Origin: Chiloscyllium plagiosum | Taxonomy: Eukaryota | Assembly (NCBI RefSeq): GCF_004010195.1 | Contig: NC_057718.1 | Coordinates: 85,228,580 to 85,292,579, forward strand | Length of the DNA stretch: 64,000 nucleotides | Reading direction: 5' to 3' | Shown here: piece by piece, positions 1 to 64,000 of the stretch | How the letters are laid out: every line of letters begins with the position of its first letter | How positions within the stretch are numbered: the stretch's first letter is position 1 | Made by a program: the position numbers and the translations under genes | The notes under the pieces: model-generated | Seen by the model: only the letters and a program-made list of their open reading frames with translations | Databases searched by the model: none | What the model was told of the DNA's origin: nothing

Positions 1-192
1 AAGAGCACAGCAGTTCAGGCAGCATCCAAGGAGCTTTGAAATCGACGTTTCGGGCAAAAGCCCTTTCCTGATGAAGGGCTTTTGCCCAAAACGTCGATTT
101 CGAAGCTCCTTGGATGCTGCCTGAACTGCTGTGCTCTTCCAGCACCACTAATCCAGAATCTGGTTTCCAGCATCTGCAGTCATTGTTTTTTA
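1..192. mobile_element. Fold-back (palindromic) PLE pseudo-LTR fragment, family 1, cut by the window edge
   Basis: Arms 1-65 and 74-138 are reverse complements with 2 mismatches. CTGATGA hammerhead core at 68-74 lies at the centre. Confidence 0.8.
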
Positions 193-946
193 ACTCTTAA
201 TGCTTCAATCAGATGTCATTGAGGGTCTCCCCCCTCAGCTTTCTCTGCTCCAAGGAAAATAAGAGTGTGGTGCTGGAAAAGCACAACAGGTCAGGCAGCA
301 TCCACGGAGCAGGAGAATCAAAGTTTTGGGCATAAGCCCTTCATCCAGAATGATGAGATATACACTCACGGAAAATCTGGCTATAACCTATATGCTAATA
401 CTGACTCACCTCTGAGAGAAAGTGGCAGAGAGAGAGAAAAAAACAATCTTTTTAAATCTATAGAAAGACTTTCCTAGCGATAGGAAATATCTTACTGATT
501 CTGGCATTTGAGTGAGTTGTGAAGAACTCTCACCAATCAGAAACATTGTACAGAATTTAATTCCTTAGTGCAGCAGAGGGTTGAATGGCTGGAGAGGGAA
601 TGGTTTGGAATGGGATGGGGAAGAACTCATTACTTTTGTAATTTCCTCCATAAGAAAGGTAGAGAATGGCCTTTCAGACTGGACTCTGATTAAGGGCCTA
701 ATGCTATCAGAAGTGGGTGTTCAGCCAGACAGTTGGGTGTCAAGTCATGTAGGAAAACTGGCAAGTAAACTTCAGCATGCATGGCTGCAAATGTCATTGG
801 CAGTCTCTCCTTCTCTGGCAGCTTGCACCCACTGGATGGTCCCAATGGAGGCAAAACATTCTCTTTGCCCTTTACAATAACCCCAATTCCCTTCTTTGAC
901 TCTCTCTTGTACAATAACCCCAGGGTCTCTCTGAGTGGCCCCAACA

Positions 947-977
947 ACCCCCCCCCCCCCCCCACACACACACACAT
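947..977. repeat. C-run plus (CA)n microsatellite
   Basis: Seen directly; a similar tract is at about 6762-6800. Confidence 0.85.
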
Positions 978-1138
978 GATCCACTTCCTAGGCCTCCGTA
1001 ATCATTCTTCAATTTTGTAATTTGTAAAACAATTTGAATTGAGAGAAGCTTTTTGCAATTCAAAACTTGTACAGCTTCTCCAGATAACCAAGCATAACAT
1101 TTGCTTACTGTTACCAACAGATTTAACAGCTCTAAAAC

Positions 1139-1264
1139 ATGATTTCAACATCACACAAGCACAAGAATTTTGTTTCTGAACCAATGGGGAACAAGTCAGT
1201 TTCTTCCTTGGCTGGTATTGGAACAACGCTTGGAAGAAAACTGGAAGAGCAAGGCTTTGATAAG
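1139..1264 (+). CDS. Barrier-to-autointegration factor family protein (BANF1/BANF2-like), coding exon 1
   Basis: ATG at 1139 translates [42 protein letters not shown], matching the BAF N-terminus (human [41 protein letters not shown]). Phase-0 GT donor at 1265. Absent from the ORF track because it is short and spliced. Confidence 0.95.
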
Positions 1265-2437
1265 GTAACAAACCAATAGAAGAATGCTGTATATGTATTG
1301 GAAATTAAATGTCTAAGAGATGCAGTGGAACTGAGTCTCTGTACTGGTTTAAAACTTGTTGCATCTCACTTTTTCAGTTTAGATGTAAGGTGTGCACAGT
1401 TGCCATATTCCTGGCCCTAAATGCCATTTCATGATAAACTTCAACCCTTCCAAATTCCCACAGCCTCCTCCCCAAACCAGGTCAACTGCTTTCTATTCAT
1501 TTTCTTAAATGGGGATCATCCAATCCTAAATATCCAGTACCAGCCTCAACTTGGCTGAATGTGTGTTTTCATTGAAGATAACTCCTCTGGTTCCACTCAC
1601 ATCTTCCATATAAAAGGTGTTCTTATGGAATCCCGACTTGCTCTGACTTTGTCTTTTTTTTGTGGGATACATAGATTATTCATTGCTTTAACTCTGCTCT
1701 CCTCCCTTCTTTTTCTGGCATATTAATGCATGTGTACCATCTAGTCTCCATCTGGAAATTCATCATCTTTGTCCTAGACTATCTCAGATTCTTTGCTTTC
1801 TGAACCTCTATCACTTCAGTGCATGGACTATTAACCACTGTTCATTGTAAGTGTACTGATTCCTATAGCTCCCTGTAAGAACGCTATTCCATACACTGTT
1901 TTGTATTGTCTCCACTGCTTCTGTTCTTACAGAGATACCCTCAACACCAATGCTTCTTTAGCGAAGAACTTCTCTCAACTGTGGTTGGCAGGGCACTCAA
2001 CCAAATCTATATCATTAATCCACACTTTTTCCCTCACCTCCAGCCCACCTTCCCAAAATCAACCTTTCATTCCACATTTAATGGATTATTGTATGCTATT
2101 TCTGTTTCTAACAGCATGATGCAATAATCAAATACATTTTCCTCTGACCTTTCAAAATTTGGCTTGATCCCTTTACTTGACCCACTCTTCCATCACCCTC
2201 AACACCCAACACCAGATTCCTTCTCATGTCGCATATGTCCTTTCAGTTTCTCTTTTCGCAGAGTACAGAACCCCAAACACTCCTTCCAGATGAAACAAGT
2301 GATTTACTTGTATAATACTTTCAATTTTATATACTGTGTTCGCCGGTCACTATGCATTCTTCTCTACAATGGTGAGATAAAGTGAAGATTAGATGATAGT
2401 TTTGCAGAATACCTTCAGTTTGCTAGATTCACCCTAG

Positions 2438-2620
2438 TTAAAAATCACACTACCCCAGGTTATAGTCCAACAGCTGTCTTACAATTGTGTACTCCACAAC
2501 CACCTGATGAAGGAGCAGCTCTCCGAAAGCTAGTACTTCCAGTTAAACCTATTGGACTATAACCTGATGTTGTGTGATTTTTAACTTTGTACACCCCAGT
2601 CCAACACTGGCATCTCCAAA
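2438..2620 (+). mobile_element. Short PLE pseudo-LTR fragment, family 2, with inverted arms
   Basis: About 2438-2473 is the reverse complement of about 2549-2586. Similar to 37125-37210, 39140-39270 and 63715-63800. Confidence 0.7.
2501..2535 (+). ncRNA. Minimal hammerhead ribozyme motif (family 2)
   Basis: cac-CTGATGA-a-ggagcagctctcc-GAAA-gcTA-gta. Intact core, GGAG/CTCC stem II, palindromic AGCT stem III. Confidence 0.7.
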
Positions 2621-3630
2621 TCAGAATCACCCTAGGCTCTGTAATTGAACAAACTCGACACAAAGTTACATAGGAAATATTAGGAAAGATGGTTAAAGGC
2701 TGGGTCAGAGAGGTAGATTGTCTTAATAGAAGAAAAGCGAGGCAGAGAGGTTTTAGGGAGGAAATTCCATAATTTAAAGCCAAATCAGCTAAATGTACAG
2801 TTACAGGAGCAATTAAAAGAGGGAATAGTTAAGAGGCCAGACTTGGAGGAGCACACAAATCTCAAAGAGCTATGGTTCAGGAGAGACTTACATCAATTCA
2901 GGTATTAATGGAGATAACTAAATCACTCCCAGGAGACAGGTTAGTCATTTAGAATGTATGATGAGGATGCATGCTTCTGATTGAAGTTTCATTTTCAACT
3001 TTAGTCTGAGCAGCTAAAGTTGAAAGGTAGAAGGTAGACGAGAACTATTGGGTCCAGTAGGCAAGCGTCTTTTCAGTCATTGGATTGATTTGGCTACCGT
3101 GTATCCATTCCCTCCTTTTTGATCAGATCCCAACCCCCAAAAGGCTATGATATTAATCTTTTCTGGAAGCTCTTCTCTCTAGAAAAGTGAAGATTGATTA
3201 TAGTGATTAAAATTTATGAGAGAGTTTATATATAGAGAATGGTTAAGATACGATAGAGAAAATGTTTCACTTGCAAGAACAAAACTGGGGACAGTAAATA
3301 TAAGTTATGACCAAATTAGGTTAGTGACTAATAATGTGGAGGCACAAGGAATAGTAAACTGAATAGAATAGATTCATTTAAAGCTAGATTGCGGATTGGA
3401 ATTTATGAAGATAGGTGGAAGGACTGTGAGCACTGTCATATTCCTGTTGGGCTTGTTTCTGTGTCGTAAATGCACAAAACCGTTCTGGAAAGAGCACTTC
3501 ATGATGTGAGTGTTAAGTGCAATTTGCTGTGCCAGTAATTGATAAACATTGGTATTTGTTTGGCAGACACTAAGTCCTCTATAAATCAAACGTTCATGTA
3601 CTTACTGAAAAAAATATTTTCTCTTTTTAG

Positions 3631-3777
3631 GCATATGTATTATTAGGCCAATTTCTCGTTTTGAAAAAGGATGATGAATTGTTTAAAGATTGGTTGAAAG
3701 ACATCTGTGGGGCCAACACGAAACAAGCTGGACAGTGTGCCACCTGTTTACAAGAATGGTGCAATGCCTTCCTGTAG
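3631..3777 (+). CDS. BAF family protein, coding exon 2 (to stop)
   Basis: Polypyrimidine tract plus AG at 3629-3630, then [51 protein letters not shown]. In frame with exon 1, giving 90 aa. Confidence 0.95.
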
Positions 3778-3816
3778 CTAACACTTTTATCTAAAGCATC
3801 TAGCTTAATTGTTCAA

Positions 3817-3822
3817 ATTAAA
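3817..3822 (+). promoter_or_regulatory. Candidate polyadenylation signal (ATTAAA) of the BAF gene
   Basis: ATTAAA 40 nt after the stop codon; position only, no transcript support. Confidence 0.35.
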
Positions 3823-3981
3823 TAAGTGTTGCAGAATAACATCTGTTTTCCCATGCTTGCCTAAACATGTGAAGCTTATGTTAAATGTATGTGAATTCCA
3901 CAACTTTAAAATCCTGTTGAAAATAATTGTTTTATAGTTTAATTGATTTTACATGTAATGTTAATCTTTGATGCAGGCTGC

Positions 3982-4518
3982 AATGTAAATGGTTCTCCTA
4001 TAATGCTGTAGTTATGTTCCAGTGAAACCTCACTCCAGTGAAAATCCCTTAATAGAAATAATGGGGCCTGTGGGTAAATTGGTGTTAGGGTCAGACCAGC
4101 AAAAAATATCACTAACAATTGCTCAAGAATCACCCAAAATTCTAATGCAAAGTATAACACAGCCTGAATGAAGGTTGAAATCATATTTATTAACGAAACA
4201 AGGGTAAATTTAACACAGTACATTTAAAAAGCGCAAGAAAACTGCTCTCTGCACATTACCTCTCCCAGAAAGCTGCTCTGTCAGCATTTGACATCGGTAT
4301 TTGCGCAGAATGGCATGAAGACCAGCATGGATATCATGCATGCGCAGAATGGCATGGAAATTTCGGCTCATGCACAGAGCAAACTGCACAAATCGATCCG
4401 GCTGGAATCGCGCTATTACCAACAGAGGTAAAAGCATTCTCCAAAATACCATTCCCTAATTCTTCAGCAGTGTTATTGCCAAATCGCACTGCTGAAACGT
4501 TATCCCAGAACTACCTGT
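3982..4518. mobile_element. Degenerate pogo/Tigger-like MITE
   Basis: 4402-4518 is similar to 57238-57358 and ends cagaactacctg-TA. Left boundary uncertain. Confidence 0.45.
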
Positions 4519-5356
4519 AAATGGTTATGGTCAAACTTAATGTGTTCCCTTCCTTTTACAAGAAGGCAAAAAGCTTAGTACGAAACAATGCACAAAACTA
4601 GTAATGTTAAACAAAAATCAAAGGAAAAGTTAGATATCAAATGAACTTTTGTTTTCTAATGTAAAGAATTGATTTTTGAACGCCATAAATGTATTTTTAA
4701 ATGTTTACAGACAGAATTCTTACTCTACAAGAAGCTGACACAAGAGGTTTAAATTTTTTTGAATTTCATCCGAGCTTCACATCTAACATTAAGGTTTCCC
4801 AAATCATTGGTTTATAAAGGAGTCTACTGAGCCAAGATTGTTACACCAATTTGAATTTGTCTAAAGATGTGTGTATCATATTCAAGAATTCTGCACTCTG
4901 TATTTTTGCTGATATAGCATATTACCATCTGTTCATGTTTACTGATTAAAGGGGTTTGTTGCAGTAATTGTGTTGTCTTTATGAAATTAGGCTACTGAAT
5001 CTCTAGGTCGGCGTTTAGGTGCTCTGGAATGATTCCTCAAAAAATGTCAGTGGTTACATCGACACTATTTTGAACTGTTTTATATATTTGCTAGTAGGAT
5101 GTAGACATCACTGAAAACACTTGCATTTGTTGTGCATCACTAATTGCAACTGAGTTAAAATAGTTGGTAAAACACTGCCACAGTCCTTTGCTTCACATGT
5201 AAAAAATCCAGCAAGGTCAAAGTCTGAACTTCATCCTTTTCATGTGCACTAACTACATTGAATGCTGAAGTGAAGAAATCATTTTATGTAAATGCATCGG
5301 TCCACAGTCTTGATAGTAATAGAAAGTAAATAAAGGGGAAAAGTAATGTTTCTACC

Positions 5357-6060
5357 TGTTACGAAGATGTAGGTGTACTATACCTTTTAAGAGAGTTAAA
5401 AGCTAGCAGAACTACCTGACAGCTTCAAGTGTTCTGAACAAGATATAATGTAACATGTGGTTCAGTAGCTAGGGTAGCTGGTTGCCTGGAGACAAAAACA
5501 GATTTGAATTAGGCCAATCAGTTTAAATTAAACCCCAAAAAATACAAACTCCAATCAAGTTTGAATTGAGTATACTGACAATCTTAAAACCCAATGATAC
5601 AATCCGATGCTTTGGGGATATAAGATGGGGAAAATTGAACAGTTGGGAGGAGAACTGCCACAAGAACAACAGATGTAGACTGCTAGTCAGAATTGTTTGA
5701 GAGGAACCTGTCTAGAGAAGGAATTTGCACAGAGAAAGGCATCAACATCAACCTGGAGAGCAAATCTGCAAAGAGAAGATTCAACAGCTGGCTGGTTTTG
5801 AAATTTGAATTTTTCAGTAAATCTTAATCGGGAGTTTTATTGAACTAGCATTATAGAAGAGAAAGTAAAAGATAGGTTAGAGGAAGGAGTTGTAAATAGT
5901 TGTTAGTTAATTATTCTCTGTTATACTTTAAGAAATAAAGTTGTTAATTTTTACTTTAAATAGTTCTTGGCCTCTCGAATTTTCACAGATTACTGCACGA
6001 GATTATTCTTCTATGTTGCTGGTTTAAATTAAGCAGGAGAGTTTGCCTCGTGCCGTAACA
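5357..6060 (+). mobile_element. Solo LTR (704 bp)
   Basis: TGTTACG...CGTAACA inverted termini, perfect 5-bp TSD CTACC (5352-5356 and 6061-6065), three CCAAT boxes, TATAA at 5619, AATAAA at 5934. Confidence 0.88.
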
Positions 6061-6349
6061 CTACCACTTAAAGGCCAATAATTCTACCCATTAGAAGGAG
6101 CATAAAAACATTTGATCATTAAAATCAAATATTTTACAAGTGTTGTAATTATATGATTCCATGTCACAAAAATACAAACATTTTCTTCACAGCCACTTTC
6201 ATCCTACGAAAGGAACAAATTTCTAAGGATATTAGAGAATTGCAACAATTTGAGAGGAATTACAATGGAGGTGTGGAGATCTTTAAAAAATTTTAATGCG
6301 GTCTCCCTTACATTGTGGAAACGAAGTGTAGACTGGGTGACTTTTTTAC

Positions 6350-6945
6350 AGAAGACCTACATTCTATCCACAAAAAAAGACCCTGAGCTTTGAGTTGCCT
6401 GCCACTTCAACACTCCACCCTGTTCCATGACCAATATCTGTCTCAGGCTTGCTGCAGTGTTCCAGCAAAGTTCAGCACAAGCTGGAAGAACAATGCTTTT
6501 TCTGTTTGCGGACCCTGCAGCCTTCTGGACTCAATATCGAGTTCAATAACTTTAGAACTTGAACTGTCCTATGTTCTTGCCCCCTACCTCCACATACCAG
6601 GCTTTGTTATCACATAGTCTGCTATTACACACAACCCATTGTTAGCCATTAACAGTCATCATTAATAACTATTCATCCTTCTAGTCAGATCGTTATCCAC
6701 CCTTTTGTCTGCCCAACTGTTCTCTCTTTAGGCTTTCCCTATTGTTTACTCCATAAACCCGCCCCCCCCCCACCCACCCACACACACACACACACACACA
6801 AACAATCTTCTGCATATAAACCAACATTTTCCTAGCTACTATCAGTTCTGAGGAAAGGTCCCTGGACCCTAAATCTTAATTCTGATTTCTGTCCACCGAT
6901 GCTGCCAGACCTGCTGAGCTTTTCCAGAATTTTCTGTTTTGGTTT
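6350..6945 (+). mobile_element. Degenerate PLE 3' end (family 3)
   Basis: Decayed GIY-YIG C-terminal coding sequence followed by a decayed hammerhead (ctgagga...cctaaatctt, about 6848-6877) and the gatgctgccagacctgctgag tail. Confidence 0.6.
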
Positions 6946-7939
6946 AACTTTGTTGTTAGGCAAACTTAATTTGTCCAGTAACAGGAAATAGCTTAGTGGG
7001 TAAACTGGAGTAAGGTTCATAATGGAGTTCTCTGGGGGTTAATTGTTTAGAGCCGTGTTCTTTCTGCTATCTAGTAATGAGTTAGCCTTTGGGTCACAGG
7101 ACACAATTTTAATAATTGTGAATGAGGACTTTAAAGGCACATGGATGGTTTGTGGATTAGAAAAGTGGCATATGAGATTCATTTTAATAGGAAGAATGCA
7201 AAGAGATGATGGAATAAAAAGGGTACAATTCTAAAGGGATTGTCAGGACAGAATGACCTGGGTTGAACAATGCATAGTCATTGAAGATGGTAAATAGGTT
7301 GAGGGCATAGTTAATAAAGTATATAGCATCCTGGAATTTATCAAGATGCATGGTGTACAAAAGCAATTAAGTTATATTACACCTTTATAAAATACTGGTT
7401 TAGCCTCAAAACAAGAAGTATACCTAGTTCTGGGCACACATTTAAGAAAGAATGAGAAAGCTTTAGAGAGGGTGTAGTAATTAAATTTTTTATCATAGAA
7501 CCAGTTATATAGAAAGATGGAGAATTTGGGACTCTTAGGAAAGACTGGGGCAATTTGAATAGATTAAGAATATCAGGAGTGATCTGGACATAATAGGGAA
7601 AAACTACACTCTGTCATGGAAGAATCAGAGGGCACACATTGAAAGTAGTTGGTAAAAGCAACAGTGACACCAGGAAAATATTTTTGATGGAGAGTAATTA
7701 GGATCTGGAATGCACTGCCATGACAGCACAGTGGAGGCACAGTCAGTTGAGGCTTTCAAAATCACTGTCTGGAAAGGAAACAATTGCAGGGCTATGCAAA
7801 AAAAGGCAGGCAAATGGCATTAGGTAAATTTTTCCATCAGAATGCTAGTAAGGATGTGACAGTTTGAATGGTCTCCACCTGTGCTGTAATAATGCTAGGA
7901 TTGTGCTACAGCCATTCAAAAGATGTTATTTCAAAACTT

Positions 7940-8245
7940 GATTAGATTAGATTCCCTACAGTGTAGAAACAGGCCCTTCAGCCCAACCAGTCCACACCGA
8001 CCCTCCAAAGAGTAACCCGCCCAGCCCCATTTCCCTCTGACTAATGCATCTAGCACTAAGGGGCAATTTAACATGGCAATTCACCTGGCCTGCACATCTT
8101 TGGACAGAGAGGAAACTGGAGAACACTGAGGAAACCCACACAGACAACGTGCAAACTCCATACAGACAGACACCCGAGGCTGGAATTGAACCTGGGACCC
8201 TGGTCCTGTGAGGCAGCAGTGCTAACCACTGAGCCACCGTGCTAC
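7940..8245 (-). mobile_element. HE1-type tRNA-derived SINE
   Basis: Minus strand begins gcacggtggctcagtggttagcactgctgcctcacag (A box) ... gggtccaggttcaattcc (B box) and ends in a (ctaat)n tail. Confidence 0.85.
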
Positions 8246-10217
8246 CCAAATGACAAATACGCAATAGTACACTGAAGAAAATATTACGTTCCCTTAGTGC
8301 TGATTAGATTTTGGCTGTTCAACATATGAAAAAAATTAAAATAAGTAAATTCTGAGGTCTGTCAGACTCCATACATTGGAGTGTATTTTGGAATCAAACC
8401 CTTATCAAGCAATTGAAGTGTTTATATTCAACAGTGGTAAATATTTATAAGTAAGCTGTTCATGGCCAGCCAAAACTTCTTTGTAATGATGGTCGCTGTC
8501 TAATACTTAAAACTATTTTCATACGTTATACACAGGATTTTTAAATGGTCATATTCCAAATAATGAAATATTAACTTGAAGGTAACTGGACCTGAAACAT
8601 TAACTCTGATTTCTCTCCACACCTGCTGCCAGACCTGCTAAGTTTTTCCAGTAATTTGTTTTTGCTTCTTATTTCCAATAACTGCAGTTCTTTTGAAATT
8701 TTTGTTTATGCTGAAATATGTTTAGTCCCATGAAGATACAGTAGATGCAAATATAGAACTATTGATATCTTTTTATAAAACACATTAACCAGGAAATTGG
8801 AATGAAAAGCGGAGAGTGAGTCTGCAATGTGAAGATGGGAAAGGAAAACAGAATACCTGTATAAATAGCTTGGTCTTACAGTAGCTGTAGTAACACTGAT
8901 TCACAAACAGCAGTTCTAGTTCTATACCAAGTAGAGCAAATTAGATTAAATGCAATGAGGATTAGTTTTCTCTCAATATGATTACACAGTGCAGGTGTAT
9001 CACCTGAGATTTTGTATTTACTGAAGGTAATGGAGGGAATTATTTAAAAAACTTAGAATTAAGGGTAGTACGTTTATAGTTCAATGTGATACTCCCCTAC
9101 AAGCTTCATGTCTAAGTGTTGGGAAATATTTGGTAGTTTTAAATACATAATCATCTGTTTACAGCATGTGATATTTAGAAAGTTGTAATGAATGCAACTT
9201 AGAACCAACATTATAACCCAAATTTTGCTGGAATGAACACCATATGCAGTGCCCCACGAGACTTCTAGGTGTGCCCACCAGCTTGATTTTATTTTCTATA
9301 ATTTGACCATAGCAGAATCTTATGGTCACTGGGTTTGAGTTAACAGGTTGGGAGTCTGTAACAATAATCAGGTGACTCACTTGCCCCAATTTTACACGAA
9401 GTAGGAGGATTTGAAGGATTATTGTGCAATTAAAGATTGCTTCCCTGTCCAGCCTTGTTGTGAGGGGGTCATGGCTCTCCCTCAAAGGTTATTTTCTTTC
9501 CTCTCACAAGATACCTACCATCAAGGTCTGGCCTGCACATGGAATCCTTTCTCTGACTTCACCAAACAAGATGCTGTCAGTCCAAAAATATATTTTACCT
9601 TCCACACAACTGATCAATTGAGCTTGTTTCACTGTGATAGCTATCATTATCCTTTGATTGTTCATTGTAGAGCACAGACTGTACTCAACTGGCCCATGCT
9701 TGCAAAACCCAAGCTTAAGATATATCAAAACCCAAGCTTAAGATAAGATATATCAAGCTTGATTCTGCAATTGGACCTCAATTGCTAAATAATACTGTGA
9801 GCCAAAAGCTAGGCTAACAACTTATTTAACAATCAGTCAAGCTCATTAATGTGGCTGAGTTACACTTATTAGAAATGAAATTCACAGGGACCCATTCTCT
9901 GCAAACAAAAGTATATTCAACCGTCTTGCTTTCTTTGATCCTTGTAAGTTTTTTTTGATGGCAACAATTCAATCAATCAACTTGATAACAAATCAGCAGC
10001 ATCATTTTCTGTCATAGAAGTTGATTGTTTGAAATTGGTACATTTGTACAAGGTGAAAGAAAAATTCAAGTGTACTCTAAATTATTTGTACATAATCGTC
10101 TTTGTCTTTTTCCTTCCTAATTGACAGTCACGGATCAACAGTGCTTTCAGTAAAATGGACAGGAGGCAGTTTATTCCTTTGCGAAGGTTGAGGGGTCTTT
10201 GGAAAAAGTACAGAAGG

Positions 10218-10565
10218 TTCAAAGTTTGTACGAAGATTTGTAGCTCGGGTGCTCGTTGCTGTGGTTCTGTTCGCCGAGCTGGAAGTTTTTGTTGCAAACG
10301 TTTTGTCCCCTGGCTAGGCGACATCATCAGTGCTTGGGAGCCTCCTGCGAAGCGCTTCTTTGATGTTTCCTCCGGAAGTGGCAGAGACAGACCACTATGA
10401 ACACCGGAGAGACAACCGGAAGTGGCAGGGACAGACCACTATAAACACCGGAGGAAACATCAAAGAAGCGCTTCGCAGGAGGCTCCCAAGCACTTATGAT
10501 GTCGCCTAGCCAGGGGACGAAACGTTTGCAATAAAAACTTCCAGCTCGGTGAACGGAACCACAGC
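10218..10565. mobile_element. Fold-back PLE pseudo-LTR element, family 4, with 13-bp TSD
   Basis: Arms about 10256-10375 and 10448-10567 are near-perfect reverse complements. Direct repeat AAAGTACAGAAGG at 10205-10217 and 10566-10578. Confidence 0.85.
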
Positions 10566-10845
10566 AAAGTACAGAAGGCACTAGAAAATTTCAAGGATTA
10601 CAGTTATGGATAGAGGAGAGAAAAGGCTGTTTTCCTGAAAACAGAATTACTAACATGAGACATGATACAGAAGTTTAAATCAATGACCAGTTTACACTAG
10701 TAAAATTGCTTTTAATTTAGAGAAAAGCTGAAGGGTAGAAAACCAAAGGTCACAGATTTAAGGTGATGGAAAAGTAATCAGACTGGATGAGAAAAATAAA
10801 ATTTAAATAAGTTTAGATCTTTTAAAAAGAATTGGGGGGGGGGGA

Positions 10846-11484
10846 AATGTAGCATTGTTAATTAGAGAGTGGATCACAGCTGCAGAAAAGGTTGTTGAGG
10901 AGGGTTTTACTAAGTCACTTTATGGGTGTTTTCTATAGACCCCCAATAGCAGCAGAGAAATGGAAGAACAGATCGGACAGCAGATCTTGGAAAGGTGTAG
11001 ATGTTAGAGTTTTTGGTATGGGTGACTTCAACTTCCCCAATATTAATTGGAACCTCAGCTCAGATGGTCTGGATGGAACAGACTTATCAGGTGTCCCCAG
11101 AAGGGATTCCTGACTCAATATGTAGAGGCTGACTAGGGGGAGGCCATAATTGGATTTAATGCTAGGCAACCAAGTCAGGTCGAGTGTTAGATCTCTTGGT
11201 GGGAGAACATTTTGGTGACAGGTACAACTGCCTCACCTTTATCATAGTCATGGAGAGGGATAGAAGCATACAGTATGGGAAGGTATTTAATTGGGGTAGG
11301 GGAAATTACACTGCTATTAGGAGCTATGGAGTTAAATTGGGAACAACTGTTCTACAGGAAAGGCACAACAGAAATGTGAAGGCTAAGTGTTTGATAACTT
11401 TGTTCCACTGAGCCAGGTGGTAAGGTTTCATTAACAGGGGGATTGAGTTTAAGAGCTACAAGGTTTTGCTGCAACTCTATAAAA
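10846..11484 (+). mobile_element. CR1 LINE remnant (endonuclease region plus a deleted 3' part), continuing at 14756
   Basis: GVFYRPP, MGDFNFPNINW and VGEHFGD motifs in broken frames. Confidence 0.85.
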
Positions 11485-11996
11485 GTCAAAGTGTTGTACT
11501 GGAAAATGATAGCCAGTCAGGCAGCATCCAAGGAGTAGGAGAGTCTATGTTCCGAACATGAGCTCTTCATCAGGAAGGTGGGGGTCCCATGGGGGCAGAG
11601 AGATAAATGGGAGGGTGAGAGGCTGGAATGAAGGTAGCTGGGAATGCGATAGGTAGATGAAGGTGTTGGGGGATGTGGTATGGTGATAGATGGGAAGGAA
11701 TATAGGCAGGACAGTTCAAGAGGGCGACGCTGAATTGGAGGGTTGGATCTGGGATAAGGTGGATGGAGAGGAGATGAGGAAACTGCGACATTGATCTCGT
11801 GTTTGGAGGGTCCCAAGATGAGGCGTTCTTTCACCAGGCATCAGGTGATTAGAGATGGTGGTGGAGGTGGCCCAGGACTTGCATGTCCTTGGTGGAGTAG
11901 GAGGGGGAATTGAAGTGTTCGTCCACAGGTCGGTGAGGTTGTTTAGTGAGTGTCCCAGAGATGTTCTCCGAAATGTTTGACAAGTTGGCATCCTGT
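11485..11996 (-). mobile_element. PLE 3' fragment (GIY-YIG end plus pseudo-LTR), interrupted by a CR1; resumes about 14682-14745
   Basis: Minus-strand remnants ..HLGTLQT.. and a decayed CTGATGA hammerhead near 11540-11575. Confidence 0.75.
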
Positions 11997-11999
11997 TGG

Positions 12000-14680
12000 G
12001 TGGCCCTGTTGGTAAGGGATGATATTTAGTCCCTTGCGCGGGGGGACCTAGAATCATGGGATGTAGAGTCAGTATGGATAGAGCTCAGAAATTCTAAAGG
12101 TAGAAAGACCCTCTTGGGAGTTATCTACAGGCCCCCAAACAGTAGTATGGATGTAGAGTGTAAGTTGAATAAGGAGCTGAAATTGGCCTGTCGCAAAGAT
12201 GTTACTACAGTTGTTATTGGAGATTTCAACATGCAGGTAGACTGGGAGAATCAGGATGGTATTGGACCTCAAGAAAGAGACTTTGTGGAGTGCCTCTGAG
12301 ATGGATTCTTAGAACAGCTGTTGCTGGAGCCTCCCAGGGAGAAGGCAATTCTGAATCTGGTATTGTGCAACGAACCAGAATTGATCAGGGACCTCGAAGT
12401 GAAGGAGCCATTAGGAGGTAGTGACCATAATACAATAATGGTCAATCTGCAATTTGAAAGGGAGAGGGTACAATCGGTAGTGACAATATTTCAGTTGAAT
12501 AAAGGGAACTATGGAGCTGAGGGAGGAGCTGGCCAAAATTCAATGGTGCAATACCTTAGCAGGGATGACAGTGGAGGAACAATGGCAGATATTTCTGGGT
12601 ATGATACAGAAGATACAGGATCAGTTCATTCCAAAAAGAAAGATAGATCCTATGAGGAGGCAGAGGTGGCCGTGGCTGACGAGGGAAGTTAAGAAACATA
12701 TAAAGTTAAAAGAGAAAAAGTATAACATAACAAAGATGAGTGGGAAAACGGAAGACTGGGTAGCTTTTAAAGAACAACAGAGGATTACTAAGAAGGAAAT
12801 ACGCAGAGAAAAAATGAGGTACGAAGGTAAACTGGCCAAAAATATAAAGGAGGATAGTAAAAGCTTTTTTAGGTATGTGAAAGGGAAATAAATGGTTAAG
12901 ACTAAAATTGGGCCCTTGAAGACAGAAACAGGGGAATATATTACGGGGAACAAAGAAATGGCAGAAGAGTTGAATTGGTACTTCAGATTTGTGTTCACTG
13001 GGGAAGACACAAGCAATCTCCCAGAGGTAACAGTGGTTGAAGGACCTGAACTTAAGGGAATTTATATTTGCCAGGAATTGGTGTTGGAGAGACTGTTAGG
13101 TCTGAAGGTTGATAAATCCCTAGGGCCTGATGGTCTCCATCCCTGGGTACTGAAGGAGGTGGCTCAAGAAATCGTGGATGCGTTGGTGATTATTTTCCAG
13201 AGTTCGATAGATTCGGGATCAGTTCCTGTGGACTGGAGGGTGGCTAATGTTGTACCACCTTTTAAGAGAGGATCGAGAGAGAAAGCAGGAAATTATAGAC
13301 CAGTTAGTCTGACCTCAGTGGTGGGAAAGATGCTGGAGTCAATTATAAAGGATGAAATTATGACACATCTGGATAGCAGTAACAGGATAGGTCAGAGTCA
13401 GCATGGATTTATGAAGGGGAAATCATGCTTGACTAATCTCCTGGAACTTTTTGAGGATGTAACTCTGAAGATGGACAAGGGAGATCCAGTGGATGTAGTG
13501 TACCTGGACTTTCAGAAAACCTTTGATAAAGTCCCACATAGGAGGTTAGTGAGCAAAATTAGGGTGAATGGTATTGGGGGCAAAGTACTGACTTGGATTG
13601 AAAATTGGTTGGCTGACAGGAAACAAAGAGTAGTGATAAACGGCTCCCTTTCGGAATGGCAGGCGGTGACCAGTGGGGTACCGCAGGGATCAGTGCTGGG
13701 ACTGCAGCTTTTTACGATATATATTAATGATATAGAAGATGGTATTAATAGTAACATTAGCAAATTTGCTGATGATACAAAGCTGGGTGGCAGGGTGAAG
13801 TGTGAGGAGGATATTAGATTACAGGGTGACCTGGACAGGTTAGGTGAGTGGACAGATGCATGGCAGATGCAGTTTAATGTGGATAAATGTATGGTTATCC
13901 ACTTTGGTGGCAGGAACAGGAAGGAAGATTACTACCTAAATGGAGTCAAGTTAGGTAAAGGGACAGTACAAAGAGATCTGGGTGTTCTTGTACACCAGTC
14001 AATGAAGGCAAGCATGCAGGTATAGCAGGTAGTGAAGAAAGCGAATAGTATGCTGGCCTTCATAACAAGAGGGATTGAGTATAGAAGCAAAGAGGTTCTG
14101 CAGCTATACAGGGCCCTGGTGAGACCGCACCTGGAATATTGTGTGCAGTTTTGGTCTCCAAATTTGAGGAAAGACATTCTGGTTATTGAGGGAGTGCAGT
14201 GTAGGTTCACAAGGTCAACTCCTGGAATGGCAGGACTATCTTATGTTGAAAGATTGGAGCGACTGGGCTTGTATACCCTTGAGTTTAGAAGACTGAGAAG
14301 GGATCTGATTGAGACATAAGAATATTAGAGGATTGGACACTCTGGAGGCAGGAAACATGTTTCCGCTGATGGGTGAGTCCCAAACCAGAGGACACAGCTT
14401 AAAAATAAGGGGTAGGCCATTCAGGACAGATGAGGAGAAACATCTTCACCCAGAGACTGGTGGGTGTGTGGAATGTTCTGCCCCAGAAGGCAGTGGAGGC
14501 CCAGTCTGTGGACTCGTTTAAGAAAGAGTTGGATAGAGCTCTCAAGGATAGTGGAATCAAGGGTTATGGAGATAAGGCAGGAAAAGGATACTGATTGAGG
14601 ATGATCAACCATGATCATAATGAATGGTGGTGCAGGCTCGAAGGGCAGAATGGCCTACTCATGCACCTATTGTCTATTGT
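12000..14680 (+). mobile_element. 5'-truncated CR1-clade (HER1-like) LINE with EN and RT domains, disabled
   Basis: GVIYRPPN, IGDFN, GSDH (EN). ORF 12892-14025 has NYRPVSLTS, QHGF, YLDFQKTFDKV, GVPQGSVLG, FADD (RT). Several stops and frameshifts; (ctattgt)2 tail at about 14667-14680. Confidence 0.95.
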
Positions 14681-14755
14681 TCTCCCTAATGTAGAGGACA
14701 CCACTTCGAGAACAATGGACACAGTAGATGACATGTGTGGAGGTAGAGGTATATA

Positions 14756-15283
14756 CAGCTCTGTAAAACCCTGGTTAGACCACACTTGGAATATTGTATC
14801 CAGTTCTGGTCACCACATTATAGGAAGGATGTCGATGCTTTAGACATGGTGCAGAGGGGATTCACCAGGATGCTGCTTGGATTGGAGGGCTTGTCTGATG
14901 AAGAAAGATTGAGTGAACTCAGGCTTTCTGCACTGGAGAGAAGATGGCAGAGAGGTGACTTCATAGAGATGTACAAGGTAATGAGAGGCATAGATAGACA
15001 GCCAGAGACTTCTCCCCAAGATAGAAATGACTGTGACGAGGGATCATAATTTTAAGGTGATTGAAGGAAGGTATAGGGGAGATGTCAGTAGTTCTTTACG
15101 CAAAGGTGGGGGTGCGTGGAATTCACTGCCAGTGGGGATAGGAGAGTTAGAGACATTAGGAACACTTAAGCATATGGATGGCAGTGTATTGAAGGTTGTG
15201 TAGATTAGGTTGACCTTAAATTAAGATAAATGCTCGGCACATCATGAGCCGAAGGGCTTGTACTGTGCTGTTCTATATTCTAC
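14756..15283 (+). mobile_element. CR1 LINE 3' end (continuation of 10846-11484)
   Basis: LEYCIQFWSPHYRKDV, RGDFIEMYK and a tctatattcta tail. Confidence 0.85.
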
Positions 15284-18218
15284 AACCTATGGTTAGGATT
15301 TCAAATGTGTTCCCTCTTGGATAGAAAAAGCAGATTTAATAATAATCTTCAAAAGGAACTTGAATAAAATTACACAGAAATAGGAAGCTATATGGGATTA
15401 CCAATGACTGGGAGAAAGTGAGGACTGCAGATGTTGGAGATCAGAGCTTAAAAATGTGTTGCTGGAAAAGCTGTGCTTTACCAATGACTTGGTTGATCTT
15501 GAAAGGTGCTGTTATTAAAGTTGGTGGATCAAATGGACTACTTCTATGTTGTTCTGACATTGAATAATTCAATTTTTTTGCAATATTGATGGTACAATGT
15601 CTTCCATGAGAAGTCCATCAAATGAGAAAGCTTCACCTTTCTGATCAAAGACTTAACAGTAGCAATAACGAATGAATCAACCAATATGCTTAAAATAGCT
15701 AAAGCACTAAGTCGTACACAAAAAATAAATTTATTTACAGCATTTATAGATCTGCATTTCCATTTGCAGATTCTATTTTCAATTGAACTGAAGTTTGAAC
15801 ACCTTGCATGAGTCATGTAACATTATAAAAGAGAAGTATAAACTAGCAATCAACTTGCGATGAGGTGGTGAAGGAAGACCCCATATTGAAGGAACTAGAC
15901 CGACTGAATCAATGGTATAAATAATAATGCAGACAAATTAGTCAACTGTTGGGAATTTCTGTTCACCTCATGGATGTGCCTTTAACACAGTTAAATTCCA
16001 GGAGTATCAGACAATTTTCAACAGGCACTCAAGTCACTCCTACTGTTACAAAGCAAAATACTGTGGATGTTGGAAATCTAAAATAACAATGGGCACTGAC
16101 AATACTCAGTTGGCACTCTTTCATTCTCCCAGTTTCTCTGTTGCATCAGTTCTGATGATACACTATTAGCTTTCATGCTTATGCTACCAATGCCTTCCTT
16201 TCCCCTTAAAGATTTCCTTCCTGCTTGTCCTCAGAAGAACAAGATTCTTTGTCCTTGCCTTTCACCTCATCAGCCTTCGGATTTAAAGAATCGCTCTGCT
16301 ACTAAAGTGCAGACCAACAATAAACAAATGTTGATCCTATCCACCTCAATGAGCCTGCCAAAGAGGACACTGATCTATTCCCCTAATGCTCCACTTCCTT
16401 CCATGCAAATGAAAGAGTTGGAACATATGCCTTTTCATCTCTAATATTCAAGGCATCAAACCCTCCATTCCAGTAAAGTGATATACCACTTTCAATTTAA
16501 CATAGTGTGTGCTGTGGTCAGTTTGCTGGTTTGCAATGTAGAGGGATTCCAACAGAATGGGTTCATTGCTGCACTGGCTGAGGTTGCCATTGAAGGACTC
16601 TCCTTCTCAACCTTTCTCCTCACCTCAGGCATGGTGACCCTTAGGTTAAACTACCACCAGTCATCTCTCTTTCTGATGAGAGAACAGTCCTATGGTCCTC
16701 TGGGACTGTTGCAATTTTACCTTTTTACAGCTTACTGCTCATGTTAGAGCCTCTTTTATATTTGAAAGACTAACTGCAGTTCCCAGGTAACTGGTTTGTT
16801 GAACACATTCAGTCCACAAAACATGACCTAGATTTCGGATGGTCTGCCATTTTAATTCTAACCCATTATCATTGATTTTGGAGTCTTACACCAGAGCTTC
16901 CCAAAGAGAGGCCAGGAACTAAAATTCTGGGGTCATGAGATCTGAAGTAATGACTGCTCTGGAATTTTGATCAAGGTACAATAACCAAGCTTTCCTCTAA
17001 CAGGCCCTTGTTTTCAGTTCTCACTAAGGGATCACAAAAATTTAATTCTCAAAATGGGGTCACAATAGGCAAAAAGCTTGGAAAATGCTGTCATACAGTT
17101 CCAATGAAGTTCAATGCAAGGGAGGTCACCTTACCTTTGATTGGACTTTCACAAGTTCCTGGATTTAAGATGAAGTTCAATAATTTCAGATAATTCTTTT
17201 TTGGATGGCAGTTGTAGATATTAATATTGCTATTCTCATTTAAAACTTCCCTAGACCGATGCTTAATTTCTTACTTGTCCCATTAGTGTTACCTTTTACG
17301 TTGCATCATCCCTTGTCATTTAATTTCTTCTGTTTTTATCCCATCAGACATTTCCCTTACTCTTTCTCCATCTAATGCCCTGTGTTTCATTAAAGTGCTA
17401 CACCTCTAACTTTATCTAGTACTGACAAAAGTAACTGACCTGAAATATTAACTGTTTCTGGCTCCACAGATGCTACCTGGCTTTCCTATGTATTTCTAGC
17501 ATTTTTGACTTCTAAGTTTCTGTGGCACTTGGCAAACACATGACACCTGGGTATCTATCATTGTAGCATCCTGCCATAAAATACATTGGATGACCATGAC
17601 AGGTGAAGATATTGGAAACCATCACAATTTCGCAATTCACTGACTATAGGCAGTGTGTTGAATCAAAATTAGTGATGCCGAACAGACCATAGGAAATGGG
17701 AGCAGAATTACGCCATTTGGCCCATTTAGCCTGCTTCACCGTTCTCAACCCCATTCTCCTGCCGACTTTTATCTACAGGTTCGGCAGTAGTAAGAATCAA
17801 CTCTGCATGTTATACAAAAAAAAGTTTTACTTTTATGGTTTGAAGAGGATCATGAAAAGTTGCAACATGTCGTTCTGTGGAAATCAGTCTTTGGTTATGG
17901 GTCAGCTTGCAAGTGTAGATCCTTTAGTATACAAACATTATCTCTTATATTGATTAACTAATCAAAGAACATTCTCTTCACCCATTGACAGAAAAGTAAT
18001 TGTCAATATGTTAGCCAATTGCTTTGATTGGTGAGCATTTGAATCATTAAACACCATTTTTATACCACAACATTACATTAGAACAGTATTACAATCTGAA
18101 AAGCCCAGACCCACATTTGGAGATTACTCACTCCACAAGAGCAGCACCATTTACACAAGGCCATAAATTCAATCTGACTGAATTATTTTCTAACATAAAC
18201 AGGAGTTAATTTTTCACA

Positions 18219-18302
18219 TTAATTTCTCTGAAGAGAATCAACATAATGGAATGTGGCGCCCAGTGCCCAACTGCTTTCAACACCATTGATCTTCCTGGCG
18301 AG
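18219..18302 (-). CDS. ENTPD6: ENTPD6 last coding exon with ACR5
   Basis: [30 protein letters not shown] with the WALG motif; preceded by a 103-nt intron. Confidence 0.95.
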
Positions 18303-18405
18303 CTGTAACAAGAGTCACAAATAATTTCAGATTAGAAATTATTGTCAATGAATTACAATAGGAACACTAAAAACGTATTAATTTTATGAAGTTGTTCAAA
18401 CTTAC

Positions 18406-18518
18406 CTTCAAAACTGCATCTTTCTGAAAACCAAGTTCTTCTAGCAATACAGTTATGTACACGAGATCCATGCAAAGAAATGGTTTATCTGTTGATTCAG
18501 ATTCCATACCCTGACACA
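18406..18518 (-). CDS. ENTPD6: ENTPD6 penultimate coding exon
   Basis: 113 nt, (V)CQGMESESTDKPFLCMDLVYITVLLEELGFQKDAVLK. Confidence 0.95.
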
Positions 18519-21298
18519 CTAAATAAAGAAACAAATGAATTTTACTTATATGGACTATCTGACTTATGACAACAGTTAGCTCAGATACTTATCAACTTTC
18601 AGTATGTTACACAGTCACTGCAAACAAGTTCAGAAGTTCATGTGGAGGATAGTATTTCATCTCAATATAAAGGGAGTACACCTGAAGAAATAATATCCTG
18701 CTTGTAATAGCTGAAACAACATTCACAGTATGACAGTATCATGAGATGAAAAATATTCTTGCAGCTGTAAATAATTAATGCACAAAAGTGAAAGACATAT
18801 GTTGAATAATTCAAAGCTTTTTGCTTTTGCTGCATACAAATTAAAATTCTGTGGCAACATTTCTGCTGCTCCTTCCCCTCTGGTAATCTTAATAGTCCTT
18901 CAATAATATTTAAAGAAAAAAATTGAACTTCTGATTTCTCCCCTCACTCTTGACAATTTCTTGCCCACCTGGATGTTAGAATGCTGCATGATTGTAAGCA
19001 TGTAAGCAGTGGTGGAAAATGTCTTTGCATTATTTAACTATAGAAAATGTTGCAGTGGAGTTCAAACATTTCCTCAACAATGTCCACAATGTATTTTCAT
19101 GCGTGAAAGCTGAGTATTAAAGGCTGACAAGTTCGCTTGCCTACAAGCCTGCATTTAAATAGCTGTGGAAATAATGGTTGCAATGAATTTAATCTGGTAT
19201 TCCAAGATTCTGGACAGGCCCCAAGGATTGAAAACTGCAAATGTAACATCTCTATTCAAGAGGCGAGGAAAACAGAAAGTTAGTCTGATATCTGTCATTA
19301 GCAATATGCTAGAATTTATTAAGGAACATTAAAAAATCAAACAGTGTCAACATGGTTTGGTGAAAAGGAAATGATGTCTAACAGATTTAAAATATTTGAA
19401 TATGTAACAAGCGGTATAGATGAGGGGAACCAGTAGATATAGTGTATTTGGATTTTCAAAACATCTGATAAGATACAAGGTTGCTTTATTGCTGCTAACA
19501 GGGAATAAAATAAAGATAAACAGGCCATTTTCAGGTAAACTGCAATTAATGGGGTGTCACAGAGATCAGTGCAGGATCTCAACTATTTACTGTCTATGTT
19601 AATGATGTCATTGAAGGGGCCAACTGTACTGCCAAACATTTAAGGTTACACAAACATAGAAACACCAAAAGTTTATGCAGAAGTAGGCCATTTGGTCCTT
19701 CAAGCTTGCTCTGCCATTCAATAAGGCTAATCTTCCAACTCAGTACAATGTTCCCATTTCTGTGCATATCCTTGATCCCTTTAGTACTTAGAATATATCT
19801 AAATCTTTCTCGAAAGTCTTCAGTGTTTTGGCCTCAACAGTTTCCTGTGGCAGAGAATTCCACAAGTGCACTACTTTCTGGGTGAAGAAATTTCTCATCT
19901 GTCCTAAACAGCCTAGCCTTATCTTCAAACTGTGACCCCTAGTTCCAATTCTCTTGTCATCCTTGTTGCATCTACCCTGTCCAACCCTGTTAGAATTCTA
20001 TACATTTCTATGAGATCCACACCTCTGCACCCCTCAACCCAATTTTTCTAAATTCTAGTGGATATAGTCCTAATCGATCTAGTCTCTCCCTGTACAGGAG
20101 TTCTGCCATCCCAAGAATTAGTCTACAAAACCTTCTTTGCACTCCTGTCAATCGCAAGAGCATCCTTTCTTAGACAAGGAGACCAAAACAGCGTACAATA
20201 TTGCAGGCATGGTCTGCCCTATACAGTGCAGCAAGACATCCCTGCTCCTGTTTTTGAATCTTCTTGCCACGAAAGCCAACATATTGTGTGCCTTCTTCGC
20301 TGACTGCACCTCCATGCTTACTTTCAATGACTGATGCACAAGGACACCCAGGTCTCATTGCACTATCTCCTTCCCCATATTACTGGCATTCAGATAATAA
20401 TTTGCCTGTCTATTTTTGCTACTATAGTCCATAACCTTACATTTACTCATATTTTGTCAATTTAGTTTACTTGTCCAAATAAGAGACGTCTCTGCATTCT
20501 CCTCAGAGCATACCCTCCACCCAACTTTGTCTCTTCTTCAAACTTGGAGATATTCCTCATTTAAATCATTAACATATATTGTGAACAGATTAAATATATA
20601 TTGTGAAAAGCGGAATTGCAAAAAAAAATCCCGTGGGACCCCACTATCCATTGCCTGCTGCTTGGAAAAAGGCCCTTAATTCCTATTGTTTCCTAGAGGT
20701 GTGGATCTCCAATCAGTTCTTAATCTATTTCAGTACATGACTTCCAAACCCATGCATTTTAATTTTGCATGCTAATCTTGTGTAGGACCTTATCAAAAGC
20801 CTTCTGAAAATCCAAGTAAACCCCATCCACTAACTGCCCTTATCCACTCTATTAGTTACATCCTCAAAAAATTACAGCAGATTTGTGAAGCACAACTTTC
20901 CCTTCGTAAATCCACGCTGACTGTACAATTTTATCATGATCTTCCAAGTGCTCTGCTATTACATATTTTACAATGGATTCTAGCATTCTTCTCACTACTG
21001 ATGTAAAGCTAACTGACCCATAATTTGCTGTTTTCTCTTTGCCTCCCTTCTTCAATAGTGGGGTTGCATTAGCAACCCTCCAATCCACAGGGACTGTTCC
21101 AGAGTCTGTAGAATTTTAGAAGATGACCACTAAAACATCTGCTATTTCTAGGGACACTTTTTAGTACTCTGGAATGAAGGTTATCAGGCCCTGGGTATTT
21201 ATCTACCTTGAAGTCCACTGGTTTCCCCAATAATATTTCCCTACAAATAATATTATTTTAAATTCCTCCTTCCCATTTGACCATGTGTTACCCATTAT

Positions 21299-21621
21299 AG
21301 ATTATTAGATTAGACTACTTACAGTGAGGAAACAGGCCCTTCAGCCCAACAAGTCCACACCAACTCTCCAAAGACCAACCCACCCAGACCCATTCCCTTA
21401 CATTTACCCCTTCACCTAACACTACGGGCAATTTAGCATGGCCAATTCACCTAACCTGTACATCTTTAGACTGTGGGAGGAAACCGGAGCACCCAGGGGA
21501 AACCCACATAGACACGGGGAGAATGTGCAAACTCCACACAGACACAGTTGCCAGAGGCGGGATTTGAACCCGGGTCTCTGGCGCTGTGAGCGGCAGCAGT
21601 GCTAACCACTGTGCCACCGTG
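21299..21621 (-). mobile_element. HE1-type SINE
   Basis: Same head, body and tail as 7940-8245. Confidence 0.85.
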
Positions 21622-22794
21622 GATATTAGGATATTATTGGTGTCTTCCTCTGTGAAGACAGAACTAAAGTATTTAATTGGTCTGTCAACTGCTTGTGCCC
21701 CATTATAAAATCCCTGTTTCTGATTGTAGGTGATCGACATTTGCCTTGACTAATCTTTTTCTCTCCACATTTCACTCTGAGGTATGCATACCCTAGTCCT
21801 AGTCTGTCCTACGAATCGAAACATCATCTCTCTGTCCACTCTATCCAATCCTCTCAGTATCCTGTAAGTTTCCTGGTACTATTCCTTAGACAATGATGAA
21901 AAAGATCAAAGCAAAGGCTTGGCAATCACCTCCCTGACTTCCTAGAGAATCCGAGGATAATTCCCACCTACCCCCGGGGTTTATCTATTTTCACACTTTT
22001 CAGAATTTCTAATACCTTCTCCTTGTGAACCTCAATCCCATCTAGTCTCATAGCCTGTTTCTCAGTATTCTCTTCCACAACATTGTCTTTTCCCAGTGTT
22101 GAATACTGATGAAAAATGTTCTTTTAGCACTTCCCCTATCTCCTCTGACTCCATGCACAACTTCCCATTGTCCTTGGTTGGTCCTAATCTCTCTCTAGTC
22201 ATTCTTTTATCCCTTATATATCTATCCGCCAACAATTTCTCATGTCCCCTCCTTGCTCATCTTAGCTCTCTCTTTAGGTCTTTCCTAGCTACCTTGTAAC
22301 TCTCAATCACCCTAACTGAGCCTTTACATCTCATCCTAACATAAGTCGTCTTCTTCCTCTTGACAAGAGATTCAACTTCCTTAGTAAACCACGGCTCCTG
22401 CACTCCTCTGTCTGACAGGTACATACTTACCAAGGACACAGTAGGTGTTCCTTAAATAAGCTCCACATTTCTACTGTAACCATCCCCTGCAGCTTCCTTC
22501 CCCATCCTATGCATCCTAAATCTTGTCTAATTGCATCGTAATTGCATTTCCCCCAGCTGGAGCTCTTGCCTTCCGGTGTATACCTATCCCTTTCCATTGC
22601 TAAAGTAAACATAACCAAATTATGGTCACTATCACCAAAGTGCTCACCTACCTCCAAACCTAACACTTGGCCAGGTTCATTAGTCAGTATCAAACCTAAT
22701 GTGGCCTCACTACACACTGTGTCAAAATAATCCTCCTGCAAACAATGGCCAAAAACTGACCCCATCTAAAAGTACTTGAACTATAGTATTCCCA

Positions 22795-23004
22795 GTCGAG
22801 AGTGTAGTGCTGGAAAAGAACAGCGAGCAGCAGGAGAATCGATGTTTTCGGGCATAAGCCCTTCATCAGGAATCCTGATGAAGAAGAACTTATGCTTGAA
22901 AAGTCTATTCTCCTGCTCCTTGGATGCTGCCTGACCTGCTCTGCTTTTCCAACAACTCACTCTCGACTCTGATCTCCAGCATCAGTAGTCCTCATTTTCT
23001 ACCG
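22795..23004. mobile_element. Fold-back PLE element, family 1, 11-bp TSD
   Basis: Inverted arms meet at tcatcagga-a-tcctgatga (about 22863-22881). TAGTATTCCCA at 22784-22794 and 23005-23015. Confidence 0.8.
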
Positions 23005-23511
23005 TAGTATTCCCAATAAATATTTGGGAAGTTGAAGTCCCCCATAACAACTGCCCTGTCACTCTCGCTCCTATCGAGAATCATCTTTGCTTTCCTTTCC
23101 TCTAAATCTTTGGAACTATTTGGAGGCCTATAGAAAACTCCTAACAGGATGACTTCTCCTGTCCTGTTTCTAATCTCTTGTCCTTGACTAACAACGCCAT
23201 ACCCCCACCTCTTTTCCCATCTTCTCTGTTCTTACTGAAACATCTAGATCCTGGAGCCTGCAACAACCATTCTTATCCCTGCTCTACTCATGTCTCTGAA
23301 ATGGCCACAACATTGAAATCCCAGGTACCAACCCATGCTGCAAATTCACCCACCTTATTCCAGATGCTCCTGGCGTTAAAAATAGATATACTTCAAAACA
23401 ACTTTTTGCTTGCCAATGCCTTCTTGCAACCCTGAAACCTTATTTTGGACTTCCCTATTCTTGACTTCCTCTATACTCGAATTACAATTTAGGTTCCCAT
23501 CCCCCTGCTGA

Positions 23512-23777
23512 ATTAGATTAGATTCCTTACAGTGTGGAAACAGGCCCTTCGGCCCAATCAGTCCACACCGACCCTCCGAAGAGTAACCCACACAGACCCA
23601 CTTCCCCTCTGACTAATGCACCTAACACTATGGGCAATTTAGCATGGTCAAATCACCTAACCTGCACATCTTTGGACTGTGGGAGGAAACAGGAGCACCC
23701 AAAGGAAACCCACTCAAACATGGGGAGAATGTGCAAACTCCACACAGGCAGTCGCCCAAGGCTGGAATCGAACCCAC
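23512..23777 (-). mobile_element. HE1-type SINE, 5'-truncated
   Basis: Similar to the other copies; attagattagatt tail. Confidence 0.8.
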
Positions 23778-24252
23778 CTGAAGAGCATTAGCAAATTTCC
23801 CCCAAGAATATTGGTACCCCTCTGGTTCAGGTGAAGACCATCTTGTTTGTAAAATGTTTGTAACAACTGGGCAGGTACAATAACAGATAAATCATACATG
23901 CATTTCACCTATGTTGACAATGCTCCCTTCCCTTCAAATGTAATTAAAATTGAAACTAAGACAACAATGTAGATCCATAAATATAGCTTTGTTCTGGGAT
24001 GAGCGAATCCTTTTGAATGATAAATTTACCAAGAGCAATGCCAGGTATACAATAGCATAATGTGCAACTTTAACTTTATTTTTCAGGGTTCATTTAGATA
24101 TAGTAACATACATTATTCTAGTGCCTATACAAAATCATGTGATGTACTAAAAGCACTATCTTCATTCTGCAAGTGAATAATGCATTGTCTCTTTGGATTA
24201 AACAAGCACACTCTTGAAGGGGCCAAAATGATCTTAGCGTAACCCACCAATT

Positions 24253-25065
24253 AGTCATAGAGATGTACAACATGGAAGCATACCCTTCGGTCCCGCTCGG
24301 TTATGCCGATTGGATATCCTAACCTAATCTAGTCCCATCTGTCAGCACTGGTCCATATCCCTCTAAACCCTCCCTATTCATATACCCATCCAAATACCTC
24401 TTAAATGTTGCAATTGTACCAGCCTCCACCACTTCCTCTGGCAGCTCATACATGCACCACCCTCTGCGTGAAAAAGTTACCACTTTTATATCTTTCCCCT
24501 CTCACCCTAAATCTGGACTTCTGGACTCCCCCAACCCAGAGACAAGATCTTGTCTATTTATCCTATCAATGCCCCTCATGATTTTATAAACCTCTATACG
24601 GTCACCCTCAGCCTCTGACGCTCCAGGGGAAACAGCCCCAGCCTGTTCAGCCTCTCCCTATAGCTCCCTGTTTTCCCTGGAGCGTCAGAGGTGGAGGAGT
24701 GATCTTATAGAGGTTTACAAAATTATGAGGGGCATGGATAGGGTAAATAGGCAAAGTCTTTTCCTTGGGGTCAGGAAGTCCAGAACTAGAGGGCATAATT
24801 TTAGGGGGAGGGGGGAAAGATATAAAAGAGACCTACAGGGCAACAGAGGATGGTACGTGTATGGAATGAGCTGCCAGAGGAAGTGGTGGAGGCTGGTATA
24901 ATTTCAACATTTAAGAGGCATTTGGATGGGTATATGAATAGGCAGGGTTTGGAGGGATATGGGCCAGGTGCTGGCAGGTGGGACTAGATTGGGTTGGGAT
25001 ATCTGGTCAGCATGGACGGGTTGGACCAAAGGGTCTGTTTCCGTGCTGTACATCTCTATGACTCT
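24253..25065. mobile_element. Two CR1 3' ends in head-to-head inverted orientation
   Basis: 24253-24665 (-) and 24668-25065 (+) are approximate reverse complements, each ending in a ctctatgact tail. Confidence 0.85.
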
Positions 25066-25454
25066 AAGCCAAAATGGAACACAATAACAATGGAGATGAA
25101 GACATAACCAGGTATTCCATATGATGGTAGGGTCTACTTATTGAATAATTAATACTCCACAATTTTGGGATTCAAAATGCAAGGAAAATTTTAGCAATAT
25201 CAATTCTTTGCATTCAAGTAGTTAATGCCACCAGTCGAAATGACTTAGCAAGTGAATGCAGAAGTTCACCTTTATTGAATATGCTAGTACACTACTTTGT
25301 TGTATTACAATCTATATATAATTGTCCTTGGAAAAGTAACTTACTCAAGTCATCTGGATAATTAAAACACTCAGTTCAAGGATACTTGTGGTTGTGGCCT
25401 TTACAACATTAATAGATAAATTCATGCTGCTAGCTACTTTTGTACAATTCTTAC

Positions 25455-25511
25455 CATGTCTGGCTGCTTTTCCATAATCCTCAATCTTTAAAGTCCCTCC
25501 TTTCTCTTCAT
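25455..25511 (-). CDS. ENTPD6: ENTPD6 exon
   Basis: 57 nt, (D)EEKGGTLKIEDYGKAARH; AG/GTAAG. Confidence 0.92.
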
Positions 25512-26193
25512 CTAAAACAAAAACAGAATTTATTAAATCAGAAAGTCCATGAAGAGATTAAAGATGTATTTAATTATATTTACTATTTCAATTTATATTC
25601 TAGTCCCTCCCTCAGCCATAACCCCCCCCAGCATATGGACATTGTAGCATCAAAGACTACTCGAGACTCTCAATTCTGCACCTCAGTGTACTAGGTTTTG
25701 CAAGTAGTGGGATGGGGAACAGTCCACACACTGATGCTTTGGTGTCTCATGTAATGTAAGTGCTGGTGTAGATAACATAACCACAGACAAACCTAATCTC
25801 ATTCAATACTAATCCTAATTTTACAGCAGATGTCTCCAACTAGCCATCAGAAGTATAATCCTTGGGTTAATTTGAGATTGAAGGGGAAATTCAGACTAAC
25901 AATTGAGGAAGAGATTGATTACAGGTTAAAGTTGGATGGATTGGGAGAGAGAAAAAAATATTGACAGATCACAGGACAGAGCCGGTGATGATGAGTTAGC
26001 ACAGGTTGAGGGGCCATATTCAGCTTACTTAAGGAGCAGGGAAGTCAAAGGGAGCACTCCTGCGAGTCCTGACCCACAAGAGGGTCAACAAAAAGCACTT
26101 TCTGAAGCCAATTGCTCCAGTCTCTGTTTAGCAGCTAGGTTTTCCAAGTATTTGAAAATATCAAACTATCTCCCCATATGGAGACCCTGCACT

Positions 26194-26505
26194 TAGATTA
26201 GATTACTTAGTGTGGATACAGGCCCTTCGGCCCAACAAGTCCACACCGACCCGCCGAAGCGCAACCCACCCAAGACCTATTCCCTTACATTTACCCCTTT
26301 GCCTAACACTACGGACAATTTAGCATGGCCAATTCACCTAACCTGCACATTTTTTGGACTGTGGGAGGAAACCAGAGCACCCGGAGGAAACCCACGCAGA
26401 CACGGGGAAAATGTGCAAACTCCACACAGTCGCCTGAGGTGGGAATTGAACCCAGGTCTCTGGTGCTGTGAGGCAGCAGTACTAACCACTGTGCCACCAT
26501 GCCGC
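26194..26505 (-). mobile_element. HE1-type SINE
   Basis: Full head-to-tail similarity with the other copies. Confidence 0.85.
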
Positions 26506-26649
26506 CACTCCTCCTTTGCTTGAGAGAATCTAATTTAGCATCAAAACTTTCACATCAATATGGCAATGATGTGCTACCTCACAGGATACTTAATTTACTT
26601 AAATTAGACTATCAAGGCAACTCTACTTAAATTAGTCACAAACACTTAC

Positions 26650-26790
26650 CAATAAGTCCAACATCAACTGCTCTATCATAGTAGTAGGAAAATGCATAAA
26701 ATGACAGACTCCCCACTTCTTCAGGTTTATGCATTTTTCTGTAGAGTATTTTTTCTACCCTTGCATAACAGGAATCATAGATGGGTTCTC
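26650..26790 (-). CDS. ENTPD6: ENTPD6 exon
   Basis: 141 nt, (G)EPIYDSCYARVEKILYRKMHKPEEVGSLSFYAFSYYYDRAVDVGLI, containing the FYAFSYYYD motif. Confidence 0.95.
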
Positions 26791-27757
26791 CTAGAAGCAA
26801 AGAGGGGAAAAAAATGAGCTTGGAAAATCAGCTTCAGATTTCACAGATAACAAAAAAAAGTAAGAATACTTCCAGATATACAGTTTGAAAATGGTGTAGG
26901 AAAAATTGAAGACCAGATGTTTCAACACAGAGGAATTCAATTACAGAATTACCAGCAGGCAGGTGGGAGGAATAAATCTCATTTACTGTCCTTAGGAATA
27001 AAGAATATCAGTTTTGGCTACAGAGTGGTTTGTATGTCCCAAATTGCAAGAGGATAACAAGGTATGTAAAATTTGATCTGGCAACTCTTTCCTTATCTAT
27101 TTAAGCAGTCAGTTTATATCCAAGTTTCAATTATTAATTGCACAGTGCAATTCTGGAAGCTCAAACAGAACAATGTTCTATTGTCTCACACACACAACCA
27201 AATACATTTGCTTTACTGACTGAACATTTTCAATCCTGGAATGATTAAATCCTAAGCAGCATCAAGCTTTGTAGACAGATGTAAATGAATCGTTACTTCA
27301 CCCTGCTTCTGTTTCAAAACCGATCAACTGTAACCTAAACATTATGGACATATTATTTCAGTCCATATGTTCCTCCCTCATAACTCAGTGGAAAGGGGTA
27401 ATCACATTTCAGACACGAAATTCAGTACCATTTAATGAATGCATAACTGAAAGAGAGATACATTAATTAACCTGTTATACATTTACAAGAACACAAGTTG
27501 ATCAGTTAGTTCCTGAAATCCATTTCACCATTCAATTAGATCAGGGTTGTCCAGTTTCTCAGCTTCATTTACCTGCCTTGATTCCCAGTCTGGGGAAAGC
27601 ATAGCGAATTGGTTCCTAAGAGCTGACATAGGGACAATGTGCCAAACGGTTTCCTTTCAGTACTGTAAAATTCTGTATTAGTTCACTATTTGTTAGTTTG
27701 CCACAGTATGAGGTGGTTGACAAGCGAAAAATCAAATGCAATTAAATAGACACTTAC

Positions 27758-27859
27758 CTGATTTCTGTCCTTTAACATTGTAAACAATTTCAGCATGCTT
27801 CCATTCTGCTTTATAGTCTGGTGATAAGCAAGAACTTACAAGCTCTTGCCCTTCCTCAG
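27758..27859 (-). CDS. ENTPD6: ENTPD6 exon
   Basis: 102 nt, (S)EEGQELVSSCLSPDYKAEWKHAEIVYNVKGQKS; AG/GTAAGT. Confidence 0.93.
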
Positions 27860-29899
27860 CTGCAAGTGAGAACACAATAAAAGGACAGCATACTTCCAAA
27901 ATCAGAATGTTACAATTGAACTGCACTTTTGCAGACTCCTTAAATAATGTGATTGCTAAATTTATTTGGAATATTTAATGAATATCATTACATTAATTTG
28001 TGCATTTTATTTTGTTCAGTCCATGCATAAAACAAAGTGTCAAAGATCCACAAAGTTTGTACTCTTCTGCAAAACCCTACTGTAACTCTCTAGCAAGCTT
28101 AATGTCTACAAGTCAGATAACTGCATAACGTTATAGAGTCATAGATATCTACAGCACAACAAAAGGCCCATTGAGTTTGCACCATCATAAACCACTTATG
28201 CAAAGCTATTTTTCTGCACTTGGCCCATAGTCTTGTATGCCTTGGCATCGTAAGTGCCTGAAATGTCATGTCTGAAATGCTATGAGGGTTTCTGCCTCTA
28301 CCACACAGGCAAAGACTTCCAGATTCCTACCAACTCTAGGGTAGAAAGCTTTTCCTCACGTTTCCTCTAAACCTTATCTTAAATCTAAGACCCCTGGTCA
28401 CTGAGCCCTTCATTGAAGGGAAAGGTTTCTTGTTTACCCTATCTAAATGCCCTCAATTTGAAAAATTTAAATCACATCCCCTCTCAACTTCCTCTTTTGT
28501 AAACTCTCCAGCCCAGGAAACATCCTATTCTATTTCCTCTGTACCCTCTCCAGTGCTATCACTTCTCTCCCATATAATGTGGATTCCAGAAGAGCACACA
28601 ATAGTGTTAGCTGCAGTTAAACCAGCATTTTTTGCAGTTCCAGCATCACTTCCTTGCTTTTAACCTCAATGCATCAGCTAAGAAAGGCAAGTAGACCATA
28701 TGCCTTTGTAATCACTTCTTCCATTCATCCTGATTTAACATTCTAAACAGTGCTATCTTTTGCCAATTTTCAAGTATTGCACTATGTAAAAGTTACAAAT
28801 AACCTGAATTCAAAACTGATTAGATGGATAGCCTGTGACCTACATTTGTGCAATGTTGTCAATCTTTCCAGTCATTCTTGGTGTTAATTTCATACTTATT
28901 ATATCCTTCATGAAGAGAAACAGCTTACTTTTCCGGTCAATGACCTTTCATCAGACATGGGAGAAGTTACAGATGTAATAAAATTTGACAAAGAGGTGGA
29001 TGAGACAAGGACAAAAGGAATGTGTGAGAGAGGGAAGACAGGAAAGATTGAATGATGGTAGCTTGTCCAATATGGCCAAAGAGAATGGCGATGGGGCAAG
29101 AAAGGAAAACAAGATGTGCCTAAAGCAGGTGAAACGTGCAAAGAACAGGAAACAAAATCTGAAATTGTTGAATTCTGTTGTGGTCTGGAAGGCTGTAAAG
29201 TCCCTAACTGGAAGCTGAGGTGTGTTCCTCAATCTCATATTGAGCCTCATGGAAGGCCATCAAACTGAGGACAGAAATGTCAGTATGAGAGTAAGTTGGA
29301 GAATTAAAAGACAGCCTATAGATTATCAGTTGGTTAACCTATTACCATAAAGAGACACAGAGAAGTCAAGCAAGGGAAAAGCCTAAGATGGATAGTGTGA
29401 AATCGAGAGAAGGGTGAAAAGTAGAAGTTGAGGAACTTTTCCAATTCAGAATGAGTAGTTAACAAATACAGAAATCAAAGTATTGGTCAAAAAAAATGTT
29501 GAGGGAGAAGACCCAACTAGGACTGTAAAATGCAATGTTTCACATTTCCTATTTTAAAAAATGGCAGCCTTGGCTAGTAAAATGAATTAAAGGAGAAATT
29601 GTTCAATGAGATGAAAAGGTCAGACAAAGGAGAGGGCAGTACTCGTGAGAAACTGGTTGAGCCTCAGTGAAGGAAGTAGTAGAGAACCCTTAGACTGTCC
29701 TGGTTTGGGTTGCAGGTGTGAAGAGTTTGGATATTCATCGTGAAGAAATGATTATTAGGACCAGGAAATTGAAAACTGTTAAAATGATAGAGGGCAATCA
29801 AAAGAACCATGGATATAAATGTAGAGAGACCGGACAAGGAAAGAAAAAGATGGAGTCAAGAGTAGGATAAAATTAGCTTAGTGTGGCTGAACTGGAGAA

Positions 29900-30212
29900 G
29901 CAGTAGCATAATGGTAATGTCAATGGTCTAGCATTCAAGATTCCCCAGTGTCCTGGGGAGTGTATTCAGTAAATCTGGAATAAAGAACTGGCTCAATGAT
30001 GGCCATGTCACCACTGTCAATTGTTGTAAAAACCCATCTAGTTCACAAATACTCATTAGAGAAGGAATCCTTACTTGGTCGGGCCTACAGGACTACGTGA
30101 TTGGTGTTGTATAGGTGTACATATGGTTGACTCTTAATTGCATTCTGGCCAGTTAGGGAGGGGCAATAAATGCCAGCCTAGACAGTGAAGCAGACATCCC
30201 ATGCATGAATAA
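29900..30212 (+). mobile_element. Older SINE-like repeat
   Basis: tRNA-like head (gcataatggtaatgtc). Core shared with about 61155-61320; the gggcaataaatgc tail resembles 59364-59395. Confidence 0.45.
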
Positions 30213-31418
30213 AGCAGCACAGAAATGGTGGGGCAGTTCTGCTTATTGATATTGGGAAGGAGGTAGAGACTTGTTATTTTAATTCTCTACCTTGCTCTCA
30301 TATTGGTCTTGCCCTTGACTAATGCACTGGCCTAGTGAAGCTCAACATTATCTTAAGTAGTAGCCCCTCATCTTTTGATTAGGCACTTTACAGTCTTCCA
30401 AACTCTATGTTGAGTTCAACAATTTCAAACCATAAACTGTCTTCCCATTTTCTTGTGTTTTGCTTGCATGCTTTGGCTTTTCTCTTATTTTTGTTTTGGA
30501 CAGTACCATACCTTATTTCTTTTCTTGTCCCAATACCATTCCCTTTGACCATGTAAAATTAATTCTTGGCATTCATTCACCTGTCTTCTACTCTATCACA
30601 GATTTCCTTTTGTCCCTGTCTATTACTTAAATCCTGTTACCTTTTTCCACTTATCATAAAATGTACGTAATCTGAAATGTGTACTCAGTTTCTCTTTCCA
30701 CAGATGCTGCTAGATCTGCTATTTTCAAGATTTTCTATTCTTGCCAGTACTGACTTTGTCACCTCAGATACAAATGATGTAATCTATTTTTCCAAAACCC
30801 CACCATCGAACAGGTGCCACAAGAACAGGTAGTTCTCACTGAAAAAATGGGCAATTTGGTAACAATGGAGCTGGTATAGCAAAAACAGAACTGTACGGCA
30901 CAAGGTTTGTTGACCGATTACAAGGTTATTTGAAAGCAACTTAAAAAAAAATTCATTTTGCAAATGTTGCGCACAAAGCTAGCATTCCTCAACACCCCAG
31001 GGGGTAGTAGTGGACGTCATCTTCTTGAAATGCTGCTGGTTGAGTGGTGAAGATATGCCCACAGTATTGTTAAATAAGAATTTGAGAAGTTTGACTCAAT
31101 GATGACAAAGGAATAGCAATATAGGTCAGAGCTAGAATAGTACATGACATGTAGTTGGGTGGTGTTCCCACAAGCCAGTGTAAATGTGCTAACTTCATGC
31201 ACAAGTCCTAGGCCCTTCTATAATGTTGGGAAGGAAAAGTGTCAGAGGCAGAGGATTACAGTAGATAAGAAAGGGGGTGAGGGAGAATTAGCTATGCAGC
31301 TTCCAGCACTCCCACTGTCCTTTACCTTATGGAATAAAGCAGGCTTAAGTAGTCTTACTTTGAGCAATTACTGGTGTTCACCTTGAAAAATAAGGAAGTG
31401 TGAGTTAAGCTAACTTAC

Positions 31419-31483
31419 ATGGTCTACCTTCAGTTCCTCCTAAAATCGCCAGTCTTGCTGACATCAAGCCAAATCCTAGGTAA
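31419..31483 (-). CDS. ENTPD6: ENTPD6 exon
   Basis: 65 nt, YLGFGLMSARLAILGGTEGRP; LMSARLAILGG is ENTPD6-type. Confidence 0.95.
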
Positions 31484-32593
31484 CTGAAAATGGAAAACAA
31501 TGAGTGAAATATATGACAGTAAACTGATTGCCAACACAAAACTCTATTGTTTTTAATATTAATAGATGTTCTAATGAGCTGCTGTCCTTCTTGAAGGATG
31601 AGCAGCTACCCACTTACTCTACTCCACTTATTCTATTAGATAATCCCTTTCTAATATTAAATCATAGCCTACTTAAAAAGTTATAAATTTTGCTTACACA
31701 GTTGGTTACCTGTGAAAAAATTAATAATATTTGATTCTACAATGAACTTAGGGGTTTCTAAGTTTAACTTCCCCTTAAACATGTTAGACAATTGCTTCAC
31801 TCTCTGATAGAATCCAAAGTTTGTTCAATCTTCCCTTTCTTTTGTTCTCTCTAGCTGTTGCTTAATTTCTTTGTAGAAATGGTTGCACCTGAAATATGCA
31901 GATGGATCTTAGTAGCTGTTTTTATATGGCAGTGCCCTGTCATCTGTGTTGGGGGCACAGATTGAAAATATAAAGTTATCGAATAACTGCACAAACAAAT
32001 GGTTTAACAGACAGACAATGCACCAGATGTCCATCCTATCTTTCAGAACATAGATCCAGACATTGCAGCTAATTTCTAACATGTTTCAGCATCTTGTACC
32101 TTCTATTTAGTAGGTACATATGAAGGCATTATACTATACTGTACACATCCCTACTGCCCATCCTGTGAATTTTGTTTCTGTTTTCAACCTGAAGATTGCA
32201 CTATTCAGTAAAACATATTTCACGTGAAGAGTTTTTAAAGATATTATAGATTAAAAATATTGCATGAAAATGTACTGACACCTTAGTGAAGTGATTAACT
32301 CAACAGAGAAAGGAATTTGATCAGGATTTCCTCAAATAAAATTAACAAAATTGTGTGTGCAGCTATTCGATAACTTTATATTTTAGCTACTAAGATCCAT
32401 CTGCATATTGCAGGTGCAACCGTAATGCAGGTGCACCAACAGTGACAGGAGTAGGAAGACAAGGAAAACTACACTTAAAATGCTGTATACATTTAATATT
32501 AATTTGAAGAAAATAACTTCGATTCAAGTTATTTTTAGCATATTTAATCATGACACATGATGTAGTAGAACCAGAAAGGACAATAGTACTAAC

Positions 32594-32673
32594 CTATGAG
32601 AGTAGACTGTGTAAGTGCTATTGAACATCTGAATTGAGGTAATATAGTTAACAGGAGAGGTCTGGAGTGTTAT
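32594..32673 (-). CDS. ENTPD6: ENTPD6 exon
   Basis: 80 nt, ITLQTSPVNYITSIQMFNSTYTVYSH(S); AG/GT. Confidence 0.93.
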
Positions 32674-33937
32674 CTGTGGGAAAAGTCGAAATGTTACTCA
32701 AAATGACTGCAATTCTAAAGGATAAGACCGATAATAGAAGCACAATATTTCACTGTACCCAAGTGTACAATATAAAAATCAAACAACTTTCACTTTTGAG
32801 AACAAAGGCCAAAGACTACATGTTTTAGTCAGATATTAAAATCAGAATACAATTCTTAGCCCGACATTTGTTGACTGGAATCAAATTAGAGCAAGTAGTA
32901 TGTACACCATACATTAACACAGTCATTTATTTACTTTTGAAGTGCATTTATTTTTATGCAAGTAAATGCAGAACATTGACTCTCTACTATGCTCACAAAT
33001 AGATGAATAATCTGTTAAACTACTTTTGGTTATCATGACTGGATCTCCCTATCCTCCTTCAAGTAGCACCATGGGATATTTTACAACTCTGGTTGAACAG
33101 CTCATGTGCATCATCAACGCAACAACTGCACTTAGTGTTGATCAGAATATACTGTGTTAAAGTCTCAATTTAGGCCTTGACCCACAACCAAATGTAAAAA
33201 GAGATATTATTTTGTCTGGGATATATTTTAAGGTGATTACATTGAGCTGCAATAAAGAAAACCTGAGCACGATGACATTGCCACATAACCTTTGTCTTCA
33301 TATAATTTTCATATTTCAGCATCTAAAGGAAGTGCACATTTAAGGCAGCAGTGAAAAGCATGAATATGTCAATCTGCAAAATGAAGTTGTGACATTGACA
33401 AAATTGTAAGACAAAAAAATCTTCCCTTTTTCACAAGCACAATTCTCTTGCTGAAACCAGTAGGGCTACTATGTCATAACAGCACCCTTCACTTTTTTGT
33501 TTGAAGGCCAGCTGAGAATAGAAAATCTTTGTGAGGAAAATCCTGGAAGAGATCCTGCAAATTGCCATTCTTCAGTGAAATACTTCATTGTCCTGCTTCA
33601 TTGGACTCAGTCCAATTTTAGTATATTTTACTGGGCAAGCTACTTAAATCAGAGGTTAAAAAACAAAACTTGACTAACACCAAAAGCTTGTTCCATCTAA
33701 CCTTCTGTTCACAAAAACAAAAGCTTTTCTGTTCATGAGCAAGAACCCTTTCCAAAATATCTTGTGTTGACATGGCAACTGCTGCAGAGCTTCCTGATGC
33801 AGGTTGACTTGGCTCTGCAGGATAATTTGGTAGGACATGGTCACAAGCAGAAACTGCACAATTTTTAGGTTGGTTCAAGGGATCACAACATGCAATCCCA
33901 TGGAATCTTAAATAGCTATACAGAATTGCAGTGAAAG

Positions 33938-34510
33938 AAACGGTAACTCAGTAGTTCGCACTGCTGCATCACAGGTCCGGGGAGGCAGATTCGACTCCAG
34001 CCTTGGACAACTGTCTATGTGGAGTTTGCACATTCTCCCGGTGTCTGTGTGGGTTTCCTTCAGGTGCTCCAGTTCCCTTCCACAATCCAAAGATGTACAG
34101 GTTAGGGGAATTGGGCATGCTAAATTGCCTATAGTGTTCAGGATGAGAGAAAGTGAGGACTGCAGATGCTGGAGATCAGAGCTGAAAATGTGTTGCTGGA
34201 AAAGCGCAGCAGGTCAGGCAGCATCCAATGAACAGGAGAATCAATGTTTCGGGCATAAGCCCTTCTTCAGGAATGAGGAAAGTGTGTCCACCAGGCTAAG
34301 ATAAAAGATAGGGAGGAGGACTTGGGGGAGGGGCTTTGGAAATGCGATAGGTGGAGGGAGGTCAAGGTGAGGGCAGGATGTGTAGATTAGGTGCATTAGT
34401 TGGGGTGAATGTAGAGTAATAGGGTAGGGGAATGGGTCTGGGTGGGTTATTCCTCAGAGGTTCGGTGTGGATTTGTTGGGCCAAATGGCCTGTTTCCACA
34501 CTGTAGGGAA
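33938..34510 (+). mobile_element. HE1-type SINE interrupted by a PLE family-1 fragment (34146-34373, -)
   Basis: SINE halves rejoin across the insert; CAGGATG is duplicated at 34139-34145 and 34374-34380. Confidence 0.8.
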
Positions 34511-35446
34511 TCCGTGATGATTCTATGAAACCACCACGAGATGGAAATATAGCTTCAGTTGAGATCTCACAAGAAATTTTAAGTGTTAGGTTATAAAAAC
34601 CGCAGTGGTAATATGTTAAACACAGATTCTGCTTCCGATGTGCAATACAATCAGTAAAGCTGAAAAATAGTAACTAGCATGTTGTGAAACACAAATATAA
34701 TTGTTTTTTAGTCGTATGTTGCCAGATGTCAGCACCACAAACAACAGTGAAACCAATTAAATTCTTCAGAAGTTCTCAGAAAAATACGAAGGACGGATTA
34801 AGGTCTCTGCAGTTGTTTCATTAAAAATATCTTGCACTTAAAGTTAAAAGTTAGGAAACTGATCACATTCCCAATTTTAACAGAAATAGACAGGTCCAGA
34901 ATAAGGAAGGGTAAGAATTGAGGCAAAGCAGACTCAGTGTTAACAACCTAACTTTAAGGATACTTCTCCATTACATCGGATTGTTGAGAGTCAATTCAAA
35001 CTAACCTATGTAGCAGCACGAAATATTAATATTCTGACCATTTCAGTCGGATTCCGAATCCATTTTGAGGATGGACAAAGAATACACAACCAGCATTCCC
35101 ATTATATCACACACACACACACCTCCCAACCAAATTCAGGATAATAAAATTCAGTTCCAATTTTAAGCATGAGAATGTGCCACAATCATCTTAAACCCAT
35201 TAACTTTATTATAAATCTGAATCATCACAGGATCTCCATGATCCACCATTATATATTCTTGAATGCAGAGCTGGAGTGTTGGATGGAGACAAGATTGAAC
35301 TGAGGCATTCTAAAGCAAATTAGACTGTTATTTGAAAAAGCCACAATGCACAGGATTCCAGGGGGAATGGCACCAAGTGAAACAATCACTGAACTAGTAC
35401 AGAAAATGGGTAGAATGGCCTTCTATATAGTAACAACTCAAAGATA

Positions 35447-36230
35447 TTAGATTAGATTCCCTACAGTGTGGAAACAGGCCCTTCAGCCCAACAAGTCCAC
35501 ACCGACCCTCCGAAAAGTAACCTACCCGGACCCATTTCCCTCTGATTAATGCACTGAACACTATGGGAAAGTGAGGTCTGCAGACGCTGGAGATCAAAGC
35601 TGAAACTTTATTGCTGGAACAGCACAGCAGGTCAGGCAGCATCCAGGGAACAGAAGATTCGACGTTTCGGGCACATGCCCTTCTTCAGGAATGAGCAGAG
35701 AGTGTTCAGCAGGAGAAGATAAAAGGTAGGGAGGAGGGACTTGGAGGAGGGGCGTTGGAAATGTGATAGGTAGAAAGAGGTCAAGGTGAAGGTGATAGGT
35801 CGGAGTAGGGTGGAGGCGGAGAGGTCAAGAAGAAGACTGCAGGTCAGGAAGGCGGTGCCGGGCTGGAGGGATTCGGCTGAGACAAGGTGGGGGGAGGGGG
35901 GATGAAGAAACTGGTGAAGTCCAAGTTCATCCCCTGTGGTTGGAGGGTTCCCAGTCGGAAGATAAGACGCTCCTCCTCCGACCGTCGCGTTGTTGTGGTT
36001 TGGCGGTGGATGAGTCCAATGACCTGCACTATGAGCAATTTAGCATGGCCAATTCACCTGGCCTGTACACCTTTGGATTGTGGGAGGACACTGAAGCACC
36101 CAGAGGAAACCCACGCAGACACAGGGAGAACGTGCAAACGCCATACAGATAGTTGTCAGAGGCTGGAATCGGACCTGGGTCCCTGGTGCTGTGAAGCAGC
36201 AGTGCTAATCACTGAGCCACCATGCTGCCA
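35447..36230 (-). mobile_element. HE1-type SINE interrupted by a PLE family-1 3' fragment (35566-36026, -)
   Basis: CACTATG duplicated at 35559-35565 and 36027-36033. The insert encodes RRSEEERLIFRLGTLQPQGMNLDF (GIY-YIG C-terminus). Confidence 0.85.
35657..35692 (-). ncRNA. Intact minimal hammerhead ribozyme motif (family 1)
   Basis: Minus strand AUUC-CUGAAGA-A-GGGCAUGUGCCC-GAAA-CGUC-GAAU. 4-bp stem I, stem II, palindromic ACGU stem III and GUC cleavage triplet. Confidence 0.85.
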
Positions 36231-37124
36231 TATCACTCATTGACATTTAGATGAGATATAAAGATAAACATGTGGATAAGGAACCTGATTAGGCAGGAAA
36301 ATGGGAAAAGGAAATCGTTCAGTACGTTGAGCCTGTTCTGCCACTCAATTAGATTGTTGTTGATCTGCACCTCTTTTCATTTAGCACCATTTTCTCAAAT
36401 TTCTTAACATATCAAAGCTTTATTACTCAGTCTGGAACATTTCAATTGACCCAGCATCCGTACTGTGCGCGTGTGTGTTGGGCAAGTTGGGGCGTGTGTT
36501 AAAATATTCTACATTCGCTTTGCCTCAAGTGAAGATTGCTCAATTTCTCTCAACATTACAATAAATTTTAAGAATGTGCATCCTTAATCAAAACTCCCCA
36601 CCAGAAAAAAAATGGCTATGTTGTAACGACCTTGTCAAGTCATTTCAGTATCACAAACATCTCGAATTGATCACCTCTTACCCTTAACTTATTTTCTCCT
36701 GAGCCAGTCTGAGGCCAAATCATACAATACACAATTTTGGTGTTGTGGTTTACACTGTTTTAACCTGCTTATCCACTGTCCAACACAGAATAGCTTCCTA
36801 TCTGCTCACCAAAACCACCTCTCTCCATCTCAAACATCACTTAGCTCAGCCTCAGCTTCAGTTTCATCAGAGCTTCACCACCATGAGCCCTCACTATTCT
36901 AATGTCCGCTTGAGTCAGCTTCCATCTACCGCCCTTATCCTGCTTTACACCAAGTTCCACTAACATCTTTACTTGAAATGTCTGTTTTCCTTCTCCTCGG
37001 ATGCTGCCTGACCTGTTGTGCTTTTCCAGCACCACACTAATCTCCAGCATCTGCAGTACCCACTTCAACCTCATGCTTGCTGATCAACACTGGGTCCCTA
37101 TACAATGTTCAGATTTTAAAATAC

Positions 37125-39270
37125 AGCAAAAATCACATGACATCAGGTTATAGTCCAATGGGTTTATTTGAAAACACTAGCTTTCAGAGTGCTGTTCCTT
37201 CATCAAGTGCTAGTGAAAGGAGACCTTAGACATAAAATGTAGAAGGAAAAGATCAAATGGTCTTACAACTCATATAAATGAACTGAACACACCTAAGATG
37301 GCTCTTAAATCTTTAATCAATTAGAATGGAGGGGTAGGTTTCAGTTGATTAATATGCAAATCCCAGAATTTCTTTCAAGTCACTGCCCTGAGATAATTTT
37401 AGGTGTTGTCAATGTAAAAGGAGGTGACCTTAGGCATGAGGTCTTGTTTGGAGTCTGTCTCTTAACCTTGAGTCAGATTGGTTTTCTTTCCAAAGTAGTT
37501 TATAAAATGCTGTCTACAAATTGTGCACTTTTTGAACAAAATAGAATGTATCTACAAATGCAAATTCACCCTACAGATGTGAGAGTGCGCGAGGGAGCGC
37601 GACTGTGTGAGTGTGCTTGTGAGAGACAACGTGTGCACATCTGTGTATAGTGTGGTGGGGTCACCTGTAGTGCGATATGAACCTAAGATCTGGTTGAGGC
37701 AGTCCTCATGGGTACCAAACTTAGCTCTGTTCAGCGACTGTGTGTTCTTGTGTATCCCTAAGTCCGCCTTGGAGGATGTTTACCCAAAGATCCAAAATAC
37801 AAACAATTACATAGTGATACCAACAAGTTTCATCCCACCATCAGGTTTATGGACAATTTTTTTAGAATCAGTCTCATTCTTGGACACACATCTCAAAAAA
37901 GGATGGACACCTCAATACTTCACTCTACCACAAACCTATGGATAACCTTACGATGCTCTACTTTGAGCTTCCATCCTTAACATATCAAAAAAGCCTACCC
38001 TATGGACAAGCCCTCCGCATACACAGGATCTGTTCAGATGAGGAGGAACGTGACAGCACCTGAAGATATTGAAGGGTGCCCTCATAAGAGGAGGATACGA
38101 CACTCGACTCATTGATCGCCACTTTCAATTTGCCATAGTGAAAAACCATAATGACCTCCTCAGAAGACAGTTGTGGGATATGACTGATAGGGTACCCTTT
38201 GTTATCCACGGGAGTGCCATGTTCCTCACAGTCTGCAACACATTATCAATGAGGATGAACACCTCGCCAAGATCTTCCCTACACCTCCATTTCTTGCCTG
38301 TAAACAACCGCCAAACCTTAAACTGACCATTGGTCGTAGCAAACTACCCAGCCTCAGGACATCAAGCACAAGACCATAAAACCCTGTCAGGGCAGCCTCT
38401 GCAAGACATGTCAGAACAACGACACAGATACTACCATTATACAGGAGTACACTGCAGATTCTTATGTGACTCAGCCAACATTGTATATCTCATTCGCTGT
38501 AGGCAAAGATGCCGAGGCACATTATATTGCTAAACCATGCAGATACTATGACAACAAATGAATGAACACTGCAACAAATGCCAGACAGGAATGTTCTTCC
38601 CCCCCCCCCCAGTGTGGGAACATTTCAGTGGTTAAGGACATTTGGCCTTAGATCTTTAGGTAAACGTCCCCCAAGGCAGACTTCAGGATATACAATAATG
38701 CTGAGTCACCCAGCAGAGGTTGATAGCCAAGTTTGGTACCCATGAGGACGGCCTCAACTGGGATCTTTGATTCATGTTGCTCTACAGATGACCTCACCAC
38801 ACTATACACACTCTCACATGCATGCACTCTCACAAACCCTTACACACACACTTACACTTGTGCACACACATTCTCTCTCCCTTGACACACCTATGCACAC
38901 AAATCTGTGGGGTTTGCAAATACTTTCTATTTGTTAAAAAAAAACACGCAATTTGTCGACAGTCATTATGGCATTTTATAAACTCCTAATTTGGAAATAA
39001 AATCAGTCTGACTCCAGGTTAAGACACAGACTCCAAACAGGACTTGACGCCTAAAATACATTGACTGGAGGTGTCAACTCCGTTATATTGATAACACCTT
39101 TAGTGATTTTGGCTTATAAATTCTGTGCCTAAGGTCTTCTTCTCACTAACACCCAATGATGGAGCAGCACCCCAAAAGCTAGCGTTTTCAAACAAACTAG
39201 TTAGACAATAACGTGGTGCTGAGAGATTTTTGACCTTGTCCAACCCAGTCCAAGATTGGCACCACCACAC
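37125..39270 (+). mobile_element. Truncated PLE (family 2) with long inverted pseudo-LTRs
   Basis: About 37125-37792 is a diverged reverse complement of about 38650-39270. The interior has RT C-terminal/GIY-YIG remnants (PYGQALRIHRICS, CDSANIVYLIRC). Confidence 0.8.
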
Positions 39271-39568
39271 TTGAAAACTCTTATCCCGGTTTTCAAATTC
39301 CTTTAAGGACATGCCTCTCCCTCATCTCCTATTGCTCTCCAGCCTTACTGCCCTCAAGATTTCTGCACTCACCCAATTCTGATTTTTTGCGTTTGCCTGA
39401 TTGTAATCACTCCAACACTCACTGCCATGACTTTTGCTATGTTGAGCATACTCAAGTTCTCAGACTGTACTTTCCACCGCTCTCCTCCTTATGTGGCTCA
39501 GTTTCAGACTTAGTTTGATAAAGCTGCTGTCAAGTATCTTGGGATTACATTGAAGGATCTGTGAAATT

Positions 39569-39776
39569 GTTGAGGAGAAAGTGAGGTCTGCAGATCAGAG
39601 CTGGAAATGTGTTGCTGGAAAAGCGCAGCAGGTCAGGCAGCATCCAGGGAACAGGAGAATCGACGTTTCGGGCATAAGCCCTTCCTGAAGTAGGGCTTAT
39701 GCCCGAAACGTCGATTCTCCTGTTCCCTGGATGCTGCCTGACCTGCTGCGCTTTTCCAGCAACACATTTCCAGCTC
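39569..39776. mobile_element. Fold-back PLE element, family 1, perfect 85-bp arms, 14-bp TSD
   Basis: 39598-39682 is the exact reverse complement of 39692-39776. GGATCTGTGAAATT at 39555-39568 and 39777-39790. Confidence 0.9.
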
Positions 39777-41383
39777 GGATCTGTGAAATTCCAAACTGAT
39801 GACTGTTCTAAACTCCAAAGGAGTACAAGCCAAGTTTATGGGGCCGTCTTCACAATAAACATTTTGCAGGATTGTATTTGAGCATAGCAGAAAATAGACT
39901 CTTTACCTTCAAACTAGAGTGTCTATTGTGAGATAGTGTTAGGAGATATTGTGTTATAGTTTATCTGTACCAACTCACTCACCAGCTCGCTATGTTCATT
40001 AATACCAGGTTCCCATTCATTCATAACCCTTTATAAACCCCTTATTTACTATAACACTTGCAGTCATTTATTCAAAGAACTGTGGTTCTGTAGTATTCAA
40101 ATTTAAAAACAACGCTTTCAAACTCATTACTACATTTGCACATCTTATCAGTCCATGGTACAAGCAGTGTTTACCTCTGAATAAGTGTAGCATACAGAAC
40201 AATACCATCGCCATCAAGTTTCCATGAAACATTAAAATATTAATCAGCCTTTACTAACCATCTCCTGAACCCGAATAGATCAAGTACCTGTTAAATACCT
40301 TTTAACTGGACCATTAACCCTTTAAGAAACTAACTGCCATGAAATTGCATGAATGAAACGAAACGAAGCTCATACAGGCAAATAGTAAATAAATCTCACA
40401 ACCCAGTTGCAGTAATCAGTTTAATATCCTTTATTCTTTTACTGTGATTTTTAATTTATTAGAGCATTTAGACCAAGTATTTTTACTAATATTTACTCAT
40501 TTAAAATACAAAAGAACTAACACCTTTTGATTATGTAAGCAAACTGGTCAGACACCCTTAATCCCATCAGAAGTAACAGCCAGTACTTAGCACAGGTTTT
40601 AACATATCTCCTATCTCCCAGGACAAAAGTCCTTCAAACTTTTGTGTGCTATAGGTGATAAATGTAACACCACAGTAATGGAATTTTAACATATGCAAGA
40701 ACTGTGTATAAAAGGGCTCTTGTAAGGACTGTATTTTAGGGTTCAATTGCCACCTCAAACTTGTGCTGTAATTGCCAAATACAACAGGCTATTTTTGCCA
40801 CTCACCAATTTCAGTTGTTATTTGAATATGGGCCAACACTCCAATTGAAATCGTTAAACCTGCACAGATGACCTTAGGAGATTTGCATTTTCTGCTTTTG
40901 CAGAAATTTGGTGTAACCACGAGATGAAGGACTTTAATTATAGGTCAGGAAATTAACTAAATCCTGAAAAACAATTTTACGTTTGAAACACTCCATCCAA
41001 CACATCTGATCTTCAATGACTTTAATGTTTACATAACTTTATGGAATACAAAGGTATTTTCCAGAGAAGTGTTGCCACTACAAAATGGGTTCCACTTGGC
41101 TGCTAAAAACTACCTTTTCATAAAGCACAGAAATAAAACAAAACAAACAATTCCACTGACATTTTGTTAATTACTAACATGTTATACATACCATTTCTTA
41201 AGCTTAACAGTTAAGTTAAACACTGCCTTTGAAAATAATGGAATAGATGCACCATATAGACAAATTTGGACAGCTCCCAAAAACAGGTGAACAATGAGAT
41301 TGAAATAAAAATCAGATCCAACCTAATCAGAGAAGTCACAGATCTGGTCCAAGCTGATCTTAGTTGATTGATTTTGGACTGAA

Positions 41384-41737
41384 CGCCTCCTAGCAGAGCG
41401 CTTTAGGGAACATCTCCGAGACACCCGCACCAATCAACCAAACCGCCCCGTGGCCCAACATTTCAACTCCCCCTCCCACTCTGCCGAGGACATGGAGGTC
41501 CTGGGCCTCCTTCACCACCGCTCCCTCACCACCAGACGCCTGGAGGAAGAACACCTCATCTTCCGCCTCGGAACACTTCAACCCCAGGGCACCAATGTGG
41601 ACTTCAACTTATCTCTCCACGCTTCAGGCTCTCTGCCCTTATTCCTGATGAAGGGCTTTTGCCCGAAACGTCCATTTTTCTGAAGCTCCTCGATGCTGCC
41701 TGAATTGCTGTGCTCTTCCAGCACCATTGATCCAGAA
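41384..41737 (+). mobile_element. PLE family-1 3' fragment
   Basis: AQHFNSPSHS...RRLEEEHLIFRLGTLQPQGTNVDF; TTTGGACTGAA repeated at 41373-41383 and 41738-41748. Confidence 0.85.
41641..41675 (+). ncRNA. Minimal hammerhead motif (family 1), intact core, weakened stem I
   Basis: attc-CTGATGA-a-gggcttttgccc-GAAA-cGTC-cat. Confidence 0.7.
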
Positions 41738-41995
41738 TTTGGACTGAAGATGTTACACTTAGTCTTGACGCTGGACACTAATGAACAGTCACTGCTGGGA
41801 TTTTTTCAGCATGGGATACAATCCATTATAATGCCCTGAGGTCAAATAGCCTGACAAAAGGGCTATTTAAACTTGAATATTAATCAATGTCCAAAGAACT
41901 GATCTTCACTGGAAAGCAGGGTAAGGGAGGAAACCAGCAGGATTAAAAAATCTAAATGAATTAATCATAAGACTAAGTTATGGAGAAAAACTTAC

Positions 41996-42084
41996 CTCAT
42001 TGTGAGGCAAAAATGTAATCTGGGTAGAGCCTCCTCCAAGATCAAGTATTCCTGTTGTGTTACGCTCTTCCCCATGCAAGCTAT
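41996..42084 (-). CDS. ENTPD6: ENTPD6 exon with ACR4
   Basis: 89 nt, (D)[29 protein letters not shown], containing the DLGGGSTQ motif. Confidence 0.95.
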
Positions 42085-43349
42085 CTAGAAAGAATAAGCT
42101 ACAATGAACATTGAAAACCCATCATATGAAGGAAGACGCTGAAATATTTTCAGGACTAGGTAAATTGCCTTTCAATAAAAAATGAAAGGTGAAGTGGAAA
42201 TTATGTATAGTCTCCATTGGCATTAATCTCAGTTTTGGAGGCTGAAACAGTCATACGTGCAGCTATTAAATAGACCTAAACCTTAAAGTGCCTGATCTGC
42301 TATTCTTTTTAGCACCACTCTAACCTTGACTCTAATCTCCAGCATCTGCACTACCCACTTCTGCTATCCATTAAACTGTCAGTTACATGCTTCCATGTCT
42401 GATGGCAGATAAAGATTAATTACAATTTGTGGATATTTCTGGAGTAAAATAATCAAACTCCCATTAGCAGAGGATCTCTCCTTTCTGCAAACTGCAAGTC
42501 TATTCAGACTCTCATCTCATAACAGAACCCAAAATATTGATGACAAGCCATACATTGCAATTAGTGTGACTTCAGATGAGAACTATTGCTGCAGATACAA
42601 AAGTCAGACTAGATCTCTGATAAGTTGAACCTGGGTTCCTGCTAAGTGAGAAAGGGAGATTTTACAGGAGTGTTGATGTATTCCCATCTCTACCATAGAG
42701 TTGTCTGCCAAAATCAGCAAGCATATTAGTGGACATTCAAGAAGCTGAAGATAGGGGTAGGGAGATACAGTGGTGATAGATGGGCAGAGGGGTGTTTGGG
42801 TAACACAATATATAGGTCATGGCATATGAGGGTGAGATCTAAAGAAATGCATCATGGAGAGCCTGGAAAGAAAATGAAATATACTATGAAACTAAACTGG
42901 GAAATGGAAGGTGGTGGAAAAGACAGTGTGCCATACTGCGTTGTGACTGGAATGTCTTTTTCTAAAAGTGTACCTGGTGTATACATTTAATATGCTTTGA
43001 ACATGAAACAATAGTTTGTGATTTTTGAGAAGATTTGTAGCTCAGGTTGCAGTTCAGGTTTGCTCACTGAGCTGGAAGGTTTGTTTTCAGACATTTTGTC
43101 ATTATACTAGGTAACATCATCAGTGAACCTCCAGTGAAGCGCTGGTGTTATGTCCCACTTTCTATGTGTGTGGTCTCTTAAGGTGGGTGATATCAGTTTA
43201 GCCTGTCCTAGGATGTGTGTGTTGTCCCAGTCAAAGTGGGGTCCTTCTTCATCTCTATGTAAGGATACCAGTGATAGTGAGTTGTGTCTTTTGGTGGCTA
43301 GTTAGTGTTTGTGTAAAACACAAAACAAAAATATAAGCTTTACACTTAC

Positions 43350-43385
43350 CTATTAAAAAGTTCACAGTGATCCAAGCATAAATGC
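43350..43385 (-). CDS. ENTPD6: ENTPD6 36-nt exon (ACR3 second part)
   Basis: (G)IYAWITVNFLI; TACAG acceptor and GTAAGT donor. Confidence 0.93.
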
Positions 43386-43899
43386 CTGTAATTACAAGGC
43401 ATTAATTGTGAGAAAATAAACAAAACATAAACAATGGTACAGTATTCACCAAATGAAGGCAAAGGATTTCTACTTTCACACTGAGGTCAGCAAACTACAA
43501 AGAGTGGCTAACTTACAATAAGATGCCAAATTAAACATGCAAAGATTTAAGGGCTTGAAATAGAAGTGGTAAGTGGTTTTAAATAAGAATGTTGAATTCC
43601 ACTCCGTGCAGAACCCAAGAATATGACAGGTGGTCACTGAACCTTTGGGTCAGCGCCTTGAAAAATTATATAATTCCTACTCCCAGCTCATGAAGCACTA
43701 GCTAGTTCAATAAAACTATCTTCTTGAAGCATCCACTACTTTGTCCCTCTTGCATGTCTGCTATCACTGTAACCTGTGTCCAAGACACAAGTCCTTCCTT
43801 CCTGATGTAAAGCTCTTCTTCTCTACATATCCTATCTTACCTATCTGCATCTCTCTCACTTTTCTTTATGAAGCAACGTTTCTCATATGTATTTTAAAG

Positions 43900-44490
43900 C
43901 CTGTATTTGAGTATAGGAGTTGAGACAACATGTTGTGGCTGTACAAGACATTGGTGAGGCCACTTCTAGAATACTACATAATTCTGGTCGCCCTGCTATA
44001 GGAAGGATGTTGTTAAACTAGAAAGGCTACAGAAAAGAAATTACAAAGATGTGTCGAGACTGGAGGGTTTGAGTCCTAACGAGAGGCTGGGACTATTTCC
44101 CCCAGAGTAGAGTCTGAGGGGTGACCTTCCAAAAAGTTTTATAAAATCATGAGGGGCATGGGTAGGGTGATTAGCCAATGTCTTTCTCCCTCAAGGGTAA
44201 GGGAGTCTAAAACTAGAGAGCATAGGTTTAAAGTGAGATACAAAGATTTAAAAGGGTCCTGAGGGGCAACATTTTAACAAAGAGGGTGCATGTAAGGAAT
44301 GAGCTGCAGGGGGGAGTGGTAGAGGTGGTAAGTTTATAATCTTTAAAAGACATTTGGGCAAGTACCTGAATGGGAAATGTTTAGAAGGATATAGGCCAAA
44401 CGCAGGCAAATGGGACTAGTCCAGTTTAGGATACCTGGTAGGCATGGACAAATTGGACTGAAGGGTTTGTTTCTGTGCTGTGTGACTACA
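43900..44490 (+). mobile_element. CR1 LINE 3' fragment
   Basis: LYKTLVRPLLEYYI.FWSP remnants and a typical 3' UTR. Confidence 0.8.
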
Positions 44491-45269
44491 ATAATATAGG
44501 AGATGGATACGAGGAACCATAGAAAGACGACCAGTGGGGTGCAGAGATAAACAGGAAAGTGCCTGCAAGTTGCTGCAACATTAAATGTCAAATTGGAGTT
44601 AAAGCCTTAAGGTGACATTGAACATTACAGAGGAGATATGAATTAGTAGGAATAATTGGGAAAACTTGGTTTTTTCAGAATTGAAGGGGCATGGGGGGGT
44701 GGAATCTTTGAATTTACAATCTAGATATTCAAGATGATAACAGCTAACATAGGATTTACTTTCTTCCATTAAGTCTAATCAATTTGAGGAATTGCTTTAG
44801 AGACCCAAAATCCTATCAACTACAGTCAATTACTGTAAATGGCAACAGCATGGCACTTGAACCAAGATCTATGACTGGCCACTTTCATCTATAATTATCT
44901 CGTGATCCTGGAATTCAGCAGTAGGAAAGATTCATCTTCTTCTACCGAGGAGCATGAAATGGTTATTTTTTCCACAACATGGATTGGCGGATTAGAACTG
45001 CCGGCAGAAACCTTCAAGGATGTACAAGGTGTCAGTTTCAATCTGGCAAGACAACATGGGAATGCAGACGATTTGTCTTTGTGCTAGATGTCAATTAGTG
45101 CATTTCACTGGGTGACAGAATGTGATGCATATTTTGGGAAGAATGGAGGGAAGCAAGGTGGAGAAAATATCTTATAAATCAAAACCCGAGTACGAGAATA
45201 TTTAAACACGGACATGATTTGTCTAAGTTCAAGTGCAAGTTATGATTAATTTAAGAGCCAGTGCCCTAC

Positions 45270-45345
45270 CTTCATCAGTCCCATCCATGATACTAACACA
45301 ATCGTTTGTTACTAGGAAAGGGCTCAACTGAAATACTTCCTTTAC
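45270..45345 (-). CDS. ENTPD6: ENTPD6 exon (ACR3 first part)
   Basis: 76 nt, VKEVFQLSPFLVTNDCVSIMDGTDE(G). AG/GT; phase consistent with neighbours. Confidence 0.95.
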
Positions 45346-45999
45346 CTAGAAGGAATAAATTCAGCAAAATACAAAGTATTTAATTAAATCATCCTTTCCA
45401 TTAACTTGTGTTTTGGCAAATGATTAACAAAATAAATCTAGTATTGTACAAACCAAGTCAATTCAAAATCATTCTATAACCCAAAAAGCTACAGACAACC
45501 AACTCCATGACATTTATTCTATTACATACATACATTTAGACAGTAGCATGCTGAGAGGCTAATGCTAGAATCAAATCTGTCCATACGTACCCTGTGATAT
45601 GAAGAGCTCCAACGCCTTAAGGATTCACGTAGTTGTATTTTAAGCAAGATACAGAAAAATTTCCACATTGTATCATAGTTTCACAATTTACAAACAGTGT
45701 GACCTTTAGACATGTAGATCAAGATAAACATCAAAATTTGAATATGTTGAAACTTAAATGCCCCAAGCCATCATCTGTACATATGCAAAAGTGGTTAGAT
45801 AGCATTGCACATCACCCAATTTCAAAATTCAAAAACAAATACCCAGTCTTGTCTAGGAAACAAAATAATTTACAAGGAATTTCATTTTGTGCAACAGGAA
45901 TGCTGGCACAGTTAACATCTTCAGGTTTTGAAGATGACAATTATCTGCTGCAATAATGGTGTACATCATGTTCTACAACATTATGCAACGACCTGGAAG

Positions 46000-47300
46000 A
46001 GAATGCAGTTGTGAATTCAATCCTGTTTAAAAATACTAGACTTCCGAGCTCACTACAGGGGACCACTGTCTTCAGTAAATCTGCTCCTCAGGGTCAGGCA
46101 ATAGATGAGAGCAATGAGAAACTCTACATCAACTTTGAGCACCGTCCAGTCCAAAGCCCAGCAGACAAAAAAAAACTGATCTGCCTTGGAAATTTCAAAG
46201 CCACAGTCAGAAAGAATGCAAATTTCTGGAAGGGTGTGACAAGAAAGGAAGGAGTAGAGAAAGTAAACTCTACCAAAATTTTCCTTCTTATAAAATGTCT
46301 AGAAGATGAGCTGGTCACAACAACTTATTTTACCTGCATGATAAGACGCCTTCATAGCAACATTCATGGCCCAAACACTGGTACTTGCTCGATTATGTTT
46401 TCTTTCATCAAGAAAATGCAGAGATGTTCACAGCACCCAGCCACATCAGATACTGATGACTTCTGAACCAAGAATTGCCTTATCTGATCTATCATCTCCA
46501 TTAGCCTGGCACCTAATTAATGACTCCTTCTCCAAAGCATTGAAAAAAAATGCACCTTCCTCTTAACACCCAGAAAATTAAGTCTTCTTCTAAACAGCTC
46601 CCACAGCAAAATACCTTCTCTTGTCAATTAAGTACCCCGATGAAGTCCTGGAAAATGTGGAACATTTGTCATGTCTTACAAGCATTCTCTTGATGAAGGC
46701 AGCCATGGAGGACAAAATTCATCAACGACTTCATTGCACCAGCTCAGCTTTTTGCCAACTGAGGAAAAGAGTAATTGAGTAGAATGATCTTAAAACAAAC
46801 TAAATTTATAATAACTCATACATGCTTCGGAGACTTAGAGTCATAGAATCATAGAGATGTACAGCATGACACACTGCAGGCATCTCAAACCAGACGAGAC
46901 ATACCATCAATGTGCCTTTGCAAGATCTTTCAAACCCAGCAAGAAGAAATGCAGTCTAACAGTATAGTTCTCTCAAGCCAACTTGCCAAGCATAGAGGCA
47001 CTAATCACTTAAAACCAGTTCCACTGAACAGGACATTCCTTTCACATACTTGATAGCAGATACCTGAAGCAATTGCTTTATTCTGAACTTGAGGTAGCAG
47101 GAAACTCACAGGAGGACAGTAGAAATGCTTTTGGGATGATGCTCTCAAACCTTAATGACTGAAGAGGTCAAATATACTTGTCAACTTGGAACAGCCTGGC
47201 CTCTAATTGGCCAAAACAAAGGCAGCTCATTGGGGAAGGCACATGACACATTAACAGACTTCACTGGGAATATGCAGTAGCAAAGGTGAGGTGACAACCT
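46000..47300 (+). mobile_element. Degenerate RTE-clade LINE remnant
   Basis: LICLGNFKATV..FWKGVTRKEGVEKVNS..LLIKCLE and PKHWYLLDYV-like segments resemble the RTE endonuclease region. Confidence 0.6.
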
Positions 47301-48475
47301 ATCCATCCAACACTATTCAACCTGCACATGGCAGTCTGTAGATCATGTATTGAACTACTCAGCTTTATCTGAAATGCACTGAATCACAGAGAAAGCAGAC
47401 TCAGTATTAGCTTTCAAAAGAAAATGGGCTGTACACTTAAAAAGAAAAATCTGCAGTGACAGCAAGGTCACTGGAACTAATTGAAAAGCTCTTTCAAAAT
47501 GTTCACACAGGAATGATGAAACAGATGTCTTCCTTTGCAATGCAAAGATCTGAAGAAAGCAAGCTGGTATATACCTTTCACAACATACATTTATTAGGTT
47601 TGCAATGGGTCGTCTCATGAAACATACTTATCCCATTCCAACTGTTAGATAGTATATTAAGTGCAGATACAGGCCATTTGGCCCAACAAAGCCAAATTTA
47701 ATCATCTTCGAGCCTCCTGCCACCTTTTCCCATGCAAATCGATCACTGTGAAATATCTTTTCCCTTTTCCTTCATATGCTTGTCTCATTTCCTCAGATGC
47801 ATCTATATAGTTGACTTTAATCATTGAGACAGAGGGGTCCACATTCCCATTACTCTTTGGATAAAAATGTTTCTTTTGAATCTCTTATTGGGATTTTTTG
47901 ACAACAACATTTTATTGATATCACTAGTCATGCTCTTCCCCACATTCTCTCTGTATCCAATATTAAAACCCTCTATAATTTTAGTTACTTCGATTAGGTC
48001 ACCCCTTTGTTTTTTAAGACGAGATCCATCGTGTCGATTTTTTTTAGTATGTACACTGATGCATTCCTGACATCATTCTTATATATCTTCTCTGTATCCT
48101 CTTCAGTGCATTTATGTCCTTTTCATAATATGTTAACCAGAACATCATGCAATGCAATAGCTCTCGTGTAACAAAGGCTCACCAATGGTTTAGAATAACT
48201 TCTCTACTTCTCAATTCTATCCCTCTAGAAATAAAACCAAACAGTTTCATTTGCATTTTTGGATATTGCTAACTTGTGGTGAAACTTTTAAGTGACTAGT
48301 GCATTTACATTGCAATATCCTGTTGTTCTTCTATTCTACTTAAATTTGCACATGTAATCGATTATGCTTCTATTTCTTCTACTAAATGCAGTCTAACATT
48401 TGTATTTGAATTTCATTTGTCAATTGTTTGCCATTTCCACGAGTTTATTAACCTCCTCTGTAAACTGGTTGCAGT

Positions 48476-48701
48476 CACAGAGTGTGGTGCTGGAAAAGCA
48501 CAGCTGGTCAGGCAGTATTTGATGAGCAGGAGAGTCGATGTTTTCAGCATAAGCTCTTCATCAGGAATTCAGAGTTCCTGATGAAGAGCTTATGCTCAAA
48601 ACATTGACTCTCCTGATCCTCAGATGCTGCCTGACCAGCTGTGCTTTTCCACACCACACACCGACTCTGATCTCCAGCATCTGTAGTCCTCATTTTCTCC
48701 T
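48476..48701. mobile_element. Fold-back PLE element, family 1, older copy, inside a CR1 remnant
   Basis: Arms about 48482-48567 and 48574-48659. 17-bp TSD with 2 mismatches (48459-48475 and 48702-48718). Confidence 0.8.
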
Positions 48702-50087
48702 TGTAAATTGATTGCAGTATTCTTCAGTATTGACTATCCCTGAAACCTACCCGTATGCCTTCAAAACCTGGTGTAGTCCATGAATTTAGAAATTGTTATT
48801 ATAATTGTGAGCAGTGGTCCCAGCACACTCCCTTGCGGAGCATCACTTTCTAGAAGTGAATAATTGCTCTCACTCCCATTCTTTGCTTTGTGTGTCATAG
48901 AGTCATAGAGATGTACAGCATGGAAACAGACCCTTCGGTCCAACTCATCCATGCCGACCAGATAGTCTAACCTAATCTAGTCCCATTTTCCAGCACTTGG
49001 CCTATATCCCTCTAAACCCATCCTATTCATATACCCATCCAGATGCGTTTTAAACGCTGTAATTGTACCAGCCTTCACCAATTCCTCTGGCAGCTCATTC
49101 TATACACGCACCATCTTCTGCATGAAAAATTGCTCCTTTGGTCTCTTTTATATCTTTCACTTTCCCCATCTTGGCAATTCTTTTTTAAACTCTCTCTCAA
49201 CCAGCTATCACTGTCCCACAATTTTTGCACTGTATTTTATTTTGTCTGATTTCCACTTTATCTAACCTATTTGCTGCATATATTTTCATATTAGGAAGCT
49301 TTGAAAACAACTAGCAAACCATTTTGTTTTTTGTCCTGCTTCTATATTCTCTGACCTTTTAAGGGTTCAGATAAATTAAATCTACTGCTTTACTGTTGTC
49401 TATTTTATTACCTCAAATTCAGTAAGTTTGGTCAAGCAAAAATTTCCCTTTTGAAATCCATGCCAACTATTTGTTATATTTCTAATTTCTAGCTGTTCTC
49501 TATTCTCTTTCTTTGTAAGGATTCTGATTGTTATCCTGCTACTGATGTTAAGCCAACATCACTAATTCACTGCTGTTCCCAGACCTCATCTAACTCGAGC
49601 CTTGCTATGATCCTTTTCCAAGTGCAATAACTTCCTGCCATGAGCAAAATCCTCTAGGGTCCCAGTCCATAATCACACTGGGTTCCCAGACCTCAGCACT
49701 CTCATACCCAATTCTCTCATTGTACCTAGGAATAATCATCCAGACACACTGCCTAGTATGGCCTTTTCCCAATTCCAGACTTCTTAGCAAACCCATCAGT
49801 CCCATATTCATCATCGTTGCAACAGTACCTTTTCAAGAAATTCAACTCCCCCAAACCTTTCAAAAAATAAACTGCATAGACTCCATCAGTGAAAGACATA
49901 CAGGTGAGTTTCATGGAGACAAAGGGGAGACAGTGAGAAAATAAAATATTTGAAGGAAGGGTGAGAAAGAAGCAATAACTTCATATAAATACGAATAAAA
50001 AGCTTCCCAATATGAAAACACTCAGCAAGTAGGTTAGCTGGCCCTAAGTTAGCCAAGGTGGAAATTGGACAGAATGAAATAGACAAT

Positions 50088-50915
50088 TTGGTTTGTAAGT
50101 TTGTTTGCTAAGCTGATAGGTTTGTTCTCAAACATTTCATCACCATGCTAGGTAATATCATCAATGAGCATCCAATGAAGTGCTGGTGTTCTGCCCTGCT
50201 TTCCATTTGAGAGTCTTGGTCTGTTAAGGTGGGTGATATTCATTTCCGGTTTTTTTTCTCAGAGCTTGGTAAATGGGATCCAAACCAATGCGTTTATTGA
50301 TGGAGTTCCAGTTTGATAGTGATAGTAGGTCCTGTCTTTGAGTGGCTAGTTGGTGTTTGTGTATCCTGGTGGCTAGTTTTCTGTCTGTCTGATGAAGTGT
50401 TTGTTTCAGTCCTTGCAGGGTATTTTGTAAATGACATTCGTTTTGCTGGTTGTTGGTATAGAACCTTAAAGGATCTTACATCAGACTGTTAGTGTATCCT
50501 GGTGGCTAGTTTTCTGCCTAACAACAACCAGACACCAAAATACATGACCCACAATCACTAGGATCCTTACGTACAGACGAAGGAGGACACGACTTCAACT
50601 GGGACAACACATCCATCCTACAACAGGCTAAACAGAATCACGCACAGAAACTCCTAGAGGCATGGCATTCAAACCGGAACTCCATCAATAAACACACTGA
50701 TTTGGACTCCAGTTACCAACCTCAGAAAAAAAGCCGAAAATGATATCACCCACCTTAACAGACTTAGACACACAAATAGAAAGAGGGACAGAACACCAGT
50801 GCTTCATCAGAGGCTCACTGATGTTACTAGCATAGTGATGAAACATCGGAGAACAAATTACCAGCTCAGAGAGCAAACTTACAATCTGAACCTCAACCTG
50901 AGCTACAAATCTATT
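50088..50915. mobile_element. PLE family-4-like fragment with inverted arms
   Basis: About 50088-50310 is a diverged reverse complement of about 50670-50885. Related to 43010-43315 and 63000-63450. Confidence 0.7.
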
Positions 50916-51449
50916 TCACAATGTTTGAGAAGATTATGTTAAAATCGTGGGACAATCCTACAGTTGGTTGACAGTAAAAAATTGAATATCAAGAAAGAGA
51001 AAGTGACACAAAAGATAGATAGAAAAAACTGCAAAGACAGATCACCTTTGCTGTGACTAATGATATAATTCGCATTATGTAACTCTTTTGCATCATTTGA
51101 CTCATTGTGGACAATGCCACAAATACATGAAGTAGCAACAAAACAATTCAGTATAACGCATGAATATAGCTTCAGAGTCATACAATGTTGGTTTGTACCC
51201 ACTTACCTCCCCCATATCAAGACACCTGTGTTGCCCAAACCTTCAGAAATCCAGAGCACAAATACCTCATTCACTTTGGAGAGATAAACAAGCTGGTAAA
51301 GCACAGACCATTCTCCTACACATTCCACAGCCAGCTTTTACTCATCACTTACTTCTTCACAACAAGCTATCAAACGTGTATTATATAAATTCTTCAAATC
51401 ACTAATTTTTCTTTAATATTAGTAAAGAAAGTTGCTTTGCTAGAGATAC

Positions 51450-51593
51450 CTTATCCAACAATTGCTGAGCTTTTACTCCTGGCAACAGACGTAAACCAGC
51501 AGTAGCTTTTAGTACTAATGGTGTGCTTGCCCAAAGATTCCTAGGAATTGACTCTTTGGCAACGTCCAATAGTTCCTGAATGCCTTTTGTGGC
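51450..51593 (-). CDS. ENTPD6: ENTPD6 exon with apyrase conserved region 2
   Basis: 144 nt, [48 protein letters not shown]. Closer to ENTPD6 ([30 protein letters not shown]) than to ENTPD5. Canonical splice sites. Confidence 0.95.
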
Positions 51594-52099
51594 CTGTAAC
51601 ACACAAACCATACATACCCAATGTTAAAAAAAAGTCTCAGTTACAAAGAATTTAATTCTGACAGACTAAGTTTCAATAGCAATTCAAATCTACAAACAGT
51701 AATGTCTGTTGCTTGGACAGCATACATGCACTTTTTCTGCCTGTCAATCAAAACCAAATGTAGTATTAAGTATTAATTCAAGGCAGTCACACTAAATTCT
51801 TGTGCATTTCCACTTATTAGTATCTTGTTCAGTTTCCTAAATAGTATAGGTTTCATTTGTAGTTAGAGTCGAGGTTCAATACCGTCGGTTCTGCTCTAAT
51901 GCGCATTTCTTCAATGCAAATTGACTTTGACGCGATCGAAGAATTTAGACCATTATTTGTAGAACTTACGATCTCTGTTCCATTCGTTTAAATGATGCTA
52001 CTGCTATGCAATTTTCTTATAACGTGGATTTTCATGAGTACGGTCTATCATTTTATATCATTTTGCAGTCTTTACATTTTAAAATAGTGGTTTAATATT

Positions 52100-52316
52100 A
52101 CAGGCAGCCCCCAGGTTACAAATGGTTTCCATTCTGGAGTCCATACACAAGTCAAATTGTACACAAGTCAGAACACACTACAGGACTATGGAAAGCAGCT
52201 GTTTGTAAGGATAGGAAATGTTCGTATATGTCAGGTCTTTAAATCTATAACCACATACAGGATTGCAATTGTAAGTATTTGTAAGTTGGTTGTTTGTAAA
52301 TCAGGAACCCCCATAC
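52100..52316. mobile_element. Probable Tigger/pogo-like MITE
   Basis: TA-caggcagcccccaggttacaaa ... tttgtaaatcaggaaccccca-TA, imperfect terminal inverted repeats. Confidence 0.45.
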
Positions 52317-52656
52317 AGATTTTAGGACATTTATTTCTGTAATGAGAGTATTTGGATGTTGGGGAAAAGGATTACTTCTTGCTAAATGTCCTTGAAAAGT
52401 GGTGGTAGTGTGCCTTCTTGGACTCTTGCAATCCATGTGGTGAAGGTGCGTTCCACAGCGCAGGTAAATTGGAGAGTTCTGGGTTTAGATTCAGTGGTAT
52501 CACAAGAATGGCGATACTTGACTACGTTAAGATAATGTTCACGCCTGAATTGTACACTAAGGTGATCATAAGGCTTCAAAGTAGATAGAACTTGTAATAT
52601 AACATGTTTAGTATTTGCATACTTGTGAACTCAGATTTTGAAATGGATAAAAATAT

Positions 52657-52689
52657 CTGAGGAAGGGTCACTGAACCTGAAACGTTAAC
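52657..52689 (+). ncRNA. Minimal hammerhead motif (family 3)
   Basis: CTGAGGA-a-gggtcactgaacct-GAAA-cGTT-aac. Core intact; 5' stem I strand lost by truncation. Confidence 0.55.
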
Positions 52690-53829
52690 TCTGATTTCTC
52701 CCTACAGCTGCTGCCAGGCCTGCTGAGTTTTTAATGCAATTTCTGTTTTTGTATGCGATTTCCAGCATCTGCAGTTCTTTATTATATATTAACATTAGTC
52801 TAGCAGACAGGAAATATGAATGCCTCATTTTCCAACTGGCAAGTTATTAGAATTTGTGTGCACCAATGCTGAGCCTCAGATTTTTACAATTTACCTAAAT
52901 AACTTGGATGAAGGGGCCCATGGCATGGTTGCTAAATTCGTTGATGACACAATGTAAATTTTTGTTGAGACTATAAGGAGACTGTAAATAAATACAAAAA
53001 TGTTAAGTGAACATCATGGAGTGCAATACTGTATAGAAATGAGAGATCCTGGCAGGAATAACAGCAAAGAAGCATATTACCTAAATGAGGAGTCATTTTC
53101 CAGAGCTCTGATCTGTAAAGGTATCTGAGTTTCCTAGCGTGAGTTTCAAAAGGTCTACCAGTACAGCAAGTACTAAGGAAAGCTAGCAGAATGTGATTGC
53201 CTATCAAGGAGAACTGAATGCAAAAGAAGGGAAATTGTACACAGCACAGCACAATCTATGATCTAGATCATAGATGGAGCACTACATACAGCATTGCTCT
53301 CTTTAAGGATGTAACTGCATCAGAAACAGTTCAGAGAAAGTTTATTAGACTAATACTTGGAACTGGTGGATTGTCTTAAAAGGAAAGATTGGATAGGACA
53401 GGCTTGTATCTGCTGGAATTTAGAAAAAGGCAATTTGATTGCAACATAAGATCATGAGGTGTCTTGACACGGTGAATGCAGAGTGGATATTTCCTCCTGC
53501 AAGAGAATTTGCAAGCAAAACACTTATGACAGAGATGAACATAAATTTTTCTCAGTGGGTTGAATGCTTTTGGAACTTTATTCCTCAAAATGTAGAGTCA
53601 TGTAGTGATAGAAAACAGCTGCTCCTGCCCTGGGATCAGCAGAGAAGTCACAGGAAGATCCCAAACTGATTTATGAAACTATCCCTTTACCATCATTGAT
53701 CATGCTGAGTAAAACCGACTAAAAATGTCTCAGAAGTGACCCTCGCCCTTCCATCATCCCTATGCTATAAAGTATTTTTATTTTGAAACAATCTTTCCCT
53801 TTTGCTGTCCATTCCAACACCCACGTTGT

Positions 53830-54800
53830 TGCACACCTAGCATTGTCTACCTTTGGAGTGTAGACATCCCAGAGTGTCCTGCCCTCTCACACTTCAAGTG
53901 GATTTTTACAGGCCACTCCAGTCGCCTGCTGCTGTTCATCCAGTTCCATGGCAACATTTCCCTCAGCGCCATCTTCAAACACGTGGGCGCAGACACCATG
54001 GCCTGCCCACTATGGAGTCCATTCCCACAAGTGAAGATCTTTCTCCCGAATTGGAGTCAACATTTTTGAGGTTTGCAATCCGATTTCGCTACTGTGGCAA
54101 TGCTGGATTAGAAATAGGATGCAGAACTTGCCGACTCAGCCCTTCAAGTCCCCTCATCCCCTCCTCTAGACAGCAACATGGCAGGTTCTCCTTGCATGCT
54201 CCAAAGGATCCTGGAATCTGCTGTTCCCGTATTGGATGAGGTCAACGACTGATCATTCACACCCCATCCCACTCCCACCCCCACCCCCATCCCACCCCCC
54301 TCCCCATCCCATCTCAGTCCTAAACAGCTACCCCCCCTCCCCTTTTATTCAGAGGCAATTCCAGGGGTGCACAGATTCATAGCTGGGCCGAGAGGGGCTA
54401 ATGTCTTTGACCCTTTGAGACATTGAGGTCACAAAAGACGCTTGAAGATGCCCGAAACTATTTTGAGGCTCAGGAAGCATTGTGAACTATATTCTCTGAT
54501 TCTGCACTGGAGCATAGGAATTGCAGACACTTATGAGGTCACAGTACCTGACGTGGATCTATCGTTGCATAAGCCCCACGTTGTCAAGGTTTTCCGGCTG
54601 CATCTAGGTGCATCATCTGCTTCCATAATTACCCACTCCACTGAACATTTACCTGCCAACTGCCCACATGGTCAGCCGTTACCGCAGGTAGGTATCATCT
54701 TTCCCTCCCTCCCGCCCCCTCCAATCCCTCTGCCTTGGTCTCACCGTCAGCAACGAGAATCCTTTTCCTCCTCTTTTTTTGTCGATCTTTGATGCCAGGA
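53830..54800 (-). mobile_element. Possible highly degenerate L1/Tx1-clade LINE remnant
   Basis: Minus strand has NSYAPVQNQR-like and CDLN-like segments reminiscent of the APE endonuclease; frames are broken. Confidence 0.35.
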
Positions 54801-55089
54801 GAGGTTCCCAATGTCACAGGAAACCTGGAGGAGATGCCTTCTGAGCGTTCTGAACATTGTGGGGAAACAACATGGGAAACAGCTAGAGATGTGAGAGGAA
54901 GTTCAGATGACAGCGATCTCTGCCAACTCCGATCCAGTTGAAATGGAAGAATGGTGCAACCCCCAACTACTCCTGGTTGACAACACCGCTGGTGGACAGT
55001 GACTTCCAAAAGAAGCTCTCTGAAGGGTTGACTATGCTTAGGAAAGTGGAAATGGAATTCAGCACATCACCACTCCCGATCTTGGGACT

Positions 55090-55990
55090 TCAGATAAATG
55101 TGAGGTAGTGTGTTTTGGTAAAGGAAATCAATACCGGACTTATACATTTAATCGTAGGAGCCTGGGGAGTCTGGCCAAACAAAGACCTTGGAGTGTGGGT
55201 TCTTAGTTCCTCGAAGGTCGAGTCACAGGTGGACAGGATAGTAAAGGTGGTGTTTGGCATTATTAGTCAGTGCATTGAGTATAGGAGTTGGGAGGTCATG
55301 TTGTGGCTGTACAGGACATTGGTTAGGCCACCTTTGGAATATTGCATTCAGTTCTGGTCCCCCTTCCAAAGGAAAGAAGTTGTTAAACTTAAAGAATGTG
55401 GCCAGTATTGGAGGGTTTGTGTTATAGGGGGGAGGCTGAATAGGCTGGGGCTGTACAGAACATTGGTGAGGACACTTTTGGAATACTGCGTTCAATTCTG
55501 GTCTCCTTGCTACAGGAAGGATGATGTGAAACTTGAAAGGGTTCAGAAAAGGATGTTGGAGGGTTTGAGCTGGAGGGAGAGGCTGAATATGCTGGGGCTG
55601 TTTCCCCATAAGCGTCAGAGGCTGAGGGGTGACCCTATACAGGTTTATAAAATCAAGGGGATCATGGACAGGATGAATAGCCAAGCTGTTTGCCCCAGTG
55701 TAAGGGACTCCAAAACTAGACGGGAAAGATATTAAAGGAACCTAAGAACCACTTTTTTCACCTAGAGGGTGGTACATGTCTGGAATGAGCTGCCAGAGGA
55801 ACAGGTGGATGCTGGTACAATTACATTGTACAAGTACAACATTTAAAAGGCATCTGGATGGCTATATGAATAGGAAGAGTTTAGAGGAGTATGGGCAAAA
55901 TGCTGGAAAATGGGACTGAATTAATTTAAGATATCTGGTCGGCATGGACGGGTTGGACCGAAGGATCTGTTTCCTTGCTGTACAACTCCG
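55090..55990 (+). mobile_element. CR1 LINE 3' fragment with internal tandem duplication
   Basis: ORF 55115-55735 contains LYRTLVR..LEYC.QFWSP twice. Confidence 0.85.
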
Positions 55991-56419
55991 AGATGCGCAG
56001 CATGGAAACAGACCCATCAGTCCAACTCATCTATGTCAACCCTCAGCAACCTTTGAATATTTTCAAAGCAGAGGTAGGTAGCGCTTGATAAGCATGGGGT
56101 GGGGGATCCAAGTTGGCAGCGATCTAAGAGGTCTGCTTTGCTGAGCTCTGCACCTCAGTCCAGGCAAAGTCGCACTTTCACCTCCCCACTTAAATCATTT
56201 CTATGATAAGCAAGGGGTGAAACATCATCAGGGTAAGTAGAAATATAGTCAGATCAACCAGGATCCTTTTTAGGGTGCAGAAGCTTCGAGGGACAAGGGA
56301 CCTACACTTTATTCCTAATGTAGATGCTCACAAAATTGTCGGTTTCACGTACCAGTACCAATTCATCATTCAATCAACACAGTCTGCAAATAATCCAAAG
56401 TTAACCTATTGTCCTTAGT

Positions 56420-56662
56420 AAGTGATGTGCCAGGCAGAATATTCTACTATCCTCTTGAATGCTGGGAATAGGAGGATAGAGCAGATGAATGCATGCCTGA
56501 GGAGCTGGTGAGGGGAGAAGATGTCACATTTTTGGATTATTGGAATTTCTTCTGGAGTAGAAGTGACCTGTACAAGGATGGATTGCACCTGAATTGGAAG
56601 GCGACTAATATACCGGCAGGAAGAGTTGCAAGAGTTGCTTAGGAGGATTTAAACTAATAAGG
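56420..56662 (+). mobile_element. CR1 ORF1 (SGNH esterase-like) fragment
   Basis: NRRIEQMNA.LRSW, FWSRSDLY.DGLHLNWK.TNI remnants. Confidence 0.7.
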
Positions 56663-57145
56663 TGCGGGGGTGGTAACTTTTGTCAAAATATTTTCATCCG
56701 AGAGGTTAGCTCTCTATGTCTCTGCACATGCTACCAACCTGAGTATTTCCTGTTTACTTTAATTATTGCAGATTCTCAGGGCTGACTACTATCACTGCAT
56801 TGTTGAGCCCAGTGCTGAATGACATTGAACTTATACCTAATCAGCATGGCTATATTTTACATGTTTCTGTTCATGTTGACTTTGTTTGGAATTCTTGGCA
56901 AGGCGCTACAGCTTTTCTTTATGGGTGTGCAAAGTGATCTGATGTAAATGTTGAAAGTCCCAGTGCCAAATATTCAGGATGGTACTTAATGAAATGGCAT
57001 TCTATATTGTTCAATGACCTGAATGGCAAGTGAAAAGGTCACAAAAATACTACTTTGGTTATTTCCAAAAATTGCAGCCTGTTGACTCAGCTCAAGAAGG
57101 CATCTAATTTTAGATTGCATTGCAATGCAGAAGCATTGCCTATAT

Positions 57146-57356
57146 CAGTCAGTTCTGATAGAATATGATAGCACAAGAACAGAACTATTTTACATTATTA
57201 GAAAATCACTCAATAGCCGCACCAGTAAACTAACGGGGCCGGAATCGCGTTATAACCAATACAGGTAAGGAAAGTTCTACAAATAACAATCCAAATTCTT
57301 CAATTGTATTAAAGACAATTTGCATTGAAGAACAAATGTTATAGCAGAACTGACTG
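57146..57356. mobile_element. pogo/Tigger-like MITE
   Basis: TIRs cagtcagttctgatagaa / ttatagcagaactgactg followed by TA. Related copies at about 4400-4518 and 51880-52050. Confidence 0.65.
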
Positions 57357-59606
57357 TACACTCAAAGATTCAGAAGCTACACCTCTGATCTGCCATTCAG
57401 CTTGTGGCGGTCACACTGGTCATACTAGTTTATCAACTTCAGCTACAGTCTAGTTCCCAAGAAGCAGTTGGCAGTGGGATGAATAGGAAGTCTTGCATAA
57501 GGTACAGCAGACCAACCAGCTTTATTGCAGAGGTGATAGATATCAGTTGACAGTTTGGAGAAACAAAACAATGAATGTTAAAGCAAGACCTCACACAAGA
57601 TAATCAAATTTGAGGGGATTTTGTTAGATTAAGGAAGCAACTGTTTCCTCAAAAGAATAAATTTAAAATTGAAAATAATTGGCAAAAGAATTAAATGGCA
57701 AATTAGGAGGATGTTTTCAGAGGGCTTTTTAGATCTGGAAAAGAGCTGTGGAAACAGATTCTACAGGATTAAAGATTTGCAGGGTAATGGGGAGGAAGTT
57801 GGGATCTGGGACTAAGTTGGACACCTGTTTCAAAGACTCAGTCCAGACATGTTAAATCAAACAATTCCATGTTTCCTGTAAGATTCTAAGACCCTAAACC
57901 CTGTCAACTCTCCATTCCATCATCTCTGGTTTCTTGTATATCCCCTGCTACCCTTCATCCCAATTGCAAAGGATTAGGTGCTAACTCCGGATTTCTACAC
58001 ATCTATTGCATCCTTTATTAAAACTTACCCCTTTGATCAAGCATTTGGCCTGCTCTCCATCTAGTTGATAGTCTTTTTTTCTTACACTTTTGTGAAACAT
58101 CTTGACATTTTACTACACTAAAATGGTGCCATAACAAAAGTGGGTTGAAATCACTATTCATCTTTCATCCAACATCTCCATTTTTAAATCAATATGCATT
58201 CATATCAAATTATTTCCATTGCCTTGGTCATTTTTCCCTAAAATCATTGAAATCTTTAACCCCTCTGTCCTGCATTCTGTATTCTTGAGATTCATGGCTT
58301 CTTCACTGAAAAGAAACTTTACAATATGAAACCTTGTATTTTTCCACTACTTTGCAGCGCCAAACTGAGCACTTAGCTGAAGACCTCCTTCTTTTTGTAA
58401 ACACGACCTGCTCTTCGAGTCCTTGGTTCATTTAATTATCCAAACATCTCAGACTGATTAGAAAATCCTTTGCCTCCTACACGGTTTCAATCAAGCTCAT
58501 TATAAATTCCCTCTTCTATCACGCACTTTACAGCCTCAGTAATGAGTGAAAAATTTGTAACAAAGGATAATAAAGTAGTTTCTCTGGTATGACAAAGTTG
58601 TAAACTGGTGCTCAATACAATTGGGATGCTTGATTTTCTTCAGCAATAATTATGGAGTGGGGAAACTTCCATTTTGCCGAATATTCCATTTCATAAACCC
58701 CAATTCCTACTATGCTGCTGCAACTATTTCATCTTATTGGAACTTTTGTTTTTGTCAACTGTCCCCTGCCATCTCTGCATCCATGTGCAACAAAACCTTC
58801 ATGCCATGCAGCATCCATGTAACAAGTGTCAGATAGTCCATTGCCAATAATATAACAGTCACTCTTTGACATTTAGGGAAATGTCATATCTGAATTGTCA
58901 ACGATGAAGACCCTGCAGTTTACCATGGACCAGAAACTGAACTGGACCAACCATATACACACTCCAACCACAAGGGTCGGACAAGACTAATTCTGCAGTG
59001 AGCTGACTGGCACCCCAACTAACAACTTAGCCATGCACTCCCATCACCACCAATATTTAATGGCATAAGTGCACATTGTAAATAAAGTACACTGCAGCAA
59101 GGCTGCTTTGTCAGAACCTTCTAAACTCCTGAGCTCTCCTAATTGGGAAGACAAAATTAGCAGATACATGGGACTCTAACCACCTACACATTCCCTTCTA
59201 AGCCACACACCATCCTGATACTGAACTATAATCACTGTTCTTTCATTGTTACTGGGTTAAAATCTGCAAACTCTCTCTTTATACCATTGTGGGTGTGCCT
59301 AATCTACATAGACAGTGGTTGACGAAAGCAGCTTACCACTACCACGTTGGAGGCAATTATAGATGGGCAACAAATGCTGACCTTGTGAAAGAACAATTTT
59401 TAAAACAGTCTTACAAAGAGTTGATCATCTGTAATATCTTCCATTTCTAATGAAAGGTCATTTTTTGAAACATTAATTTTCTTTCTCTTTCTGTAGATGC
59501 AGGCTGGCCTGTTTATTGTTTACAGCCTTTCCTATTTGTAATGTCAAAGTTTTGCTGGTAACTTTTTGTTCACTGATAAGAAGCATAGAGTAAGATAAAG
59601 TAATAC

Positions 59607-59683
59607 CAAATGGGGCTCATCAGAATATGCCGACAATCCTGGCTTTAAAGCTTTGAATGTTTCGTGTGCAAGTTTAGGAGATT
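59607..59683 (-). CDS. ENTPD6: ENTPD6 (NTPDase6) internal exon
   Basis: AG/GT-bounded 77 nt exon, (E)SPKLAHETFKALKPGLSAYSDEPHL, containing the KPGLSAY motif of ENTPD5/6. Confidence 0.92.
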
Positions 59684-60139
59684 CTGTTGAAAGGAATCAC
59701 AAAATTAGAAATTTGGATGATTAGATTTCTCAACAGTGCAGTTCATGTCAATTAAGAGAGTATGCAATGGGAACTAACCACTGAAAGACCGAAGTGTGAA
59801 ATTACAAATTTAGGCAATAAATATTCAAATGCTTAACAGGATACACATGGAAAGTCAATGCAGGATAAATACTAGAGAGCTTTAAAAAGCATTCTGATTT
59901 AAATGTTTGTGGTGCAAATTAAGGCAATAAATGCTCATAAAAACATGATTCAGCATTAAAAAGACAATATAGAGTGCGCTGCTCTCCTTTGAGCTAGCAC
60001 CCTGAAATCTCTTTCTTCCAATTGAGGGGGCACCCTCAATATAGTGACTCAAAAACAGCTCCACTGACGATGCTTGGAGATAAAAGGTTACATTTCTGGG
60101 CTAGCAATCTCGAGAACTGCTTGTTAAAATCCTTGAGCA

Positions 60140-61135
60140 CTTTTCAGACTGGAGGCCTGTGACCAGTGGTGTGCCAGTTCTAGGTCCACTGCTTTTCATC
60201 ACTTATAAAAATGTGAGCATAGGATGTATAGTTAGTAAGTTTGCAGATGACTCCAAATTTAGAGGTGTAGTGCACAGTGAAGTTTACCTCAGAGTACAAT
60301 GGGACCTTAATCAAATGGACCAAGGAGTGACAGATAGAGTTTAATTTAGATAAATGTGAGGTGCTATATTTTGGAAATGCAAATCAGGGCAGGACTTATA
60401 CACTTAATGGTAAGGTCATGGGGAGCGTTGCTGAACAAAGAGACCTTGGAGTGCATGTTCATAGTTCCTTGAAAATAGAGCTGCAGGTAAATAGGACAGT
60501 GAAGAAGGCGTTTGGTAAGTTTTCCTTTATTGAACAGAGCATTCAGTCTAAGTGTTTGGAGGTCATGTTGCATTGGACATTGGTTAGGCAACTTCTGGAA
60601 TCCAGTGTGCAATTCTAGTATCCCTTCTATAGGAAGGATGTTGTGAAACTTGAAATGACTCAAAAGAATTAACAAGGATGTTGCCAGGGTGGAGGATTTG
60701 AGCTATGGAGAGGTTGAATAGGCTGGGGCTGTATCCCCAGAGCATCAGAGGCTGAGGAGTGACCTTATAGCTGTTCATAAAATCATGTGGGGCATAGATA
60801 GGGTAAATAAACAAGATCTTTCCCATGGGGTGGGGGAGTCCAGAATTAGAGGGCATAGTTTTAAGGTGAGAAGGGAAAGATTTAAAAGGGGCCTAAAGGG
60901 CAACCTTTGCACAGAGAGGGTGGTACGTGTGTGGAATGTGCTGCCAGGGGAAGTGGTGGAGGCTGGTATAATTATAACATTTAAAAGGTATCAGAATGGG
61001 TATATGAATAGGGTGGGTTTGGAGGGATATGAGCCCAGTGCTGGCAAATGGGACTAGATTAGGTTAGGATATCTGGTCAGCATGGATTAGTTGGACCAAA
61101 GGGTCTGTTTTGGTAGTGTACATCTCTATGACTCT
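60140..61135 (+). mobile_element. CR1 LINE 3' fragment
   Basis: VTSGVP..VLGPLLF, SKFADD and RDLGVHVH remnants, with a ctctatgactcta tail. Confidence 0.88.
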
Positions 61136-61795
61136 ACTTAAATTCTAATAATCAAATAAATCTGGAATAAGCAGCCAGCAACAGTTTAGTGATTATAAAA
61201 CTAGTGAACAGTCATGAAAATTACATCTGATTCACTTAATGTCCTTAAAGTAAAGGAATCCGTCAGCCTTGTGCAGTCTGCCCTGTATCACCTGCAGCGA
61301 TGTGGTTCACTCAAACTGTATCAAATCTCAATTTTAAAAAATCAAATATAATAAAACCAAATGAACCAGCTAGAATCATTCTAGATAGGATAAAGGCAAA
61401 AGTAATCCAGTTGATTATATAAAGTGCACCTCACGTCTGGGGACTTGTATCGAATTTAGTGACAGACAACTCAAGTGACAGTCATACACCATATTTATAC
61501 GTTTCGTACAACTTCCCAGACATCTCTAGCAATACCTTGTCCCACTGGCAGGATAGATCTATCAGAAGTAGCATTGCGTATAATCATGTGCAACTGAGAG
61601 TGGGAAATACTGGGAGTCCTCAACATTGAGTCTGGATCTCGTGAAGTCCCATGATATCACATTAAGCTTAAATCAGGAAACATGCTGATTTCACCTACTA
61701 CCCTCCCTCAGCTGATACTCCATGTTGAACCCCAGGTGGAAGCAGCAAGTATCTAGGATGGACATGACCATCATCATGGACATGAAATTCTAAGT

Positions 61796-62013
61796 GGCGA
61801 AAGTGAGGTCTACAGATGCTGGAGATCAGAGCTGAAAATGTGTTGCTGGAACAGCGCAGGTCAGGCAGCATCCAGGGAACAGGAGAATTGATGTTTCGGG
61901 CATAAGCCCTTCTTCAGGATTCCTGAAGAAGGGCTTATGCCCGAAACATCAATTCTCCTGTTCCCTGGATGCTGCCTGACCTGCTGCGCTGTTCCAGCAA
62001 CACATTTTCAGCT
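61796..62013. mobile_element. Fold-back PLE element, family 1, ~90-bp arms, 14-bp TSD
   Basis: 61830-61919 is the reverse complement of 61921-62013 apart from one 3-nt indel. ATGAAATTCTAAGT at 61782-61795 and 62014-62027. Confidence 0.9.
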
Positions 62014-62424
62014 ATGAAATTCTAAGTCTACATTGAGGACATCCTTTAATGTGACACTATCAGCATGCTAATTGGATTGATTCAGAACCGATATACTACC
62101 TCAACATTGGGAAATCAGGACAGTTTGCTATTTCACTATATTCAACCACAATCCATAAACAACTTCACTCACTCTGATACCACCATCAAATCAGGGTACT
62201 GAACCCTGGTTCAAAAAGAAACGTAGTGAGGATGCTAGGAGCATGTGTGATACATATATTATAAATCCAATTCTCTTTTCAATATTACTGCGTTGAATCT
62301 GCGTCCTCCATCTCTTCAACCAGTTCATTTCAAATCATTATGCCAGCTGCATAAGACCTTTCACTTCATTACTCCTGCTTCTTTTCCCAAAATACCTTCA
62401 ATTTGTCCCCTCTTTTGTAATAAT

Positions 62425-63450
62425 TAAGAGAACAGAGATCGAGAACACACACTGGATTATCAACACCAAGCTCACCAGGATCAAATTTATGAGAGAGGAG
62501 GAAACCAACCAATTCCAATTCCCATTCCTGGATGTGATGGTAGAATGAACACAGAATGGTGAATGAACAAAAGTGTACAGAAAATCCACACACACAGATC
62601 AGATCCTGAACTACAACAGCAACCACCCAAACACACACAAGAGAAGCTGCATTAGGACCCTGTTCAAAAGGGCTACAACAAACTGCAGCACTCCCTGCTT
62701 GCAAAAAGAGGAAGAACACCTCTACAAAGTCTTCGCCAAGAATGGATATCCCCGCAACTTTATCCATAGATGCTTAATAGACAAATAATGCAACAAGGAT
62801 GTGCCATGACCTAACACACTAGCCAAGCTAGCTTATGTAAAAAAAACCACTCATGGAACTAATAGCCTGACTTCTCCAACCAGATTCATGACAGCCCATA
62901 AACTGACAGCCATGCTCAGACAACAACTCACCAAAACAAAAGACCCACTACCCATCATATGCAAAACAAATGTAGCTTACAAGATTCCATGCAAAGATTG
63001 CATGAAACACTATATAAAACAAACAGGCAGACAACTAGCAATCCGCAATCGTCAATAAGCCACGAAACATAATGACCAGCTATCCCTAGTAGCCATACGT
63101 ATGAATGACAAGGACGACAAATTTGACTGGGACAAACAATAATAGGACAAACTAAACAGAGGACAGCCGGATAATTTCGAGAAGCATGGCAGTCATCCAT
63201 GGACTCCAATAAATACATTGTAGTGGTATATTGGGTCTCGGTCATGAATAACCAAAACGAGCAACCTGAAGCAGCAGGAACAGAACTAAATGAATTCCAG
63301 AAGACAGTACAGCAGCACTTCACAGGAGGCTCTAACGCATTTAAGATGTCACCTAGACAGGGGACAAAATGTCTGCAAATCAACTTCCCAGCTCAGCGAA
63401 CATACCCACAACTGCAGCAACCGGCACTTGAGCTACAAATCTTTACATAA
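62425..63450 (+). mobile_element. 5'-truncated PLE (family 4): RT C-terminus, GIY-YIG remnants and pseudo-LTR
   Basis: FLDV, VYRKSTHTDQILNYNSNHPNTHKRSCIRTLFKRA, NGYP, NVAYKIPCKDC remnants. The 3' end matches the arms of 10218-10565. Confidence 0.88.
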
Positions 63451-63711
63451 CCCTTGATCTGTCCCTTCTGGTTATCGACCGTCCTGCCAGTCTAAACAGC
63501 TTCGGATTATTTACTACTTTAAAACCTAGTATACCAGCGAACATCCCTATTAAATTTCCTTTTATTCTAGTCAAAGAACAATGAAGCTGCTATATATAAT
63601 CTCGCTACGAAACTCAAATCCCTTAACCTTGGTCTTCTTCTAGCACAGAATTGGACGTAGACAACATTCTGGCCGACATCTAACCAAAAATTCATAATTT
63701 GGAGGTTAGAA

Positions 63712-64000
63712 TGGGGTGGGCAAAGTTAAAAATCAGGTAATAGCCCAAAGGCTTATTTGCAAGTACAAACTTTCAGAGTGCTGCTCCTTCATCAGGTAGT
63801 TGTGAAGTGGGATCATAAGGCAGAATTTATAGCAAAGGATTACAGTGTCATACAACTGAAATGATATATTGAAAAATCTAGATTTTTGTTAAGTCTCTCA
63901 TCTTTTAGAATGGATTACAGGTTTCACTTCATTAATATGTAAATCCCAGAACTTCTTTTAAGTCACATTCTCAAGATAAGTTAAGGTTTTATTTTAGAAA
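63712..64000 (-). mobile_element. PLE family-2 pseudo-LTR running off the window
   Basis: Similar to 37125-37400; minus-strand CTGATGAaggagcagcactctGAAA at about 63770-63795. Confidence 0.7.

Follow-up and report, generated by a model that had tools for sequence, protein, structure and literature searches.

In Chiloscyllium plagiosum, the short hammerhead-bearing palindromes belong to a Penelope-like element (PLE), of which they are short insertions, with no separate hairpin element involved. Each palindrome is probably a stub formed de novo by an autonomous PLE, in which both nicked target strands likely prime reverse transcriptase (RT) on the front end of the element RNA and the two cDNAs likely run to, or toward, its capped 5′ end. 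The kind of PLE insertion is known; the stub form is a new, testable read-out of its mechanism. The focal copy and several relatives lie in a stretch of 64,000 nucleotides of contig NC_057718.1, referred to below as the window (Table 1). In the numbering of the pseudo-LTR (pLTR), +1 is the first base of the hammerhead CTGA, and the predicted cut follows +28.

Table 1. Features of the focal insert and related copies, in window coordinates
Feature	Position	Strand	Remarks
Left target site duplication (TSD), 14 bp, ATGAAATTCTAAGT	61782-61795	.	Identical to 62014-62027
Right TSD, ATGAAATTCTAAGT	62014-62027	.	Identical to 61782-61795
Tailed arm, pLTR about -2 to +124	61796-61919	-	Tail at about 61796-61829; distal RT start site as the putative priming site of the cDNA
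Tail-less arm, pLTR -4 to +91	61919-62013	+	Putative transcription start A(-4) at its beginning; cDNA putatively primed at the proximal RT start site
Junction GA	61918-61919	+	Left-arm C(-1)T(-2) overlaps right-arm G(-5)A(-4)
Minimal hammerhead motif	61919-61954	+	CTGAAGA, 61923-61929; helix II, 61931-61942; GAAA, 61943-61946; predicted cut after 61950; descriptor from PMC4209133
Sister palindrome	22795-23004	.	TSD of 11 bp; junction class as in the focal copy; one tailed arm
Sister palindrome	39569-39776	.	TSD of 14 bp; junction at a TTC/GAA microhomology; one tailed arm
Older sister palindrome	48476-48701	.	TSD of 17 bp with 2 mismatches; filler bases at the center; one tailed arm
Right end of a 2.76-kb insertion of another subfamily	1-192	.	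Insertion has its own 14-bp TSD; interior unreadable
Monomer	34147-34373	-	Runs ~100 nt upstream of the stop site
Monomer	35567-36020	-	Runs ~330 nt upstream of the hammerhead
Monomer	41393-41742	+	Preceded by open frame AERFREHLRD..EEEHLIFRLGT; no Pfam match on 70 aa
Second, unrelated hammerhead family	2436-2620 (motif 2504)		TATAAA box, two 3′ ends, inverted pairs, TSDs
Second, unrelated hammerhead family	63700-63810 (motif 63795)		As above

The arms derive from a Penelope-like element

A full-length copy (L045) consists of a pLTR, a tail, an ORF, and a second pLTR, with an inverted arm outside and a single TSD enclosing everything. Because full-length copies show the order pLTR, tail, ORF, the arm can be identified as the segment directly before the ORF, as in the Anolis Poseidon element PAc. 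The pLTRs before and after the ORF carry a minimal hammerhead whose core bases are invariant in 12 aligned motifs, and the optional 30- to 40-nt tail, the inverted 5′-truncated copy, and the TSD are all present. Upstream, the arms run into an RT frame with a YIDD motif (a Pfam RVT_1 match at E = 0.0017, which falls short of the curated cut-off), and downstream they run into the ORF, in line with the PLE origin suggested in the preliminary description. From its motifs, the RT may be of the PLE type and may belong to a Neptune-like clade. The palindromes lack an ORF, as had been observed earlier, but their arms are the pLTR segment leading into the ORF of full-length copies. The tail plus the next seven source bases match 978 and 328 places. 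No sequence common to the region downstream of the arms was found among 287 arms, and the full-length copies were recovered through long TSD-flanked pairs.

Junctions are formed at each insertion

An exact pattern spanning both arms at the palindrome center matched 5,953 loci in the 3.56-Gb genome, and a reversed-pattern control matched none. Arms were measured in a sample of seven fetched blocks (1.4 Mb) plus the window, 1.42 Mb of readable sequence, with block positions that are arbitrary rather than random. The sample holds 320 arms, comprising 62 short head-to-head pairs, 195 scored monomers, and one arm dropped at a block edge; extrapolation puts the number of short pairs in the genome at roughly 150,000. 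TSDs of at least 10 bp, with a mode of 14 to 15 bp, flank 42/62 sampled pairs and 22/25 young pairs, compared with 0/500 swapped controls. Of the five palindromes listed earlier in the window, the four complete ones are real, each with its own TSD of 11 to 17 bp as stated, whereas the one at 1-192 is the end of a longer insertion. We consider the chance of an assembly or amplification artefact negligible: no independent contig spans a whole palindrome, but the young pairs have TSDs, the arms are asymmetric and have diverged from one another, one inversion joint is present in 4 raw RNA reads, and contigs of 52 to 54 nt span the center in 3/4 other runs, which is weak evidence at fewer than 31 nt per side.

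About 30 of the first 50 center-pattern loci listed fall into six recurring junction classes (counted by hand), and the common classes sit at microhomologies of 1 to 3 nt (TTC/GAA, AT, GA). The earlier statement that the center differs in every copy thus does not hold; the copies at 22795 and 61796 share CAGG/ATTCCTG (tail-less arm). Identical classes are present in the TGAAG and TGATG subfamilies, and one subfamily variant, GGGCTAATGCCC, was found with four different junctions. The short pairs span 83 to 276 bp, and 15 further TSD-flanked inverted insertions of 263 to 5,194 bp make the sizes continuous up to 5 kb. With several junctions in one subfamily and the same junctions in different ones, the junctions are formed de novo at each insertion, as the preliminary description had favored.

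The preliminary description had also raised a discrete hairpin element mobilized in trans. A palindromic master of this type would be in keeping with the high copy number, the modal size near 200 bp, and the recurring centers, but it is very improbable in view of the four junctions of a single variant, the center classes common to two subfamilies, and the continuum of sizes; by analogy with PAc, whose template needs the ORF-start region (PMC11167929), the palindromes would also lack a necessary part. Furthermore, the partner arm was not closer than the best other arm in 32/39 comparisons (closer in 5/39, equal in 2/39). A SINE- or MITE-like master copy was rejected on the same variation within subfamilies, recurrence across them, and size continuum. 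General gene conversion between arms is unsupported, with the partner closer in only 5 cases, in a test that is biased against partners.

The two arms fit two primings rather than a fold-back

The number of tails per pair is strongly constrained. One arm is tailed and the other is not in 55/62 sampled pairs, two tails were found in 2, and none in 5; this extends to the sample what had been described for the four complete copies. Among monomers, 91/195 have a tail, and the excess of one-tail pairs is significant against an expectation of 50% (p = 2e-10). The tail-less arm reaches further 5′ in 35/55 pairs, the tailed arm in 10/55, and the two tie in 10/55 (p = 2.5e-4). Since a folded-back cDNA cannot outreach its own template, the 35 pairs with the longer tail-less arm need two cDNAs. 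This asymmetry fits twin priming at two internal RT start sites, although in 20/55 pairs the tailed arm reaches equally far or further, which counts against it. Three pairs have a tailed arm that stops at +85 to +97, the position of the second start site, as in L1 twin priming, which favors one shared RNA. A T follows the tail in 60/92 arms (30% background), matching the RNA, suggesting that priming uses slight homology.

According to the preliminary description, the arms turn around at the hammerhead edge, which is true of at least one arm in most pairs (49/62, ending within -10 to +4 of the C of CTGA), but both arms end there (-10 to +11) in only 29/62. The former count is what one would expect if RT stalled at the folded ribozyme and the cDNA then folded back, as had been suggested; the TTC/GAA quasi-palindromes at this position yield frequent junctions, and the arm lengths are compatible with fold-back in 20/55 pairs. 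However, fold-back of a tail-primed cDNA cannot make the tail-less arm the longer one, and a tail-less cDNA is unable to template a tail. An RT enters the helices from their 3′ side and is already past them at -4, and helix I, with 2 to 3 possible pairs, does not form in structure prediction. Monomers, which lack an inversion, share the stop position, and a stall leaves the nongenomic G described below unexplained. Stalling with fold-back is largely refuted by the arm asymmetry, and we regard it as highly unlikely.

A published hypothesis derives head-to-head inversions, with their palindromic junctions, from self-priming on an antisense transcript (Arkhipova et al. 2013), and antisense reads are present in our RNA data. 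Self-priming of this kind does not predict one tailed and one tail-less arm, the same end in monomers and ORF-bearing copies, or a sense-strand G located 32 nt after a sense TATA box (see below), and PAc is reported to prime on sense RNA in vitro (PMC11167929). For the present families, we therefore attach very little probability to it and retain twin priming.

The stop site carries an extra G

The stop is not specific to palindromes. Among monomers, 51/195 of the 5′ ends fall at -10 to -1, compared with 34 over the next 109 upstream positions; a few of the 51 are artefacts, belonging to subfamilies whose upstream sequence is absent from the references, or border unreadable stretches. The same stop ends 8/31 of the copies that continue into the ORF (counted by hand). 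No pile-up of ends was found at the cleavage site (+29), where only 2/195 monomers end, and the turn-around lies about 30 nt upstream of that site, as had been noted. The paucity of cleavage-site ends, together with the head-to-head rather than direct tandem arrangement, also led us to reject a non-LTR retrozyme.

Genome-wide, among young arms that reach A(-4), the base before it is the templated C in 21,626 cases and another base in 6,796 (same prefix filter). The non-C base is G in 3,935/6,796 (58%), compared with 25% expected from base composition. Among 100 matches listed, 12 of the 59 with G belong to one junction class in which the other arm could supply the G, and 47/88 have G when this class is left out. 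One base further upstream, there is no excess (about 23 G versus 22 A among 100 listed, 10 of the G attributable to arm microhomology; counted by hand). In monomers with resolved TSDs, the G is absent from the target at 4 loci and shared with the target at 6 loci (5 distinct targets), and the non-G monomers are joined mostly through microhomology. Older subfamilies have a weaker G excess (53 G versus 47 A, 40% expected, p = 0.007). Untemplated G residues at the 5′ ends of L1 and SVA have been read as cap copying (PMC4859970). Given the G excess and the same G in an unrelated family (see below), the stop is most likely the 5′ end of a capped RNA just before the ribozyme, not a ribozyme stall or cut.

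In this first family, TTATC lies 28 to 32 nt before A(-4) in 43/66 reference copies; as a TATA box, this upstream motif is poor, and 19/66 references lack it. An acceptor-like YAG is located 13 to 21 nt upstream of the stop and could be the acceptor of a D. virilis-type intron. Roughly one in two young arms extends beyond the stop, and 75/100 listed are intact upstream; read-through RNA is thus also copied, as it should be if initiation takes place in the downstream pLTR. The RNA reads are uninformative either way, since they derive from both strands, track genomic copy number, and contain no start pile-up or splice joint; one of the two raw runs contributed no aligned reads.

A second hammerhead family has the same G

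An unrelated hammerhead family with a TATAAA box and an anatomy like that of the first (Table 1) allowed an independent test. TATAAA lies 32 nt before an A in 5/8 TATA-bearing copies, and a G before that A was predicted beforehand. G was found in 66/100 non-C junctions listed (p = 1.5e-17, counted by hand); of the 22 T among the same 100, 16 are intact copies with a point change.

The second family also bears on two related alternatives that leave twin priming unchanged, namely, that the stop reflects a processed RNA end without a cap, to which RT added a C, or that it is a cut made at ATT by the element's endonuclease. The addition of untemplated bases by RTs, which takes place at any blunt end, counts for the uncapped end. 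The YAG just upstream of the stop could be read in the same way, and the PAc endonuclease is reported to prefer 5′-ATT-3′ in its own pLTR (PMC11167929), the trinucleotide at which the first family stops. On the other hand, the second family stops at ACA/ACT, at the stated distance from TATAAA, a DNA cut would add no G, and no ATT consensus was apparent by eye at the TSD ends. We consider these alternatives unlikely and favor a capped 5′ end.

The focal insert

On folding, the focal insert forms one long hairpin (z = -24.6), and none of 200 shuffles folded equally well. Its hammerhead has decayed: ACGT has become ACAT and G+29 has become A, in both arms alike, and the ACGU palindrome is lost. 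Helix II is the only hammerhead helix to form in structure prediction, and an Rfam search returned no hammerhead match and only sub-threshold matches to microRNA-type hairpins. The 2-nt GA overlap at the junction requires an extra G, because the element has C at -5. We infer that in this copy and in the copy at 22795, the overlap exists only because the tail-less cDNA ended in an extra C, the G being read as a cap copy. Independent DNA contigs contained no empty-site joint, and none spanned the locus. The insert is an ordinary dead stub, and its annotation as a MITE, a microRNA precursor, or a new ribozyme element is unwarranted.

A model for stub formation

The transcription start would be A(-4), with which helix I of the hammerhead begins, and would have the initiator-like context TCA(+1)TTCC. 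Judging from the TSDs and from PAc biochemistry, the endonuclease would nick both target strands about 14 to 15 nt apart. One 3′ end would then prime near +90 and the second near +124, the template for both probably being a single RNA; this would give the observed pattern of a tail-less and a tailed arm. Because these start sites also lie about 95 to 130 nt from the RNA 5′ end, each priming could produce a short cDNA with a cap-derived C at its end, comparable to a strong-stop product. Of the two, the cDNA primed at the tail would usually trail and stop earlier. Repair would presumably join the two cDNA 3′ ends via the 1- to 3-nt microhomologies, often with the cap-derived C, to leave a head-to-head palindrome between TSDs. 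A dimer geometry, the single RNA, and strand displacement are conjectural parts of the scheme. The hammerhead would be a passenger, and the template would be uncut RNA.

A broader proposal can be put forward tentatively, at somewhat less than even confidence. PLE insertion may be intrinsically double-primed, with a dimer placing the two internal start sites of one RNA on the two nicked strands, such that one rule gives tails, inverted copies, and palindromes. In two unrelated families, the capped mRNA would begin with the hammerhead, which would take up its first 30 nt; ribozyme cleavage would decap the RNA and might serve as an off-switch rather than to make the template. Stubs would then constitute a fossil record, akin to strong-stop products, from which PLE promoters could be mapped using genome sequence alone.

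Relation to known systems

Inverted pLTR copies, tails, TSDs, minimal hammerheads, and opposite-strand pairs have already been described. EN+ PLE units likewise have a pLTR with a hammerhead, an inverted 5′ copy, a tail at one end, a TSD, and a palindromic junction, and their inverted copies have been explained by antisense self-priming or endonuclease resolution (PMC3846280, PMC8557442). In contrast to the units as described in those reports, both halves here are often only the ~95- to 130-nt front segment, in the large copy number estimated above, and the breakpoints map to one site with a G signature. Metazoan PLE minimal hammerheads have the same CUGANGA-A-helix II-GAAA organization with a palindromic ACGU, and opposite-strand hammerhead pairs 100 to 700 bp apart have been noted, with no mechanism given for them (PMC4209133). 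In Drosophila virilis Penelope, a 75-nt intron extends to helix I, and the start is reported to lie 46 nt upstream of this intron (PMC2377424, PMC4209133), whereas the putative start here is at helix I itself. Non-LTR retrozymes are also short, noncoding, hammerhead-bearing, and PLE derived (PMC7229834, bioRxiv 10.64898/2026.07.22.740005), but they are described as direct tandem repeats whose processing takes place at the cleavage site, whereas the stubs are inverted and monomers rarely end there.

The closest experimental counterpart is PAc, for which TPRT in vitro involves two internal start sites, cutting and extension of both strands, a predicted dimer, and an uncut RNA template (PMC11167929). 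As in the stubs, the two RT start sites bound the tail, and a hammerhead lies at the ORF start (PMC11167929). The main text of that study does not address inversions or 5′ ends and reports no primer-template homology (PMC11167929), whereas here a T commonly follows the tail. How PLE tandem and inverted structures form and what the hammerhead does are treated as open questions in PMC8557442 and PMC11167929, and the arm asymmetry and G signature make both questions accessible to specific in vitro tests in the existing system. The same two features speak against antisense self-priming in these families, and the G signature offers a route to PLE start sites from genomes.

L1 inversions are non-overlapping, and their second priming sites are scattered. 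The stubs differ from L1 in that their priming sites are fixed 34 nt apart and their arms overlap, which needs strand displacement. The two systems are alike in that both target strands prime, microhomology joins the products, and an extra G is found at full-length 5′ ends (PMC4859970); L1 twin priming itself was proposed by Ostertag and Kazazian (2001, as cited in PMC4859970). Searches of the open literature, mostly at the level of titles and abstracts, found no report of PLE twin priming, a cap-derived G, or start-site mapping of this type, which closed papers, Repbase notes, or the PAc supplements may hold.

Mini-tandems and other repeats

In the series of loci L143 to L202, 31/60 run on into the ORF. 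Most of these are mini-tandems composed of an arm, a tail, 50 to 310 nt of the ORF start, a jump to the pLTR, and a second arm. One mini-tandem junction (ORF about +139 to pLTR about -76, unit about 340 nt) occurs 35 times genome-wide, across pLTR variants. Mini-tandems keep the ORF-start region and are better candidates than the palindromes for a non-autonomous, retrozyme-like element. The jump junctions cluster near pLTR -68 to -77 (L145, L152, L158, L163, L169, L190, L191, and L202), possibly marking a second RNA start. Several other copies end 100 to 150 nt inside the ORF and possibly represent a third class of 3′ end. The tail end of source copies (e.g., L045:781-812) has a run of branch point, pyrimidines, and TAG shortly 5′ of a conserved ATG, resembling a 3′ splice site; no splice donor was seen in the arm, and the RNA reads contained no joint to this acceptor-like TAG.

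Elsewhere in the window, the open frame preceding the monomer at 41393-41742 may, from its motif, correspond to the C-terminal half of the GIY-YIG domain of a PLE; in the sampled copies, much of the ORF was unreadable. Hammerhead-like motifs of further repeat families are located at 52657, 28954, and 6848, and two RT-like LINE remnants (12891-14665 and 19676-21209) lie on opposite strands and are 65% alike. Other repeat families contain head-to-head inversions at 24253-25063, 10256-10567, 50093-50884, and 55937-56041, which possibly arose by the same process or by L1-type twin priming.
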